Virus record (IMG/VR): IMGVR_UViG_2706795957_000001
Span: 29,578-93,577 of that record
DNA length: 64,000 nt
Strand: one strand, 5' to 3'
Source: a virus
Taxonomy: Duplodnaviria > Caudoviricetes
How positions within the stretch are numbered: position 1 is the first letter of the stretch; each line of letters begins with the position of its first letter. A model generated the notes under the pieces. That model saw only the letters and a list, made by a program, of their open reading frames with translations, ran no database searches and was not told the origin of the DNA. Shown in pieces: positions 1 to 64,000 of this stretch. The translations under genes and the position numbers were made by a program.

Positions 1-1
1 G

Positions 2-751
2 GATCAGGTCAGCTATGAAGGCCGTAGAGACCTCGGCAACACTCAACCCGGAGACGGCTACCGATTCCGCGGTCGTGGGCCCCTGATGCTCACCGGGCGC
101 GGCAACTACACGCGAATGTCGAAGTGGGCCTTCGAAAAGGGTCTCGTCGACTCCGCGGACTACTACGTCCGCAATCCGGACGCAGTGGCCACCAACTTCC
201 ATAGCGCGGTCTACTACTGGACCGTCGAGCGGAACATGAACCCCTACGCCGACGCCGGTGACATCAACGGCGCAACTCGGGCAGTCAACGGCGGTCTCAA
301 CAATCTCGCCGACCGCGTCAACAGATGGAAACTCTGTCGCGATCTCGGCAACGCACTACTCCCAACCAAAGGACTCTTCATGAGCATCGACGAAAAGTCA
401 CTGTCCGCCAACGCCGCCCAGAACGGGCCGGCATCCACCTGGGACAAGACCCCGGCACAGCTCGCCGCGGAGTACGACGCAAACAACAAGGGCCAGTGGG
501 CTCGCACGGCCATCGAGAAGGCGGCATACGTCCTCGGCCTCCGTCGCGCCTCGATCAGCCCGTACCGCGAACACAACGGCCCCGTCGGCGACGTCGGTGA
601 CATGGTCGCCTGGACCGACGGTCGCGTTCACGCCCTCTACTACGAGCTCGGCGCCATGTTCGGTGACCCCGAGTCGGTCGACGTCATCCGCGCGCAGGCC
701 GGGAAGGGCTCGACCCGCGCAGCCGCCCTCCTGAAGTACATCGGAGCCTGA
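2..751 (+). CDS. Endolysin (lysin A), GH19 glycoside hydrolase domain, 5'-truncated by window edge
   Basis: Frame is open from base 2: DLGNTQPGDGYRFRGRGPLMLTGRGNY...TRAVNGGLNNLADR are GH19 chitinase/lysozyme motifs; followed by a holin-like gene. Confidence 0.9.
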   Translation, partial: DQVSYEGRRDLGNTQPGDGYRFRGRGPLMLTGRGNYTRMSKWAFEKGLVDSADYYVRNPDAVATNFHSAVYYWTVERNMNPYADAGDINGATRAVNGGLNNLADRVNRWKLCRDLGNALLPTKGLFMSIDEKSLSANAAQNGPASTWDKTPAQLAAEYDANNKGQWARTAIEKAAYVLGLRRASISPYREHNGPVGDVGDMVAWTDGRVHALYYELGAMFGDPESVDVIRAQAGKGSTRAAALLKYIGA

Positions 752-753
752 TC

Positions 754-1179
754 ATGAACGTTCCCTTCGCCAATCTGTTCAAGTCCGTGAACTCCTGGGC
801 CGACGTCCGTGCCTGGCTGTACACGATCCTGCCCGTACTGACCGCCGCGCTGGTCTCCAACGGCGTGTTGACCGACAACCAGGGCACCCTGTGGGCCGGT
901 CTGGTCACCGCAGTCTTGGGCCCCGGCATCGCGTTCGTCATGTCGCGCGACCTGAGTTCGTTCCGGGCGGCGTTCTACGCCCTGCTCACCGCGGCGCAGG
1001 CGCTACTCATCGGCTACGGCATCGCGACCGGCCAGGAGTTGGACTCCTGGATGCCGCTGATCTCTGCGATCCTGGGCGGTGCCGCTGGTGGCGCAGCAAA
1101 CCTCAACACCCCGACCTCCTCGCCCTTCACCCAGGGCCAGCAGGGGCTCGAGGCTGAGAAGGCACCCGTAGTCAGGTGA
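754..1179 (+). CDS. Holin
   Basis: 141 aa with about 4 TM helices, directly after the endolysin. Confidence 0.75.
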   Translation: MNVPFANLFKSVNSWADVRAWLYTILPVLTAALVSNGVLTDNQGTLWAGLVTAVLGPGIAFVMSRDLSSFRAAFYALLTAAQALLIGYGIATGQELDSWMPLISAILGGAAGGAANLNTPTSSPFTQGQQGLEAEKAPVVR

Positions 1180-1478
1180 GCGCATGGGCACCCGAGACAT
1201 GGAACGACGTAGGTGTCGTTGCATTCATGATCATTGTTCTCGGGTTCCATGCACTCAGCTTCATCCGCGGATGGCTGGTGCTGGGCCCGAGCCACAAGGA
1301 GATCGTCTCCGAGAAGGATCGGGCCCTCACCAAGGCCGATGCGCTGATCGAGAAGCTCCTGGAAACCAACGCCGTTCAGGCGCAGACGATTGCCGAGTCG
1401 AACTCGCGAGCGCAGGTAACCGACCATGTGCTGCAGTCCATTCGGGATGTGTACGAAAGACGAATGGGTGACTCATGA
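1176..1478 (+). CDS. Single-TM membrane protein of lysis cassette
   Basis: N-terminal TM plus coiled coil; GTGA overlap with holin. Confidence 0.7.
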   Translation: MSAWAPETWNDVGVVAFMIIVLGFHALSFIRGWLVLGPSHKEIVSEKDRALTKADALIEKLLETNAVQAQTIAESNSRAQVTDHVLQSIRDVYERRMGDS

Positions 1479-1690
1479 GGTCCCCATTCCGTCGCGATCA
1501 TCGCGAACTGGCCGTAGCGAAGCAGCAGGCCGACAAGTACGAACAGGCCGCAGAGTTGGCCAATCGCGCACTCAAAGAGGCCGAGGCGGTCCACATCGAG
1601 ACACGTAAGACCAACGAGCGGATCCGCCGCGCACACCTAGAGAAGAACGGTTTCACCGAAATGCTCCAAGCCGCATGGGGGACAGCATGA
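1475..1690 (+). CDS. Small coiled-coil hypothetical protein
   Basis: ATGA overlaps at both ends. Confidence 0.65.
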   Translation: MRSPFRRDHRELAVAKQQADKYEQAAELANRALKEAEAVHIETRKTNERIRRAHLEKNGFTEMLQAAWGTA

Positions 1691-2106
1691 GACGCATAGA
1701 CCCTGTCGCAGTGGCCGTTTCGGCGTACTTCTGGATCGTCGCCATCACTCTGGCACAGTTCATGCCGACGGATTCGGTGCGCGCCTGGGGCAACATCTCG
1801 CTGGTGGTGATGGCCGTGATGGTTGTCACCTTCACGGTGTTCTACTCGATCCGATCCCCGTTCTGGAAGAACAGGATTGGCTGGATCTTCATGGCCAAGG
1901 GGCTATTCCTGTCCGCAGTACTCATTCAGGTCTCACTGTCGGTGGTGTCATCCACTGGCGCTGGTGTGGACTACTACCCGGGCCGCGACTATGTCCGACT
2001 CTTCATCTACGCCGGCGGTGCCATTGCATACGCAGTGATGCTCGCCGCACTGCTGCACATGCAGCGACGTGACCGCACCATCCATCGCCTCCTCAAGGAT
2101 AGCTAA
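1687..2106 (+). CDS. Multi-TM membrane protein (lysis-associated)
   Basis: Four hydrophobic segments; ATGA-coupled start. Confidence 0.7.
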   Translation: MRRIDPVAVAVSAYFWIVAITLAQFMPTDSVRAWGNISLVVMAVMVVTFTVFYSIRSPFWKNRIGWIFMAKGLFLSAVLIQVSLSVVSSTGAGVDYYPGRDYVRLFIYAGGAIAYAVMLAALLHMQRRDRTIHRLLKDS

Positions 2107-3185
2107 TGCCCTCCTACAACGACCTTTTCGGTGACCCGGTAGACGTTCTGCACCCTGCCATCCGTGTCTACGCTGTCGACGACAACGAAGACCTGCCGCT
2201 GCGCCACATCTCCATCTCGGTCACGCCGGGGGAGGGGATCATGGAGCTTCCCCGTGGCCAGAAGGGCGAACCGGGCCAGAAGGGCGATCCGGCCACGCCG
2301 TTCCTGCACATGGGGGATCGCAGCGCATCGCACATCTCGGCCCTCCAGTTGGGCCCGGATGACGCCGGCAAGGCCTACCGCAACACCGACACCAACGACA
2401 TGCACTACTGGTCGGGTTCGTACTGGGTGGTCTTCCAGGACGCGTTCGGCGCCCAGGGCCCCGTGGGCCCTCCCGGCGCGATCACCGCGGTCTCCATCGA
2501 ACATCTGGACAAAAACGATGATCCGGTAGCGAGCATCACCGGCTCCCCGGGCAACCAGGTGCTACACCTCGGCATCCCCGCAGTCCCGGGCCCCAAGGGC
2601 GACACTGGACCCTCTGCGGCCATCGAATCCGCCGCAGACTACGACGACGCCGCGAACCCCGCGGACGGCGCCGTCCTGACGTATAATGGAACCACCGGCC
2701 TCTGGTATCCCGGGGCTGGCCCGCAGGTTCGGCACTACTCGCTCCCCAGTGGCGCGTTCTCCAATACCGGCGCTCAGCTCACCTCGAGTCACCAGCTTCT
2801 CGCCGAGCTTCCGCTGGACCCGCTGCCGTTCCCGACCGCGGTCTACATCACTGGCCATTTCATGATGAACCAGTTCAATACCTCGCAGATGGCCATCGAG
2901 GCGCGCGTGGGTGGAACTGGTGCAGCATCCGACGGCACCACGGTCGCCAAGGGCATCGCGCTTCCGGGCATCGGCGACCAGTTCATCACCCTGACACCGC
3001 ATTTCAGCACGTCAGCCAGCCCCAACACCTCCACCGCCCCGGGTGGCTACGTCGGCATAATTCCGGCCAACCACACCGGGAACGCCGGCAAGATCTACGT
3101 CGTCGTCTCCCGTGTCGGCGGCATCGGCGCGTGGGAGGTCAAGGCCTCACACGCCCAGCTGTCTGTTCTTCGCCATCCCGCCTGA
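2106..3185 (+). CDS. Minor tail protein
   Basis: Short G-X-Y collagen-like runs; typical of actinophage minor tail proteins. Confidence 0.75.
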   Translation: MPSYNDLFGDPVDVLHPAIRVYAVDDNEDLPLRHISISVTPGEGIMELPRGQKGEPGQKGDPATPFLHMGDRSASHISALQLGPDDAGKAYRNTDTNDMHYWSGSYWVVFQDAFGAQGPVGPPGAITAVSIEHLDKNDDPVASITGSPGNQVLHLGIPAVPGPKGDTGPSAAIESAADYDDAANPADGAVLTYNGTTGLWYPGAGPQVRHYSLPSGAFSNTGAQLTSSHQLLAELPLDPLPFPTAVYITGHFMMNQFNTSQMAIEARVGGTGAASDGTTVAKGIALPGIGDQFITLTPHFSTSASPNTSTAPGGYVGIIPANHTGNAGKIYVVVSRVGGIGAWEVKASHAQLSVLRHPA

Positions 3186-3212
3186 CCTATCTAGCCTCCA
3201 AGGAGACATTAG

Positions 3213-5018
3213 TTGAACGAGGAGAATAAGAACCTCGTCGCCCAGATCTTTGAGTGGCTCAACTTCAGCGACGACATCGTTGACCTCCTCGAGTTCATCG
3301 GCGACCTACAGGAGTGGGTCGAGGCTGTCCTGAAGGCCCTCGGTGGCAACTTCGGGCCACTGTCGGCCCTGGTCAACGAGCTGATGAACAATGCACCGCC
3401 GCGGTGGTCGTGGATCTCGGACCTGGCCAGCTGGAACCCGATCGGCGATCTGATCAGTGGCCTGCAGACGATGCTTAACCAGATCGGCGAGATCGTCCGC
3501 GGCGTCATCGTCACCCCGATCAACAACATGGTGTCCAACTTCAAGGACTGGTTCCTGGGCCTGGTTGGCTGGCAAAACAACACCACGAGCAAGCATCAGC
3601 AGCTCAACAACATGGTATGGCAGGGCGCCACCACCCAGCCGGTCGAGGAGAACCTCACCGAGCAGCAGGTACGCGATGCTGTCGCAGCCCTGAAGGCGCG
3701 CTCAGAGTCCCTCAAGCGTGAGAACGAGCTTCGATACTCGACCGCGGTTCCGCTGTGGCAGGGTCTGATTCCCGGCGGCGATGTCACGTGCGACATCAAT
3801 ATGGTGTCGGTACGCGACAACTGGGTCGTCCCCATCGCTGGCACATCCGGCGGACAGGGCTTCCCGTCTCACGACCACGGCCCGGGCTCCTACAACTCCA
3901 ACCTCAACCTAGGCAACCTCTACTCGGTCACCGCGAACACGGGCACCGCTCACGTGGGGCCGTTTGCCGCCTTCCGCGCACGCTCCGACGTGGGTCGCAA
4001 TGTGGGCACCTTCCTCGCGCGCGCTGTTGGCTCCCTCACTGACGCGCGGCTGAGCCTGTGGACCTACGACTACGAAAAAGACCGCTGGATGTGCGTCTCC
4101 GTGTCAAACAACTGCGCCTCTCAGATTGGCGTGGACTACGGCTGGGTGGATGCCACATTCCCCGAGGAGTACACACCCTCGGTGGGCGAGCTGATGGCAG
4201 TCATGTGGACGGCTTCCGGCTCCGGGAACATGTTGGTGGCAACCTCATTTGGCTCCGGTGACGGTATCGGAAACTGGAGGATCCCCGCCTACCACAGCGT
4301 GCCCTACGGGAACCATTTGAACGTCAGCCTGACCAACGCCCCCACCCGGGGCACGGCAGTCGCGCTCGGCGTTGCAGCCGGCTGGCGAACTGGTCGAGTC
4401 CCGTTCTGTCAGATCGCACCGAACCTCGGCCAGGTCTACACGCTGCCGCCGCAGTACTGGTTCGACGACTTCAACACCGCGAACAACGCCGCCTATACCC
4501 TGGGCGGCGGCGCGAAGATCAAGGACGGCCACTTCGCCTATCAGGGCGGTGTTGTCGCTGGAACGCACTACATCGTCTACAAGGGCCAGATGTCGACCGA
4601 CGAGATGGCCATCGAAGCCAGCCTCGGTGGCCTGAACATCGTTCCCAGTCAGATTCGCATGCACACCAACACAAATGGCGCCTCTGGTGTCGCTGCACTT
4701 ATCAACACCGCCGACTCGGGTTCCGCCATCCTGCACGTCGTCAACCCCACCGACCCGACGGCGATGACCGAGGTGAAGCGGGTGGGGGGACTCACTACCG
4801 GCGCGGCGCGTTGGCGTATCGAATTCGACCCGAGCACCTCCACCTACTACATCAAACGCAACGGCACCGTCGTCCTCGACTGGGCAGACCCGACCAACAC
4901 CGCCTCTCGCGGAAAGGGCAAGCGCACAGGCGGTCTCGGCTGTACGCGCGCCGCCTTCACTAACAGTCCCGCATGGGATGACCTTCTCATCTACGACATC
5001 GACCAGACCGTCGAATAG
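3213..5018 (+). CDS. Minor tail protein with C-terminal beta-sandwich/lectin-like domain
   Basis: 601 aa; strong SD AAGGAG before TTG; WFDDFN...beta-rich C-terminus; tail context. Confidence 0.75.
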   Translation: MNEENKNLVAQIFEWLNFSDDIVDLLEFIGDLQEWVEAVLKALGGNFGPLSALVNELMNNAPPRWSWISDLASWNPIGDLISGLQTMLNQIGEIVRGVIVTPINNMVSNFKDWFLGLVGWQNNTTSKHQQLNNMVWQGATTQPVEENLTEQQVRDAVAALKARSESLKRENELRYSTAVPLWQGLIPGGDVTCDINMVSVRDNWVVPIAGTSGGQGFPSHDHGPGSYNSNLNLGNLYSVTANTGTAHVGPFAAFRARSDVGRNVGTFLARAVGSLTDARLSLWTYDYEKDRWMCVSVSNNCASQIGVDYGWVDATFPEEYTPSVGELMAVMWTASGSGNMLVATSFGSGDGIGNWRIPAYHSVPYGNHLNVSLTNAPTRGTAVALGVAAGWRTGRVPFCQIAPNLGQVYTLPPQYWFDDFNTANNAAYTLGGGAKIKDGHFAYQGGVVAGTHYIVYKGQMSTDEMAIEASLGGLNIVPSQIRMHTNTNGASGVAALINTADSGSAILHVVNPTDPTAMTEVKRVGGLTTGAARWRIEFDPSTSTYYIKRNGTVVLDWADPTNTASRGKGKRTGGLGCTRAAFTNSPAWDDLLIYDIDQTVE

Positions 5019-5026
5019 GAAACACC

Positions 5027-5740
5027 ATGGCAGACATCACCTATCAGCACGTGACTGCTGAGTGGACCCACCTCATCGAAGACGGCATGGTCGACCTCGA
5101 CGGCAACCCGGACGAGGTTGGCGTCACCGGCAACGTGCGCTTCATCCCCACGATCGACAAAGGTGCGCCGGCGTACCCGACGGGCGATCCGACGCGTTCG
5201 GTCACCATGTCGGAGATCCCCGGCATCGTCGCCAACGGTGTCCTCGAGGACTCCCAAGGCCGCGAAGGTGTATGGCTGGCCGCAACCATCGGTGGCCGGC
5301 CGGTCCAGTGGACGGCACAGCTGAACCTGCGTCACAACAACACGGTCATCAAGACTCGCGACATCACCTTCCTGCCACCGGAATCCGGCACCGAACTCCG
5401 ACTCAATGATGTCGCTGACGAACCCGACATCGACTGGGGCGGCAATCGTGCAACCCCAGTCGTCAACATCCACCTGCCCACCATCGGTGATTTCGTCTAC
5501 ACCTACACCCTGTCGACGGGGGAGTTCGACGAAAACGCCGAACTGTTCTACGTGTTCGGCGACACCAACCCTGTCCGTTGGGATTTCGACATCGACGGTG
5601 ACACGGCCAACATCCGCACCGTCGGCACCGAGGTTGCCGAAGTTCCGAGCGGCGCGCGCTACTGGCTGATGTTCAAGGAAAACGCCGCTGCCCCGACGAT
5701 CGAACTCCAGACCGGACGCGTCCAGAAGGTGATTCTCTGA
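5027..5740 (+). CDS. Minor tail/baseplate protein
   Basis: DxDGNPD..V.G.VRF motif seen in actinophage tail proteins; context. Confidence 0.7.
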   Translation: MADITYQHVTAEWTHLIEDGMVDLDGNPDEVGVTGNVRFIPTIDKGAPAYPTGDPTRSVTMSEIPGIVANGVLEDSQGREGVWLAATIGGRPVQWTAQLNLRHNNTVIKTRDITFLPPESGTELRLNDVADEPDIDWGGNRATPVVNIHLPTIGDFVYTYTLSTGEFDENAELFYVFGDTNPVRWDFDIDGDTANIRTVGTEVAEVPSGARYWLMFKENAAAPTIELQTGRVQKVIL

Positions 5741-8700
5741 TGAAGCTCATCGGCTCCGACGGCAAGCATGTCAAGGTCCAGAACCGCCCCTCCGAGGCAC
5801 TCGACTTCGCCGAACATGGCTCGGCACAGTTCATTCCGGTCGAGGGTGCCCGCGGGCCCCAAGGTGAGCGCGGGCCCCAAGGTGAGCGCGGAATCCAGGG
5901 TGAGCGCGGGCCCCAGGGCGTTCAGGGCCCGAAGGGGGACAAGGGCGACAAGGGTGACAAGGGCGATACGGGCGCGACTGGCCCAATGGCGGCAGTGACG
6001 GTCGCTACTCGCTCGGCTACTGCTTTGCCGTCAACGTACCCTACGGGGATCTCGGTGATGGAGGTTGGGGATGATAGCTCTTGGCCTGCCTCGTTCGCGA
6101 CGGTCGAAACGGTCCGGTTCGGCACGAATCGTTCATATCAGACGATTGTTGAGCGCACTACGGCTAAGTCGTGGCGGCGCACCCCCCAGGCGTCGGATGC
6201 GGGCTGGAACGGTTGGGTTGAGTGGGGCGCCAAGGGTGATACGGGCGCGACTGGCGCGACTGGCAATACGGGGCCCAAGGGCGACAAGGGAGACAAGGGA
6301 GACAAGGGCGACAAAGGCGACAAAGGCGACCAAGGGATCCAGGGGGTTCCTGGGCCCGCCATTTCCGAGGCAAAGGAAATTGAGATTGCCTTGCGCCCAG
6401 AGAGCGTGAGTGCATGGCATGACCACCTGGCTTTCGGTAAGTTCGTCCCCTACCCCACGCTGGAGCGCAAGCGGGCGGGGGTGTTCTCGGCGTCCACGTT
6501 CACCGATGCACTTAAGGTGATTTTCGACCAGCGGGACTCTACTGCCGCCTCGTTCATGAACGAGGCGGATGACCAAGAGGCCGTGCGATTTACATGGGCG
6601 AGCTCCAACCTTGCCTACGCGGGCATCAAGTACTTCATGGTCGCATTGGCACACTCCGGGACGGCGCGAACGATCAAGTTCACGGTCGAGGACTCACCGG
6701 ACGGTGCAGCATGGACCCAGCGTGGCACCTTGACGACAAGCGTTTCCGCGAAAACGGTATTCATTCCCTGCGTCCAAGGATCGGCTGGACAAACGTACTT
6801 GCGGCTCACCGCTGAGCGAATTGACGGCGTTGGCAACGTGGTGCTTGCCGCAGTCCAAACAATGTCGGACCGAAAAGGCAATCAAGGCGGCGGTAAGGAG
6901 TATGAGCTGCCGTTTAGCTGGGACGTGAACCGAACTGTCATCATGGATGGCATAAAGGTTGCGCGGCCCGACGCAGCCGCCGGACGGTTCCTTAGGGCAA
7001 CCGGTGCCGACGGCTCGGTTGAGTGGTCGGACACGCCTGTAACCAAGCAGGGTGGCACGAACCGGGTCTACATCAACGACGGGAATGGCAATGTCTCGTC
7101 AACGGGGTTTAGCTCCGGGGCGTCCCCTAGCACGGTCATGTGGAGGGATAGCAACAACCGTGCCCGGATTGGCGACCCATCCGACACATACGACATCGTG
7201 AATCTACGAACCTTGGATGCCGCCGTTTCCGCTCGCGAGTTGGCAGCCAACAAGGGACAGGCTAACGGCTACGCATCCTTGGATGCTGGTGGCAAGGTGC
7301 CGATCACCCAGCTGCCCTCGTCGATCATGGAGTACAAGGGCGTCTGGAACGCTTCGACGAACTCGCCAGCCCTAGCGGACGGCACCGGCGACCAGGGCGA
7401 CGTCTACCGGGTTACCACCGCAGGCACCCGCAACCTCGGATCGGGCAACATCACCTTCGATGTCGGCGACTATGTGATCTACAACGGGTCTGCGTGGGAA
7501 AAGTCTGACACGACTGATGCTGTTGCGTCGGTAGCCGGCAAGACCGGAAACGTCACTCTTGCCAAGGGTGACGTCGGATTGGGCAACGTGGACAACACAA
7601 GCGACGCCAACAAGCCGATCTCGGCGGCGACGCAGACGGCACTAAACGGCAAGGCCAACCTGGCCCACAGCCATACCGCCGACGACCTCGTCAGTGGTGC
7701 CGCTGTCACCTACGCTGCGGCCACCTCGGTCACCTCGATCCCCGGGGCCCGTACCGCGTTCATTCTGCCCGCAGTGGAAGGGCACGCGTCGGTTGTTGGC
7801 GCCAAGATCAGTGACTTGGTCAACGCCCAAGGATCGGGAAGCTATGCCCCGAACTGGAAGTCGGCGAGCAACGGCACCTCCCGAACCGTCGCCGACGCCA
7901 CCAGCAGCTTCGGACTGGATATGTGGGTTTCGGGCTCACGTTACGTCGAGTTCCAGATGGCCACCCTGCCTGGCTGCGCGGTCAAGGTGTGGGTCGACGG
8001 TATGCCGTACACCGATCTGCCGGTGAATCCTCCATGGACCGCTGGTGTAGTCAATACCGTCAAGGTTGACCTGGGGAGCGTTGGCAAGCCGCGGCGAGTC
8101 CGTGTCATGGTCGACCGCTGCGCTATCGGTGAGGTGTGGATCGAGTCCAGTGGCCACACGTGGTCGCCCGCACTCGCAGGTCCGCGCACCCTGGTGCTGG
8201 GTGACAGCTTGGCCCAGGGGACCGGGTACAACGCCGGCGGGGAGCTGGGCACCTACGTCGCCCGATTCGCCGAACACATTGGCGCCGAGGACCACTGGAA
8301 CGGCGGAATCAGCGGCACCGGACCCACGGTGGCCGCTGGCGGGTATCCCAATTACCAGGTCCGCGCAACCCAGGACGTGGTGCCCACTGGTGCTGATCTG
8401 GTCCTGGTTGGTTCGTGGTTCAATGGCCGCGAGAACGGTGGCACCGCAAACGCAGACGCGATCACTGCGATCGTCAACACGCTCAAGGGCATGGCGTCGA
8501 ATCCGGCCATCGTTGTGTTCGGCCCACCGGATCCCGCTGGCGTCAACACTGATTCCACCATGGTCGCGGTCGACACTGCTGTGCGTGGTGCCTGCGCGAC
8601 CCTCAAAGTGATGTATGTCAGCCCGCTGACGGGCGACGTGTATAACGCTCGCGGTACGCGGGTCCTCAACGGCGATCCATGGATCACCACAGCCAACCGT

Positions 8701-8871
8701 GGCCAGCTGATCGCCGCCGACAATATCCACTTCACCGACCTGGGCCACAAGGTGTTCGCGTCGCGGCTCGCCGAGGCCTACGAGTTGGCTGTCCGATCCG
8801 AGGAGACCAAGATCAAGTTCGGCGCTCTTCCTGCAATCGGCCAGCCCGGCGTCCTGTACGTGGTGCCATGA
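5740..8871 (+). CDS. Tail fibre with collagen repeats and C-terminal SGNH/GDSL hydrolase
   Basis: (GDK)n/(GPQGER)n repeats; GLGNVDNTSDANKPIS fibre motif; LVLGDSL, NGGISGTG, DNIHF = SGNH blocks. Confidence 0.85.
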   Translation: MKLIGSDGKHVKVQNRPSEALDFAEHGSAQFIPVEGARGPQGERGPQGERGIQGERGPQGVQGPKGDKGDKGDKGDTGATGPMAAVTVATRSATALPSTYPTGISVMEVGDDSSWPASFATVETVRFGTNRSYQTIVERTTAKSWRRTPQASDAGWNGWVEWGAKGDTGATGATGNTGPKGDKGDKGDKGDKGDKGDQGIQGVPGPAISEAKEIEIALRPESVSAWHDHLAFGKFVPYPTLERKRAGVFSASTFTDALKVIFDQRDSTAASFMNEADDQEAVRFTWASSNLAYAGIKYFMVALAHSGTARTIKFTVEDSPDGAAWTQRGTLTTSVSAKTVFIPCVQGSAGQTYLRLTAERIDGVGNVVLAAVQTMSDRKGNQGGGKEYELPFSWDVNRTVIMDGIKVARPDAAAGRFLRATGADGSVEWSDTPVTKQGGTNRVYINDGNGNVSSTGFSSGASPSTVMWRDSNNRARIGDPSDTYDIVNLRTLDAAVSARELAANKGQANGYASLDAGGKVPITQLPSSIMEYKGVWNASTNSPALADGTGDQGDVYRVTTAGTRNLGSGNITFDVGDYVIYNGSAWEKSDTTDAVASVAGKTGNVTLAKGDVGLGNVDNTSDANKPISAATQTALNGKANLAHSHTADDLVSGAAVTYAAATSVTSIPGARTAFILPAVEGHASVVGAKISDLVNAQGSGSYAPNWKSASNGTSRTVADATSSFGLDMWVSGSRYVEFQMATLPGCAVKVWVDGMPYTDLPVNPPWTAGVVNTVKVDLGSVGKPRRVRVMVDRCAIGEVWIESSGHTWSPALAGPRTLVLGDSLAQGTGYNAGGELGTYVARFAEHIGAEDHWNGGISGTGPTVAAGGYPNYQVRATQDVVPTGADLVLVGSWFNGRENGGTANADAITAIVNTLKGMASNPAIVVFGPPDPAGVNTDSTMVAVDTAVRGACATLKVMYVSPLTGDVYNARGTRVLNGDPWITTANRGQLIAADNIHFTDLGHKVFASRLAEAYELAVRSEETKIKFGALPAIGQPGVLYVVP

Positions 8872-10799
8872 CAATCAAGTATTGGAACGGTAGCGCGTTC
8901 GTTGATCCGTCTCAGGTTCGTTACTGGGATGGGTCGGCGTTTGTTGCGCCGCAAGCGATCTACGAGTGGGTTGCAGATGAGTTCATTAAGCGTTGGCCTG
9001 CGTCGATCACGTATCGAATGAATAAGGTTGGGGAGTCGCACGCTTTCGCCTCGCAGGTTCCGGTTAGGGGTTGGGAGAGTGACGCTACTGAACCGGGGCC
9101 ACTCTTTGACGGTTTGTTGACTGGTAGTGGTGTCACGACGGTTGAGGTTTCTCTGAGCGTGAAGTCGGGGTCAGGCTATAGCGGGTCTGTTTTGGTGAAG
9201 CTGGATGGGGTCACGATCATTACGATTGACGCCTACAACCTGACTTCGTACACGATTAAGACGGGTTCATGGACTGGGGTTGCCACGGAGGGCCAGCAGG
9301 TCACTGTGGAGACTTCTACGGTGCATGGCGTGGGCGTGAATGCTCCGTCGTTTGTGAGGGTCACTTCGGCTGTCCCGCACAAGGTGTCGTGGGCGGACGG
9401 CTTCAATCGCGCCAACACTACATCCAGTGTTGGGTTGGGTGACAATTGGTGGAACTTTAGTAGTTACGGCCTTAGCGAGTATCCCAGCATTAATGGCAAT
9501 CAGGCCACCGGCGCTGGCGGTGCGTCGGTGTCCAACTCGGGCAACGGTGCCGCATGGAAGGAACCCGTACCGGCTGGGGTGGACAACTATTTTGTTGAGG
9601 CTTACATCCCGAGCTTGTCGTCTGGCAGTACAGGGCAGGAGCCGACGGGGTTGCTGGTTCGGGCTAATGAGAGCAGCAACCATTACAACAACACACCCGG
9701 CAGTGAAGCGGTGTTCTTTGCCATGTCAACAGGCAACTGGCGGGTTTACCGGGCGCGCACCGCAGCGAACTCGGGGTCCACGAACCTTCAGACGGGCAGT
9801 ATGTCCAACTCCGCGGGCGGCACGCTTCGGGTAGAGGTTCACGGCGACCTGATGATTGCGAAGTACAAGGATCAGGTCATTACGGCGGCGGATATTACTG
9901 GAATTGGCGAGGGTCGCCAGGTTGGCATCCACACGAACGGCTCCAACGCTAAGCATGATGACTTCGCTTCGGGCCAGTGCGATCCGGTTAGCTTCACGGA
10001 TCGTCAGCGCATTGAGATTACTACCCCGCACACGGTGACGACGGGCACCACTACGGTTCTCGGCTGGACGACTTCGGCGGACGAGGATGCGCTTGTCTCG
10101 GATAATTCCCTGCTGATCGCGAAAAGTAATTCGTCGGCCACGGTGTCATGCTCAATTCAGCTAACTTCGACACAAACGTCGGGAACCACCACGTGGACGC
10201 TCATCATGCTGCGTAACGGAACTGCAGCGATGACCCGAACATTCGCCACTACGGCGGCGGGCCAGTACACGATTGAGGATCTTCGTTACAACGGACCTGT
10301 CGCGGTGGGGGATAGGTTTCATATCACCGCTCTTCGGTCAGGCGGAACCTCGCCTGGTGGGACCGTGACAACGGGAACAACACTCCGCACGTCGGAGATG
10401 CTGCCCCCGTTGCGGCAGAGGATGACCAAGAGCGGTACTGCGAGCACGCTTCAAAACCCGGTTACGGGTTGGACCTCCTCTAATGCCGACGCGCCAAGTT
10501 GGATCGACACCAACAAGCTGCGAGTGCAGGGGCGTGGGGCTGCCGAGATCTACTGGCAAGTAGATATTGGACAACGGTCCAGCGCTCAGGGACGCACCCA
10601 GCAGCTCTGGCACAATGGCACGCTTATTGACGAGTTCATCCCAGACCCGAGCGTGAATATGGTCTACCAGCGTGGCCCATTCCAGGTCGCGGTGGAGAAC
10701 GATGACCTGGTCTACATGGCAACGACTGGAACCAGCGTCTCGGGCGGCGGCGTGGTCAATGCGACCACCACCTTCATTGAGGTGGGCCCCCGATCTTAA
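8868..10799 (+). CDS. Tail-associated / receptor-binding protein
   Basis: ATGA overlap; Ser/Thr/Gly-rich beta domains (WADGFNRAN); T-rich third codon positions. Confidence 0.7.
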   Translation: MTIKYWNGSAFVDPSQVRYWDGSAFVAPQAIYEWVADEFIKRWPASITYRMNKVGESHAFASQVPVRGWESDATEPGPLFDGLLTGSGVTTVEVSLSVKSGSGYSGSVLVKLDGVTIITIDAYNLTSYTIKTGSWTGVATEGQQVTVETSTVHGVGVNAPSFVRVTSAVPHKVSWADGFNRANTTSSVGLGDNWWNFSSYGLSEYPSINGNQATGAGGASVSNSGNGAAWKEPVPAGVDNYFVEAYIPSLSSGSTGQEPTGLLVRANESSNHYNNTPGSEAVFFAMSTGNWRVYRARTAANSGSTNLQTGSMSNSAGGTLRVEVHGDLMIAKYKDQVITAADITGIGEGRQVGIHTNGSNAKHDDFASGQCDPVSFTDRQRIEITTPHTVTTGTTTVLGWTTSADEDALVSDNSLLIAKSNSSATVSCSIQLTSTQTSGTTTWTLIMLRNGTAAMTRTFATTAAGQYTIEDLRYNGPVAVGDRFHITALRSGGTSPGGTVTTGTTLRTSEMLPPLRQRMTKSGTASTLQNPVTGWTSSNADAPSWIDTNKLRVQGRGAAEIYWQVDIGQRSSAQGRTQQLWHNGTLIDEFIPDPSVNMVYQRGPFQVAVENDDLVYMATTGTSVSGGGVVNATTTFIEVGPRS

Positions 10800-11140
10800 G
10801 CGTTGGCCGCTTCGAATGCCTCGATGACATCTTCGGGCACCTTGCCGCGGTCTGACACGTCGTAGCCTTCACCCCTGGCCCATTCACGAATCTGCTTGAG
10901 CTGTTCGCGCCGGCCTAGTGCAGAGGCGGCGATCCTGGTCGACCGCTTTCGCCCTCCGACCCGGTTTGCGTGTTCGATCCACTTCTCGAGCGCCTTCTCG
11001 AACTTCATGACGTTCGATGTGCGTAGGTCGATGACATAGTCGACGCCCCGGAAGGAGAACGGGACCGCGTTTGCGTCCCCGTCGTCGATGGGTCGTCCGT
11101 CGAGGTCGTCAAGTACCGATACGTGTGTTACGCGTGCCAT
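10796..11140 (-). CDS. lsr2: Lsr2-like nucleoid-associated protein
   Basis: VLDDLDG...F.FRGVDYVIDL...IREWARGEGYDVSDRGKVPEDVIEAF. Confidence 0.93.
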   Translation of the reverse strand: MARVTHVSVLDDLDGRPIDDGDANAVPFSFRGVDYVIDLRTSNVMKFEKALEKWIEHANRVGGRKRSTRIAASALGRREQLKQIREWARGEGYDVSDRGKVPEDVIEAFEAANA

Positions 11141-11156
11141 TCTGTTCTTCCTCTCG

Positions 11157-11648
11157 CTAGGTCTTGACTAGCATCTTCAGGTAGTCATTCGTGTTCTCAA
11201 TTGCCGTGGTAGCAACCCAGTTGCAGTTGCCTTGACCAGCGACGTGTTCGATTCTGTAGGGCCCAGTGTTCCACTCTTTGGTGCCGCACTTGTCCCAGAA
11301 CTCAACCCACGCTCCCCAGGCCCGCAGTCCCGCCGGATCCGCTAAAGGGTTGGTAGGAAGTGACTCCAGCCGTTTGTCGAGTCGCTGGAATTTGTCGATC
11401 ATCCATCGTGCTGTCATGTAGCAGTCCTGGATGCCGGCTTCGCAAACTCCCTCGTCGAGTTTGTCTTGAATCGCCTCGCATGTGGTTCCGCAGTCGGCGA
11501 TGTAGGTCGGTGTCTGTGTATCCGACGCCTCGGTCGTGTGTAGCACATAGTCAGCAAGCCGGTACAAGCCACCCCCGAGTGCTGCCACCAGCGCCAGCGA
11601 CGCGAGCACTGTGATGGCCTTCGTAGGCATTCCGACCCGTCTATCCAT
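11157..11648 (-). CDS. Membrane-anchored Cys-rich exported protein (probably leaderless)
   Basis: N-terminal TM and paired cysteines; ATG 7 nt downstream of a -10 box. Confidence 0.65.
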   Translation of the reverse strand: MDRRVGMPTKAITVLASLALVAALGGGLYRLADYVLHTTEASDTQTPTYIADCGTTCEAIQDKLDEGVCEAGIQDCYMTARWMIDKFQRLDKRLESLPTNPLADPAGLRAWGAWVEFWDKCGTKEWNTGPYRIEHVAGQGNCNWVATTAIENTNDYLKMLVKT

Positions 11649-11655
11649 GCAGCGC

Positions 11656-11685
11656 ATGTTATCAGCATCACACATTGTTAGGCAA
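11656..11685 (-). promoter_or_regulatory. SigA-type promoter TTGCCT-N18-TAACAT
   Basis: Spacing and position upstream of ATG 11648. Confidence 0.55.
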
Positions 11686-11692
11686 CATAACA

Positions 11693-11737
11693 ACTGAACC
11701 CCACACTCTTCGCTGAGTGTGGGGTTCAGTCCTTTTC
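11693..11737. terminator. Intrinsic terminator, likely bidirectional
   Basis: 16-bp perfect stem ACTGAACCCCACACTC/GAGTGTGGGGTTCAGT with T-rich flanks. Confidence 0.8.
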
Positions 11738-11812
11738 TGGTGGCGCGGGCGTCAAATCGTGGGCTCCAATCTCTGTCCCCCGCGGGCGATCCATATTCAG
11801 TTGTGTTTCCCA

Positions 11813-11905
11813 TCACCAGGATGGTGGCTCTCGTGCTCTCATCTTCCCCCCTTTGGCCTCGGTGCTTTCATTTCCTTATCATGCTGGTGGCTCTCTGGCC
11901 CTCAT
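11813..11905 (-). CDS. Minigene array: MRAREPPA (11905-11879), MKAPRPKGGR (11871-11839), MRAREPPSW (11842-11813)
   Basis: Purine-rich SD before each; ATGA overlap; only synonymous differences between the two MRAREPP copies. Confidence 0.6.
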
Positions 11906-11948
11906 CTCACACCCCTTCCGACCTGCTGCTTTCTAACTGATGCTCTCG

Positions 11949-11977
11949 ACTATAGACAGATGCTGTGCCCAGGTCAA
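11949..11977 (-). promoter_or_regulatory. SigA-type promoter TTGACC-N17-TATAGT driving the minigene transcript
   Basis: Near-consensus hexamers; a TAGACA motif abuts the -10. Confidence 0.75.
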
Positions 11978-12103
11978 CAGTTGAGTGGGTGTGGGCTAGC
12001 GCACTCTGCGTCGGTAGGTTCTGGTACGGTGCTATCTAGCCGTAGTGCTGGAGACTAGACAGGAGATGAATTCCTTTGAATTCCAAGCCATCTGGGGTGA
12101 CCC

Positions 12104-13276
12104 ATGGCGGGTAAGCCCACCGAGGATGCGCCGTGGCCGGTAGCGGTCTACAACCGCGAAGTCGGCGGATATATCGGTCGCTTGGGGGACGTCTGGGTTG
12201 AAGGACAGCTCACTCGAGTCCACCGTCCGAGTGGTTCTGTCACCTTCATTGAGATGCGCGATACAGAGAAGAACCAGTCCATCTCTGTCACCGCTTCTCC
12301 CGGTGTAGTGCCGGCCGAAATCGCCTCCGGTGACCATGTGAAGGTATTCGGTCACCCGCAGTACTGGACTGCACGAGGAACGCTCTCGCTGCGAATCAGC
12401 CGTATTCTTCCTGTGGGGGAAGGCGCACTCCAGGCCGAAATGGCCGAAACTGAAAATAGGCTCGAGTCTGAAGGCCTTTTCCATCCGCGGCATAAGCAGA
12501 AGCTGCCCACGGCACCGAAGCTCATCGGCCTGATCACCGCGGAGGGCAGCGACGCCGAGAAGGACGTCCTGAACGTCGCCCGGGACCGATGGCCGCACGT
12601 GCAGTTCAAGCCGTACCACATCCCTGTGCAGGGCCAACGCTGCGCAGGACGTGCCACCGCCGCCCTGAAGGCACTGGATGCCGACCCCGAGGTTGACGTC
12701 ATCATCTTCGCCCGCGGCGGCGGGTCCAACCAGGACCTCCTTCCCTGGTCCGACGAGGGCCTCTCCCGGGCCGTGTTCGCCGCTAACACGCCCACGGTCA
12801 GCGCCATCGGACACGAGAACGACAAGCCGATGCTGGACCGGGTTGTGGACCTGCGAGCTGCGACTCCGACAGATGCGGCAAAACGTGTCGTACCCAACCT
12901 GTCTAATGAGACCAAGCGTATCGAACAGATGTTCGAACAGATTGGAGGGTCGATCCGTGGTCAGGTGCAGAACAACCAGCTGCGTGTCGACTCCATGCTC
13001 AAGCAGGTCGCCGGGTCGATCACCGGGGCCGTCAACCGCGAGCAGATCCACCTGCAGAACGCCATCAACAGCCTGTGTGTCCAGTCCGAGGTCTTCATCG
13101 GTAACCGTGAGCGGCGAGTCCACACGCTCGGGGAGACCCTCAACGCCCTAGACCACCAGAAGGTGCTCGACCGCGGTTACGCCGTGGTTCAGGGCATCAC
13201 CGGACCGGCGCCGGCATCCGGCACACAGTTCACCGTCACCACGAAAGACGGCACGTTCGATGCCGTCGTCGCATAG
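12104..13276 (+). CDS. xseA: Exodeoxyribonuclease VII large subunit
   Basis: OB-fold VWVEGQLT; IGLITA..SDA..DV; DVIIFARGGGS..DL; VSAIGHEND; DLRAATPTDAAK; VLDRGYAVV. Confidence 0.95.
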   Translation: MAGKPTEDAPWPVAVYNREVGGYIGRLGDVWVEGQLTRVHRPSGSVTFIEMRDTEKNQSISVTASPGVVPAEIASGDHVKVFGHPQYWTARGTLSLRISRILPVGEGALQAEMAETENRLESEGLFHPRHKQKLPTAPKLIGLITAEGSDAEKDVLNVARDRWPHVQFKPYHIPVQGQRCAGRATAALKALDADPEVDVIIFARGGGSNQDLLPWSDEGLSRAVFAANTPTVSAIGHENDKPMLDRVVDLRAATPTDAAKRVVPNLSNETKRIEQMFEQIGGSIRGQVQNNQLRVDSMLKQVAGSITGAVNREQIHLQNAINSLCVQSEVFIGNRERRVHTLGETLNALDHQKVLDRGYAVVQGITGPAPASGTQFTVTTKDGTFDAVVA

Positions 13277-13288
13277 CAAAGGAGAGAG

Positions 13289-13474
13289 ATGACCTACGAA
13301 GAAGCCCAGGCTGAGCTCGAGCAGATCACCCGCACGATCGCGAGCGGTAAAATGACCATCACCGAACTCCTGCCAGCCTGGCAGCGCGCGCTCGAGCTCA
13401 AGGGCATCTGCGAGGAGCATCTACGCGTGGCCCGTGAGTCCCTGGCCGACGTCATCGAGAAAGCCAACTCGTGA
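13289..13474 (+). CDS. xseB: Exodeoxyribonuclease VII small subunit
   Basis: TYEEAQAELEQI...G.....LL..WQRALEL...CEEHL; immediately follows xseA. Confidence 0.92.
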   Translation: MTYEEAQAELEQITRTIASGKMTITELLPAWQRALELKGICEEHLRVARESLADVIEKANS

Positions 13475-13622
13475 TGCTGCCGGACTCGAAAGCGGTTGTG
13501 CTACAGAAGTTTCCGGGTCAGCCGTATCGGTACTTCGGGCCGTTCGACGACGAGTCCGCAGCACTGAAGTACATCGAAGACAACGACATGAAAATGTCAT
13601 ACAGCATCGAGTTGAGGAAGCC

Positions 13623-13868
13623 GTGATCGAAGATTACAAATCCGGGAAGCTGCGGTACACGCCGCCCGAGCTGGTTGAGGTCCAGTACGCCATCTGCGAG
13701 ATCTTCGTTCGCGACGGCGACCTCGGCGATGGCGAAAACCCCTACACCACACTCGCTTACGACGTCGCCGGCCAGTTCTTCCTGTCCACCGTGGAAGGAC
13801 GCACCGCAAAGGTGTGGAAGCCCGGAGAGGTCGACATCATCACCCGCTTCAAAGCCACTGTGGCATAA
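13623..13868 (+). CDS. Hypothetical protein
   Basis: GTG start overlapping a small upstream ORF (13474-13626); phage-like codon usage. Confidence 0.55.
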   Translation: MIEDYKSGKLRYTPPELVEVQYAICEIFVRDGDLGDGENPYTTLAYDVAGQFFLSTVEGRTAKVWKPGEVDIITRFKATVA

Positions 13869-13876
13869 GGAGAATC

Positions 13877-14578
13877 ATGAGCAATAGTCCCATAGACATC
13901 TACTACTCGGCACGCTGCGATGAGCTCGTCCGATTCATCCGCGAGAAGATCGCGCAGGAGGTAACCAGACTCACCTATGAGGACGTGCCCTCCGTCGCGG
14001 GAACAACCGGCAGTCGGATGCGCAAACGTATCGACAACGACAAGATCAAGGAGCTGCGGTGGATGCGCGACCTGCTGACCGAGCGGATCGCTCCACTGTC
14101 GTCCAGTGCGCGGTTCGTCATCCTCGGCGAGGCTGCGCTGGCGATCAAGAGCTGGAGGGGCGACCCCACGAACCCGGCCAACAATCGACCAGAGCGGCTG
14201 TACTACCGCAAGCTGCTCAACGTCCACGACAACGTCCCGGTTATGTGCGAGGAGATCAACGCCACCTTCATGTGGGTGGAGGGTCGACTGTACTACTACG
14301 ACCCGGAGCGCAAGGACTTCGGCGACGAGATCGCCGACCACTTCTCGTTCGACGAAGTCATGCACAAGGACCTCTGGGTGTCGTGTGACGCCATCGAGGA
14401 ATGGTCGGCTGTCACCCCGAGCTGGTGGCAGGATCGGCACACCGACGTCGAGGGCTACGACTGCTGCGCGGACCCCGAGTGCGGACTCCGTGACAATCCC
14501 ACCGCCTCCTACCAGCCCAAGCTGGACAAGGAAACCCGCCGGCGTCGCAAGGCCTACCTGGTCAAGCACTACAGCTGA
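13877..14578 (+). CDS. Hypothetical protein
   Basis: SD AAGGAG; GC3-rich ORF. Confidence 0.7.
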   Translation: MSNSPIDIYYSARCDELVRFIREKIAQEVTRLTYEDVPSVAGTTGSRMRKRIDNDKIKELRWMRDLLTERIAPLSSSARFVILGEAALAIKSWRGDPTNPANNRPERLYYRKLLNVHDNVPVMCEEINATFMWVEGRLYYYDPERKDFGDEIADHFSFDEVMHKDLWVSCDAIEEWSAVTPSWWQDRHTDVEGYDCCADPECGLRDNPTASYQPKLDKETRRRRKAYLVKHYS

Positions 14579-14674
14579 ACATCGACACTCGAGAGGGTGC
14601 CAACACCATTGTCTTTGACGGTGGTTGTTGGTACCATCTCTAATGGTGGGTTAGACAGTAGAAAGGAGTTGGAC

Positions 14675-14887
14675 ATGGCATACATTTTCGACAAGGCCGA
14701 GTTGGCAGCACTCGCGGAGGTGATTCCGAAGATCGACGACGCCACCGGGTCGAGCCTCGGTAACAGCCAGCTGTACATCGACATGGACCCGCTGCCGGTC
14801 AAGGACGGCAACAACAACACCATCGGACACATCCTGTGGGACGACGGGTTCGTCGGCTTCCGACCAGTGGACGGGGAGATCGAGTGA
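14675..14887 (+). CDS. Hypothetical protein
   Basis: SD AAAGGAG. Confidence 0.65.
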   Translation: MAYIFDKAELAALAEVIPKIDDATGSSLGNSQLYIDMDPLPVKDGNNNTIGHILWDDGFVGFRPVDGEIE

Positions 14888-15630
14888 CCGTCTACTTCAC
14901 CGCTGACTTACACATCGGACACGAGAAGGTGGCAGAGACTCGAGTCCCGAAGCTCACCAAGACACTCGGTCGTGTTTCGTCAACCTCCATACATGACGCT
15001 CTCATCAGGTCCAACCTGCGCAACACCCTCACCAAACGTGACCAGCTGTGGATCCTCGGCGACATCTCTGCCGGCGGATCCGCTGCGCAGCGCAACGCCC
15101 TCGCTTTCCTGAAGGACATCAGGGACGAGACGGGGGCTGAGTTTCACCTGGTCCCCGGCAACCACGATGGATGTCACCCGCAGTTCCGCACCGCCAAGAA
15201 GTGGTGGCCCGAATACCTTGAGGTGTTCGACACCATCATGCCCTTCGCCTCGCGCAAAATCGCAGGTCAGAAGGTGTGCCTTTCGCATTATCCCTACTTC
15301 GGCGACCACACCGAGGAGGACCGGCACATCCAGTGGCGACTGCAGGATGAAGGCCGATGGCTGCTCCACGGCCACACTCACCAGGGCGAGTCGCTGGTCC
15401 AATGGTCCTACCACATCGACACCAACAGGGCTCAGCAAGACTATGTGTCCGCAGAGTGCGCCACGGAGACTGGGCTCACCACAGACTGGTCCGCACCCGC
15501 CAACCCGAGACTCGTCGGCCGGCTCGACCGCACCATCAATGTCGGTCTGGATGCCTGGGACATGAAACCCGTCTCACTCGAAACCGTCGCCGACATCATC
15601 GAATCGCTCGAGAAGAAAGAAGGTCAGTAA
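14884..15630 (+). CDS. Calcineurin-like metallophosphoesterase
   Basis: FTADLH, LGD, GNHD, HYP, HGHTH motifs. Confidence 0.92.
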   Translation: MTVYFTADLHIGHEKVAETRVPKLTKTLGRVSSTSIHDALIRSNLRNTLTKRDQLWILGDISAGGSAAQRNALAFLKDIRDETGAEFHLVPGNHDGCHPQFRTAKKWWPEYLEVFDTIMPFASRKIAGQKVCLSHYPYFGDHTEEDRHIQWRLQDEGRWLLHGHTHQGESLVQWSYHIDTNRAQQDYVSAECATETGLTTDWSAPANPRLVGRLDRTINVGLDAWDMKPVSLETVADIIESLEKKEGQ

Positions 15631-16847
15631 TGCCCAACATGATCGCACCCAAGGTTCTCAACTACGCGTCGCATATCGACGACAACACCATCGAGCAGGC
15701 CGGCGAGATCTCGACGCTGCCGTTCATCCATCCGCACGTGGCGCTGATGCCGGATGCTCACAGCGGCAAGGGGTCCGCGGTCGGCACTGTGATCCCGACC
15801 GTCGATGCGGTGATCCCCGCGGCGGTCGGCGTCGACATCGGCTGCGGCATGATCGGCGTGCAGACAGTGGTGCAGAAGAGGGACATCTACGACCTGGACC
15901 TGGCCGACCTTCGTGCGCGTGTCGAGGAGGCTATCCCGCTGTCTCCGGGCAACTACAACAAGAATGCCCGGTGGGCCGGTCACACCGAGGAGCGCATCGC
16001 ACGGCTCGAGGAGATGGCCGAGCAGAAGGGCGTCGACCTCAAGCACTCGCCGAAGTGGCGTGAACAGCTGGGCTCACTCGGCGGTGGCAACCACTTCATC
16101 GAACTATGTGAGCAGATCGAGGGTGACGGCACCGGATCGCTGTGGCTGTTCCTGCACTCCGGTAGCCGCGGTGTCGGCAACAAGATCGCGCAGAAGCACA
16201 TCAAGATCGCACAGAAGCTGTGCAAGCGCTGGCACATCGAGCTCGCCAACCCCGACCTGGCCTACCTGGCGTCCGGGACCGACGAGTTCGGTGCCTACAT
16301 CCGCGAGCTCCGGTGGGCCCAGGCGTTCGCGCTCGAGAACCGCGCCGAGATGATGGACCGCTTCCTCAAGGTGTTCACCGACTGGCTCGCCACTGATCTC
16401 GACGCCGCCCTCGAGTACGACGGCGTCGAGATCGAGGAACGTCGCATCAACTGCCACCACAACTACACCGAGCGTGTCGAGATCAACGGCAAGTCCGTGT
16501 GGCTCACTCGCAAGGGAGCGATCGACGCTTCGGCGGGCCGCTACGGACTCATCCCCGGATCCATGGGCACCAAGTCCTACGTGGTCTGTGGCAAGGGCAA
16601 CGAGTCCGGCCTGAAGTCAGCACCCCATGGTGCGGGGCGTCGGTTCTCGCGCACGAAGGCCAAGCAGTTGTTCACCCTCGATGACCTCGCCGACCGCATG
16701 CAGGGCATCGAGTACCGACATGGTGCCGAGTGGATCGATGAGATCCCCGACGCCTACAAGCCGATAGACCAGGTCATGGAGGATGCCCGAGACTTGGTGG
16801 AGGTCGAGGCGGTACTCAAGCAGCTGCTCAACGTGAAGGGGATTTGA
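15630..16847 (+). CDS. rtcB: RtcB RNA ligase
   Basis: MPDAHSGKG, VGVDIGCG, GGGNHFIE, HSGSRG, HHNY, PGSMG, SAPHGAGR, DEIPDAYK. Confidence 0.97.
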   Translation: MPNMIAPKVLNYASHIDDNTIEQAGEISTLPFIHPHVALMPDAHSGKGSAVGTVIPTVDAVIPAAVGVDIGCGMIGVQTVVQKRDIYDLDLADLRARVEEAIPLSPGNYNKNARWAGHTEERIARLEEMAEQKGVDLKHSPKWREQLGSLGGGNHFIELCEQIEGDGTGSLWLFLHSGSRGVGNKIAQKHIKIAQKLCKRWHIELANPDLAYLASGTDEFGAYIRELRWAQAFALENRAEMMDRFLKVFTDWLATDLDAALEYDGVEIEERRINCHHNYTERVEINGKSVWLTRKGAIDASAGRYGLIPGSMGTKSYVVCGKGNESGLKSAPHGAGRRFSRTKAKQLFTLDDLADRMQGIEYRHGAEWIDEIPDAYKPIDQVMEDARDLVEVEAVLKQLLNVKGI

Positions 16848-17410
16848 GCATGGGGTTGTCTGTCGGATACATGGCCGGCTTCTTCGATGGAGAAGGGTCG
16901 ATCGGCGTCTACCCAGGAGGCCAGCGAGGACTATCCCTTCGGGTTCAGATAACACAGAACAAGAGCAGGGAGGCCTCCGAGGTCCTCGAGCAACTCAAGG
17001 ATCAGTTCGGCGGCTCAGTGCATCCGCTGAGACGTGGCCAGCGTGGCCGTCGTGACGCGGACATCTGGTCCATTGGCAGCGCCCCGGCCAACGGTTTTCT
17101 GGAATTCGTACTGGATGACCTGATCCTAAAGAAGTCGCAAGCCCAGCTGGCGGTGGCGTGGCAGTCCACCAGACCCGATAGGGCCCGGACACCCCAGGGC
17201 AGAGTGCAGTCGTGGAGCCCCCACGACCAGCTCCTCGACGAACGTGTCGGACTCGCTTTGCGCCACATGAAGAAGTTCGAGTTCACCGACCTGCCGGAGT
17301 TCTCTCGGAGTAGGCAGTATGCATCCAGGGTGTCCGACCTGGTGCTCGCGCAGGTGGATGGTATTCCACCCCCACCCACCAACCCCCACGAAGTAAACGA
17401 AGGAGTTTGA
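16844..17410 (+). CDS. Free-standing LAGLIDADG homing endonuclease
   Basis: YMAGFFDGEGSI motif; LILKKSQA; overlaps rtcB stop. Confidence 0.85.
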   Translation: MSMGLSVGYMAGFFDGEGSIGVYPGGQRGLSLRVQITQNKSREASEVLEQLKDQFGGSVHPLRRGQRGRRDADIWSIGSAPANGFLEFVLDDLILKKSQAQLAVAWQSTRPDRARTPQGRVQSWSPHDQLLDERVGLALRHMKKFEFTDLPEFSRSRQYASRVSDLVLAQVDGIPPPPTNPHEVNEGV

Positions 17411-18680
17411 TCATGACCGACCCAGTCCAGGAAGCAGTCAGCCGCGCCATCGCGACGACCATCGACGAGGACAACACCGACAGCCTATTGGTGCTCGTCG
17501 CGCGCGAGGCACTCAAGCCGGTCCAGGAGGCTGTCGCCGAGGACATCACCGAGGCCTACGACGGCGAGGATGACACGTTCGTCGCTGGATTCAATGCCGC
17601 CCTCCGTTTGGTCCGGGAGTATGTCTAATGACCAGAGCAACAAAAGAGACACGGACCGTCACCCAGCACCGATTCATCTGTCCATGCGACTACGGCACAG
17701 GTGGAGACATCGGCACATTCCAGGACGCCATGAACTGGGCATACGCCAAGGCGGACGAGTTGGGGATCAAGACCACCACCGACGACTGGTGCCGGCTGTT
17801 CCCGGAAGACGACCAGATTGCGATCGTGCTCGAGGAGGTGCGGAAGTGAGCTACAAGGTCACCCTGCGCGACCGCCTGGCGTGGCGACTGGCCAACTGGG
17901 CCCTCGTGGTCGCCACGCCCGAGTACCGCCTCTGGATCTCAACCCTCAACCGTCTGGGCTTCGAAGAGCTCCTCAGGCGGGACCTCGACGTCGAGCTCCA
18001 CGAGTCAGGGAGCTGATATGGCTGAAATTGAAACCCCCTCGAGCCTTCGAGCCCAGGAAATCTCCGACGCACTTCGGGCTGCAGACCTGGCGCTCGCGGA
18101 GGCGGGAATGCACCTGCGGAAAGCCGTCACTCTCGCCGAAGCGGATTATGAGCACAATGACGAGAAGCCTCGCGATCTGCTCGCTGTGGCCAAGCTCCTC
18201 CGCGGCCTGACGTGTGTCGAATACCTGAACTGGGATGGCTATGCCCGGGCAAGGAGGCAACGGTAATGGCTGAGAAATTCACATCGTTCCGTTACCAACT
18301 GTATGAGGTGTACGAGGAGGGGACCGTTCCCGGTGTTGATTACCCGCTCTTCATCACATCCGATTACGAGACTGTCGATAAGCACATGTCGAAGTATCCG
18401 ATGGACGCCTACTCGGTCCGCTGGTGGGTGAAGGCGGATTCGCGTGGATGACGATTTCCAACCCATCGCCGCGGCCACACAGTTCGAGGTTGGCAAGAAA
18501 TACCGAATCCGCCTCGGCGATGACGGGCCGATCTCGACAGCGTTTTGCACGGGCAGAACCGACGACACCATCACGTTCGTACCCGCTCGAGAGGGTGGCG
18601 ACAACTACAGCATCATCCACGCCTATGGATTCGATGCCGCACGATTCCTATTCAATGAAGAGGAGAGCAATGAGCACTGA
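17407..18680 (+). other. Run of small coupled hypothetical genes (17407-17628, 17628-17849, 17846-18016, 18018-18266, 18266-18451, 18444-18680)
   Basis: Abutting or overlapping start/stop codons and phage-like codon usage. Confidence 0.6.
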
Positions 18681-18894
18681 TGTACTCGAGCGCCCGGACG
18701 TCCGGGACTCTGACACCGACGAGCCCGAGAAGGTCGTCCACTACATCAAGCGGAACGAGATCCTCGAGAGTGTGGTCGACGGCAAGTTTGTCCGCACCCT
18801 GTGTGGCGAGATCCTTCAGGTAACCAAGACTGCGAAGGACGGATCGCCCGTATGCGAGAGGTGCAAGGAGATCCACGCGGGGTTGCCGAAGTGA
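18670..18894 (+). CDS. DUF3039-like Zn-binding protein
   Basis: HY.K...I.ESVV.G..V..LCGE......PVC..CKEI pattern of the actinobacterial family. Confidence 0.75.
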   Translation: MSTDVLERPDVRDSDTDEPEKVVHYIKRNEILESVVDGKFVRTLCGEILQVTKTAKDGSPVCERCKEIHAGLPK

Positions 18895-19100
18895 GCGCAT
18901 GCGAGGACTGCTGGAGTGACGCATACGTCAAGTCCAGGATCCGCGGCACCTCTCAGGTCGACGAGTATCAGCGGCTAATCCAAGACCACGCCGGCGGGAA
19001 CATCATCGACCCCGACGACGAGTTCTGGACGGGCTGCAGCGAGGACTGCGCACCGCATTGCATGTCGGATCACCGCGGCGAGCAGTAACCGACCGACACA

Positions 19101-19140
19101 GCGAGACCCCCCTACCAACTCGGTAGGGGGGTCTCGTCGT
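19101..19140. terminator. Terminator hairpin between converging operon and tRNA
   Basis: CGAGACCCCCCTACC/GGTAGGGGGGTCTCG 15-bp stem. Confidence 0.8.
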
Positions 19141-19143
19141 CTG

Positions 19144-19218
19144 TGCCCTGGGTGGGGCTCGAACCCACGCATCTTCCGATTATGAGTCGGAGGCCTTCAC
19201 CAACTTGGCTACCAGGGC
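19144..19218 (-). tRNA. tRNA with CAU anticodon (Ile2 or Met); CCA not encoded
   Basis: GCCCTGG/CCAGGGC acceptor stem; TCCGA-CTCATAA-TCGGA anticodon arm; GTGGG-TTCGAGC-CCCAC T arm; GA-CTCATAA-TC context resembles Ile2. Confidence 0.93.
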
Positions 19219-19269
19219 AGGCCTACTGTACACGATCCCGCGGCCTCCTCCAGATACCCCCGTAGGGTG

Positions 19270-19530
19270 TTTTACAGTGTTTCCCCAGGTGGATTTGACA
19301 TTGCAGCAAATTTACAGGCACCGGTTCTCTAACGAGAGGCTAGACCGGTTCTGAACTGGGGATTCGTCTGTACGAGATTCTGGTTTGCGAAGGATTATGA
19401 GTTCATGGTACTCTGGCTGCATACGCTGCGTATTTCTGTCAAATGCCCTGTTCAGAGTGTGTGCATGCATCTACTTGGACACACATATAATCGCATGAGA
19501 TTGCAGGCATTTTTACAGGCTTTGCAGGCA
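19270..19530. other. Putative attP: core GATTATGAGT (19393-19402) flanked by arm-type repeats TT(T)RCAG(GC)
   Basis: Non-coding and upstream of int; repeats at 19271, 19301, 19311, 19501, 19512, 19521; core identical to the tRNA anticodon loop region. Confidence 0.7.
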
Positions 19531-19571
19531 TCTTCCGGTACGGGTACCCCCCATGGGTAAAAGGAGTCACC

Positions 19572-20930
19572 ATGAGCACAGATGAAGAGAAGAAGGAGCG
19601 CCGGCGGTACGGCCAGGGGTCGACCTACTACCGCGAAGAGCGTGACGTCTGGGTGGCCTCCAAGCGCGTCGGCTACGACAACCGCGGCAAGCCGATCCGG
19701 CTCAGCGCCCAGGGCAAGACTGAGGCGAAGGCCATCGCAAAACTCGACAAGAAGATCCGCGACTTCCGCCTCGGCAAGCAGACCAGCAAGAGCAAGGGCA
19801 CCGTCGGGGAGTACCTCGACCGGTGGCTCTCCGACGTCATCGCCGACGATGTACGACCCACTACATTGCACAGCTACGACAGCTCGGTGCGTAATCAGAT
19901 CAAGCCCACGATCGGCACTAAGAAGCTCGCCAAGCTCACGCCCGAAGATGTTCGCCAGATGCGTCGTGACATTGAGGCGATGTACACCGAGAAGGCCAGG
20001 GCTGACCCCCGATATGCGGAAACGGGCCCGAAGCGCTCGCGCTATGCACAGGTGGTTCTTTCCAAGGCCCTTGCTGATGCGGTTCGTGAAGAGATCATCG
20101 ACCGCAACGTCGCCGACACCATCTACGTGAAGAAGCCGCCGGCCACCGACAAAGAGCAACCCGCGCTCAATGCCGAGCAGGCCAAGCGCCTCCTGCGCGT
20201 AGCACTGGAGAAGAAGGATCGCTGGGCCACCCGGTGGGCGGTTGCGCTCCTGACCGGAGTGCGCCAAGGCGAAACGCTCGGGCTCACGTGGGATCGCGTG
20301 AACTTCGAACGCAAGGAGATCCTGTTCGACAAGCAGCTCCAGGTGCTGCAGAACAGGCACGGGTGCGGCACCGGCAGCGGCAAGAGCTGGCCGTGCGGCA
20401 TGAAGGTGGCGCGCGCATGCCCACACCGCGAGTACGTCATCCAGCCTCAGTACCGCAACCAGGTCAGAATCCTCGAGGAGGGCAAGCGCTCACTGGCGCT
20501 GACGCCGACCAAGACCAAGATGTCCAAGCGCGCGCTGCCGATGTCAGAGCCGCTCGAGAAGATCCTGAGGGCTCACAAGCTGTCCACGATGAACGAGTCG
20601 AACCCACACAACCTGGTCTTTCACTACGAGGATGGCCGTCCGGTCTACCCGCGAGACGACTACGACAACTGGCTCGCCGCCCTGGACGCCGCGGACCTCG
20701 AGCGGATCAAGCTGCACAGCACCCGGCACAGCACCGCGTCGATCATGAGTGACATGGGCATCGACCGCCAGGTGATCATGCAGATCCTCGGACACACCAA
20801 CCTCAACACCACGGCCCGCTACGCCGCGGTGGGCGACACCTTCCGCCGTGAGGCCATGGAGTCGCTGAGCAACCTGCTGGACATGTTCGGCGAGGGTGAC
20901 GCTGGCAACACCCCGGCGCTGGATGTCTGA
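19572..20930 (+). CDS. int: Tyrosine integrase
   Basis: TGVRQGE.LGL.W, KLHSTRH, ILGHTN..TT.RY catalytic motifs; N-terminal arm-binding domain. Confidence 0.96.
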   Translation: MSTDEEKKERRRYGQGSTYYREERDVWVASKRVGYDNRGKPIRLSAQGKTEAKAIAKLDKKIRDFRLGKQTSKSKGTVGEYLDRWLSDVIADDVRPTTLHSYDSSVRNQIKPTIGTKKLAKLTPEDVRQMRRDIEAMYTEKARADPRYAETGPKRSRYAQVVLSKALADAVREEIIDRNVADTIYVKKPPATDKEQPALNAEQAKRLLRVALEKKDRWATRWAVALLTGVRQGETLGLTWDRVNFERKEILFDKQLQVLQNRHGCGTGSGKSWPCGMKVARACPHREYVIQPQYRNQVRILEEGKRSLALTPTKTKMSKRALPMSEPLEKILRAHKLSTMNESNPHNLVFHYEDGRPVYPRDDYDNWLAALDAADLERIKLHSTRHSTASIMSDMGIDRQVIMQILGHTNLNTTARYAAVGDTFRREAMESLSNLLDMFGEGDAGNTPALDV

Positions 20931-20946
20931 TTTTGTGACTCCCGAG

Positions 20947-20990
20947 CCCACCCCCACCTGCGCTTTCTGGTAGGTGGGGGTGGGACTTTA
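20947..20990 (+). terminator. Intrinsic terminator after int
   Basis: CCCACCCCCACCT/AGGTGGGGGTGGG stem plus T-run. Confidence 0.7.
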
Positions 20991-21195
20991 GTCCCGAGGG
21001 TGAACCTCGATTAAAGAAATTCGTTGACTAGATGTTTACTTAGCGCACAGGCGGCTGTAAGGTTCGTGTAGCTAATCGCAAATTCTTTGTGATCGCAGCC
21101 CCCCACCCACCGCCGATAGGCCGCTCGCTTCAGAATGCGTGGCGAGGACGCAGCCCAGGCAAAACCTTTCAAGCTAGAAGAGGTCAATTCCCCCA

Positions 21196-21401
21196 TGTAC
21201 GGATCCCACGTCTCTAGTCTCTCAACCACGACTGGACAGACTGTGACAATGGACGTTGAGATTGTTGACGGCGAGCCATTCTTCTCAATGCAATATGGCG
21301 AAGGCGTCGATCAGCTGATCGAATTCGACATTGATGGGTGCCGGCAGTTGCTTGCCCAGCTGGGCAGCATTCTCGGAATGCGGATTGCCGAGGTCGCGTA
21401 G
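21196..21401 (+). CDS. Hypothetical protein (start uncertain)
   Basis: GAGG SD; ORF ends before a terminator. Confidence 0.45.
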
Positions 21402-21409
21402 GTAGTCAG

Positions 21410-21462
21410 AAAAAGGGGCAACCCCCGCCTAGTACGTCAGGCGGGGGTTGCTTTCTTCATTT
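21410..21462. terminator. Bidirectional terminator
   Basis: GCAACCCCCGCCT/AGGCGGGGGTTGC with A-run and T-run flanks. Confidence 0.8.
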
Positions 21463-21834
21463 CCGGGGCCGTATTTGACATCCGAGATGAATGTCCGGAT
21501 CAGTTCGTCGATGGCTTTTCGCTGCCGGCTGGTCAAGACTTCCGAACCCACCGGAGGCTCATAGGGGGGCTGTGCCGCATCCCAGGTCTCGCCAAGCCAG
21601 TCCAGGACCCTCTTGACGGAGATCCCCAGGGCCTCCGCGACGCGCTCGAGGGTCTGCCTTTCAACGAGCCGCGGGTCGGCCTTGCCGGTGATGAGCCGGA
21701 CGACGGTGGTGGTGTGCAGACCGGCTTCCTTGGCCAGAGCGGTTGAAGCTCGGGTCACCCGTCCGTGGATTGGTGAGACCCTGCTTCAGCATCGCTTTGG
21801 CCCAAGGCTGCGGTACTTCAGTGGTTTGTCTCAT
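21429..21834 (-). pseudogene. XRE-HTH immunity repressor, apparently frameshifted (+1) at about 21741
   Basis: MRQTTEVPQPWAKAM...PSFN in one frame continues as ALAKEAGLHTTTVVRL in another; span 406 nt = 3n+1; divergent from the early operon, next to int. Confidence 0.75.
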
Positions 21835-21940
21835 AGTAACGACTAGTGTCTCACGCACAACTGCACGCGTCAACAACGACTGTCGGTGGCCGGCGCTATA
21901 GTGTATCTAACGCACAAGTAGACAGCCAGGAGGCATAAGC

Positions 21941-22165
21941 GTGTCAGACATCAAGGTGGGCGACATCGTCACCATCGGTTCATGGGGTTACCGCTGGACG
22001 GTGACCGGTTTCAAGCTCTCGCCAGCTTCTGGGGGCCGTAAAGCCCTCCTCGCGCGAGATCAAGAGCACGGCTACCGCCGCGGTGACGTCGGCAAGAGCC
22101 GAGGGACGGCGACCATTCGGACCCGTGTAGCGGTCGATACATTGGTCAAGGAGGAGTCCAAGTGA
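21941..22165 (+). CDS. Hypothetical protein, first gene of rightward operon
   Basis: SD AGGAGG; TATAGT -10 near 21897. Confidence 0.65.
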   Translation: MSDIKVGDIVTIGSWGYRWTVTGFKLSPASGGRKALLARDQEHGYRRGDVGKSRGTATIRTRVAVDTLVKEESK

Positions 22166-23199
22166 CAACCCCCTACGACCTCCTCGAGACCGGCGCCATC
22201 ATCAATGGACGCGCGCAAGTCATCGGCAAGTTCGCGAACGGATCACCCGAGTGGCACGCCGCGCGCCGCGGGCATGTCGGCGGGTCCGAGATCTCCGCGA
22301 TCGTCGGCCTAAGCCCATTCGAGTCACGGTTCTCCCTCTGGCACCGCAAGAAGGGTGAACTCGAGGACGTCGAGGAGACCCCAGCCATGGAGTGGGGCAC
22401 CCGCCTCGAGCCAGTCGTCTACGACAAGTACGCCGAGGGTCTCGAAGAGGGTGAGTTCATCACCACCGGCCACACCTTCCGATGCCTGATCCCGGGGCGC
22501 GGCTGGATCAATGCCAACCCCGACGGCATCGTCTGGGCGCAAACCGAAACCGGCGAGTGGTACATCCGTCGCATCCTCGAGATCAAGACCTCGGCCCGCG
22601 GCGAAGGCTACGGAGAGAACGGCAGCGACGGCATCCCGATCTACTACCGATGCCAAGTGCTGTTCTACATGTACTGCCTCGGCGTCAAGCAGGCCGAGCT
22701 GGCCGCGCTGATCTCCGGTGTCGACTACCGCACCTACAAGGTCAACTACAGCACTGAAGACGTCGAGTTCCTCATGAACGCCGGCGACAAGTTCATGCAC
22801 GACCTGAACAACAACGTCCTGCCCGACATCAGCAAGGATAGTACTACCTACGAGGCTGTCCGGCAGATCAACCCCGAGTTGGACCCGGACCTCGAAGTCG
22901 TCATCCCCACCGCACTGGGGGAGTACTACCGATCGATCGAGGAGGCCTACCGCGAGATCAAGGACCTGCGCTACGGCGTCCACGCAGACATTCTCGACCA
23001 CGTCGGGTCCGCGCGCCTGATCAAGCTCGAGGACGGCGAGGTCCTGGCCCGCCGGCAGATGCCTGGCCGTGGCGACAAGCCATACCTGCGCTACGTGCCG
23101 CCCAAGAAGGCCGAGCAGGTGAGCGTCACGGACGCCTACGAGAAGGAGCAGGACCGGCAGGAACGCCTGGCCGCGATGTACGCGCCCGCATCTGTCTAG
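22162..23199 (+). CDS. YqaJ/RecE-like exonuclease
   Basis: EW...RR..VGGSEI, WGTRLEP, ANPDG, LEIKT, Y..QV..YM. Confidence 0.92.
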   Translation: MTTPYDLLETGAIINGRAQVIGKFANGSPEWHAARRGHVGGSEISAIVGLSPFESRFSLWHRKKGELEDVEETPAMEWGTRLEPVVYDKYAEGLEEGEFITTGHTFRCLIPGRGWINANPDGIVWAQTETGEWYIRRILEIKTSARGEGYGENGSDGIPIYYRCQVLFYMYCLGVKQAELAALISGVDYRTYKVNYSTEDVEFLMNAGDKFMHDLNNNVLPDISKDSTTYEAVRQINPELDPDLEVVIPTALGEYYRSIEEAYREIKDLRYGVHADILDHVGSARLIKLEDGEVLARRQMPGRGDKPYLRYVPPKKAEQVSVTDAYEKEQDRQERLAAMYAPASV

Positions 23200-23206
23200 T
23201 CTCTAG

Positions 23207-23235
23207 TTGACTCCAGCAGACACATGACGTAGGCT
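23207..23235 (+). promoter_or_regulatory. SigA-type promoter TTGACT-N17-TAGGCT
   Basis: Near-consensus hexamers upstream of a 540-nt gene-free leader. Confidence 0.8.
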
Positions 23236-23291
23236 GATGGAGTCAGACAGAGAGCGACAACGAACTGTCTAACCTCTAACTGAACAGAGAC

Positions 23292-23460
23292 TTGTGGTTG
23301 GTGGCGTCAAGCCCACCCCTTCTGGCACAAACCATCCCATTAATCACGGGGCTTACTACGCACGCCAGTTGGGGACGTAAGGACGCCCAGCACCCTTCCC
23401 CGGTGCTTGCGGGACTTCAGAGTTCCTTCAGCTCGACGGCTCCTGCGCCACCAGCCACAA
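23292..23460 (+). ncRNA. Unidentified structured RNA, copy 1
   Basis: 15-bp closing stem; invariant blocks shared with copy 2. Confidence 0.75.
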
Positions 23461-23468
23461 CAACACTT

Positions 23469-23677
23469 GCGACGCCGGCGTCAAGCGCGCCCCTCGGAGT
23501 GCATCCTGTCCCTTTCCAGGATGCAGGGTCTAGCATGCCCACCTCCGCTCCGACCGGGAAGTAAGGACGCCCGACGGTTGAGCCCTGCGGTTCTCCCCAA
23601 CGAGTTGGCGCTCGTTGAACCACCGCTCCCGTCTGCAGACCACAACATCTGCTCGACGGCTCCTGCGCCGGCGTCGC
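23469..23677 (+). ncRNA. Unidentified structured RNA, copy 2
   Basis: 12-bp perfect closing stem of different sequence; same invariant blocks. Confidence 0.75.
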
Positions 23678-23688
23678 CACAACCCCCA

Positions 23689-23717
23689 CATGAGGTCCGA
23701 GTACCGCGAAGCGGATT
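23689..23717 (+). repeat. 29-nt intergenic motif CATGAGGTCCGAGYRCCGCGRAGCGGATT, copy A
   Basis: Also at 26188 and 27452. Confidence 0.85.
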
Positions 23718-23775
23718 GAACTATCCGGAAATACCAGACAGTTCAAAACACAAGAGAGAAGAGGAGATACAACAC

Positions 23776-23964
23776 ATGGCACGAATCAATCAGAAAACGC
23801 TGGACAGCATCAACACGGCGTTCGAGAACATGGGCCGCGAGATCGACGGGCTGTGGAACTCGATCAACCAGGTCAAGGGAAAGTTGGAAGAGCAGCCATC
23901 CGATGTCCGGATCACCGAGACCCCGTCGGTGCAAGCCGCCAAGGGCGAGGGGGCCTCGGAATGA
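23776..23964 (+). CDS. Small coiled-coil protein
   Basis: SD GAGGAG. Confidence 0.65.
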   Translation: MARINQKTLDSINTAFENMGREIDGLWNSINQVKGKLEEQPSDVRITETPSVQAAKGEGASE

Positions 23965-24473
23965 TCAAGCCGCCATTCCAGCTCGCCACGTTCTTCAACA
24001 CTGGCGAGGATGACCCCTACGGCTGCGTCATGAACGTCGTCGCCTGGCTCGCGGGCGAACCGACAACCGCCGAACCGGCCTGCACCAACTGGCATTTGAC
24101 CAGCCTGGCCCAGACGTTCAATGACAAGCTGCTCATGAAGTTCGCTCCCCACACCCGGGAGTTCGGCACCAACATCGACGGCACGGTACGCATGGTCGGC
24201 GTCGCCACCCCGGAGCAGGCAACCCGGATGCTCGAGGTTGCAGAGATGCTCGTCAACACCTCCGTGGTCAAACGGCAGGACAGCATACCGTGGCTCCGAT
24301 CGGTCACCGCGCTGTATGCACCCAACAAGATGGGCAGCCATGGGCTGGCTACGGCCATCGTCGATGACGCCGACACCTTCGACGAAGCGGTGACCAGCAT
24401 GCTGATCATCCTCGAGGACTTCCACAGCACCTTCGCTGACCAACTCACCCCCAAGGAGCAGGCACTTGTCTGA
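23961..24473 (+). CDS. Hypothetical protein
   Basis: ATGA overlap; GCVMNVVAWLAGEP....PAC motif. Confidence 0.65.
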   Translation: MIKPPFQLATFFNTGEDDPYGCVMNVVAWLAGEPTTAEPACTNWHLTSLAQTFNDKLLMKFAPHTREFGTNIDGTVRMVGVATPEQATRMLEVAEMLVNTSVVKRQDSIPWLRSVTALYAPNKMGSHGLATAIVDDADTFDEAVTSMLIILEDFHSTFADQLTPKEQALV

Positions 24474-25191
24474 ACTGCAACAGGCCGCACAGGGCCAGGC
24501 GGACGCCGGCCCAGTCCAGGTCATCTACAGCCACGCCAAGGAGATCCAGAACGTGCTCGCCAAGGGCACCGACATGGACCGCTGGCTGCAGATGGCCCGA
24601 CTCGCCGTCATGCGTGACCCCAACCTCGTCAACGCCGCCAAGCGCGACCCCGGCTCGCTCATGCAGGCCATGCTCGACTGCGCCGAGAAGGGACACATCC
24701 CCGGCACCGAGGACTACTACCTCGTGCCGCGCAAGGGTGGCATCCAGGGCATGGAGTCCTGGAAGGGAATCGCCAAGCGCATCATGCGTTCTGGCCGCTA
24801 CCAGTCCATCGTCGCCGAGGTCGTCTACGAGGGCGAGGACTTCGACTTCAACCCCAACACCATGGACCGACCCGTCCATCAGATCAAGTACATGGCGCGC
24901 ACCTCCGGACAGCCCGTCCTGTCCTACGCCTACGCGGTCGACCACGAAGGTAAGCCGTCCACCATCGCAGTCGCCGACCCTCGCTACATCGCCAAGGTCA
25001 AGGCCAACTCCAAGGGCACCGTCTGGGCCGACTGGGATGAGGCGATGTACAAGAAGACCGCGGTCAAGATGCTCGTGGACTACGTCGACACCTCCTCGAC
25101 CGACCGTCGTGGTGTGTCTACCGTCCAGGTAGACGGACCGGTCGGAACCTTCATCGACGGCGTTCTCGAGATCGAAGGGGGCGACCAGTGA
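24466..25191 (+). CDS. recT: RecT-like single-strand annealing protein
   Basis: SL.QA.LDCA..G..P....YLVP, AEVVYEGEDF, W.DWDEAM.KKTAVK. Confidence 0.9.
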   Translation: MSELQQAAQGQADAGPVQVIYSHAKEIQNVLAKGTDMDRWLQMARLAVMRDPNLVNAAKRDPGSLMQAMLDCAEKGHIPGTEDYYLVPRKGGIQGMESWKGIAKRIMRSGRYQSIVAEVVYEGEDFDFNPNTMDRPVHQIKYMARTSGQPVLSYAYAVDHEGKPSTIAVADPRYIAKVKANSKGTVWADWDEAMYKKTAVKMLVDYVDTSSTDRRGVSTVQVDGPVGTFIDGVLEIEGGDQ

Positions 25192-25406
25192 GCGACCACG
25201 AGATCATCCGCTCCGTCCAGTTCAGCGACGGCACCAACATCCTTCGCGTTGCGGTCGACGGACACTTCGCCGAGTTCGGAATCGGTGAAAAGTATGTCTT
25301 CGTCCCCATTGAGAAGTTGGACGAGTTTGCCGACGAGCTCAAGAAGATCGCGCCGAAAAAGGCGACGCTCGCCACCCGGGACACGATGCAGGTGATGGGT
25401 CGATGA
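25188..25406 (+). CDS. Hypothetical protein
   Basis: Coupled ORF. Confidence 0.6.
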   Translation: MSDHEIIRSVQFSDGTNILRVAVDGHFAEFGIGEKYVFVPIEKLDEFADELKKIAPKKATLATRDTMQVMGR

Positions 25407-26140
25407 CCATCCAGGTTCGCGTAATCTCCTCGCCCACAGTCACCCTCGCCGGGTTCACCATGATCACCCAGACGGTCCGAGAGAAGCTCGGCGCCGGCGA
25501 CTCTGGGTCGATGGCGCAGTTCCTCGCCGAGTTCGGCGGTCGGGTCTGCTACCAGAGCTGGGACAAGCCCAACCCGAAGACGGCCACCAACCAGGGCTAC
25601 ATCGAGAACATCCAGGAGCAGCGCCACTTCAGCGTGCTCGAGCACAGCTCGGCCAGCTTCTACATCGAAGGTGTCTCCCGGTCGCTCACCCACGAGTTGG
25701 TGCGCCACCGCCACTTCTCGTACTCGCAACTGTCGCAGCGCTACGTCGACTCCAGCGATGTCGCGTTCGTGCTGCCGCCGGCCTACGAGGGTGACGACTG
25801 GGCGACGAAGGTGTTCGTCGAAGGCCGCGCCCGGGACCTGCGGGACTACGCCGAGCTCGAGGAGCACCAGAAGTCCAAGGGGCTCAACAAGAAGCAGGCC
25901 CGAGAGTCTGCCCGGTCGGAGCTGCCCAACAGCACCGAGACCAAGATCCTCGTCACCGGCAACCTGCGCGCATGGATGGAATTCCTCATCAAGCGTGACA
26001 ATCCCGCCGCCGACGCCGAGATCCGCCGCCTGGCCAAGGAGCTCCGCGAGCACCTCATCTTCATCGCACCAGATGTCTTCGGTGACACTGCCCGCAAGCT
26101 CTGGGACGACTCGTTCGCCCAACGCGAGGCGCGCGCCTGA
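25403..26140 (+). CDS. thyX: Flavin-dependent thymidylate synthase
   Basis: GRVCYQS, HFSVLEH, SRSLTHELVRHRHFSYSQLSQRY, NLRAW. Confidence 0.97.
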   Translation: MTIQVRVISSPTVTLAGFTMITQTVREKLGAGDSGSMAQFLAEFGGRVCYQSWDKPNPKTATNQGYIENIQEQRHFSVLEHSSASFYIEGVSRSLTHELVRHRHFSYSQLSQRYVDSSDVAFVLPPAYEGDDWATKVFVEGRARDLRDYAELEEHQKSKGLNKKQARESARSELPNSTETKILVTGNLRAWMEFLIKRDNPAADAEIRRLAKELREHLIFIAPDVFGDTARKLWDDSFAQREARA

Positions 26141-26187
26141 GACCCGACGGCCTCGCTGGGAAACCGGCGAGGCCGTTCTCACATCCA

Positions 26188-26216
26188 CATGAGGTCCGAG
26201 TGCCGCGAAGCGGATT
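26188..26216 (+). repeat. 29-nt motif, copy B (preceded by a GAAA-capped hairpin at about 26146-26177)
   Basis: CATGAGGTCCGAGTGCCGCGAAGCGGATT. Confidence 0.85.
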
Positions 26217-26239
26217 CCACACCATAGGCAAGGAGAACC

Positions 26240-26844
26240 ATGGACAGGCGATCAGTAAACTACCCAATCGAATACAGCAAAGAGTTGGACAGGCACATCA
26301 ACAGTGTGCGAGCACTGGCCGCGTTTCTGACGAGCAGCGAGGTCATCCACGCCGCCGACCACTACAGGGACGCGCTGGCCTACGAGGGCACCCTCGATAC
26401 GGTCTGCGATCAGCTCGGTGTGAAGCGGTACGACGCGATCGTCGATAGGGTCGCGGAACTGCAGAGCCGCACCGACGTCGTCGAGGTCGGAAAGAATCTG
26501 CCGACACCCGACCCCAAGGATCCCGAACACATCAAGTTCGCCACCAGCCTACTCACAGAGGTTGCGAAAGGCATGGCGTGACCGGCGATCACGTGGCCGC
26601 GGTCGAGATCGACGCAGCGCGGATCCACAGATCCCTCAGGAACTTCAACGACGCAATCCATGACGAACAGTGGCAAGACCTGCCTGAACTAGTCCGAGAG
26701 AAGATGCGCAGCCTGGCCAGTGAATGCCGGGACGCCATCCTCAGCCCCCACCGCCGCGCATACAGCGGCACCCATGCACGATCCGGGGTCTGCGCAGAGT
26801 GCCAGACCCAATACCCATGCAACGCAAGGAGATTCTTCCAATGA
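26240..26844 (+). other. Two hypothetical genes (26240-26581, 26578-26844)
   Basis: SD AAGGAG; GTGA coupling. Confidence 0.6.
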
Positions 26845-27038
26845 CCGAACCATTCCAGAACAAGCTGGCATTCAACAAGCGTGAGCTCGCCGAAGCCGTC
26901 GGCGTTCACGAGTCCACCATCGACCGCGAGATCAAGGCCGGCAAGCTCGAGGCGCGCTACGTCCGCGGCAAGGTCGTCATCCTCCGCGAAGAGGCCATGG
27001 CATGGCTCGCCGCCACCCCCGACGAGAAGGAGCTGTGA
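26841..27038 (+). CDS. Excisionase-like (MerR/Xis) HTH protein
   Basis: F.KRELAEAVGVHESTI.R.IKAGKL.A...G..V.I..E....WL. Confidence 0.8.
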   Translation: MTEPFQNKLAFNKRELAEAVGVHESTIDREIKAGKLEARYVRGKVVILREEAMAWLAATPDEKEL

Positions 27039-27244
27039 CGTGAGCAACGAAGCAGAAGTCCACTACAAGAAGGCATCTCGGTGGCTCAAGAAGGCCGATA
27101 GGGAACGGGACTACGCTGCAACGGCAGCGCTCCCTGAGGGGCACTGTAAGCGTGCTGTCGAGTACGAGCAGCGAGCTCAGGTGCATGCACTCATGTCCAT
27201 CGCTGCATCGGGTCTACCGATCAGCGTCACGGCCACTTCGACGC

Positions 27245-27277
27245 TTGACTAACGACCCGGGAGACGTCTAATGTCTA
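27245..27277 (+). promoter_or_regulatory. Promoter TTGACT-N18-TAATGT with GTCTA-N-TGTCTA repeat over the -10
   Basis: Seen directly in sequence. Confidence 0.7.
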
Positions 27278-27451
27278 ACCCATCACAAGAGTGTGATTTC
27301 GCCACCCTGTTCGAGGCATGCAACAGCCAAGCCGAGTATGAGGTCACCTACCGATGGTGGGGGCGGAAAACCTTCTGCGCCAGTCACTTCCGTGAGATGA
27401 AGGTCGACGGCGACAAGCATGTACTAAGTGTAACCGCCGCGGCGCCCCAGG

Positions 27452-27480
27452 CATGAGGTCCGAGCGCCGCGGAGCGGATT
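27452..27480 (+). repeat. 29-nt motif, copy C
   Basis: CATGAGGTCCGAGCGCCGCGGAGCGGATT. Confidence 0.85.
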
Positions 27481-27524
27481 GACACACACAACACACCACA
27501 ACACGACAGGGAGGTCGCAAACAC

Positions 27525-28670
27525 ATGACAGATCCGACACAGACAGCAGCGGCAAAGGTTGGAGCTCGCATCAAAGCACTCCGCGAATCACACAACCTGA
27601 CCCAACGCCAGGCAGCAGACCTGATGGACTGGCACCACCTGACATGGCATCGCATCGAAAAGGGGGACACCAAGCAGTACAACGCAACCAGGCGCGCTGC
27701 GGCACAACAGGCAATCGCTGACAAGTTCGGTGTCGACCAGTACTTCCTGCGTGAGCAGCCGAACGTGGCGATGACGTCGACCAAGGTCATGCCGGTCACA
27801 GTCCTGAAGCGACTCAATGCCCTGCGAGTCGCCGGATGGAGCTCCCAGGACATCTCGGACGCGACCGGGATCCCCATGTTCGACCTGGAAGCCCTACAGA
27901 TGCGCGTGACGTCGGACTGCGAGCACGACCCCTACCGACCATCCATCTCCGCAGCGGTGGCCACCACACTGTTCGAAAACACCCCGAACATCTCCAAGCA
28001 CGGCGACGACGAGTTCGTTCCGGCACTTCCGGCTCACCTCCACATGCAAGACCTCGACGCCGCTGGCTATGGCGGTGTGGAGCAGTACACTTCAGCCTCC
28101 ACTGACCGCGACGGCCTCATCGTGATGCTGACGGGGGCAGGCAAGGACGTGCTGCGTCGACTGGGAACACACAAGTTCGCTTCGACGCACCTCGTGAGGC
28201 ATTCTCTGGCCACCGAGATCCTGTCCCTACCGTCCAACGTCAACGCGCGCATTCCGAGCGCTGTGGGGGCCACCAGGCGTCTGCAGGCGCTCGTCGCATG
28301 GGGATACGACCCAGACTGGCTGCAGGAGCTCCTGGGCCTCAGCGACCTACAGATGCACCGGACCCTGTACGGCACCAATGTCGATGCCCCGCTCGAGCGT
28401 GAGGCCGGGATTCGACTCGTCAAGGAGTTCAGCCGGCTCGAGCACATCCGTGGCAAGGACGACGACGCTGCCGAGATCGCCACCGAGATGGGGTGGGCCC
28501 TACCGTTCCAGTGGGACGAATACACTATTGACAAAATGGGCAGCAAGAAATGGCGTCGCCGCAAGGATCGTGGCGAGAAACCGCTTTATGAGGACTCGCC
28601 GGAAAAGCGTCTGGAAAACCTGCGTAAAGAATTCGAAGAATTCGTCATCGACCTCGGAAAGGCAGCATAA
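27525..28670 (+). CDS. Multi-HTH (XRE) DNA-binding protein
   Basis: VGARIKALRE..NLTQ.QAA....W.RIEKG; internal RL.AL...GW and RRLQAL...GY repeats. Confidence 0.8.
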   Translation: MTDPTQTAAAKVGARIKALRESHNLTQRQAADLMDWHHLTWHRIEKGDTKQYNATRRAAAQQAIADKFGVDQYFLREQPNVAMTSTKVMPVTVLKRLNALRVAGWSSQDISDATGIPMFDLEALQMRVTSDCEHDPYRPSISAAVATTLFENTPNISKHGDDEFVPALPAHLHMQDLDAAGYGGVEQYTSASTDRDGLIVMLTGAGKDVLRRLGTHKFASTHLVRHSLATEILSLPSNVNARIPSAVGATRRLQALVAWGYDPDWLQELLGLSDLQMHRTLYGTNVDAPLEREAGIRLVKEFSRLEHIRGKDDDAAEIATEMGWALPFQWDEYTIDKMGSKKWRRRKDRGEKPLYEDSPEKRLENLRKEFEEFVIDLGKAA

Positions 28671-28672
28671 GA

Positions 28673-29665
28673 ATGGCACGCATCCGTGCGATCAAGCCCG
28701 AATTCTGGGCATCGCCAAATCACCCATCTGACCCATGGGCGCGGCTGCTGTTCATCGCAATGTGGAACTGGGCGGACGACGCCGGTACCGGCACCGCGAC
28801 GCCTCGCGAACTACTCGGGTTCGCCTTCCCCAATGACGAAGACATCGAGACTTCGGACATCAAGAACATGTTCGCCACCGTCGCCGAGGCTTATGGAGTC
28901 GTCTTCTACAAGGTGTCTGGACGGGACTACTTCCACATCCCCACGTTCAACGAACACCAGAAGTTCGACCGTCGCCGAGGCGGTCGACACCCGCTCCCGA
29001 GCGAGGCCGAAGAGCTCCTCTACGGCAGTTTGTTGCAAGACGCAACTAAATCTTCGAGTTTGTTGCAAGACGCAACTAACTTTCGGGGCGAGGACCCCGA
29101 AACCGCCTCTGACCTGCGGCATAGCATGGAGTCGGCGCATTGCGCCGAAGAGTCGGCGCAAAAACAGCGCCGGAACAGGGGAACAGGGGAACAGGGGAAC
29201 AGGGGAACAGGGGAACAGGGGAACAGGGAAACCGAAGATCCTGACGGATCTTCATCCTCGGCACTCGCTGTCGCTCCCGCCGAGCCCGAACGCGACGAAC
29301 CGGGGTTCAGGGCTGACGTAGACAACCTCTGCGAGCTCCTCGCAGCCCGGGTCCGCCAGAACGCCGTCACGTCCAAGCCCGTCGTGATCCGCAAGGAGTG
29401 GCGCCGCGCAGCGAGGTGTCTAATCGACAACGATGGGGTAGACTGCAACCGAGCCATCAGGGTCATCGAGTGGTCACAGGCCGATCCGTTCTGGTCCACG
29501 AACATCCGATCAATGACGAAATTCCGCGAGAAATTCGAAACGCTGGAAATGCAGATGAGTAGGAATTCGCGCAAACCATCCGTCGTAATGGAATCGACTC
29601 GACGCGGATTGTCGGACATGCAACGCGTATTCGGAAATACTAACCAGAAGGAGCTGACCTCGTGA
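28673..29665 (+). CDS. RepA/O-like replication initiator
   Basis: MARIRAIKPEFW...RLLFIAMWNWADD.G N-terminus; D.FW..NI.S..KFREKF C-terminus; internal iteron-like repeats. Confidence 0.8.
   Translation: MARIRAIKPEFWASPNHPSDPWARLLFIAMWNWADDAGTGTATPRELLGFAFPNDEDIETSDIKNMFATVAEAYGVVFYKVSGRDYFHIPTFNEHQKFDRRRGGRHPLPSEAEELLYGSLLQDATKSSSLLQDATNFRGEDPETASDLRHSMESAHCAEESAQKQRRNRGTGEQGNRGTGEQGNRETEDPDGSSSSALAVAPAEPERDEPGFRADVDNLCELLAARVRQNAVTSKPVVIRKEWRRAARCLIDNDGVDCNRAIRVIEWSQADPFWSTNIRSMTKFREKFETLEMQMSRNSRKPSVVMESTRRGLSDMQRVFGNTNQKELTS
29027..29228. repeat. Putative replication origin: 2x AGTTTGTTGCAAGACGCAACTAA and about 7x GGAACAGG
   Basis: Repeats at 29027/29057 and 29172-29228 inside the initiator linker. 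Confidence 0.75.
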
Positions 29666-30201
29666 GAAATACAAACGACACCTACAAGATCGCGGTCGCG
29701 GTTTTGACCAAGGCGTCGATGCTCGACACGCGGATCACGCTCCCCGCTGACGACGACGAGCGCGAGTTCAAGTACCAGGCCTGGGCGTCGGTCTTCAACC
29801 ACGCCGGCGAGATCTGGCTGCGGGAGGCGCTCGACGCCGTGGACAACCACTACAAGTCCGGTCGCTTCGCGCTGATGCCGCGCGACGTCGTCGACTACGT
29901 CCACGGACTACCCAAGGACTCGTCCCGGGAGCGGCTGCAGGAGTGGATCCTCGGACAGGGGCGCCACCCCTACGCCCAGAACGTCCAGACCATGGCGGGC
30001 GTCGAGTTCCAGCAGACCGGCGACATCGACGAAGCTCGCGAGCAGTACCAGCGCTGGCTCCACGAGAACCTCGAGCAGCTGACCGACCGGATCATGGGCA
30101 AGTGGTCCGCGGGTGTCGCCAAGATCCAGGGCCAGCCGGTGCGCAACTCGATGATCGACCCCTACGGCCTCGCTGAGGTCCTCCCGGCGGTGGAGTCATG
30201 A
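29662..30201 (+). CDS. Replication accessory protein (helicase loader/inhibitor-like)
   Basis: AW......A.DAV..HY......MP.DV pattern; follows the initiator. Confidence 0.5.
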   Translation: MRNTNDTYKIAVAVLTKASMLDTRITLPADDDEREFKYQAWASVFNHAGEIWLREALDAVDNHYKSGRFALMPRDVVDYVHGLPKDSSRERLQEWILGQGRHPYAQNVQTMAGVEFQQTGDIDEAREQYQRWLHENLEQLTDRIMGKWSAGVAKIQGQPVRNSMIDPYGLAEVLPAVES

Positions 30202-30512
30202 GCTTCCCCTGGGACTCACCGGGCCTACCCGCGGGCGAGCGCTGCCGGTGGCACAAGGGCCTGTGCGCCTACCACGAAGCCGACCCAGCACATTGCACCT
30301 ACTGCCACACCACAGCCGGCAGATGCTCCTGTGCTACCCCGGGTGCCACTTTGACCCTAAAAGTCGCTCTGTCGGCGATTGAGGCGGCAAAAACGGGCAA
30401 GCCAGCGAAGGTCCTGCAAGAAGAATTCGGCCTTTCGCACAGCGTGGCCGTGTCACTCGTCCGGCGAGCAGTCGGCGGCAAGAAGTCGGAGCACAACGAA
30501 GAGGAGAACTGA
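30198..30512 (+). CDS. Cys/His-rich hypothetical protein
   Basis: Coupled ORF. Confidence 0.5.
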   Translation: MSFPWDSPGLPAGERCRWHKGLCAYHEADPAHCTYCHTTAGRCSCATPGATLTLKVALSAIEAAKTGKPAKVLQEEFGLSHSVAVSLVRRAVGGKKSEHNEEEN

Positions 30513-30513
30513 A

Positions 30514-30852
30514 ATGGATTTCAACTACTACCAGAATGCCACTGACGCGACGGCGATCTACCCAGGCGCGGGCGAGGGCACCATGGCCGCGCTCGCCTAC
30601 GTCGGACTCGGCCTCGGGGAGGCCGGCGAGGTCCAAGGCAAGCTCAAGAAGATCATCCGCGACGACGCCGGCAAGGTCACCGAGGAAAAGCGCTCAGCGA
30701 TCATCAAGGAGCTCGGCGACGTGCTCTGGTACGTCGCCCGCACCGCCGCCGAGCTCAAGGTGTCGCTCAACTACGTCGCCGAGCTGAACGTCGACCGTCT
30801 GCTCGACCGCAAGGACCGCGGAGTGCTGCAGGGGAGCGGAGACGACCGGTGA
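30514..30852 (+). CDS. MazG-like nucleotide pyrophosphohydrolase
   Basis: LGLGEAGEV..KLKK..RD, KELGDVLWY, N..RL.DR..RG.L.GSGD.R. Confidence 0.9.
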   Translation: MDFNYYQNATDATAIYPGAGEGTMAALAYVGLGLGEAGEVQGKLKKIIRDDAGKVTEEKRSAIIKELGDVLWYVARTAAELKVSLNYVAELNVDRLLDRKDRGVLQGSGDDR

Positions 30853-31163
30853 CCGACCTCAAGGTTCAGCACCTACTTGACGACGTCGACGACGAGCGGG
30901 AACGGTTGCAGCACTTGAAGACCCTGTTTGTCGCCATCGTCGCGATAATCGGACTGTCGCTGTTCGGGTTCGCCTGGTCAATCTTCTACAAGCTCACCAG
31001 TGCTGCCTGGTGGCCGCTGTGGATACTCCTGCCGTCGCTGATCATCGCCGCTGTCGCCACCGCCGCCGCCTTCTTTGTCGCCGAAGAGCACTTCGAGCAG
31101 CGAGGCAAAGTCAAGACCGCCGAGCGCGCCTACCGCGACCACGTCATGAAGGAGGCAGCGTGA
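30849..31163 (+). CDS. Two-TM membrane protein, paralog 1
   Basis: LDDVDD.R...TM-TM...AERAYRDH. Confidence 0.75.
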   Translation: MTDLKVQHLLDDVDDERERLQHLKTLFVAIVAIIGLSLFGFAWSIFYKLTSAAWWPLWILLPSLIIAAVATAAAFFVAEEHFEQRGKVKTAERAYRDHVMKEAA

Positions 31164-31486
31164 TGGACAAGAAAACCGTTGCAGCCCTAGACAGAATTGA
31201 GGACTGCAGGATTGATCTACGCCGCGCCAAGGCGGGCCTAGGCATCACCGGCACCCTCCTCGTGGCGTTCGTCGCGCTGAACGTGTGGGGCTTCCATCAC
31301 GACCTCACCGCCGACTACTCGACCCGGAACGACTACGACCAGCTGGTCGTGACCGCCCTGATCTTCGGTCTGGTGGCACTGATCGCGACCGGCATATGCA
31401 CGGCCTGGGTGTGCGGCTCCCGTGATGACTTGCGCATGGCTGAGCGTGAATACCGCGACCATCTCGCCGAGGAGACTGCGGCGTGA
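31163..31486 (+). CDS. Two-TM membrane protein, paralog 2
   Basis: ALDRIED.R...TM-TM...DLRMAEREYRDH. Confidence 0.75.
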   Translation: MDKKTVAALDRIEDCRIDLRRAKAGLGITGTLLVAFVALNVWGFHHDLTADYSTRNDYDQLVVTALIFGLVALIATGICTAWVCGSRDDLRMAEREYRDHLAEETAA

Positions 31487-31899
31487 ACCGGAAAGTCATT
31501 GAAGCCCTTGATCTGATCGAAGACGTCGAGGTCTCCGCGGGCCGCATGAAGACGACCGTCAAGGCGTCGGGTGCCGCGGCGGTTGCGAGCGTGCTGCTCC
31601 TCATGGCCGGCGCCGCAGTTTGGTTCGTCGATGCAGGCGCGGGCATTGAGAGCAGCAGGTGGCTGCTGTTCGTGGTCCCTGGTGGCATCGGCGCAGTGAT
31701 CTCGCTGGGAGTCCTTGTCGGGGCCGTGACGCGCCGCGTCCAGCTCTCCGATGATCTGCGCGGTGCCTACCGAAAGCATCGTGACGCCATCGACGAGATC
31801 CCAGACCCGAACGAACGTCAGAAGGCGGGGCGGCACTTCACCTACGGATACGTGTGCAATGTCTGCCGCGTGCAGATGTCAGGAGAACAGGAACTGTGA
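31483..31899 (+). CDS. Two-TM membrane protein, paralog 3
   Basis: ALDLIED...TM-TM...DLRGAYRKHRD. Confidence 0.7.
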   Translation: MNRKVIEALDLIEDVEVSAGRMKTTVKASGAAAVASVLLLMAGAAVWFVDAGAGIESSRWLLFVVPGGIGAVISLGVLVGAVTRRVQLSDDLRGAYRKHRDAIDEIPDPNERQKAGRHFTYGYVCNVCRVQMSGEQEL

Positions 31900-32213
31900 C
31901 CGAATACAAGATGCCCGACCCACCCGACGACGGTGGCACGTGGCGCTGGAAGGTTTCCAAGTCGTGGTCCGCGGGCAGCATAGGGTTTGGCCGACTTAAG
32001 CTGCAGGCCCGATCCTTTGGTATCTGGTGGACGGTCGAGAGCACCGCGGTGGAACTCGACGGCACCCCGGAGGTGAATGCCGCGAACTGCTGCTATGCAG
32101 GCGACTACCTACTCGACCTGTATCGAAATCGCCTTCGCAGACAGGGAAGACTCGACGTCAACGGCCTCGAGGGTGTCGTCCACGGTCACGGAATCACAGG
32201 GAGCAAGTCATGA
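31896..32213 (+). CDS. Hypothetical protein, paralog of N-terminus of next gene
   Basis: YKMP..W..LQ..W..AV..NAA.C..VNGLEG shared. Confidence 0.7.
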   Translation: MTEYKMPDPPDDGGTWRWKVSKSWSAGSIGFGRLKLQARSFGIWWTVESTAVELDGTPEVNAANCCYAGDYLLDLYRNRLRRQGRLDVNGLEGVVHGHGITGSKS

Positions 32214-32833
32214 CTGACGACTACAAGATGCCTGAGGTTCCCGCCAACCGTCGGTGGGAGATCGTCCGCGGCGCCGGGGAGGGTGTCCTCCGTGTTGAGT
32301 TGCAGGAGCAGCGACCTTCAGAGGACTGGGCCACCCTCCAGTGGACCGCCGTATTCACGTCACACAACCGTGAACGTAACGCAGCCAAGTGTGTGCAGGC
32401 CGCGGAGTGGATCCTCAAGCAGATCCGCGAAGCAGAGACCGATCCCGACGGCAAGTACAACGTCAACGGCCTCGAGGGTGCGGCACTAGGGGAGGGGCTC
32501 GCCGGCACTACGCCCGAGCCTGACGACTACCCGAATGAGCCTGCGGTCACCTTCTACGAGCTGCAGTGTCGCGGCGAAGTCGAGGGCGATGACATCAACG
32601 AGTTCATCGCGTTCTGGCACACCGAGTATCCCGGCACCCTCGAGCTCCACGAGTACCTGGGGCTCACCGTGGACCAGTACTCGTACTGGGTGGCCCACGA
32701 TGTCGTCGTTCCTCCCGGAATCGCGGCCTGGTGGGTTGCCTGCCGTGAGGCAACCGAAGAACGAGCCATGCGTGAAGCCCGCGAAAACCGTGCGCGCAAG
32801 CGTAATTGGTGGCGACGCTTGACACACAGCTGA
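32210..32833 (+). CDS. Hypothetical protein
   Basis: ATGA overlap; paralogous N-terminal domain. Confidence 0.7.
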   Translation: MTDDYKMPEVPANRRWEIVRGAGEGVLRVELQEQRPSEDWATLQWTAVFTSHNRERNAAKCVQAAEWILKQIREAETDPDGKYNVNGLEGAALGEGLAGTTPEPDDYPNEPAVTFYELQCRGEVEGDDINEFIAFWHTEYPGTLELHEYLGLTVDQYSYWVAHDVVVPPGIAAWWVACREATEERAMREARENRARKRNWWRRLTHS

Positions 32834-32851
32834 CCTGCTGTCTACTGTCTA
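32819..32851 (+). promoter_or_regulatory. Promoter TTGACA-N18-TACTGT with TGTCTA-C-TGTCTA repeat
   Basis: Consensus -35; upstream of the lipoprotein and NAD genes. Confidence 0.75.
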
Positions 32852-32886
32852 ACGCGACACACCAACAACAGATCGGAGCATCACCC

Positions 32887-33291
32887 ATGACCAAGAACCC
32901 ATTCAAGAAGGCCGGCATCGCAGCACTCGCCGTCATCGCCGGCACCACCCTCGTCACCGCATGTGGCAAGGGGGCGAACGACGCCGACGTCGTCTCCGAG
33001 AACATCGCGACCGCCGCGGACAACTTCGAGATCAACCGGCGCATTGTCGTCATCAACAACGAGAGCGACAAGGTTATCCAGCTCATCGAGGGCTGGTGCA
33101 ACGCCGACATTGAGGCGGACGTCATCCGCACCACCTGCAAGGTCCCCGGTGGCTACCACAAGCACATCAACCTGCGCAATGCCCACACCATGGTGTCCAT
33201 CCAGCAGCTCGACGCCGCGAACGTGTCGAAGGACCACTACCGGGTCACCTTCAACCCCTCGACCATCATCCCGGAGATCAACGTTCGATGA
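32887..33291 (+). CDS. Phage lipoprotein
   Basis: Signal peptide with lipobox VTAC; ADNFEINRRIVVIN motif. Confidence 0.8.
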   Translation: MTKNPFKKAGIAALAVIAGTTLVTACGKGANDADVVSENIATAADNFEINRRIVVINNESDKVIQLIEGWCNADIEADVIRTTCKVPGGYHKHINLRNAHTMVSIQQLDAANVSKDHYRVTFNPSTIIPEINVR

Positions 33292-34127
33292 CCGTCTGGG
33301 TGTGGGCACAACGCCTGGACAACAAGGAACTTCACCCGCTGCGCGCGTTCCAGTTCCCGGGCGGTGAATGGCACATCGACGTCGAGGGCTCAAACCTTGA
33401 CGACGATGTGGCCTACCGCTGGATCGCCGAAGTCAAGGGCGCCGACGCCAATGATCTAGTCGTGGCGAACATGATGGCCGACATCGCGAAGGATCGGATG
33501 GAAGAGCGCTTCCTCCTCATCCCGTACCTGCCGGCTGCGCGTGCAGACCGGGGAACACCGTTCGGGTTGGGTGTCTACGCCAACATCATCAACGCCGGGG
33601 CGTGGACGCGTGTGTTGTCAGTCGACGTTCACGAGCCGCGGGCGGCGGTTCGTGAGGTGTTTCGCCTGACGAACCTCGACGTCTCCAACCTCGTGACTGA
33701 CGTTGCCTGGGATAAGGACTTCACCGCGGTCATTGCTCCCGACAAGGGTGCAACCGACCGGGCCTTCAGTGTCGCCGACAAGCTGGGCATCGGCACGGTT
33801 GTCGCGAGTAAGAAGCGCGAGTTCAGCACCGGCAAGATCCTCGAGATCACCTGCCCCAAGCTCGATCCCAGCGGCAACTACCTCGTGGTCGATGACATCT
33901 GCGATGGTGGCGGAACCTTCAGGGGCCTTGCTGAAGCCATCGGACTCGACCGTAATCGGCTGTCCCTGTGGGTTACCCATGGCATCTTCTCTGGAGGCAG
34001 CGCGAGCCTGTGGGACCACTACAAGGTGATCTACACCACCGACAGCCACCCCGGCTCCGGACAGCTCGGCAAGTACACGACCAAGACACCACTGTGGCCA
34101 TACATGATGAGGAGTATCGACAAGTGA
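33288..34127 (+). CDS. PRPP synthetase-like protein (Adps-like)
   Basis: FPGGE, IPYLPAARADR, D.H, IAPDKGA, VVDDICDGGGTF, VTHGIFS. Confidence 0.92.
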   Translation: MTVWVWAQRLDNKELHPLRAFQFPGGEWHIDVEGSNLDDDVAYRWIAEVKGADANDLVVANMMADIAKDRMEERFLLIPYLPAARADRGTPFGLGVYANIINAGAWTRVLSVDVHEPRAAVREVFRLTNLDVSNLVTDVAWDKDFTAVIAPDKGATDRAFSVADKLGIGTVVASKKREFSTGKILEITCPKLDPSGNYLVVDDICDGGGTFRGLAEAIGLDRNRLSLWVTHGIFSGGSASLWDHYKVIYTTDSHPGSGQLGKYTTKTPLWPYMMRSIDK

Positions 34128-35596
34128 CCGAGTTCGCACCCGTAGCACCCCTGTTTCAGACGGACGCTTATAAGCTTGGGCACCGCGACCAGTATCTGCT
34201 CGCCGGCAACACCACCCGCGTGTACAGCAACTTCACCAACCGCAAGAGCCGGCTCCCCGGTGTCGACCGCGTCGTTCACTTCGGCCTGCAGGCGTTCATC
34301 CAGAAGCACCTCGTCGAAGCCTTCGAACCGTTCTTCGCTGCGGACGAGGATCTCGTATGCGACCTGTATGAGGAGCGGGTCACCCAGATCCTCGGACCGA
34401 ACACCATTGGCTCCGACCACATCCGGGCCCTGCATCGCAAGGGCTACCTACCGCTGCGGTTCTGTGCGGTTCCGGAAGGCACCCTGGTCCCGATCCGCGT
34501 GCCATCGTTCACCGTGGAAAACACGGACCCCGAGTTCTTCTGGCTGACCAACTACATCGAGACTGCCCTGAGTGCCGGTGTGTGGCAGGCGTCCACGTCG
34601 GCAACTATCGCGCACGAGTATCGGCTGATCCTCGACCAGGCCGCAGAGGGCACGGGGGCTCCCATGGAGGCCGTCGACTTCCAGTGCCACGACTTCTCCT
34701 ACCGTGGTATGTCATCGCAGGAGTCCGCGCAGCTGTCGGGCGCCGCGCACTTGCTCTCCTTCTCGGGCACGGATTCGCTGGTCGCGCTGGACTGGATCGA
34801 CCGCTACTACGGTGGCGAGTATGTCGCCGGATCGGTGCCGGCCACCGAGCACTCGGTTATGTGTACCGGCATCGAACAGGTCGGCGAACAGGAGCTGTTC
34901 TCGCGGCTGCTCGACCTGTACCCGACGGGCATCTTCTCGGTCGTCTCCGACACCTTCGACCTGTGGAAGGTGCTCACCGAGTACCTTCCGGCGCTCAAGG
35001 ACAAGATTGTCGCCCGCGACGGCAAGATCGTGATCCGTCCCGACTCGGGAGATCCGGAGAAGATCATCTGCGGCGATCCCACCGCGGAGTGGGGCACGCC
35101 GGCCTGGTATGGCGTGGTGCGCCTACTGGACATGCACTTCGGTTCCAGAATGAACGCCGCCTGCTATCTCGAGTTGAACCCGCACGTAGGCGTCATCTAC
35201 GGCGACAGCATCACCCTCGAACGGGCTGCGGTCATCACCGGTCGCCTCGCCCAGATGGGTTATGCCTCAACCAACGTCGTGTTCGGTGTCGGTTCATACA
35301 CCTACCAGTACAACACCCGAGACACATTCGGTTCGGCCATGAAGGCCACCTGGGCCGAGGTCGACGGCAAGGGTGTCAACCTGCTCAAGGACCCGGTCAC
35401 CGACGACGGGACGAAGAGGTCGGCTACGGGTCGGTTGGCCGTACACCGTGACCACGGCGAACTGGTACTCATTGAGAAGGCGCGACCCGGTGAGGAAGTG
35501 ACCAGTCTCCTCCAGCCCGTCTGGGAGAACGGTGAGTTCATTCGCCGACAGACCTTTGCTGAGGTGCGGGAAACCCTCGCAGCGCAGGAGGTCTGA
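34124..35596 (+). CDS. Nicotinamide phosphoribosyltransferase-like protein (Namat-like)
   Basis: TDAYKLGH, HDFSYRG, SVPATEHSV, VSDTFD, IRPDSGDP, YGDSI, GVGSYTYQYNTRDT. Confidence 0.95.
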   Translation: MTEFAPVAPLFQTDAYKLGHRDQYLLAGNTTRVYSNFTNRKSRLPGVDRVVHFGLQAFIQKHLVEAFEPFFAADEDLVCDLYEERVTQILGPNTIGSDHIRALHRKGYLPLRFCAVPEGTLVPIRVPSFTVENTDPEFFWLTNYIETALSAGVWQASTSATIAHEYRLILDQAAEGTGAPMEAVDFQCHDFSYRGMSSQESAQLSGAAHLLSFSGTDSLVALDWIDRYYGGEYVAGSVPATEHSVMCTGIEQVGEQELFSRLLDLYPTGIFSVVSDTFDLWKVLTEYLPALKDKIVARDGKIVIRPDSGDPEKIICGDPTAEWGTPAWYGVVRLLDMHFGSRMNAACYLELNPHVGVIYGDSITLERAAVITGRLAQMGYASTNVVFGVGSYTYQYNTRDTFGSAMKATWAEVDGKGVNLLKDPVTDDGTKRSATGRLAVHRDHGELVLIEKARPGEEVTSLLQPVWENGEFIRRQTFAEVRETLAAQEV

Positions 35597-35598
35597 CC

Positions 35599-36069
35599 AT
35601 GGCTGAGCCGCAGAAGTATCGCAAGAGCCCTGTCGTGATCGAGGCAATGGAGCTTACCGGGTCCACGTTCTACGACGTCCTGGCCTGGTGTGGGGGTGAC
35701 GTTTGGACCACCGACTCTGAGATCGAAATCCAGACGCTCGAGGGGAATATGGTCGCCAGCCTCGGAGACTTCGTGATCCGCGGTGTCGCCGGCGAGTTCT
35801 ATCCATGCAAGCCCGACATCTTTCGGCAGACCTACGAGCCGGCCTCCGACGACCCCGGGCTCGATGAGGCACACCGCGTCATGAACGCCGCATCCGTGAT
35901 CCTCGATGCCCTGGCCAGCGAGCAAGAGAAGAACATCGAGACGATCACGGACGTCTTCCCGAATATGGACCCACAGCCGCGGCGGCTCGACTATCGCAGC
36001 GAGGCGTGGACCGCGGCGCGAGCACTACTGGCCGCGGGGATGCTTGCCAAACGGGAGCGAAGTGTCTAG
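35599..36069 (+). CDS. Conserved phage protein
   Basis: KYRK.PVVIEA...I.TLEG.M.A..GDFVIRGV.GEFYPCKPDIF..TYE. Confidence 0.8.
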   Translation: MAEPQKYRKSPVVIEAMELTGSTFYDVLAWCGGDVWTTDSEIEIQTLEGNMVASLGDFVIRGVAGEFYPCKPDIFRQTYEPASDDPGLDEAHRVMNAASVILDALASEQEKNIETITDVFPNMDPQPRRLDYRSEAWTAARALLAAGMLAKRERSV

Positions 36070-36098
36070 TGTCTAGTGCAACACCTGCGGAGGGGCGC

Positions 36099-36476
36099 AT
36101 GAAGAAGCTGCTAATCACCGGCACGCGGACCTGGACTGACCGGATCCGCATGGGGCAAGAGCTCATGCGGGCGATCCACGACCTCGAGGGCGACTACGAC
36201 CGACAGTCCATCCTTCTGATCGAGGGGGAGTGCCCAACGGGCGGCGCGGACATCATGGCTCGCGACATCTGGTGGAGCTGGGGTCGGCCAGTTCTCGGCG
36301 TGCCGGCGAACTGGGAAGTCCTGGGCAAGCGTGCTGGACCGGAGCGCAACCAGCGGATGGTCGACATGATGCCCGACCTGTGCGTCGCCTTCCTGCAGAA
36401 CGGATCACGCGGGACCGTTGACTGTGTCACGCGGGCACGGGAGGCGGGCATCCCAGTCACGGAGGTGTGGGGCTGA
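36099..36476 (+). CDS. SLOG/DprA-like (DUF2493-type) protein
   Basis: LLITG.R.W.D, G.C..GAD, A.W...GK.AGP.RN..M, SRGT..C...AR.AGI; promoter TTGCCA-N17-TAGTGT at 36044-36072. Confidence 0.85.
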   Translation: MKKLLITGTRTWTDRIRMGQELMRAIHDLEGDYDRQSILLIEGECPTGGADIMARDIWWSWGRPVLGVPANWEVLGKRAGPERNQRMVDMMPDLCVAFLQNGSRGTVDCVTRAREAGIPVTEVWG

Positions 36477-37370
36477 TGCTGAGCATCTCCAACACGATGG
36501 TGAAGGCCCGCAAGGAACACCGGTGTGGGTTCTGCAGCCGCACCATCCGCAAAGGCGAGCACTACCGACGGCAGTTCAACAAGGAGAGCAGCTTCGGCGG
36601 GAGTGGCGTCTGGACATGGAAGAACTGCGCCCACTGCGACGTCGCTGCCGCGCTGATCGATCTCTACGACTATGACGAAGGCTCCGGGGTTACCAGTTGG
36701 GACTTCGCCGACTACGAGCCCGAGACCGCCAACGAGGAATACCTCCTCGAGTGCTTCCGCGCCCAGTGGACCTACCCGAGTGGACGGCTCATGCCGATCC
36801 CCGCACACCCAAAGGAGTGAACGTGGAACCGCATGTTGAGGCGATGGGTGAAGTCGCCGCCGAGATGCTCGAGAAGGTTGTCGACTACGTGTTCACTGCG
36901 GTCTGCGAGGCCGCAGGAATCACCTACGACAAGAAGAACCCGAAGATGCTCGACGAACTCGTCGAGAAGATCGAAGACCTTCGCGAGAAGGCATGGATGT
37001 ATGAGGAGTTGGGACAATGAGCGAACTGGGACAGAAACTGATCAGCGAGATCCGGGTTCTCGCAACCGAAAACCCGGACAGGGTGGCCGAGTGCAAGTAC
37101 TTCGAAGACGGTGACGCGCGAACCGAGCCGTGCTGCATCGTCGGCCACGCGGCGCACAACCTCGGGGTCTCCCACCTTCTCGTGAAGGAGGCTGAGACCG
37201 ACTCCATGTGGGGCTCTTGGAACCTGCGAGAGATTACCGAGCTCCCCATCGCAGAGGAGCTGAGCGAATCCGAGCGCAAGTGGATCGACCTGGTCCAATC
37301 AAACCAGGACCGCAAGGACCGCTGGGAGTTCGCGGTCGAGGCAGCCGACGAGGAGGTCGGGGAGATGTGA
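36476..37370 (+). other. Three small hypothetical genes (36476-36820 Zn-finger-like, about 36817-37020, 37017-37370)
   Basis: Coupled ORFs. Confidence 0.6.
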
Positions 37371-37463
37371 CCCGGCCCAAGAATGACTGGTGGAACAACC
37401 CGGCACCCGGCTGGGAGGCTGTGGCCGAGGATTTGATCTTCGGAACAGAGGAAGAGGAGGACA

Positions 37464-39098
37464 GTGAACCAGACGGCGTATGACCGTGTTATCGACGCGT
37501 TCCGGCAATACGGCTGCATCGTCGAAGAAAAGTCGCATGGAGTAGCGAGCGTCCAGGCCCCCGGTCACTCGGGGGCCGATCGCTCTGTGTCGGTCACCCA
37601 GATCGAAGGCCAGGCGCTGGTCCATTGCTTCTCCGACGACACCAACGATGTTCTCGACCAGGTCGGTCTCACCGTGGCCGATCTGTTCGACGAGCCGAAG
37701 AAGGGTGTCGACTACAAGTACGAAGACGGTCGCGTCGTCCACCGCAGCCCCGACAAGAAGTTCCACCAGCAGGGAAACACCAAGGGCTCCAAGCTCTACC
37801 GCGCCTCCAAGCTGGTCAAGGCTGACGAGATCTGGTTCTGCGAGGGCGAGAAAGATGTCCACGCACTCGAACGTCTCGGACTGACCGCCACCACCAACGC
37901 GGGTGGCGCCGGCAACATCAAGAACTTCGACCTGACCCCACTGGCAGGTAAGAAGCTCGTCATCATTCGCGACGATGACGAAGCAGGCATGAAGCATGCC
38001 AACGCACTGTGGACTGCGCTGTCGCAGGACGTGAAGTCCATTCGTGTTGTCACCGCGGCGGAAGGCAAGGATGCCGCGGATCATGTCGCCGCCCAGCGTG
38101 GTGTCGACGACTTCGTGGTCGATGAGTCCTTCGCGACCCGGGTCATCCAGCGCGAGCTCTGGAACACCTGGAAGGAAAACAAGGACGCCGACGCCGACCA
38201 GTTCCTGCAAGTCCTCGAGAAGGAGATCCGTCGACTCCGACCAGCCGAGGACACCACCCAGCTCTACAGCTGGGACGAGGCCCTGCAGAAGTGGTTCGAA
38301 TGGTACGAGGCTCCAGAGTCCGAGCGCCGAGTCATCCCCACACCGTGGCCCAAGCTCAATCAGGTCCTCGCCGGCGGATTCCACGCTGGCCGTTCGTATC
38401 TGATCGTTGCCCGACCAGGCGTCGGCAAGTCCCTCGTGCTCGGCAACGGGGCCCTGTTCGCTGCCCTCGAGGCATGGCAGCAGACCGCGCTGTTCTCCCT
38501 CGAGATGGGGCACGTCGAAATCGTGTCACGCGCGCTCGCTGCCGGCGCCGATGCCAACTACGGCCAGATCACCAAACGTGAGATCGACGAATACAACTTC
38601 GGACTCATCTCGCAGTTCTTCAACAAGTCCGCCGGGATGCCGCTCACCATTGGCGACACCCCGAACCTGTCCATCGACAAAGCCTTCAACTACGTCGACC
38701 ACCTCGCCAACCGCGAGGAGGGACTCGACATCGCGTTCTTCGACTACGCACAGCTCATCAAGGGCAAGTCGGGGCAGAAGTCCACCGAAGCCAACGAGGA
38801 AGTTTCGCGCGGACTCAAGGTCATGTCGCGCATGTACAACATCCCCGTGGTATCCGCGGCCCAGGCCAACCGAGAGGGCGTCAAAGACGGTGGGGCACCC
38901 ACCATGGAGAACATCCGCGGTGCCGGTGCCTACGAACAGGACGCCGACGTCATCATCATCCTGGACCTCGAAACCGAGGAACAGCCACCGCACATGCCCA
39001 CCGGGATGATCGATTTCATCGTCACCAAGAACCGAACCGGTGCGCAGCAGACGATCTCGATGCAGTGGCGTCCGAACAGAGCCCGTATCGATGAGTAG
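37464..39098 (+). CDS. DNA primase (TOPRIM)-DnaB helicase fusion
   Basis: CEGEKD, D.DEAG, GKDAAD; Walker A ARPGVGKS; FSLEM; DYAQLI; EQDAD; KNR.G. Confidence 0.93.
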   Translation: MNQTAYDRVIDAFRQYGCIVEEKSHGVASVQAPGHSGADRSVSVTQIEGQALVHCFSDDTNDVLDQVGLTVADLFDEPKKGVDYKYEDGRVVHRSPDKKFHQQGNTKGSKLYRASKLVKADEIWFCEGEKDVHALERLGLTATTNAGGAGNIKNFDLTPLAGKKLVIIRDDDEAGMKHANALWTALSQDVKSIRVVTAAEGKDAADHVAAQRGVDDFVVDESFATRVIQRELWNTWKENKDADADQFLQVLEKEIRRLRPAEDTTQLYSWDEALQKWFEWYEAPESERRVIPTPWPKLNQVLAGGFHAGRSYLIVARPGVGKSLVLGNGALFAALEAWQQTALFSLEMGHVEIVSRALAAGADANYGQITKREIDEYNFGLISQFFNKSAGMPLTIGDTPNLSIDKAFNYVDHLANREEGLDIAFFDYAQLIKGKSGQKSTEANEEVSRGLKVMSRMYNIPVVSAAQANREGVKDGGAPTMENIRGAGAYEQDADVIIILDLETEEQPPHMPTGMIDFIVTKNRTGAQQTISMQWRPNRARIDE

Positions 39099-39735
39099 GG
39101 CGACAGCGGCGGCGATCATCCCCGAGGAGCTCGAGCGTGAATACCTCGCTGGTGCCACGATGTACGCGCTCGCCGACAAGTATGGGGTCACCCAACCCGC
39201 CATCAGGTACCGGCTCAAGAAGATGGGCGTCCCCTTGCGTAGGGGCGGGCGCAGGAGTCAGTTCTCCCAGGTTGATCCGCTGGTGGATAGCATCGAGGCT
39301 GGCGCTAGCGATGGCCAAATACTGTCCATGGTCCGAGACATCTGCGAGGTCGACGACGCCGGGTGCTGGCGTTGGACCGCCGCGAAAGACGCCGACGGAT
39401 ACGGGGTCCTCTCGGGTCGTCGACTGGCCTCCTGCGGCCGGCCCAACCGAGTCCACCGGCTCACGCTTGAGTGTTCCGATGGAGTCAGGATCCCCAGTCG
39501 GATTCCGGTGCATCACACGTGTGCAAACAGGGGATGCGTCAATCCAGCCCACCTGCAGGCGGTTAGTCTGCGCGAGAACAACGCGGAGATGGTGGAGCGA
39601 AACCTCTACCTGGATACCATTTCGGAGCTTCTGGCGCTCACGGAGGGACAGCACTCAGACCACCCGGCGGTTGCTCGGGCTAAATATGTACTCGACCGAG
39701 TGAACGATCGGTCTGTCTACTATCTAATGGTATAG
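39091..39735 (+). CDS. HNH endonuclease with N-terminal HTH
   Basis: CWRWT...GYG...VHR...VHH.C.NRGCVNPAHL..V...EN. Confidence 0.9.
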   Translation: MSRATAAAIIPEELEREYLAGATMYALADKYGVTQPAIRYRLKKMGVPLRRGGRRSQFSQVDPLVDSIEAGASDGQILSMVRDICEVDDAGCWRWTAAKDADGYGVLSGRRLASCGRPNRVHRLTLECSDGVRIPSRIPVHHTCANRGCVNPAHLQAVSLRENNAEMVERNLYLDTISELLALTEGQHSDHPAVARAKYVLDRVNDRSVYYLMV

Positions 39736-39746
39736 TGGACAGCATC

Positions 39747-40037
39747 ATGAGTCAGCCATACAAGATCATCGTCTACTCGAAGCCGGCCTGTGTTCAGTGC
39801 AATGCAGTCAAGAAGTGGCTCGACGAACGCCAGATCGCCTACGAGACATTCGATGTCACCACCGACGACGGTGCTGAAGGCTTCGCCAAGATCACCGGGT
39901 GGGGTTACCAGCAGGTGCCCGTAACCGTCGTCCGCGACACCGAGAGCAACGAGCTCGTCGAGCACTTCGGTGGAAACGCCGTCACCAAACTCCTGGGCTA
40001 CTTCCCCAAGGACCAGTTCCCCCGAATCAAGAAGTGA
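39747..40037 (+). CDS. nrdH: NrdH-like glutaredoxin
   Basis: VYSKPACVQC, GYQQVPV. Confidence 0.9.
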   Translation: MSQPYKIIVYSKPACVQCNAVKKWLDERQIAYETFDVTTDDGAEGFAKITGWGYQQVPVTVVRDTESNELVEHFGGNAVTKLLGYFPKDQFPRIKK

Positions 40038-40046
40038 GGACACACA

Positions 40047-40553
40047 ATGGCAAATGACACCGTCATCACCGTCATCGGTAACCTGACCGCCGACCCCGAA
40101 CTCCGGTTCACGCCCTCCGGTGCCGCGGTCGCGAACTTCACCGTCGCGTCGACCCCGCGGTACTTCGACAAGCAGTCGAACGAGTGGAAGGATGCCGAGG
40201 CACTCTTCCTGCGCTGCAACGTCTGGCGCGAGTACGCCGAGAACGTGACTGAGTCGCTCCAGAAGGGCGCCCGCGTCATCGTCCAGGGCAAGCTCAAGCA
40301 GCGGTCCTACGAGAAGGATGGCCAGCCGCGCACCACCTTCGAGCTCGAGGTTGAGGAGATCGGCCCCGCACTCCGGTACGCCACCGCCCGGGTCACCAAG
40401 TCACAGCGTGGCGGATTCGGTGGCGGCAACAACGACTTCAGTGGCGGACTGCAGAGCCAGGGCATCGACCAGGTCTCGGCGGCGGCGAACAACTTCGCTG
40501 CAGCCGGCGCGACCGGCGGAGGCTCCTGGGGCAACGACGAACCGCCGTTCTGA
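40047..40553 (+). CDS. ssb: Single-stranded DNA-binding protein
   Basis: [21 protein letters not shown]...DEPPF tail. Confidence 0.97.
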
Positions 40554-40557
40554 GCTG

Positions 40558-40848
40558 ATGTCTGACCCATTTCGGCTGGCGCTGCTACAGCTGCCCCCGG
40601 ACCACCTCGAGTCGGTCCGGGAGCAGCTGCTCGAGGACGTACTGACCAGCAGCCCCGAGGAGATCGTGGACGTCATGATGGACCTCCACGAGGCGCTGGC
40701 GAAGATGTCAGTCGCCGGCACCTATCTCCCGGGGCCCGCCAGTCAAGTCGCCTCCGCCGCAGTAGATTCCGTCATGCAGGAGGCGGCACGACTGGCCATC
40801 CAACGTCAAGTCTTCCGTGAGGTGCTGACGATCCCCGGCTGGGGGTAA
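40558..40848 (+). CDS. Hypothetical protein
   Basis: GC3-rich ORF in operon. Confidence 0.55.
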   Translation: MSDPFRLALLQLPPDHLESVREQLLEDVLTSSPEEIVDVMMDLHEALAKMSVAGTYLPGPASQVASAAVDSVMQEAARLAIQRQVFREVLTIPGWG

Positions 40849-40852
40849 CCCG

Positions 40853-41167
40853 ATGGCCAACGATTCGCGCGACTGGATGATCCACGCCTACTGCCGCGGA
40901 AAAGACCCCAAGCATTGGGAATCTGACAACCGCGGCGGTGGCCAGGAAACCAAGGCCCGCAACGCGTGTGCTCCATGCGAGATGCACCAGAAGTGCGCCG
41001 ACTACCACATCCGAGACCTCAAGAACTGCCCGCCACTAGGGGTGGTCGTCGCCGGCATTCCCGTGAAGGAATCCCGGGACACCGACTGGGACAGGCAGAT
41101 AGACCAACTACGACAGATAGCGAGGGGAACCAATGGGTTGGAACCCACAGATCCACTTCAAGGGTGA
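40853..41167 (+). CDS. WhiB-family transcription factor (divergent)
   Basis: W...A.C...D...W...C..C.....C four-Cys pattern and GVVVAG turn. Confidence 0.8.
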   Translation: MANDSRDWMIHAYCRGKDPKHWESDNRGGGQETKARNACAPCEMHQKCADYHIRDLKNCPPLGVVVAGIPVKESRDTDWDRQIDQLRQIARGTNGLEPTDPLQG

Positions 41168-41411
41168 CATCGCCGAAGACGTCCTGGCCGACCCAGACCG
41201 TGTCTACGGGCCATCCGAGCCGCCCATTGAAGAGTCGTTCAAGGCCATCGCCGCCGAGTACGACGCCGACAGTGACGTCACCACAGTGACCCTGGCGCCG
41301 GTCACCCGCACCGAAGCCCTCGAGCAGGCCGTCGCGACCTACGGCGAGGACCTCGACAAGCTCAAGCGACTCGATCGGGCGGGGCTGCTCAGTGGACCAG
41401 CGCACCAGTAG
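41133..41411 (+). CDS. Hypothetical protein
   Basis: GC3-rich ORF. Confidence 0.55.
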   Translation: MGWNPQIHFKGDIAEDVLADPDRVYGPSEPPIEESFKAIAAEYDADSDVTTVTLAPVTRTEALEQAVATYGEDLDKLKRLDRAGLLSGPAHQ

Positions 41412-42096
41412 CCACACCCTGGTCTACATCGTCAGGCCGGGGGAGAACGAAGAGCTCCGCATGTCGCTGCGGTCACTTCGGAACCTCCCCCACGACGAGG
41501 TGTGGATCGTCGGCGACAAACCATCGTGGGTGAGTGATGAAGTCAACTTCATCCAGGGCAACCTCGGCCCAACCTCGCATGACAACGTGTACAACAACAT
41601 TCGCCTGGCATGCGCTCACCCCGACGTCGCCGATGAGTTCGTCATCATGAACGACGACTTCTTCATCACCGAGCAGATGCCAACCATCCCCAACTGGTAC
41701 CGCTCCACCCTTGACGAGCACATCGCCCTGCCTCGGGTCCAGCGCCAGCGGGGGTGGTGGCTCGAGTCGCTCACCCTCACCCGAATTGCCCTGCTGGCAC
41801 ACGGAATCAAGGTGCCGCTGAGTTACGAGCTCCACGTGCCATTCGCAGTCAACAAGGCGGCAATGGGGGAGACGCTCACCCAGTTCTCCTATGTCAACCC
41901 CGGCAACCCTCCGCAGTGGAGATCGCTGTACGGCAACATGCACCAGATCCCCGCAGAACCACACGAAGACTGCAAGCGCTACGTCGGAAACGAACTCGTC
42001 AGGCCGCTCCACTCGTGCGACGACGGATCATTCTTCCTCATCGAACGCGAACTCCAGCAACTCTTCCCTGAACCATCGAAGTATGAGGTGACATGA
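41392..42096 (+). CDS. Stealth-like sugar-phosphate transferase / glycosyltransferase
   Basis: NEELRMSLRSL...VWIVG.KPSW...EFVIMNDDFF...YELHVP. Confidence 0.65.
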   Translation: MDQRTSSHTLVYIVRPGENEELRMSLRSLRNLPHDEVWIVGDKPSWVSDEVNFIQGNLGPTSHDNVYNNIRLACAHPDVADEFVIMNDDFFITEQMPTIPNWYRSTLDEHIALPRVQRQRGWWLESLTLTRIALLAHGIKVPLSYELHVPFAVNKAAMGETLTQFSYVNPGNPPQWRSLYGNMHQIPAEPHEDCKRYVGNELVRPLHSCDDGSFFLIERELQQLFPEPSKYEVT

Positions 42097-42672
42097 TAGC
42101 CGCCGCGATCAACCAAGGTCAGGTGGGCCAGAAGGCAAAGATCGGCTCCCTCGACGGCCTGATCCTGTCTGTCGATCACCGAATCCGCGGCGGTCTCAAC
42201 GACCTTCGCAAACGCCACGCCGTCGACATCCATCTTGTGCTCGACACCCCCAAGGGCATCAAGCACATCGTCGTCAGTCCTCGGACCGACGTTCAGCTGT
42301 TCCCATCCGTCATGCCCAATCATTGGAGAACCCATGAGTGACAGCACCATCAACGAAATGTTCATCAACGGACAGTGGATCACCGCACCGCTCGACGAGC
42401 CCGCCGGATTTGACTACACCGCAGCCGCCTTCGACGACTTCGCCTCCGAGGATGACCAGCACACTCAGGACCTCCTCAGCCACATCTACGCCAACGAGAT
42501 CGCCGGCAAATGGACCCTGATCCCCGAGGGTCACCCCGCCGACATCGTCAGCGAGCCCGACGAGGACAAGGGTGTCCTGAACTGGATCATCCTCGGCGAG
42601 GAACTGCACAGGGTCCGGATCTACGACGACGCCAACGGCAACCGCTGGGCCCGCGAGGATGACGAGGACTGA
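42093..42672 (+). other. Two hypothetical genes (42093-42341, 42334-42672)
   Basis: Coupled ORFs. Confidence 0.55.
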
Positions 42673-43114
42673 TCCGGTGGCCAGCCGCCGCTGCAAGGAC
42701 TGCGCTACCGAGGGTGTGACGTCGCGACGCAAGGCCCCGTACCCGGGGCCTCGGTGTCACACCCACAATCGCAAGAAGCGCAACGACCGCAGATCCAGCG
42801 ACCACGCTCGCCGACTCGAGGCCGTCTACGGCATCAGCGCCGACGACTACGCCAACCTCCTCGAGGCCCAGGAGGGGCGCTGCGCCATATGTCGTCGTGC
42901 CACAGGGAAGTCCAAGCGCCTCAGTGTCGACCACTGGCATGACCCCAACGGCGGGGGCTACGTCCGCGGCCTCCTCTGCGGGCCCTGCAACCGGGACGTC
43001 CTTGGCCACCTCCGCGATGACATCGACGCTCTCAAGCGCGCCATCGCCTACCTCGAGAACCCACCAGCACTAGACGTCATCGGGAAACGCTACGTCCCGT
43101 TCGACGAGGAATAG
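42659..43114 (+). CDS. Endonuclease VII-family nuclease
   Basis: YGIS.DDY..LL.AQ.G.CAIC...LSVDH.H....VRGLLC..CN..LG. Confidence 0.9.
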   Translation: MTRTDPVASRRCKDCATEGVTSRRKAPYPGPRCHTHNRKKRNDRRSSDHARRLEAVYGISADDYANLLEAQEGRCAICRRATGKSKRLSVDHWHDPNGGGYVRGLLCGPCNRDVLGHLRDDIDALKRAIAYLENPPALDVIGKRYVPFDEE

Positions 43115-43121
43115 GAGCACT

Positions 43122-43514
43122 GTGACCACCGAACTACTCATTGCCTACCTGATCGGCATCATCGCCTTCCTGCCCGGTCTGCGCTACATCGCCGGCCACG
43201 TACCCGGTGACGACATCGGTAGCGGTGTCCGATGGTTCACCGCAACCCTCATGGCAGCGGTCTGGCCCCTGATCGTGGTCGTGTTCTTCGTCAAGCACGT
43301 CCTGTCGATCCTCGTGCCGTGGTGGTTGCCGCCCGTCAAGCTCGCCGCGTTCATCAAGCAGCAGCAGACCGCTGGTGACAACTCCACGCAGGTCCAGTCT
43401 GTCGGCGACGCACACATCCGCGTCACCCCGAGCTTCACGGGGTTCGCTGACGACATCAACTGGGAGGCCGAGCAGCGCCGTGCCGCCAGCCAGCAGGGCA
43501 AGAACCTCCGATGA
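43122..43514 (+). CDS. Membrane protein
   Basis: Two N-terminal TM segments. Confidence 0.65.
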   Translation: MTTELLIAYLIGIIAFLPGLRYIAGHVPGDDIGSGVRWFTATLMAAVWPLIVVVFFVKHVLSILVPWWLPPVKLAAFIKQQQTAGDNSTQVQSVGDAHIRVTPSFTGFADDINWEAEQRRAASQQGKNLR

Positions 43515-44125
43515 GCGAGGAGGAGCCGCGGAAGCGCAAGGTCGTCGAGACCCGGCACTTCACCACAGCAGGACGCAAGGATTCCGAGGACGCACGCAAC
43601 CAGCGTGACCGCGAGTTCCTCCGCGACGTCGCGGTCCCTGGCGATGATGACGAGTACTTCAACGCACCGTTCGTCAATCTGCGGCTCCCTCCCACTCGCG
43701 ACCTGCCGTCAGTGGAGATCTTCAACCCCATGGGCCTGCGCATGGCCACCGTGTTCAAGCAGCTCGGCTACGTGCGGCTCCCGGAGCGGGAGAAGGTCCG
43801 CTGGCTACCCAGCGCAGGCATGGCCGGTCGGATCAGTGAGATGGACCAAGGCACCTGGATTGAGCGCAACGACGACGGCAGCTGGCCCTCGCTCGACCCG
43901 CTCGACCACATCGTGCCCGAAGACATCAAGACCGAGCCGACGCCCGAAGACGACTTCCCCGACGGCATCGACGCCAACCATCGCTACAAGGCGGTATACA
44001 CACCCACTGGGCACTTCGCATATGGCCGAAAGCCGTTGAACGCCCACAAGAATCTCCTCGAAAAGCTGGAGCGAATCGAGGAGCAGGGGGAAGCCCAAGA
44101 AGAGGATTCATCTGGTACTGTCTAA
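43511..44125 (+). CDS. Hypothetical protein
   Basis: ATGA-coupled, 204 aa. Confidence 0.65.
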   Translation: MSEEEPRKRKVVETRHFTTAGRKDSEDARNQRDREFLRDVAVPGDDDEYFNAPFVNLRLPPTRDLPSVEIFNPMGLRMATVFKQLGYVRLPEREKVRWLPSAGMAGRISEMDQGTWIERNDDGSWPSLDPLDHIVPEDIKTEPTPEDDFPDGIDANHRYKAVYTPTGHFAYGRKPLNAHKNLLEKLERIEEQGEAQEEDSSGTV

Positions 44126-44129
44126 TGTC

Positions 44130-44867
44130 ATGGTAGACAGTAGAAAGAAGATCCTCACCGCGGTGGTCGGGTCACATCTGCACGGCAATGCCCGACCAGA
44201 TAGTGACCTCGACCTCCGCTCCGTCCATATCGAGCCGACGCTGGCAATGACCGGCCTCGACGCCCCGCCACCGACCACCAAGACCATTGCCGGCGACGCC
44301 GACCATGTGTCCTGGGAGGTCGGTTTTCTGTGCAAGCAGGCACTCAACGGTGAGATGAACTCCCTCGAGGTTCTCTATGCCGAGGAGTACGAGCACAAGG
44401 TCGAGGCCTACGAAGCCAACGAGCTGTTTCGGATCCGCGACGACTTCCTCTCGCAGCGCATCAGGAAGAAGTGGCTGGGCTTCGCCTTTGGCCAAGCTGC
44501 TAGTATCTCCCGCGGCCTTGAGCGCCACCACCTCGAGCCTGAGTTTGATGCCTTCAAGGGTATTCAGAAGCCAGCTTTTCACCTGATCCGTGTGATCGAT
44601 GCACTCGGAACGGCATGGGAGACCGGGGGATTCAGTCCCCGCCACCCGCACCCGGATGCTGTCACCACCTGGATCGCCGAGAACTGGCAGTCCTACACGT
44701 TCACCGCGTCCCTTCAGTCGGCAATCAACGACGTGACCGACATCGTCGACAACAGGCCGACCCCACTCCCCGAAGAACCGCGGCTCGACCGAATCGACCA
44801 GTACATCAGGAACATTCGCGCCATGCACTTCTTCATCCCCCGCACCCACACCGAGGAGAACCAGTAA
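44130..44867 (+). CDS. Pol-beta superfamily nucleotidyltransferase (YcgL/RlaP-like)
   Basis: VGSHLHG.A.PDSDLDLR, K...H..R, P..P. Confidence 0.85.
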   Translation: MVDSRKKILTAVVGSHLHGNARPDSDLDLRSVHIEPTLAMTGLDAPPPTTKTIAGDADHVSWEVGFLCKQALNGEMNSLEVLYAEEYEHKVEAYEANELFRIRDDFLSQRIRKKWLGFAFGQAASISRGLERHHLEPEFDAFKGIQKPAFHLIRVIDALGTAWETGGFSPRHPHPDAVTTWIAENWQSYTFTASLQSAINDVTDIVDNRPTPLPEEPRLDRIDQYIRNIRAMHFFIPRTHTEENQ

Positions 44868-46005
44868 TGACACAAGGCAAGATCATCGACAACATCAAGA
44901 ACGCCGGCGGTGTCATCCCCGCACTGCAGACCGGCGTCGTCCCCATGGGCTCCGGACCCGAGGTCGAGGAGTACGCCCAGATCGCCCAGCTCTGGGAGAT
45001 GTTCAACGTCTACGTCAAGAACTTCGAGGACAAGCACGGCATCGGCGGTCTCCGATGACCACCTACACCATGGACATCGACCGTCGGGCCGACGAGCTAG
45101 GGGAGGAGGCGTGGCTGAAATTCCTCGAGGAGGATGGATTCGAAAGCGCCACCGAGGCATACGATCGGCTGACCTCCTTCTTCAAGAAGGCCAGGCTGGG
45201 CGACGACCCCTACCTCTCCGCCGATGTGCTCTACTGCGGGGTCACCGGTCGGGTCACCGACTTCCGTGCCCAGGTTGTCGGCCACTACAACGACACCCGA
45301 GGCCGGTTCACCCTGATCCTCGCCAACGGGGACAAGGTTATCTTCGTCAAGCCTCGACCAGGAGTGCTGTGATGTATCAACCACAAAGGCTCGAATCTAC
45401 TTGGAAGCTCCCGGGTCAGATCGAGGCCAGCCTGGCGCTCAAGATCAACTACGGCTGGCCCTCGGACGCCAGGCTCCTCGCCGCGCTCGCCAACGAGCTC
45501 GAGGCGACGTCACGCAAGTTCTTCGATGAGCTCGACGAGAAAGAGGAGAAGCTCTGAAATGGCCCATTTCACAGTATGTTTCGTCAACCACACCTCGGCC
45601 TACATGTCCGTCGAGGCGGACACTCCGAACGAGGCTCTCAACTACGCTGACGAGCACTTCGGGTACCCCGGCCTCTGCCACCACTGCGCCGTCGAGCGCG
45701 AAGACGGCGAATGGTTCGCCGAAGCCGTCGAGGACGCTGACGGGAACCTTGTGGTCCAGGGGCTGACACTGTGACCAACAAGGAACGCATCGCCGCACTC
45801 GAAGCCCGGGTCGCTGCACTCGAGGCCGCACTCGCACCCAAGGCAACCGAGCCGATGCTTGGCCCTGAGTTCCTCACCGGCATGGTAGACTCTGTGGCGA
45901 ATCTCATTGGTGCAGTGAAGAAGTCGAACCTATGATCGGCGCACTCGCACTCGTTCTCATCTTCGGATTCGCTCTAGGGCTGGCTGTTGGTATCGCCCTG
46001 TCTTG
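44867..46005 (+). other. Run of small hypothetical genes (44867-45058, 45055-45372, 45372-45557, 45559-45774 and two shorter ORFs)
   Basis: Coupled start/stop codons. Confidence 0.55.
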
Positions 46006-46200
46006 AAGAAGAAGCCCAAGAGGTGTTTGAACAGAACTTTCCATCTGTCGAATGGCTAAGTAGTCGTTGGACATTCATGGAGGACTACGAGTGAGCTACT
46101 GCATCGCATGTGAGCGTGAAGATCCTGGGCCCCGACCAGAGGGCTGCAGTCGGCTGTGGTGTTTGCCATGGCTGGAGAAAGAAGAGGAGGTTGAAACCAA

Positions 46201-46824
46201 ATGACAGAGAAGAAGATTCGAGTGGGCATCGACTTGGACGGAGTGCTGTACGACTTCGCCAAAGCGGTCCGGGAGTACCTGGTCAAAGAGCATTCATGGG
46301 ATGCGCAACTCTGTGGCGAACCGCAGAAGTGGGCGTTCTACAATGACTGGGGTCTGACCAGCGAAGGCTTCAACTTCATCTGCAACACCGCGGCAGATCG
46401 GAAGATGCTGTGGGATGCTGACTTCTGCACCGACTACAACGCGGTCACCCAGATCCGTCGCCTCGAGAACCACCCAGGCCTGTCGCTGCACGTCATCACC
46501 GCTCGCCACCACGGATGGCACCCGGGCGTGACGCAGGAAGCCACCGCGGAATGGCTGAAGGGAAAGTTCAAGTACGACACGCTCACGTTCTCCAACGACA
46601 AGACCATCGTGCGGACCGACTACATGATCGAAGACTCCGCATACAACCACCTCAAGCTGCGTGACGCCGGCACCAGCTCGTTCCTGCTCAACCAGGCATG
46701 GAACTCAGACACCGTGTGCAGGCCAGCATTTGGTGGATACCCCCACCCGCTACATCGCATCGACTCCGTCAAGGAATTCGTCGACATCGTGCTGCTCGCA
46801 GCAGACAAGGAGATTCCGTTTTGA
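46201..46824 (+). CDS. HAD-family 5'(3')-deoxyribonucleotidase
   Basis: IDLDGVL.DF, ITAR, T.EWL, K....D.MIED. Confidence 0.88.
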   Translation: MTEKKIRVGIDLDGVLYDFAKAVREYLVKEHSWDAQLCGEPQKWAFYNDWGLTSEGFNFICNTAADRKMLWDADFCTDYNAVTQIRRLENHPGLSLHVITARHHGWHPGVTQEATAEWLKGKFKYDTLTFSNDKTIVRTDYMIEDSAYNHLKLRDAGTSSFLLNQAWNSDTVCRPAFGGYPHPLHRIDSVKEFVDIVLLAADKEIPF

Positions 46825-47306
46825 CGTGTCGGTGCGACACGGAGACCTACGCACGAGGGGTCTGCCGCCCCTGTTACGAGCGGGACCTCAGGAAGCGAAA
46901 TCCCGAATACGCCGAAAGGCAACGGGTTAACAGTCACCGTTGGCGACTTACACCCGAGAACTTGGAGCGTAAAAGAGCGAAAGACCGCGAACGCTACAAG
47001 GGAAGGCCCAAGACATCCAGGGCTCACTACACCTACGGCCTGACGGCCGAGGAGTACCGCCAGCGCATGGCGCAGCCGTGCGGAATCTGTGGTGCCCCAT
47101 CGAAACACATGGATCACGACCACAGGACCGGACGGGTTCGCGGTGGCCTCTGTCACCGGTGCAACCTCGGCCTGGGCTACCTCGAGGGGTGGTTCGTCGA
47201 GAACGCGCCGGCGGTTCTGACCTGGCTCCAGGGCAGCGAGAGCCCGTCGATTCGGGAGATTCTCGAGATCGTAAACCAAGAGGAGGAAACTAGTGTCCAG
47301 CAATGA
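46821..47306 (+). CDS. Endonuclease VII-like homing endonuclease
   Basis: YGLT.EEY.....CGIC....MDHDH.TG.VRG.LC..CN.GLG. Confidence 0.85.
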   Translation: MTCRCDTETYARGVCRPCYERDLRKRNPEYAERQRVNSHRWRLTPENLERKRAKDRERYKGRPKTSRAHYTYGLTAEEYRQRMAQPCGICGAPSKHMDHDHRTGRVRGGLCHRCNLGLGYLEGWFVENAPAVLTWLQGSESPSIREILEIVNQEEETSVQQ

Positions 47307-48236
47307 AGTTCGTACAACTTCATCTTCGGGGGGCCGCAAGGGGGTGAAGGAGGAGAGGCCGGACCTAATTCCCGTAGTCCAACTCCGCGCACTCGCTGTT
47401 CACTATGGCCGGGGCGCCGAAAAGTACACCGAGCGCGATGCTCGAGGCGCCGTGGTCCATGACGGTGCAAACAACTGGCGCCTCGGTTACGAGTGGAGTA
47501 AGTCTTATGCCGCCCTGCAGCGCCACGCCATGGCCTTCTGGCAGGGCGAGGACGTCGACGAAGAAACCGGCTCCCTGCATCTGATCGCAGCGGCATGGCA
47601 TGCACTCACCCTCGCAGAGTTCCTCTCGAATCCCGAGAAGTACGGACGCTTCGACGACCGGCCATCTACCGAGGCGGTCGTCAATGAGGACGTCGAGGTC
47701 GAAGGCGATGGCCTGGACGCGGGCGACTGGGTCATCCACACCGAGTCCATGGCCAAGTTCGCCGAGTACATCGCGTCGGTGGCTGGCTCTCAGGTCGTCA
47801 TACAGAACTACAACCCGAACGCTGCGGTCTACGAAGGCCTGCCCGAGGTCGACGAGGATGCCGACACCATCGAAGCCGGCGACACGGTTGTCGTCGACAC
47901 GGAGGGGTCCTACGAGCCCGACGGGTGCTTCGATCCGATGGAGACGTACACCGTCACCAAGAAGTGGACCGACGACGGATACACATACGTGTCCATCCAG
48001 GGTCGCGGCCAGGGTGGGTGGGACATCGACCGCTTCCGCAAGGCCGACCCGGACCCCGTGGCCACCAGCCCCGAACCGCGGACCTGGAATGCACTCAAGG
48101 ACATCCCGGCGGACGTCAATGAGGTCGCGGACCGAGACGGCGAGCACCTGCATCGAAACGGTGCAGCAGGTTGGTACTACAAACTCAAGTTGGCATCCAC
48201 CTTCGTCTCAACCTACGGCCCCTACACCGAGATCCG

Positions 48237-48240
<4 letters not shown>
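47293..48240 (+). CDS. DUF5664-type dATP/dGTP diphosphohydrolase domain protein with C-terminal extensions
   Basis: K...DLIP....LA.....GA.KY...NW..G..WS..YAAL.RH..AF..GED.D.ETG..HL..AAW. Confidence 0.82.
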
Positions 48241-49582
<1,342 letters not shown>

Positions 49583-49857
49583 TGAAAACGCTGAGCCTGT
49601 CCCAGAAGGATGTTGGACGCACCCTTCGAATCGAAACCAAGGTCAAGTCCAAGCCGATCCGCGGGAAGATCCTTGAGGTGATCAAGAACAAGGATCACAT
49701 TCGGGTCGAGTTGCAGACCGGTTTCGGCACCAAACACATGATCCTCACTGCGGCCAACGAGATCAGCCTCGACGACTAAACGTCGTGACCCGTCTAGTTA
49801 CTAACGATATACTAGACATTGCTGGGGAGCATCACCGAAAGACCGGAGTCCTCTGCC

Positions 49858-50481
49858 ATGCGAACGCTTGCCATCATCTTCATTGTCATCTTGACATCCT
49901 GTGGCATTAACATCGCGCAGGCAGGGGACTCCGTTGCGGGTGGGTGCCCCACAGTCCAGCGATATGCCATCGGCGGCACTGGGGATCCAACCAGCTCCAA
50001 GTTTCCCAACGCGCCATACCCGCGGGTCAACATTGCGTACCCAGCCGACGTCTACCGCGGCGACCACTCACGCCAGGTCGCCATGTACAGCCTCGAAACT
50101 GAAGCGCGCATATTCCGAAACCACTGCCCGCGCACCAAGATTGAAGTCTACGGCTACTCCCTGGGTGCGTCGGCAGCATCACTCGTCATCGACCGCTGGC
50201 AGCGTGACCCAGTGATGAGCCGCAACGTCCGCGCCTACTACTACGGCAACCCACGGCGCCGACCAGCCGGCGGATATGGTGGCATCGAAACAGTCGGATT
50301 GCCCCATGTCCCCAACACCTACACCTGGCGGGGCGCTCGGCATCTCGGCCCAATCCCCACCACGGACATCTGCCGCTTCGGGCGAGACATCATCTGCTCG
50401 TCACCCATCCCCATCCACCGGGACCTCGCGCACGCATGGAATGCGCTACACGGGTACCTCACCGGTGACCACGGATACTGA
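49858..50481 (+). CDS. Exported cutinase/PE-PPE-like serine hydrolase
   Basis: Signal peptide; GGT; GYSLGA nucleophile elbow; YGNP; C...D.IC; C-terminal His. Confidence 0.8.
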   Translation: MRTLAIIFIVILTSCGINIAQAGDSVAGGCPTVQRYAIGGTGDPTSSKFPNAPYPRVNIAYPADVYRGDHSRQVAMYSLETEARIFRNHCPRTKIEVYGYSLGASAASLVIDRWQRDPVMSRNVRAYYYGNPRRRPAGGYGGIETVGLPHVPNTYTWRGARHLGPIPTTDICRFGRDIICSSPIPIHRDLAHAWNALHGYLTGDHGY

Positions 50482-50489
50482 GGAACACC

Positions 50490-50747
50490 ATGAACAAACG
50501 ACGTTTGGTGATGCGCGGCGCCCAGGCTTGGTTCGTTATCGGGGGGTTCACCGCATACCATGAGCTCACCTGCACGCCGGGTGAACTAATGTCGGAGGCA
50601 ATCGACCGGGCGATCGAGAAGCACCCCATTCTCACCCGGCTTGTATTCGTCATCATCATGCTTCACCTCAACAACTGGATCCCCAAGAGGCTGATGTGGT
50701 TGGACCCGTTTCACCAGCTCGCAGTGGTGACCAAAAAGGTCGCATAG
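50490..50747 (+). CDS. Small membrane protein
   Basis: E.....GELMSEA.DR....HP.......HL......DPF pattern of actinophage small proteins. Confidence 0.7.
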   Translation: MNKRRLVMRGAQAWFVIGGFTAYHELTCTPGELMSEAIDRAIEKHPILTRLVFVIIMLHLNNWIPKRLMWLDPFHQLAVVTKKVA

Positions 50748-50850
50748 CTAATTAGACGCCAATACACTTACCTTAGGTGGGTGGTGCTCTGATTGGCGTC
50801 GCACAATCACACTAACCCGAGGAATCTCCTCGAAAATCCTCTTCAACGCA

Positions 50851-50882
50851 GATACCCCCGGCCTATCGCCGGGGGTATTTTG
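50851..50882 (+). terminator. Intrinsic terminator
   Basis: ATACCCCCGGC/GCCGGGGGTAT plus TTT. Confidence 0.8.
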
Positions 50883-50905
50883 CATATTCACCAGAAAGGT
50901 GAACC

Positions 50906-51097
50906 ATGATCGACTCAGTAATCCTCGAAAACAACACCTACGAGGAAATCACCGACGCACTATGGGGCGACCTGCTCGAGCTCAGCGCCAAGGCCAAGCG
51001 AGCATACGAAGTCGGCGACAAGAACCAATGGGACATACTCCACAAACTCATCAACGAGGACCTAGACCTCCTTGAGGTCACACTCGCTATGATCTAG
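50906..51097 (+). CDS. Small acidic protein
   Basis: SD AAAGGT; converges with the leftward arm. Confidence 0.55.
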   Translation: MIDSVILENNTYEEITDALWGDLLELSAKAKRAYEVGDKNQWDILHKLINEDLDLLEVTLAMI

Positions 51098-51429
51098 AGC
51101 TCGTACTCGTTGAGTCGCCACCGTCGTTCTTGGTGGTCGAGATGAATCGGGTTCCAGTACTCAAAGTCGGCGCGCGCCATGATTGCCTTGCGGTGCCACT
51201 TCACCATCTTCTGGAAGATCTCGCCATCCCAGGGCTTGCCGGCCTCGAGCCACGCCATATGCCACTTGTCTCGCTTCGCCTCAGCCTTGATCATCTTGGC
51301 CTCGATGGGTGCGATACGGGCGGTTGAGAGCTCGACAAGCTCATCGGCCACCTCGACGGCCAGCGCGACGTCGGCATCCTTGACGCGCTCCGACTGAGTC
51401 TTGCCGAACAGTGAGTAGAGGGATGCCAT

Positions 51430-51804
51430 CTAGTCCTCCTTCACCTCGTCTCGCGCCCGCGGCTTGGAGCGGCCACGGTTCTTCGGGTCCGGGCCCATGC
51501 CGGCCTCCCATAGGCGCTGGCGAACGACCGTCAGGCTGCAGCCCAGCTCCTTCGCCGCCTTCCGCATCGAACCGCACCCGTCGATAGCGGAAAGCACATC
51601 CTGGATCGTGATGTCCTGCCGACCTCGCGGCTGCTGCTGGTTCTGGATGACGTCGTGGGCGACCTTCCACACCGTACCCGGCGGGATGTTTGTCGCGTCC
51701 GAGATCTCCTGTGTGGTCTTGCCTTCCATCGCTTGATTGCGGATGTAGATCCTCACGCCCTCCGTAAGTCGCTCGTACTTCCTGCGCTCCTTGATGACAG
51801 TCAT
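51430..51804 (-). CDS. Double-HTH DNA-binding protein
   Basis: TTQEISDATNIPPGTV and SMRKAAKELGCSLTVV. Confidence 0.7.
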   Translation of the reverse strand: MTVIKERRKYERLTEGVRIYIRNQAMEGKTTQEISDATNIPPGTVWKVAHDVIQNQQQPRGRQDITIQDVLSAIDGCGSMRKAAKELGCSLTVVRQRLWEAGMGPDPKNRGRSKPRARDEVKED

Positions 51805-54800
51805 CGTGTCCCCCTTCCTTGTGGAGAGAATGGTCAATACCACCATCATAGCAAATGATGGAAGTCAGTGGTTAGAACGGGGCGGGCGGCTTCAGGACCA
51901 CCTCCACGTTCTCCAGCTCCTCGCCAAGCTCCCAGACGACATCGTCTACGGCTAGCCGGACCAGGCCGATCTCAACCTTGTCGCCAATACGTGGAACCAT
52001 CGTGGCATCCTCGACGACATACTCCTGGACCAACGTGAAGTCCTGGACCAGATCCGGGTCGGGGACCTGATAGACGATCCTCATTCTCTTGCTCCCCTCT
52101 TCCAGAACGGCGTGAACCAGCCGGTGCGGATGTGAAGCTCACACCCGCGGATGCCTAGGTCGCACAGTGCATCCCGCGGGTGGGTGAGCCAGAATCGCCA
52201 CATCAATCTCACTCCGCCTCCTTCCATTCCTCTTCGCCGGCCTCGCGTGTCAGTACGGTGTACCCGAATGACCAGGCTCGGTCTCGTGCTTCTTGCTCAC
52301 TGTCGGCTAGGAAGATACAACCCTTCCAGATGTTGTCCGGGCCGTCCGATCGGTCGACGGTTGCCCACTGGGTCTCGGTCATGCTGTCGCCTTTGCGAAG
52401 TACTCGTAGGGGTCGTTCTCGTAGTCGTAGTTGGAGCTGGCCCAGAACACCTCGCCGGAATCGGCGAAAAGGGTCCAGGTGTGCGATGCACCGAGCAGGG
52501 TCTGCGCGTGGCTCTCAGCCTCGTCGAGCGCATCCTGTAGGTCGCATGCCTCCACGATGACCTTGTTGCCTTGGAAGTCGATCACGGTCCAGATCATGGG
52601 TTCCCCTCCAGCTTCTCGAGCATCTGCAGCACGCCGGTGATGAAGATGCCCGGTTCCGATGCCCACCAGTCCTCGCCGGCGCACATCAGGTAGTAGTTCT
52701 CCGCGGCCTGCATGACTGTGCCGTCGGACTCGCGCGCGGTTCCCCGGTTGGCATGCTCCATCAGATACGTCCACAGCATGGACACCACAGCCTCCCGCGA
52801 CTCCGGTGTCGCCGTGCGGTACGTGAACCCGTCCTCATTCCACTCCAGGCCATTGGTCCGGGATGGACGGTTCGCGTCGTCACTGTTCCACTGCAGTCGG
52901 TGCTCGACTGCGAAGTCTGCGAGCGTGTCAACGATGGTCATTTAGCGGCCTCCTTTGCTGCCATCCTCAGCTCATCCCGCGTCACGTCGAAGCTCACCGC
53001 GGCGTTCAAGACCGCGATCACCTGACGAGCCGCGGAATCATACTCCTTCCAGTTGGCTTGACCGAGAATGTCCCACTTGTCGGTGTCGCTGTAAGGGCCC
53101 CACGACTTGATCTCCGCAGTCGGGCACCCCTCGATGCAGATGAAGTCGCTGTTGCGGTGCTCGTAGAAACAGAACGTCCAGCCATATGCATTCGACACAG
53201 TGATGCCATGTTCGCGGCAGTTGTTGAACACGCCGAAGCTGACAAACTCTCCCATCTCCGCGGCGACCCGGGTGCCAACCTCGCGGGCGATGTCGACCTG
53301 CCCCCCCTCGCCCTGAAACTCGGGGTCGAGCCACTCCTCGACAGTGCGCTTGTGGGTGTCACACTTCGCGGTGTACTCAAGGTACTCGTTGTACTGATCG
53401 GTGATGTGCATGTCGAGTGCGGTCTGAAGGATCACGCCGGCACCTCCTTTCGATCATGGGTGATGATGGCGTTGTTAAATGCTGCGAGCTCGAGCTTGAG
53501 TAGGGCTGACCGTGTATCCTCGACCCGGTAGTCCAGGGTGGTGTCCGGCACCAGCTCGCGGAGCAGCTCGCGGAAGTCTGACGCAGCGTTCGCGATGCGC
53601 TCGTTGTCGGTGTTGCCTTCGAGCTTGATAGTGTTGGTCATCAGTAAACCTCCTTCATGTGGTCGGCGGTGACCTTGTACGAGCGGTTCAGGATCGACAG
53701 CAGCTTGGACTCGGCCAGCTTCGAATCCTGAGAGAACGCGTAGTGCTCGAGCTCCGCGCGCAGCCAGTCGAGCTGGGCACGCGTGTTGTTGTGGTGCCGG
53801 TCGAGTGCGTCCTGGGTTGCCTGCGCGTCGGCGACCTGCTGCTGGACAATGGCCCCGAACAGGTCAGAATTGAAGATGGTCTCGGCGGGGGTGGTCATGC
53901 GAACCATCCGATCACTTCGTCGAGGTCGCTGTCGTGGTAGCAGTCGGCCACTACCTTGCTCAGGTTGAGCTTCTTGCGTGGATTGTCGAGCTGCCAGACG
54001 ACCGCATTAGCCAGCAGGTTGAGTGCGTCGATCACACCATCTTCGCCAAGGTCGGCCCGGTCCGCGATCGCGAGGCATGCTTCGTCGACCATCTTTGTGA
54101 TCTTCTCTTTGGTGTAGGTCGCGTTGCTCACTGACCAACCTCCTGTGAGTAGAGCACGGTGACCGGGGTGTCGTTCGGGATCTCGTCGTACCAGTTGACA
54201 AGCAGCCGCCCGGATTCGGTGAAACGCATCCGACTCGGGTCCGTGCTGGCCTCCACGCCGGCGACCAGAACCGTGTCCTGGATCATCGGAATGACATAGC
54301 GCACCGTGACGTGGATGATGTCTCGGCCCCCGTCGATGCGGGGCACGTCGTACCGGTAAACCATTCCCGGCTTGATCTCGTCGGCAGTCTTGGTGGTGTC
54401 GATGACGGTGGTCATGGTTTGCCCCTTCAGACTGTGTAGTAGGAGTCGTCAGCCGAGATGAATCGGACGACTTCCTCGTGTGCGTCACCGATTCCGGCGT
54501 CGGTGGTGATGTAGTGGTCGATGACGGCGGCGATGCGGGGTCGTTCGCTGCTCACCACCTGGTCGATGGTGAGGTGGATTGCATCCAAGTCCTGCGCGAT
54601 GTCGACTGCGGCACCGGGGTTCGGTGCGGAGACGTCGCGGTATCCGCCGCCCAGGTAGATGACGCGGTAGAGGTTGAGTTCCATGGTTAGTTCTCCTGAT
54701 CTCGAATGTCTGCTTGTCGGTTTGCGTTTCGGCTCATCCGCCGGCGCTGCTTGCGGTTGGGGATCGGTGAGGCAGCACTACTGCGGCGAAGTTCCTGCAT

Positions 54801-55734
54801 CTTGCGCATGTAATGCTTGTTCTCGCTGGGCATTACAGACCCTCGACGCCCGTCACCTCGATGCTCATCTCGTCCATGTCATACGCGCGCCCCTGCGGCA
54901 GGACGCCAACATACTGGCGGGCGGACTTCTTGGCCTCGGCTGCAGCCTCATCCCAACTGTCCGGGTCGGCCATGTCGTAGCGGTCGACCTTGACGTACAC
55001 CTCGACCTCGACCTTGACCTTGAACGGGTAGTAGTGGTCGCTCACTTCTCCTCCTCCAGTTTTCGTACCGCCTCCCGGGCCTCGACCAGGTCTGCGTAGG
55101 TGCCGGCCACGTCGCCCACGTGTGCGTTCGCGATGCCCCATGCGACCGTTCTGGACACGTTCGACGGCAATGCTTGCACCCGACCGTGGTCCTTTGCGCG
55201 TCTGATCTCGACCTCTATGTCGTCGGCGATCTGCCGCAGCCTGTCGGCGACGAACTGCGCCTTCTCGTACACCCGCTCCTCCAGGAGGGAGATGTACTGT
55301 GCGTCAATGTCGCTCACTTCTCGAACCTCACGGTGATGTCAGCCTCGTCGGCGAGTGGGGTAGCGTCGTAGAGCATGTGCTCCACTTCGCCATGGATGCC
55401 GTCGTGGTCTTCGAAGATGACGGTTTGCATTAGGTCGGCGAGTAGACGCCCGTCCAGTTCCTCCATGGTTGCGCCGACGGACTTTCCGAGCGTCACGCCA
55501 TGCTCCGTCAGCATTTCGATGACCTCACTGCGGGTGAGCGCGATGCTCTGGGTGATCTCTCGTTCGATGATGAACATTGATGTCAGCCCTTCGGGTTGTT
55601 GGTGACGAACTGGCGGTTGATGTCTCTCGAGCCGGGGAAGTGGTGGCCGGCGGTGCTCTTGCGGAGGTTCGGGGCCTTGATCAGATTCACGGTCATTGGT
55701 GGTTCCTTTCAGAGTGTCTTGCGTGTTGCATTAG

Positions 55735-55764
55735 ACATTAGACGATGTGGATGGTGGGTGTCAA
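55735..55764 (-). promoter_or_regulatory. Promoter TTGACA-N18-TAATGT with TAGACA repeat
   Basis: Seen directly in sequence. Confidence 0.75.
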
Positions 55765-57478
55765 CCCCGTAGGGTCAGACCCCTTTCGACCAGTAGCGAA
55801 CGCCACCCGCGTAGTACAGCTGGACCACCTTGTCGACATCGGGCAGCGTCTCGTCGAGTGCGTGCATGAAGTACTTGTCCTCGTCGTAGAGCGCAATCGA
55901 CCGGCGCACGTCGAGGTTTGCACGCTGCACCAGGCTGGAGTTGATGAATTGCACCATGAAGTTCTTGTTGATGCTGCGCTGCATCATGTCCAGTTCGGAC
56001 GGATTCAGTTCGATCACCTTGTGGCTCACGGTTTCTCCTTAGTTGAAGTTGGCGGGCAGAACGTTGGGAAGGTTCAGGTTGACGGTATCCACGATCGAAC
56101 GTGCGACGACGTTGTGCCCCTTGGCATCACAGACAGCGATGACCGCAGCGATCTCATTCTGGGTACCGTCGTCGTCCTGCTGGTAGACCTGGGTGATCGC
56201 GTCCTGGATACCGTGGGCATCGACCAGGCAGATCATGCCGTCAGCAAAGATCACGCGGTAGCGCTTGCGAGTCACCACCCGACCCCCTGCCAGAACTCGA
56301 CTGTGCCGTCGACACTGTCCGTGTAGCTGGGCCAGTCGAAGCGTTCACCGGCAACCAGGATCGTGTCCGGGGTGATGTACTGGACGTGACTCATGACCAG
56401 TTCGATGGTCTCGGAGTCCCACTCAGCCTGCTGCCCAGTCACTTTCATGATCCGGGCGATGGCGAGCTGGGCATCACGTGGGTTGATCTGGTCTGCGATG
56501 CGGTTGATGTTTGTGGTCATGTCAGTCCTTAGTTGATGGTTAGTTGGTGGTTGGTGGCCAGGTGGTGTCACCGTTCGGTGTCCACACCAGCTCAGAGTCG
56601 GAGAACTCGAAGGTGTGCGCGACGACTGCCTGATCGGTGAGTCGGGCGATCTGCCGTGCCTCCACGAGGCTGTCGTAGTAGTGGTCACCCTCGTTGTCGT
56701 CGGAGTCGACCAGGACATACTTGACGATCTCAGCCATGTCAGATCCCGTACTTGAAGCGTCGGATCTCACGCCGGCGCAGGGTCTCTCGTCGCTGCTCGA
56801 ACTTGGTTGCACGTGCCATGTCAGTTGTCTCCTTTGTTCAGTTCCAGTCGATTGCCCAGTCGGTGGGCACTTCAAGTCGATTGCCGCAGTTGAGGCACAG
56901 TAGGTACTCACCGTCTCCACTCTCGGAGTAGGTGTCGTCATAGGCAGAGATGGTGTTGGTGTCCGGATCAACCCTGATCGCCCAGGTGCGCTGGTAACCA
57001 CCCTCGGCGAGGACCCAGCTGTGCTTGCACTCCTTGAGCGTGCGAAGTAGGTCGGCCATGTCAGTCGTCCTCCAGCTTGTAGCCGCCGACCCGGTTGCCG
57101 TTCTGGTCGAAGATGGAATGTGTGGTGCGCGGCACGCCGTACTCCTCGATGTAGTCCGCAACCTTGCGCAGGATGCGCGCGATCTCGACACCGGCGGCGT
57201 ACTCGTCGATCTCGCCAGCCCCGCCACCGAACGCGGCGTTGCTGGTGCGGATGGTGAGTTTGAACTGGTCGCTGTTCATTGGATCTCTTCCATGCTCATG
57301 TTGCCCAGGTCGACCAGGTACTTGACACCGCCGGCGTCCACGTCGGTGACCGTGAACACGTTCGCGCCATCGGGGTCACCCACAAAGGTGCCGCGGATAA
57401 CGTTCAGTGCGGCGATTGCGGCATCAATGGGAGAGCCGGTATCTTCGTCGTCGATCTCCCACGTCACGATGTAGTTGC

Positions 57479-58105
57479 TCATGCTGCGGCCTTGCCTTTC
57501 ATGGTGTGTGCGGCAACCCAGGTGATTGCCTGCATCTCGGATGGTTCGATACCGATGGTCTGTGCAGCCTTGCGGTAGGCATTAGACACACCGGCATACA
57601 CGCCCTTGCGGTTGATGTACGCGTAGTCCACGCCAGCGATCCGCATTGCCCAGGAGTCCACGGTCACGTAGTCGGTGTGACCCAGGATGTTGTGCGCGAA
57701 CGAGTGAGTCTTGATGTCCGGCGTCATTTCGCCGAGCGGGTCGTCCTGCAGGTACAGCGCGTTGTATGCCTTGCGCCAGTTCTGATGAGTGAGGCCGGCG
57801 GTACCCGGCACGCGCGGCGCCTGGTCGGCAGGGGCGCCCGGTGTCGCGAGTGCCAGAGCGAACGCCACGTTGTCCTCCCACTTGACCTGCGGAGACAGGT
57901 GGGCGATGGCGACCGCGCATGCCTCTACCTGTCGGTTAGACAGTAGGGCACACTGTTGCGCGACGTCAAGCGCCTCCTTGTACCAGAGCTGGCCGGCAAT
58001 GATGTCAGCGTCGGTAGCGAGGTCGAACACCGAAAGGATGTTCGAGACCATCGCGCGACCACCGACTCCATTCGTCTGCTTGTACAAGGGCTTGCGGGTT
58101 GCCAT
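57479..58105 (-). CDS. Conserved phage protein, possibly DNA-glycosylase-like fold
   Basis: G..WY, A.LSP...W..N, K..SF..NI....VTVD.W, Y..AA...G..P..MQAI.W. Confidence 0.6.
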   Translation of the reverse strand: MATRKPLYKQTNGVGGRAMVSNILSVFDLATDADIIAGQLWYKEALDVAQQCALLSNRQVEACAVAIAHLSPQVKWEDNVAFALALATPGAPADQAPRVPGTAGLTHQNWRKAYNALYLQDDPLGEMTPDIKTHSFAHNILGHTDYVTVDSWAMRIAGVDYAYINRKGVYAGVSNAYRKAAQTIGIEPSEMQAITWVAAHTMKGKAAA

Positions 58106-58160
58106 GGGGGTTGCCTTTCATTGCCTTTGGCTTTCTGTTGGGGGTCTTGCTGTTGATTAG

Positions 58161-58190
58161 ACACTATCAAACGTGTCTAGTGGAAGTCAA
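58161..58190 (-). promoter_or_regulatory. Promoter TTGACT-N18-TAGTGT
   Basis: TTGACTTCCAC family; TAGACA motifs in spacer and at -10. Confidence 0.75.
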
Positions 58191-58194
58191 CCCC

Positions 58195-58647
58195 TCAGGG
58201 GTGGTCGGTCCACTCGGTCGCGTTGGGGAAGTCGTCTTCCAGCGTGGTGAAGTCGCCGCGCTGGGAGTAGGGCTCAGCATCAACCAGGACCCATCGCTCA
58301 CTCGCGCCGTTCTGGAACACGACGCCGACCATGCCCTCAGGCACCGACTCTTGCCAGCTGCCCCATGCCGCACCGACCAGGTGCTTACCCTCGTCCAGCA
58401 ACGCGTTACGTCGATCCTCGCGCACCTGGGACTGTTCGGCACCCTCACGGCACCGATCGCCATGGACGCCGTTCAAGCCACCGCGCAGCTTGTAGCAGGC
58501 CGCGCAGTACGCCGGCGGGGGGCAGTAGTGCAGAGTCCCACCGTTGCGCAATGTCACCTTGTACTTGCACTTGCGACGTCGCACGCCGCCCGACTGTCCG
58601 CAGTTGTCGCAGACCAGTCGACCGCGCATGTCGTAGCAGTAACCCAT
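58195..58647 (-). CDS. Cys-rich hypothetical protein
   Basis: CxxC pairs; coupled to upstream ORF. Confidence 0.65.
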   Translation of the reverse strand: MGYCYDMRGRLVCDNCGQSGGVRRRKCKYKVTLRNGGTLHYCPPPAYCAACYKLRGGLNGVHGDRCREGAEQSQVREDRRNALLDEGKHLVGAAWGSWQESVPEGMVGVVFQNGASERWVLVDAEPYSQRGDFTTLEDDFPNATEWTDHP

Positions 58648-58650
58648 GAC

Positions 58651-59013
58651 TCAGTCCTCCAGCGATTCGGCCAGCGCGATGGTCTCGGTGATGTAGCCGT
58701 TGTCTTCCAGGTCGACCGACCAGTCACACATGACGTCGTAACCGTCGTTGCCGTAGACCAGGACGACGCCGTAGGGATCGTCCGACGTCGCCGGGTAGGC
58801 GAACAGCGTGTCCATGTCGGTATTCATGAGCTGGCTGAACAACGTGCCGGCGTCGGTGGTGCGCGGGTGACGCTCCTCGCCGTCGTGGACCGACAGTTCG
58901 AAGCCGTGTCCGAGCAGTTCGCGAACCAGCGACTTGACGATCCGGCGTTCGATCTTGTACCGGCGCTTGACGTTTGCGCTCATGTAGTCGGGCAGTTCCT
59001 TGTCGGTGTACAT
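58651..59013 (-). CDS. Hypothetical protein
   Basis: SD GGAAGG; LVYGNDGYDVMCD motif. Confidence 0.7.
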   Translation of the reverse strand: MYTDKELPDYMSANVKRRYKIERRIVKSLVRELLGHGFELSVHDGEERHPRTTDAGTLFSQLMNTDMDTLFAYPATSDDPYGVVLVYGNDGYDVMCDWSVDLEDNGYITETIALAESLED

Positions 59014-59423
59014 CAGAATTCCTTCCAGAGATGGGTGATACCGACCACGGCCACCAGGGTGACGACCGTGAACAGTGACGTGATGATGACGAACTGGAGT
59101 GCATGCAACCAGGGATTCATGTCACCACTCCTCATCCCAGGTGCAGTGGCACCGATCCTTGACGTACTCGCAGTACTCGCAGACGTTGTCCATGGGACAT
59201 CCTTTCGATCGAGCTAACCCATGTGTGGTGTGCCCACCTGTGAATTAGACAGATGGGCACACGGACACAGTGGTCAGTCCACGTTGCCGGACTTGGTCCA
59301 GGCGTTGGGCGTGTACTCGGCTTGGCCGCTGCGCGACTCGGCACGCAGGGTGTCGACGTCAACCTGGACCTGCTTGAGCAACAGCGTGTCGTCCATGTTC
59401 ATGGTGTCTCTCCTTTCTCGGGG

Positions 59424-60695
59424 TCAGGCCGCGGCGCGCGCGGCGATGGACTCGCGGGTGGGCACGGTGTTGCGGGCGATCAGGTGCCAGGCCTTGCCGT
59501 TGCCCATCTTTCGGCGGGCGTGGTCGGGATTGCGCCACATATCCCCGGCAATCCAGGGATGGTGGTACATGCTGCCGCGTGCCAGCATGGTGCCGTCGGG
59601 CAGCGTGGCGACCTCGGTTGCCGTGTGGGCCGTGCCGTACAGGGGCGTGCCGTCCGCCTGCTCGACCTCGCGGCGATGCTTGGGCTTGGTGATGCGGGTC
59701 GTGGGCATCATTTGCCACAGCCAGTGCCGACCGTAGTTCTTCCCCTGCCCGCTCAACCAGTAAGACCAGTCGCCGGTAAAGTCCACGGCCTCGACAGCCG
59801 GCACGAAGTCGGTGTCATCCTGCATCTTGAAGTTGTAGTCGTTCTCGACCCAATCGCGAACCGGGCCCGTGCGCTTGGTGATGACACCGCCCATACGCCT
59901 GATTTGGGCCGTCGTGATCTCGGTCGGGATTGCGAACATGTCACCCTGCCGGGTGACCTCACGACCCATGTCCTCAGCGGTGAGGACCGCCTCAGGCTTG
60001 AGCGACTGCATTGCGTCCTCGAACGACGACACCGGACGTGGCAACTCCGACAGGAAGTACAGCGGTCGCGACTCCTGCCGGTCGAACGATGACACGTAGT
60101 ACGCCGTGCGCTCGAACTCGCCCCACGGCTGAGTCTTGGCCGTGAATACGGCATCACCCAGCCAGTGCCGCACCGAATGCCAGCGGTAGGTGCCATCGGC
60201 GTCCAACTTGACCAGCTGGCCACCCGCGACCGATCCGACGAAGTGGTCGGTTGAGTCATTCACCCACACGTAGCGCGATCCGTAGTAGCCGGCGCGGACG
60301 TTGTCCACGATCATGCCGCCGGGTGCGACCGACGACGACTGCGCTGTGTACTCGAAGCCGTCCGCCTTGACGTCGATCGGTTCGATCGTCGCCGCCTTGA
60401 TGTTTGCGTTGCTCAGTGCCTCGAACGGCACGATCACGTAGGTGATCTCGGCGCGGGCCAGTGCGTTTCGCACCTCGGACTGGTGCCGGGTAGTCGACAC
60501 CGAGTAGGTGTCACCGTTGAGCACGGCGTGCCGGATCGTGCCGTCGTCGTTGCGGATGAGGATGCCCAGCGGGAAGTGGCGACCGTAGGAGTAGATGACG
60601 TCACCCTCGGAGAACACGTTGCAGCCGGCCAGGGTGGTGCGTAGACCCTTGGGGTTGCTTATCCACCGTGCGACCATCTTTTCGGTGTTGGACAT
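59424..60695 (-). CDS. Large hypothetical protein (423 aa)
   Basis: IYSY..H...NGD.YS.STT.HQS N-terminal domain; RQGD motif; SD AAAGG. Confidence 0.75.
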   Translation of the reverse strand: MSNTEKMVARWISNPKGLRTTLAGCNVFSEGDVIYSYGRHFPLGILIRNDDGTIRHAVLNGDTYSVSTTRHQSEVRNALARAEITYVIVPFEALSNANIKAATIEPIDVKADGFEYTAQSSSVAPGGMIVDNVRAGYYGSRYVWVNDSTDHFVGSVAGGQLVKLDADGTYRWHSVRHWLGDAVFTAKTQPWGEFERTAYYVSSFDRQESRPLYFLSELPRPVSSFEDAMQSLKPEAVLTAEDMGREVTRQGDMFAIPTEITTAQIRRMGGVITKRTGPVRDWVENDYNFKMQDDTDFVPAVEAVDFTGDWSYWLSGQGKNYGRHWLWQMMPTTRITKPKHRREVEQADGTPLYGTAHTATEVATLPDGTMLARGSMYHHPWIAGDMWRNPDHARRKMGNGKAWHLIARNTVPTRESIAARAAA

Positions 60696-61044
60696 GGGGT
60701 TGCCTTTCAGTGTGTTGAGCTAACCGTTGAGTGATCCGTCCAAGTGTTGGTTAGACACTTGGGCGGACGGACCCACAAGTCAGTTCCGGTATGCCGAGCT
60801 GTCGTTGTAGTAGCGGCCATCCCAGACGCAGGGCAGGCCATTGGTGTTGCCATCCTCGTACTCGCACGCGGGCAGCACTGCCACCATGGATGGTGGCACG
60901 TTGTCCAGGTCAACCGGTGCCGGTGCCTGATGTGCGATGAACAGGGACAGGATGAACGTGGTCACGAGCATGTGAACCTTTCTGATGTCTAGCTGATGAC
61001 TAGACACTAGCAAGCGTGAATAGTGGGTGTCAACCCTAGGTTAC

Positions 61045-61323
61045 TCAGCTGAAGAATGCGACCGACCAGCTGTTGATCGGCTCAGCGAACCAGTCGGACC
61101 CGAGCACCTCACGCGTGATCTGCTGCAGGTCGTCGCGCAGGTTCCAATCGTAGTCCGGGCACTCTTCCCAGCTCACCAGCCACGGGCAGCTGCTTTCCTC
61201 ATGACTGCCCGGGACCACCGTCGGTTGGTGGCCGACAAACCAGCCATCATCGAACTTGGCATCGTACTTGGCCGCGAGGCGTCGTGCGATCTCAGCGACC
61301 TGGTCGCGATTGAGGGTTGCCAT
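61045..61323 (-). CDS. Hypothetical protein
   Basis: Own promoter and SD. Confidence 0.65.
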   Translation of the reverse strand: MATLNRDQVAEIARRLAAKYDAKFDDGWFVGHQPTVVPGSHEESSCPWLVSWEECPDYDWNLRDDLQQITREVLGSDWFAEPINSWSVAFFS

Positions 61324-61371
61324 TCTGTTGCCCTTTCGGTGATTCTAGACTATCGAAGTCTGTAGTGGAAG

Positions 61372-61560
61372 TCAAGCAGCGAGCTTGACCAGCGAGACCC
61401 GCTTGACCAGCGAGACCACGGGACGAGCGTGCCGGCCCGAGCTGACATAGGGCTTTGTTCCGCGGAGTTCACCCCACGTCACGTCATCCCAGAGGTCGTA
61501 GATGTGTGCGAGCGCGTCGGTGGGGACGAGCCGCTTGTTATCGGTGCTGTGACGAGACAT
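61372..61560 (-). CDS. Hypothetical protein
   Basis: Own promoter and SD. Confidence 0.55.
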   Translation of the reverse strand: MSRHSTDNKRLVPTDALAHIYDLWDDVTWGELRGTKPYVSSGRHARPVVSLVKRVSLVKLAA

Positions 61561-61730
61561 GGTTCAGGCCTTTCGGATTCGGGAAGTTTGTTTCTCTCTC
61601 GTTCTGGTTTAAGTCTACCAGAGTAGTGAGTGGAAGTCAAACCGTAGTGGTCTGTGGTTTGCTAGCGTCGCAGTGACCATCTAGAACCTAAGTTTGACTG
61701 TGAGCACTGCCCACAGGTCGCCACCCATAG

Positions 61731-61784
61731 TGCGATGTGAGGAATCGAACCTCATCTACTTAGACAGTAGACACCATGCATCGC
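61731..61784 (-). ncRNA. D-armless tRNA-like element
   Basis: GCGATG/CATCGC stem; TCTAC-TGTCTAA-GTAGA arm; TGAGG-TTCGATT-CCTCA T arm. Confidence 0.6.
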
Positions 61785-61791
61785 TGTTTTG

Positions 61792-62322
61792 TCAAGCGTT
61801 GACAGTTGTGCCCATGGCGATGGTTGCCATGACAACCTCATTCTGTAGAGACTTGGGCACATTGGTACCCATCCAACGCTGCCAGTCGGCAGGGTCACGG
61901 TTGACCAGGCGCCGCGCGTACTCGTCGACCTGCCGCGCACGGTTAGCCGCTGCCCGAGACTTGTCCACAGACTTTCGGTTGACCTGCCGGACCGTGGACT
62001 TCCGAGTTTTGGGCAGACTTGTCCCAGTGCCGGCACGGACCTTTTTCCGACGGACCTCACCGAACTCTTCGACCAGCCCCATGCTGGACAGGTCGCGACG
62101 CCGCACCTCATATCCGCCCGGAGTCTCGACCACCTCACCACGATCGTAAAGGTAACCGCGTTCTTTGTCGGTGAGGTTCGACCACGGTTGCGCACCCTCA
62201 CGGTACTGCTGCCGTGACGTCCGAACCGAGTTGCGCGCCGTGACCCGCGGGTCTGCCGGACCACTCGGACCCCAGAAGTCACCATGGGGAAGTGGTCGGT
62301 TCGCGAACCTATCGTCACTCAT
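61792..62322 (-). CDS. Basic hypothetical protein
   Basis: Own promoter, SD AAAGG. Confidence 0.65.
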   Translation of the reverse strand: MSDDRFANRPLPHGDFWGPSGPADPRVTARNSVRTSRQQYREGAQPWSNLTDKERGYLYDRGEVVETPGGYEVRRRDLSSMGLVEEFGEVRRKKVRAGTGTSLPKTRKSTVRQVNRKSVDKSRAAANRARQVDEYARRLVNRDPADWQRWMGTNVPKSLQNEVVMATIAMGTTVNA

Positions 62323-62482
62323 TGGTCTAAACCTTTCTTTCTGCCGTTGCCCTTAAGTCTACCAGAGTAGTTAGTGGAAGTCAATCCTTGTCGGATTCGA
62401 GTTTGCTAGCGTCGCAGTGACTCTGTAATCCAAGGGTCGACAAACCGAGCCATGCCGGCATGTCACCACAATTCTGGTTGGT

Positions 62483-62527
62483 GGAATTACTCCGATTGAA
62501 CGGTAGGGCCCATGTCCCGGTAATTCC
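62483..62527 (-). ncRNA. Three-way-junction RNA element, copy 1
   Basis: GGAATTAC/GTAATTCC stem enclosing a conserved core. Confidence 0.65.
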
Positions 62528-62562
62528 CGATAACCTATTAAACCATAGGTCGGTGGTGGAAG

Positions 62563-62826
62563 TCAACCGAGTGAGAACAATTTGTCCTCATGAGCTTCAG
62601 CGCACGGTTCACAGTAGTGGAAGTGTTCACCATGCGCCTCGCACACCATGCGACGGCAGTACGCGGCCGCGACCTCGTAGTCGCGAAACGTCGTGATGGT
62701 CTCACCGTCGCGCGACACATGGTGCCGACCGTCGCGCTTGTCGACTGTCAGCGCGCCGTACTCGGACCGGACCCACCGACGACTGTCGTCGCGAACGATG
62801 GTCATATCGTGCTGGTCAACAAACAT
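62563..62826 (-). CDS. Hypothetical protein
   Basis: SD AAAGG within a duplicated leader. Confidence 0.6.
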   Translation of the reverse strand: MFVDQHDMTIVRDDSRRWVRSEYGALTVDKRDGRHHVSRDGETITTFRDYEVAAAYCRRMVCEAHGEHFHYCEPCAEAHEDKLFSLG

Positions 62827-62862
62827 GACAGAACCTTTCACTAGAAACGGATCTAACAGAGT

Positions 62863-62909
62863 GGCAATACTCCGATTGAACGGTAGGGCCCTAATGTCCC
62901 GGTATTGCC
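62863..62909 (-). ncRNA. Three-way-junction RNA element, copy 2
   Basis: GGCAATAC/GTATTGCC stem; part of an ~85-bp leader duplicated near 63147-63236. Confidence 0.65.
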
Positions 62910-62920
62910 TCACGGTTCGA

Positions 62921-63142
62921 CTACGCGGTGTGTTGGGAGTACTTCAGAAAAATGGTGTCGATGCTCGGATCGCTACCGTCGCCGATCTTTACCATGGTCC
63001 CGATCATGGTGTCATTCACGCAACGGATGCATCGGCCATTGGCGATGGTATCGGCATAGGCGATAGCGTCGAGCTCGGTCCGAACCGAGAAACTACGCGC
63101 GGCACCACACTCGGACGTTGTTGTTACCTCATGAATCCACAT
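62921..63142 (-). CDS. Hypothetical protein
   Basis: SD GGAAGG within the duplicated leader. Confidence 0.55.
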   Translation of the reverse strand: MWIHEVTTTSECGAARSFSVRTELDAIAYADTIANGRCIRCVNDTMIGTMVKIGDGSDPSIDTIFLKYSQHTA

Positions 63143-63180
63143 GGCAGAACCTTCCACTAGAAAACGGATCATTACAGAGT

Positions 63181-63227
63181 GGCAATACTCCGATTGAACG
63201 GTAGGGCCCTAATGTCCCGGTATTGCC
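63181..63227 (-). ncRNA. Three-way-junction RNA element, copy 3
   Basis: Identical to copy 2; begins just after the predicted TSS. Confidence 0.65.
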
Positions 63228-63264
63228 TTAACGGTTAAATTGAACCATAGGTGGGGAGTGGAAG

Positions 63265-63513
63265 TCAACCCTTAACCGTACCGGGGACAACGGATGTCAC
63301 GTACTCACCGGAGTGAGTGACAACCGTGACGTATCGACCGTCGTGAGACTCGTCGACGATGATGAGGTCCAGCTCATCATTCAAGTCGACAGACACAATC
63401 GCGTCTCCGTTGTCGTTGGCAGACCACAGAATCCGGTAGGCCATGTTCGCCATGTCATCCGACAGTGCCAGGTCGTCGACTCGGTTGAGCGCTTCGGTGG
63501 TGGTGAGTGTCAT
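63265..63513 (-). CDS. Acidic hypothetical protein, first gene of leftward arm
   Basis: SD AAAGGGA; promoter at 63541-63570. Confidence 0.6.
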   Translation of the reverse strand: MTLTTTEALNRVDDLALSDDMANMAYRILWSANDNGDAIVSVDLNDELDLIIVDESHDGRYVTVVTHSGEYVTSVVPGTVKG

Positions 63514-63737
63514 TTCATCCCTTTCATTGAACCGACTCCCATTAAACCACGTGTCAGGAGTGGAAGTCAATTCCTCCCGCGCGGTGTCGGTGGGGTCGGT
63601 GCGTGTCATGAGAGAGAATCTATCAGGTGGCACCCCTACTTAGGGAAGCCTAATCCGTGACAACATTGGTTGTCACCAGGCCGGCCTAGTGTCACAGTGA
63701 CGTTTCTGCCCGTACCTCGGACCTAGGACGTCGGCGC

Positions 63738-63830
63738 TGCCGGCAGGGTCGCCGCCTGGTCGCCGCCTGGTCGCCGCCGGCAGGGTCGCCGCCTGGTCGC
63801 CGCCTGGTCGCCGCCGGCAGGGTCGCCGCC
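63738..63830. repeat. Tandem GGTCGCCGCC units (7) with T or GGCAG linkers, near the probable genome end
   Basis: Seen directly; non-coding; followed by two AAACCGC(T/A)GGTCA motifs. Confidence 0.8.
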
Positions 63831-64000
63831 GCCCTACCGAGCGCTCGCTCGGTGCCGGTACCCGGGGAGGGTATGCCGCCCGACCGAGCGCTCGTTCGGT
63901 CCACCCAAAACCGCTGGTCAGGGCGCCGGCGAGGGTCCGAAAAATCGGAAAACCGCAGGTCAACCCCCCCGCCGCCCCCCGCCGCCGCCGCGCGACGCTC

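What the first reader, a model, noticed from the sequence alone, without database searches (positions are those of the whole stretch)
62483..63227. Triplicated 5'-leader three-way-junction RNA with T-loop-like hairpin
Seen: three copies on the transcribed strand of stem-CGGGACAU(UA)GGGCCC-UA-CCG-UUCAAU-CGG-A-stem. The 8-bp closing stem covaries (GGAAUUAC/GUAAUUCC versus GGCAAUAC/GUAUUGCC) while the core is fixed. Copies 1 and 3 start within about 5 nt of predicted TSSs. The GG-containing loop plus UUCAAU loop resemble a tRNA elbow lacking an anticodon arm. Inference: a put-like nascent-RNA antiterminator, a 5' exonuclease (RNase J) block, or a tRNA mimic made very early in infection.
Basis: partly seen in the sequence, partly recalled or inferred. 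Interest (0 to 1): 0.75.

Follow-up and report, generated by a model that had tools for sequence, protein, structure and literature searches.

The report
Small tRNA-corner-like leader RNA in phage
Three copies of a 45-47-base folded RNA sit at the start of, or between, the first genes a Gordonia phage switches on; the fold is well supported by comparison with related phages and looks like the top half of a tRNA, but what it does has not been tested.

Summary
The element is on the minus strand at 63227-63181, 62909-62863 and 62527-62483, and nowhere else in the 93,577-bp genome, whose length matches Gordonia phage OneUp.

- **Copies:** Copies 2 and 3 are one duplicated unit of about 95 nt that includes the ribosome-binding site.
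- **Relatives:** Cluster CQ relatives add six further versions. No exact core was found in the other genomes or metagenomes scanned, and Rfam has no match.
- **Fold:** P1 has four covarying pairs and P3 has one. Three G.U pairs fit only the transcribed strand. The 1-2 nt loop indels rule out coding. P2 and all loops are invariant, while the flanks are only 16-75% identical.
- **Position:** In nearly all versions the element starts 7-11 nt after the -10 of a TTGACTTCCAC-type promoter. Copy 2 has no promoter. In BrutonGaster the gap is only 2 nt.
- **Context:** A paralogous cassette holds a T-arm-bearing tRNA-like element in the same slot. WilliamBoone's version of it has the same three-arm layout.

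My best reading (about 0.4) is an anticodon-arm-less tRNA look-alike that tRNA end-processing enzymes cut, leaving protected early mRNA ends. Plain 5' stabiliser, protein-binding site and put-like antiterminator remain open. No RNA data exist. The scan had not noted this element on other DNA. It had noted other phage tRNA-like leader modules.

The parts
63181..63227 (-). Copy 3 of the three-way-junction RNA (47 nt): P1 8 bp, P2 GGG/CCC with a GG-containing loop, P3 CCG/CGG with loop UUCAAU
   Evidence: 75.1 bits
62863..62909 (-). Copy 2, identical to copy 3. It is intercistronic, lies 11 nt after the stop of the upstream 73-aa gene, and has no promoter
62483..62527 (-). Copy 1 (45 nt), with two compensatory changes in P1 and a P2 loop 2 nt shorter. 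It is the orthologue of the copy present in every Cluster CQ relative
63239..63268 (-). Promoter-like site upstream of copy 3 (TTGACT, 18 nt, TGG-TTCAAT). Its -35 overlaps the stop codon of the upstream gene
   Evidence: family D4. Prediction only
62537..62566 (-). Promoter-like site upstream of copy 1 (TTGACT, 18 nt, TGG-TTTAAT)
   Evidence: The homologous site in CQ1 phages has TAGGCT as its -10
63140..63180 (-). Leader between copy 3 and the ATG of a 73-aa gene. It is duplicated together with the element
   Evidence: family D5
62824..62862 (-). Leader between copy 2 and the ATG of an unrelated 87-aa Cys/His-rich gene. It is a duplicate of the leader after copy 3
62385..62482 (-). Conserved non-coding spacer after copy 1. 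It holds hairpin H1 (variable sequence, kept pairing) and hairpin H2 (invariant apex), and runs into the next promoter
   Evidence: family D3
62356..62384 (-). Next promoter-like site (TTGACT, 17 nt, TGG-TAGACT), which serves the conserved 176-aa gene
61792..62322 (-). Conserved basic 176-aa protein (phrog_14511, unknown function). The conserved copy of the element lies upstream of its homologue in every relative
61732..61784 (-). Context: a D-arm-less tRNA-like element with a perfect T arm. It occupies the same slot in a paralogous cassette
61612..61731 (-). Context: the paralogous spacer (H1, H2 with the same apex) and promoter of the second cassette
   Evidence: family D3, 84% over 69 nt

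Best explanation
The element is a cis-encoded structured RNA module of the leftward transcripts at the right genome end of Cluster CQ Gordonia phages, presumed early by position. It folds into a three-way junction that copies the upper half of a tRNA. P1 is acceptor-like and would stack on the T-arm-like P3, whose loop is UUCAA+U. P2 is a D-arm-like hairpin whose loop ends in GG. There is no anticodon arm. Inferred mechanism: the host's tRNA end-processing enzymes treat it as a tRNA. RNase P would cut at the 5' edge of P1, and 3' trimming might follow after the purine-C tail. This would cut the early transcripts into units and leave the downstream message, or a released small RNA, with a fully paired, nuclease-resistant end. 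Shown here: the fold, its conservation, its strand and its position. Inferred: the tertiary elbow, the processing and the effect on stability.
For: 1. Fold: 96.4% of cells are paired. Five pairs have changes on both sides (four in P1, one in P3). 0 of 500 shuffles reach the covariation score, and slid controls collapse to 32-46% paired.
2. Alternative fold: the alternative minimum-energy fold of copy 1 is broken in 4 of 8 versions by exactly the two changes that compensate each other in P3.
3. Strand and coding: three G.U cells (BrutonGaster, Smoothie copy A, Abscondus) would be A.C on the other strand. Loop indels of 1-2 nt exclude a coding constraint.
4. Selection: the core is 87-97% identical where the P1 arms are 38-75% identical and the flanks 16-75%.
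5. tRNA-like letters: UUCAA, the GG of the P2 loop, and a length-variable stretch just 5' of that GG (as in tRNA D-loops) are kept in all eight versions.
6. Context: a paralogous cassette (69 nt at 84%, same hairpin apex, same promoter type) carries a tRNA-like element with the T arm GGUUCGAUUCC in the same slot. That element gives weak tRNA-clan hits and covaries across relatives. WilliamBoone's version of it has the same three-arm layout as our element, with a GG-bearing small hairpin and a canonical 7-nt loop UUCAAUC.
7. Position: one to three copies per genome, all on the transcribed strand within about 1.5 kb of the right end. All lie just after a stop codon or promoter.
8. Published background: RNase P measures from the elbow along the acceptor/T stack and does not read sequence (PMC4919913). 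tRNA-like t-elements define mRNA ends in plant mitochondria (PMC1920247).
Against: - No tRNA-clan or other Rfam model matches the element, even in a 71-nt search at E up to 10. ARAGORN finds nothing.
- The loop has 6 nt, not the 7 of a tRNA T loop. P2 and P3 are only 3 bp, and P2 never varies, so P2 itself is untested.
- In half of the versions the P3 closing pair is C-G, not the G53-C61 of tRNAs.
- Folding energy is not exceptional (z -1.2 to -1.7).
- The stack from loop to P1 end is 11-12 layers and is not constant.
- For the promoter-proximal copies, RNase P would remove only a few nucleotides, so the benefit is unclear.
- In BrutonGaster the -10 lies 2 nt from P1, so that promoter's transcript would lack part of the stem.
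- No transcript ends are known.
Confidence: 0.4

Rival explanations
1. It is a generic 5'-terminal protective structure. A stable junction within a few nucleotides of the transcript start would block 5'-end-dependent decay by RNase E or RNase J and insulate the downstream ribosome-binding site, with no link to tRNA enzymes.
For: P1 starts 7-11 nt after the -10 in OneUp copies 1 and 3 and in the CQ1 and WilliamBoone versions. That is about 0-5 nt after a predicted start. The P1 sequence is free to change as long as it pairs. The stable non-coding RNA made from the right-end early promoter of Cluster A mycobacteriophages is a precedent (PMC5712189).
Against: A simple stabiliser does not need 31 invariant core nucleotides. 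Copy 2 is internal and has no promoter. BrutonGaster's spacing would truncate P1. The equivalent slot in the paralogous cassette holds a tRNA-like element that is not at a 5' end in OneUp.
Confidence: 0.2
2. It is the RNA binding site of a sequence-specific protein. The protein could be a phage early protein, such as the conserved basic 176-aa protein encoded downstream, or a host factor. The effect would be N/nut-like antitermination or translational autoregulation.
For: The loops and junction are invariant while the stems are free to change, which is typical of protein-recognised RNAs. The conserved copy lies upstream of the phrog_14511 gene in every relative, and only 54 nt upstream in BrutonGaster. 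That protein has an Arg/Lys-rich centre.
Against: No RNA-binding family or fold could be assigned to any neighbouring protein. There is no boxA/boxB-type hairpin. Copies 2 and 3 serve unrelated genes. No terminators are predicted downstream.
Confidence: 0.2
3. It is a put-like element: the nascent RNA binds the transcribing RNA polymerase directly and makes it resistant to termination.
For: It is promoter-proximal and made in cis at the head of early operons, with a structure-plus-sequence conservation pattern. The roughly 150-nt untranslated leader after copy 1 would otherwise be exposed to Rho.
Against: The topology (a 47-nt three-way junction) differs from the two tandem stem-loops of HK022 put (own knowledge). 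No intrinsic terminators are predicted in the downstream 6 kb on this strand, apart from one weak site inside a gene. The paralogous slot is filled by a tRNA-like RNA.
Confidence: 0.07
4. It is a DNA-level site: an operator for a regulator sitting just downstream of the promoters, or a strand-specific single-stranded DNA hairpin signal.
For: The core is invariant, contains the palindrome GGGCCC, is flanked by an inverted repeat, and lies next to promoters.
Against: The two arms of the inverted repeat differ between copies within one genome yet stay complementary. G.T pairs are tolerated on one strand only. A second small stem (P3) covaries inside the 'site'. One copy has no promoter to regulate.
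Confidence: 0.05
5. It is a switch or trans-acting RNA: a ligand- or factor-responsive leader that alternates with a structure hiding the ribosome-binding site, or a released small decoy or antisense RNA like P4 CI or P1 C4.
For: For copy 3, the full-leader minimum-energy fold pairs the 5' arm of P1 with the ribosome-binding region. In Smoothie copy A, 9 nt of the leader are perfectly complementary to P3 (duplex p about 0.007).
Against: The element-leader complementarity is not significant in OneUp (p 0.08 and 0.15) and is absent in BrutonGaster. Copy 1 orthologues have no adjacent ribosome-binding site. No complementary target of 10 nt or more exists in the genome, apart from the trivial antisense strand and a chance site at 28495.
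Confidence: 0.06

Closest known systems
Plant-mitochondrial t-elements and tRNA punctuation (Forner et al. 2007, PMC1920247)
   Same: These are non-decoding tRNA-like folds placed between or ahead of coding regions, proposed or shown to direct RNase P and RNase Z cuts that define mRNA ends. The neighbouring cassette element even carries the GGTTCRANYCC T-arm motif used to find t-elements.
   Different: The element here is much smaller and has no anticodon arm. Its hairpin reads CCGTTCAATCGG, with a 6-nt loop and a 3-bp stem. It sits in a bacterial virus right after promoters, and no transcript ends have been mapped.
Abundant stable non-coding RNAs from the Pleft early promoter at the right end of Cluster A mycobacteriophages (L5, D29, StarStuff; PMC5712189)
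   Same: The genome position and orientation match: a leftward early promoter at the right end of an actinobacteriophage genome. In both cases a non-coding leader precedes the first genes. A stable 5' end was reported for the Cluster A RNAs.
   Different: The Cluster A RNAs are about 100-500 nt and have no described tRNA-like junction. No sequence or structure relation was tested here.
YrlA-type Y RNAs, phage T4 species 1 RNA (rnaC) and mascRNA: tRNA look-alikes that do not decode
   Same: They use acceptor-, D- and T-like parts to imitate the tRNA corner while lacking a usable anticodon.
   Different: Those are separate RNA genes or 3'-end elements of 60-140 nt that tRNA-type models recognise. 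This one gave no Rfam match of any kind and is embedded in mRNA leaders.
HK022 put RNA and lambda nut sites
   Same: These are promoter-proximal RNA elements made in cis at the head of phage early operons.
   Different: put is two tandem stem-loops of about 70 nt, and nut is boxA plus a 15-nt boxB hairpin bound by N (own knowledge). Neither layout is present, and no downstream terminators are evident.
5'-terminal stabiliser stem-loops (E. coli ompA leader, B. subtilis aprE and ermC leaders)
   Same: A paired structure lies within a few nucleotides of the transcript start.
   Different: Those work through stability and position, not through a conserved core. Here 31 internal nucleotides are invariant and one copy is internal.

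Membership tests
tRNA / tRNA clan (Rfam CL00001) | Cloverleaf with an anticodon arm, recognised by tRNA covariance models or tRNA finders | tested here: not met
   No Rfam hit at E up to 10 in a 71-nt search. ARAGORN finds nothing at default or relaxed settings. There is no anticodon arm.
T-loop motif | Five-nucleotide loop sequence U-U/G-N-R-A closed by a Watson-Crick pair | tested here: met
   UUCAA, followed by U, is invariant in 8 of 8 versions. The closing stem covaries CCG/CGG, CCC/GGG and UCC/GGG.
T-loop motif | Reverse-Hoogsteen pair between positions 1 and 5, and a base intercalated between positions 4 and 5 (here the GG of P2) | not testable with these tools
   This needs chemical probing or a solved structure. 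All nucleotides involved never vary, so covariation is silent.
t-element-type processing signal | Conserved T-arm motif GGTTCRANYCC | tested here: not met
   The element has CCGTTCAATCGG or CCCTTCAATGGG, with a 6-nt loop. The neighbouring cassette element does match, with GGTTCGATTCC.
t-element-type processing signal | Transcript 5' or 3' ends that coincide with the edges of the element, and cleavage by RNase P or Z | not testable with these tools
   No RNA run was listed for this phage.
HK022 put | Two tandem stem-loops joined by one unpaired base, acting ahead of terminators | tested here: not met
   The consensus fold is a three-way junction closed by P1. No convincing terminator lies downstream.
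lambda-type nut site | boxA sequence plus a boxB hairpin with a GNRA-like pentaloop | tested here: not met
   The loops are AU(N0-2)GG and UUCAAU, with no pentaloop hairpin. No consistent boxA-like sequence follows the copies.
5'-terminal stabiliser | Structure begins within about 4 nt of the real 5' end | tested here: inconclusive
   Spacing from the predicted -10 fits for seven of the nine distinct contexts. It fails for copy 2 (no promoter) and for BrutonGaster (2 nt). Transcript starts have not been mapped.
RNase P-processed leader antisense RNAs (P4 CI, P1 C4) | Loops complementary to target sequences in the same phage's transcripts | tested here: not met
   There is no non-trivial complementary match of 10 nt or more in the 93.6-kb genome.

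The most novel reading that the evidence does not exclude
A minimal 45-47-nt imitation of the tRNA corner, with no anticodon arm, is built into the first transcripts of a phage so that the host's tRNA-maturation enzymes (RNase P, possibly RNase Z or the CCA-adding enzyme) process and protect viral mRNAs. This would be tRNA-punctuation-type mRNA maturation in a bacterial virus, using the smallest natural elbow mimic described so far. The released mini-RNA might also act as a decoy for elbow-reading host factors.
Probability: 0.3. Interest if true: 0.7.

Novelty: new variant of a known kind. Interest (0 to 1): 0.5.

Why it matters
How actinobacteriophage early transcripts are matured and stabilised is largely unknown, although abundant stable non-coding RNAs from right-end early promoters have been seen in mycobacteriophages. 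A compact, well-defined and phylogenetically supported RNA module gives a concrete handle on this. It is small enough for complete mutagenesis and structure determination. It occurs as a swappable leader in front of unrelated genes, and it sits beside related tRNA-like modules. If it is an RNase P substrate, it would show that phages of Actinobacteria use tRNA-like punctuation for mRNAs, and it would be a compact natural part for RNA engineering in Gordonia and Mycobacterium. If it is not, it is still a new RNA motif for the family libraries.

Tried and rejected
- **Rfam:** a scan of 60000-64000 and of the element alone found nothing for the element.
- **tRNA finders:** ARAGORN at standard, mitochondrial and relaxed settings made no call on the element or on the neighbouring tRNA-like element.
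- **Wider distribution:** the exact-core pattern gave 0 matches in genome contigs and in metagenome contigs. A looser pattern in viral contigs gave 49 loci, and all those outside Cluster CQ were coding-sequence coincidences.
- **Expression data:** no RNA holder was listed among public sequencing runs, so transcript ends could not be examined.
- **Trans targets:** an antisense search found none of 10 nt or more.
- **Switch idea:** element-leader pairing was significant only in Smoothie copy A and was not general.
- **Alternative fold:** the extended-stem fold of copy 1 is broken in half of the versions.
- **Neighbouring proteins:** Pfam, PHROGs and the ESM Atlas gave no function. The homologue search found only Cluster CQ proteins. 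The AlphaFold model of the 176-aa protein had mean pLDDT 53, so no fold search was run.
- **Terminators:** the scan found nothing convincing on the transcribed strand.
- **Literature:** no paper describing this element or tRNA-like leaders in actinobacteriophages was found.

Full report
**What and where**

The window is the right 64 kb of a 93,577-bp virus record and ends at the genome's right end. That length equals the published length of Gordonia phage OneUp, subcluster CQ2 (table in PMC5559632). The identification is an inference from size and from the relatives found.

Genes at this end are on the minus strand. Shuffled sequence gives no match. A covariance model built later finds no further copy in the window or in the whole genome.

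Copies 2 and 3 are identical. They are part of a duplicated leader of about 95 nt that carries the ribosome-binding site and start codon, placed in front of two unrelated small genes. The window therefore holds two independent versions, not three.

**Surroundings**

Seven exact copies of TTGACTTCCAC, all on the minus strand, mark promoter-like sites with TGG plus a -10 hexamer 17-18 nt downstream.
- Copies 3 and 1 begin 11 and 9 nt after the hexamers TTCAAT and TTTAAT. This would be about 2-5 nt after a typical start.
- These two hexamers lack the usual A at position 2, and no start site has been mapped.
- Copy 2 has no promoter. It lies 11 nt after the stop of the 73-aa gene and 36 nt before the ATG of an 87-aa gene.
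- Copy 1 is followed by about 100 nt of conserved non-coding sequence, then another promoter, then a conserved basic 176-aa gene (phrog_14511, unknown function).
- None of the neighbouring proteins has an assignable function.

**Relatives**

Similar DNA exists only in Cluster CQ Gordonia phages, genera Smoothievirus and Oneupvirus.
- The exact core was absent from 185,579 prokaryote genomes and from the metagenome collection.
- Looser matches in viral contigs outside this cluster are coding coincidences.
- Each relative has one or two copies, always on the transcribed strand within about 1.5 kb of the right end.
- One copy always lies upstream of the phrog_14511 homologue.
- In every relative the element follows a TTGACTTCCACC...TAGGCT-type promoter by 7-10 nt. 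The exception is BrutonGaster, where only 2 nt separate the -10 from P1, so that promoter's transcript would lack part of the stem.

**The fold**

Eight distinct versions align without difficulty. Counted on the three-way junction:
- 96.4% of cells pair.
- Five pairs show changes on both sides: four in the closing stem P1 and one in the UUCAAU hairpin P3 (CCG/CGG versus CCC/GGG).
- 0 of 500 shuffles reach the covariation score.
- Sliding the partners drops pairing to 32-46%.

RNAalifold independently returns the same structure. The alternative minimum-energy fold of copy 1 is broken in half of the versions by the same two changes that compensate each other in P3.

Three G.U pairs (BrutonGaster, Smoothie copy A, Abscondus) are acceptable only on the transcribed strand. 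The P2 loop carries indels of 0, 1 or 2 nt, which excludes a coding constraint on either strand.

P2 (GGG/CCC) and all loops and junction bases never vary, so P2 itself is neither supported nor contradicted. The core is 87-97% identical between phages whose P1 arms are 38-75% identical and whose flanks are 16-75% identical. Folding energy alone is unremarkable (z -1.2 to -1.7). With 3-bp arms, the junction probably needs tertiary contacts or a partner to be stable.

**Is it tRNA-like?**

Direct tests fail. No Rfam model matches, not even a tRNA-clan model, in a 71-nt search at E up to 10. ARAGORN calls nothing.

Three things speak for the resemblance.
1. **Invariant letters.** The invariant letters are those of a tRNA corner. 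The loop UUCAA fits the T-loop consensus. The GG sits at the 3' side of the P2 loop. The only length-variable spot lies directly 5' of that GG, as in tRNA D-loops.
2. **Stack length.** The 3' strand from the loop to the end of P1 is 11-12 nt, close to the 12-bp acceptor/T stack that RNase P measures from the elbow (PMC4919913). The number is not constant.
3. **Paralogous cassette.** This is the strongest point.
   - About 750 nt further along the transcript lies a paralogous cassette. It has the same spacer with the same invariant hairpin apex and the same promoter, at 84% over 69 nt.
   - One stretch of the OneUp second-cassette spacer closely matches the first-cassette spacer of Bachita.
   - In the slot where our element sits, this second cassette has a 53-nt RNA with a 6-bp acceptor-like stem, an anticodon-like arm and a perfect T arm (GGUUCGAUUCC).
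   - That RNA gives weak tRNA-Sec and mascRNA hits (E about 0.4). It folds well (z -3.1) and covaries across relatives.
   - In WilliamBoone the same slot holds a three-way junction with the layout of our element: closing stem, a 3-bp hairpin whose loop reads AUACGG, and a 7-bp T arm with the canonical 7-nt loop UUCAAUC.

The phages therefore keep interchangeable tRNA-derived junctions at this position, and the element under study is the most reduced of them.

A post hoc observation: the two bases after P1 are purine-C in all versions (ACCA, ACUC, GCGA, GCUA). This resembles a discriminator base plus C74.

**Mechanism**

The reading I commit to, at about 0.4, is that the module is recognised as a tRNA by host end-processing enzymes. 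RNase P would cut at the 5' edge of P1. This would punctuate the early transcripts and leave paired, protected ends. The closest precedent is plant-mitochondrial t-elements (PMC1920247). The fold, strand, conservation and position are shown here. The elbow contact, the cleavage and the consequence are inferred.

Rivals:
- **Plain 5' stabiliser (0.2).** It fits the position but not the invariant core or copy 2.
- **Site for a sequence-specific RNA-binding protein (0.2).** The candidate is perhaps the basic protein encoded downstream. The invariant loops fit, but no protein evidence could be obtained. The AlphaFold model was too poor to search with.
- **put-like polymerase binder (0.07).** The topology is wrong and no terminators were found.
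- **DNA site (0.05).** It is contradicted by within-genome stem differences, G.U asymmetry and P3 covariation.
- **Switch or trans-acting RNA (0.06).** Pairing with the leader is significant only in one relative, and no complementary targets exist.

**What is known and what is new**

No paper describing this element, or tRNA-like leaders in actinobacteriophages, was found. The nearest described phenomenon by position is the abundant stable non-coding RNA made from the right-end early promoter of Cluster A mycobacteriophages (PMC5712189).

Earlier notes of this scan record this element only on this same window. They do record other non-decoding tRNA-like modules in leaders of unrelated phages. 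Those notes are unchecked leads and were not used as evidence.

I rate the element as a new variant of a known kind (tRNA-like cis elements). It is real and well supported as a structure. It is narrowly distributed, in about 20 sequenced phages of one cluster, and its function is untested.

Noticed in passing
window 61732-61784 (-): A 53-nt D-arm-less tRNA-like RNA lies 8 nt after the stop of the 176-aa gene. It has a 6-bp acceptor-like stem, a 5-bp arm with a 7-nt loop and a perfect T arm. It gives weak tRNA-Sec and mascRNA hits, and it is conserved and covarying in CQ1 phages. ARAGORN does not call it.
   Followed up: partly
window 61641-61731 and 62385-62482 (-): Two paralogous spacers of about 95 nt each hold a hairpin of variable sequence but kept pairing. 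Each also holds a second hairpin with an invariant 21-nt apex (GTCACTGCGACGCTAGCAAAC) closed by covarying flanks (GAGU/ACUC versus UGGU/ACCA). Each runs into the next promoter. Together with the junction they may form a non-coding RNA of about 150 nt.
   Followed up: partly
window 58180-63570 (-): Seven exact copies of TTGACTTCCAC extend the -35 of leftward promoters. The TGA inside TTGAC often serves as the stop codon of the upstream gene. There are two -10 types: TGG-TAGACT and the unusual TGG-TTYAAT.
   Followed up: partly
window 61385-61425 (-) and relatives (L008, L009, L011): The motif CTGGTCAAGC lies directly upstream of several of these promoters and is repeated twice at 61385-61425. 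It encodes a C-terminal ...SLVK... tail of the preceding small proteins. It could be a protein tail, an upstream promoter element or a binding site.
   Followed up: no
window 62563-62826 and 62921-63142 (-): The two small genes behind copies 2 and 3 are unrelated to each other and have no family match. The 87-aa one is rich in Cys and His (C-x4-C ... H-x3-H ... C-x2-C) and may bind zinc.
   Followed up: no
window 63720-63900: Near the right cohesive end there are tandem GC-rich repeats (units of GGTCGCCGCC) and two copies of a palindromic CCGAGCGCTCG-type motif. The last 140 bp are 85% identical to the right end of phage BrutonGaster.
   Followed up: no
window 19143-19218 (-); genome 4.1-5.4 kb (outside the window): A tRNA-Met gene lies in the window. 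[quoted passage not shown]
   Followed up: no
L008 1143-1255 (BrutonGaster): BrutonGaster lacks the spacer and second promoter. Its element sits 2 nt after a -10 and 54 nt before the start of the phrog_14511 homologue, so the stem would be truncated in that promoter's transcript unless transcription reads in from upstream.
   Followed up: partly
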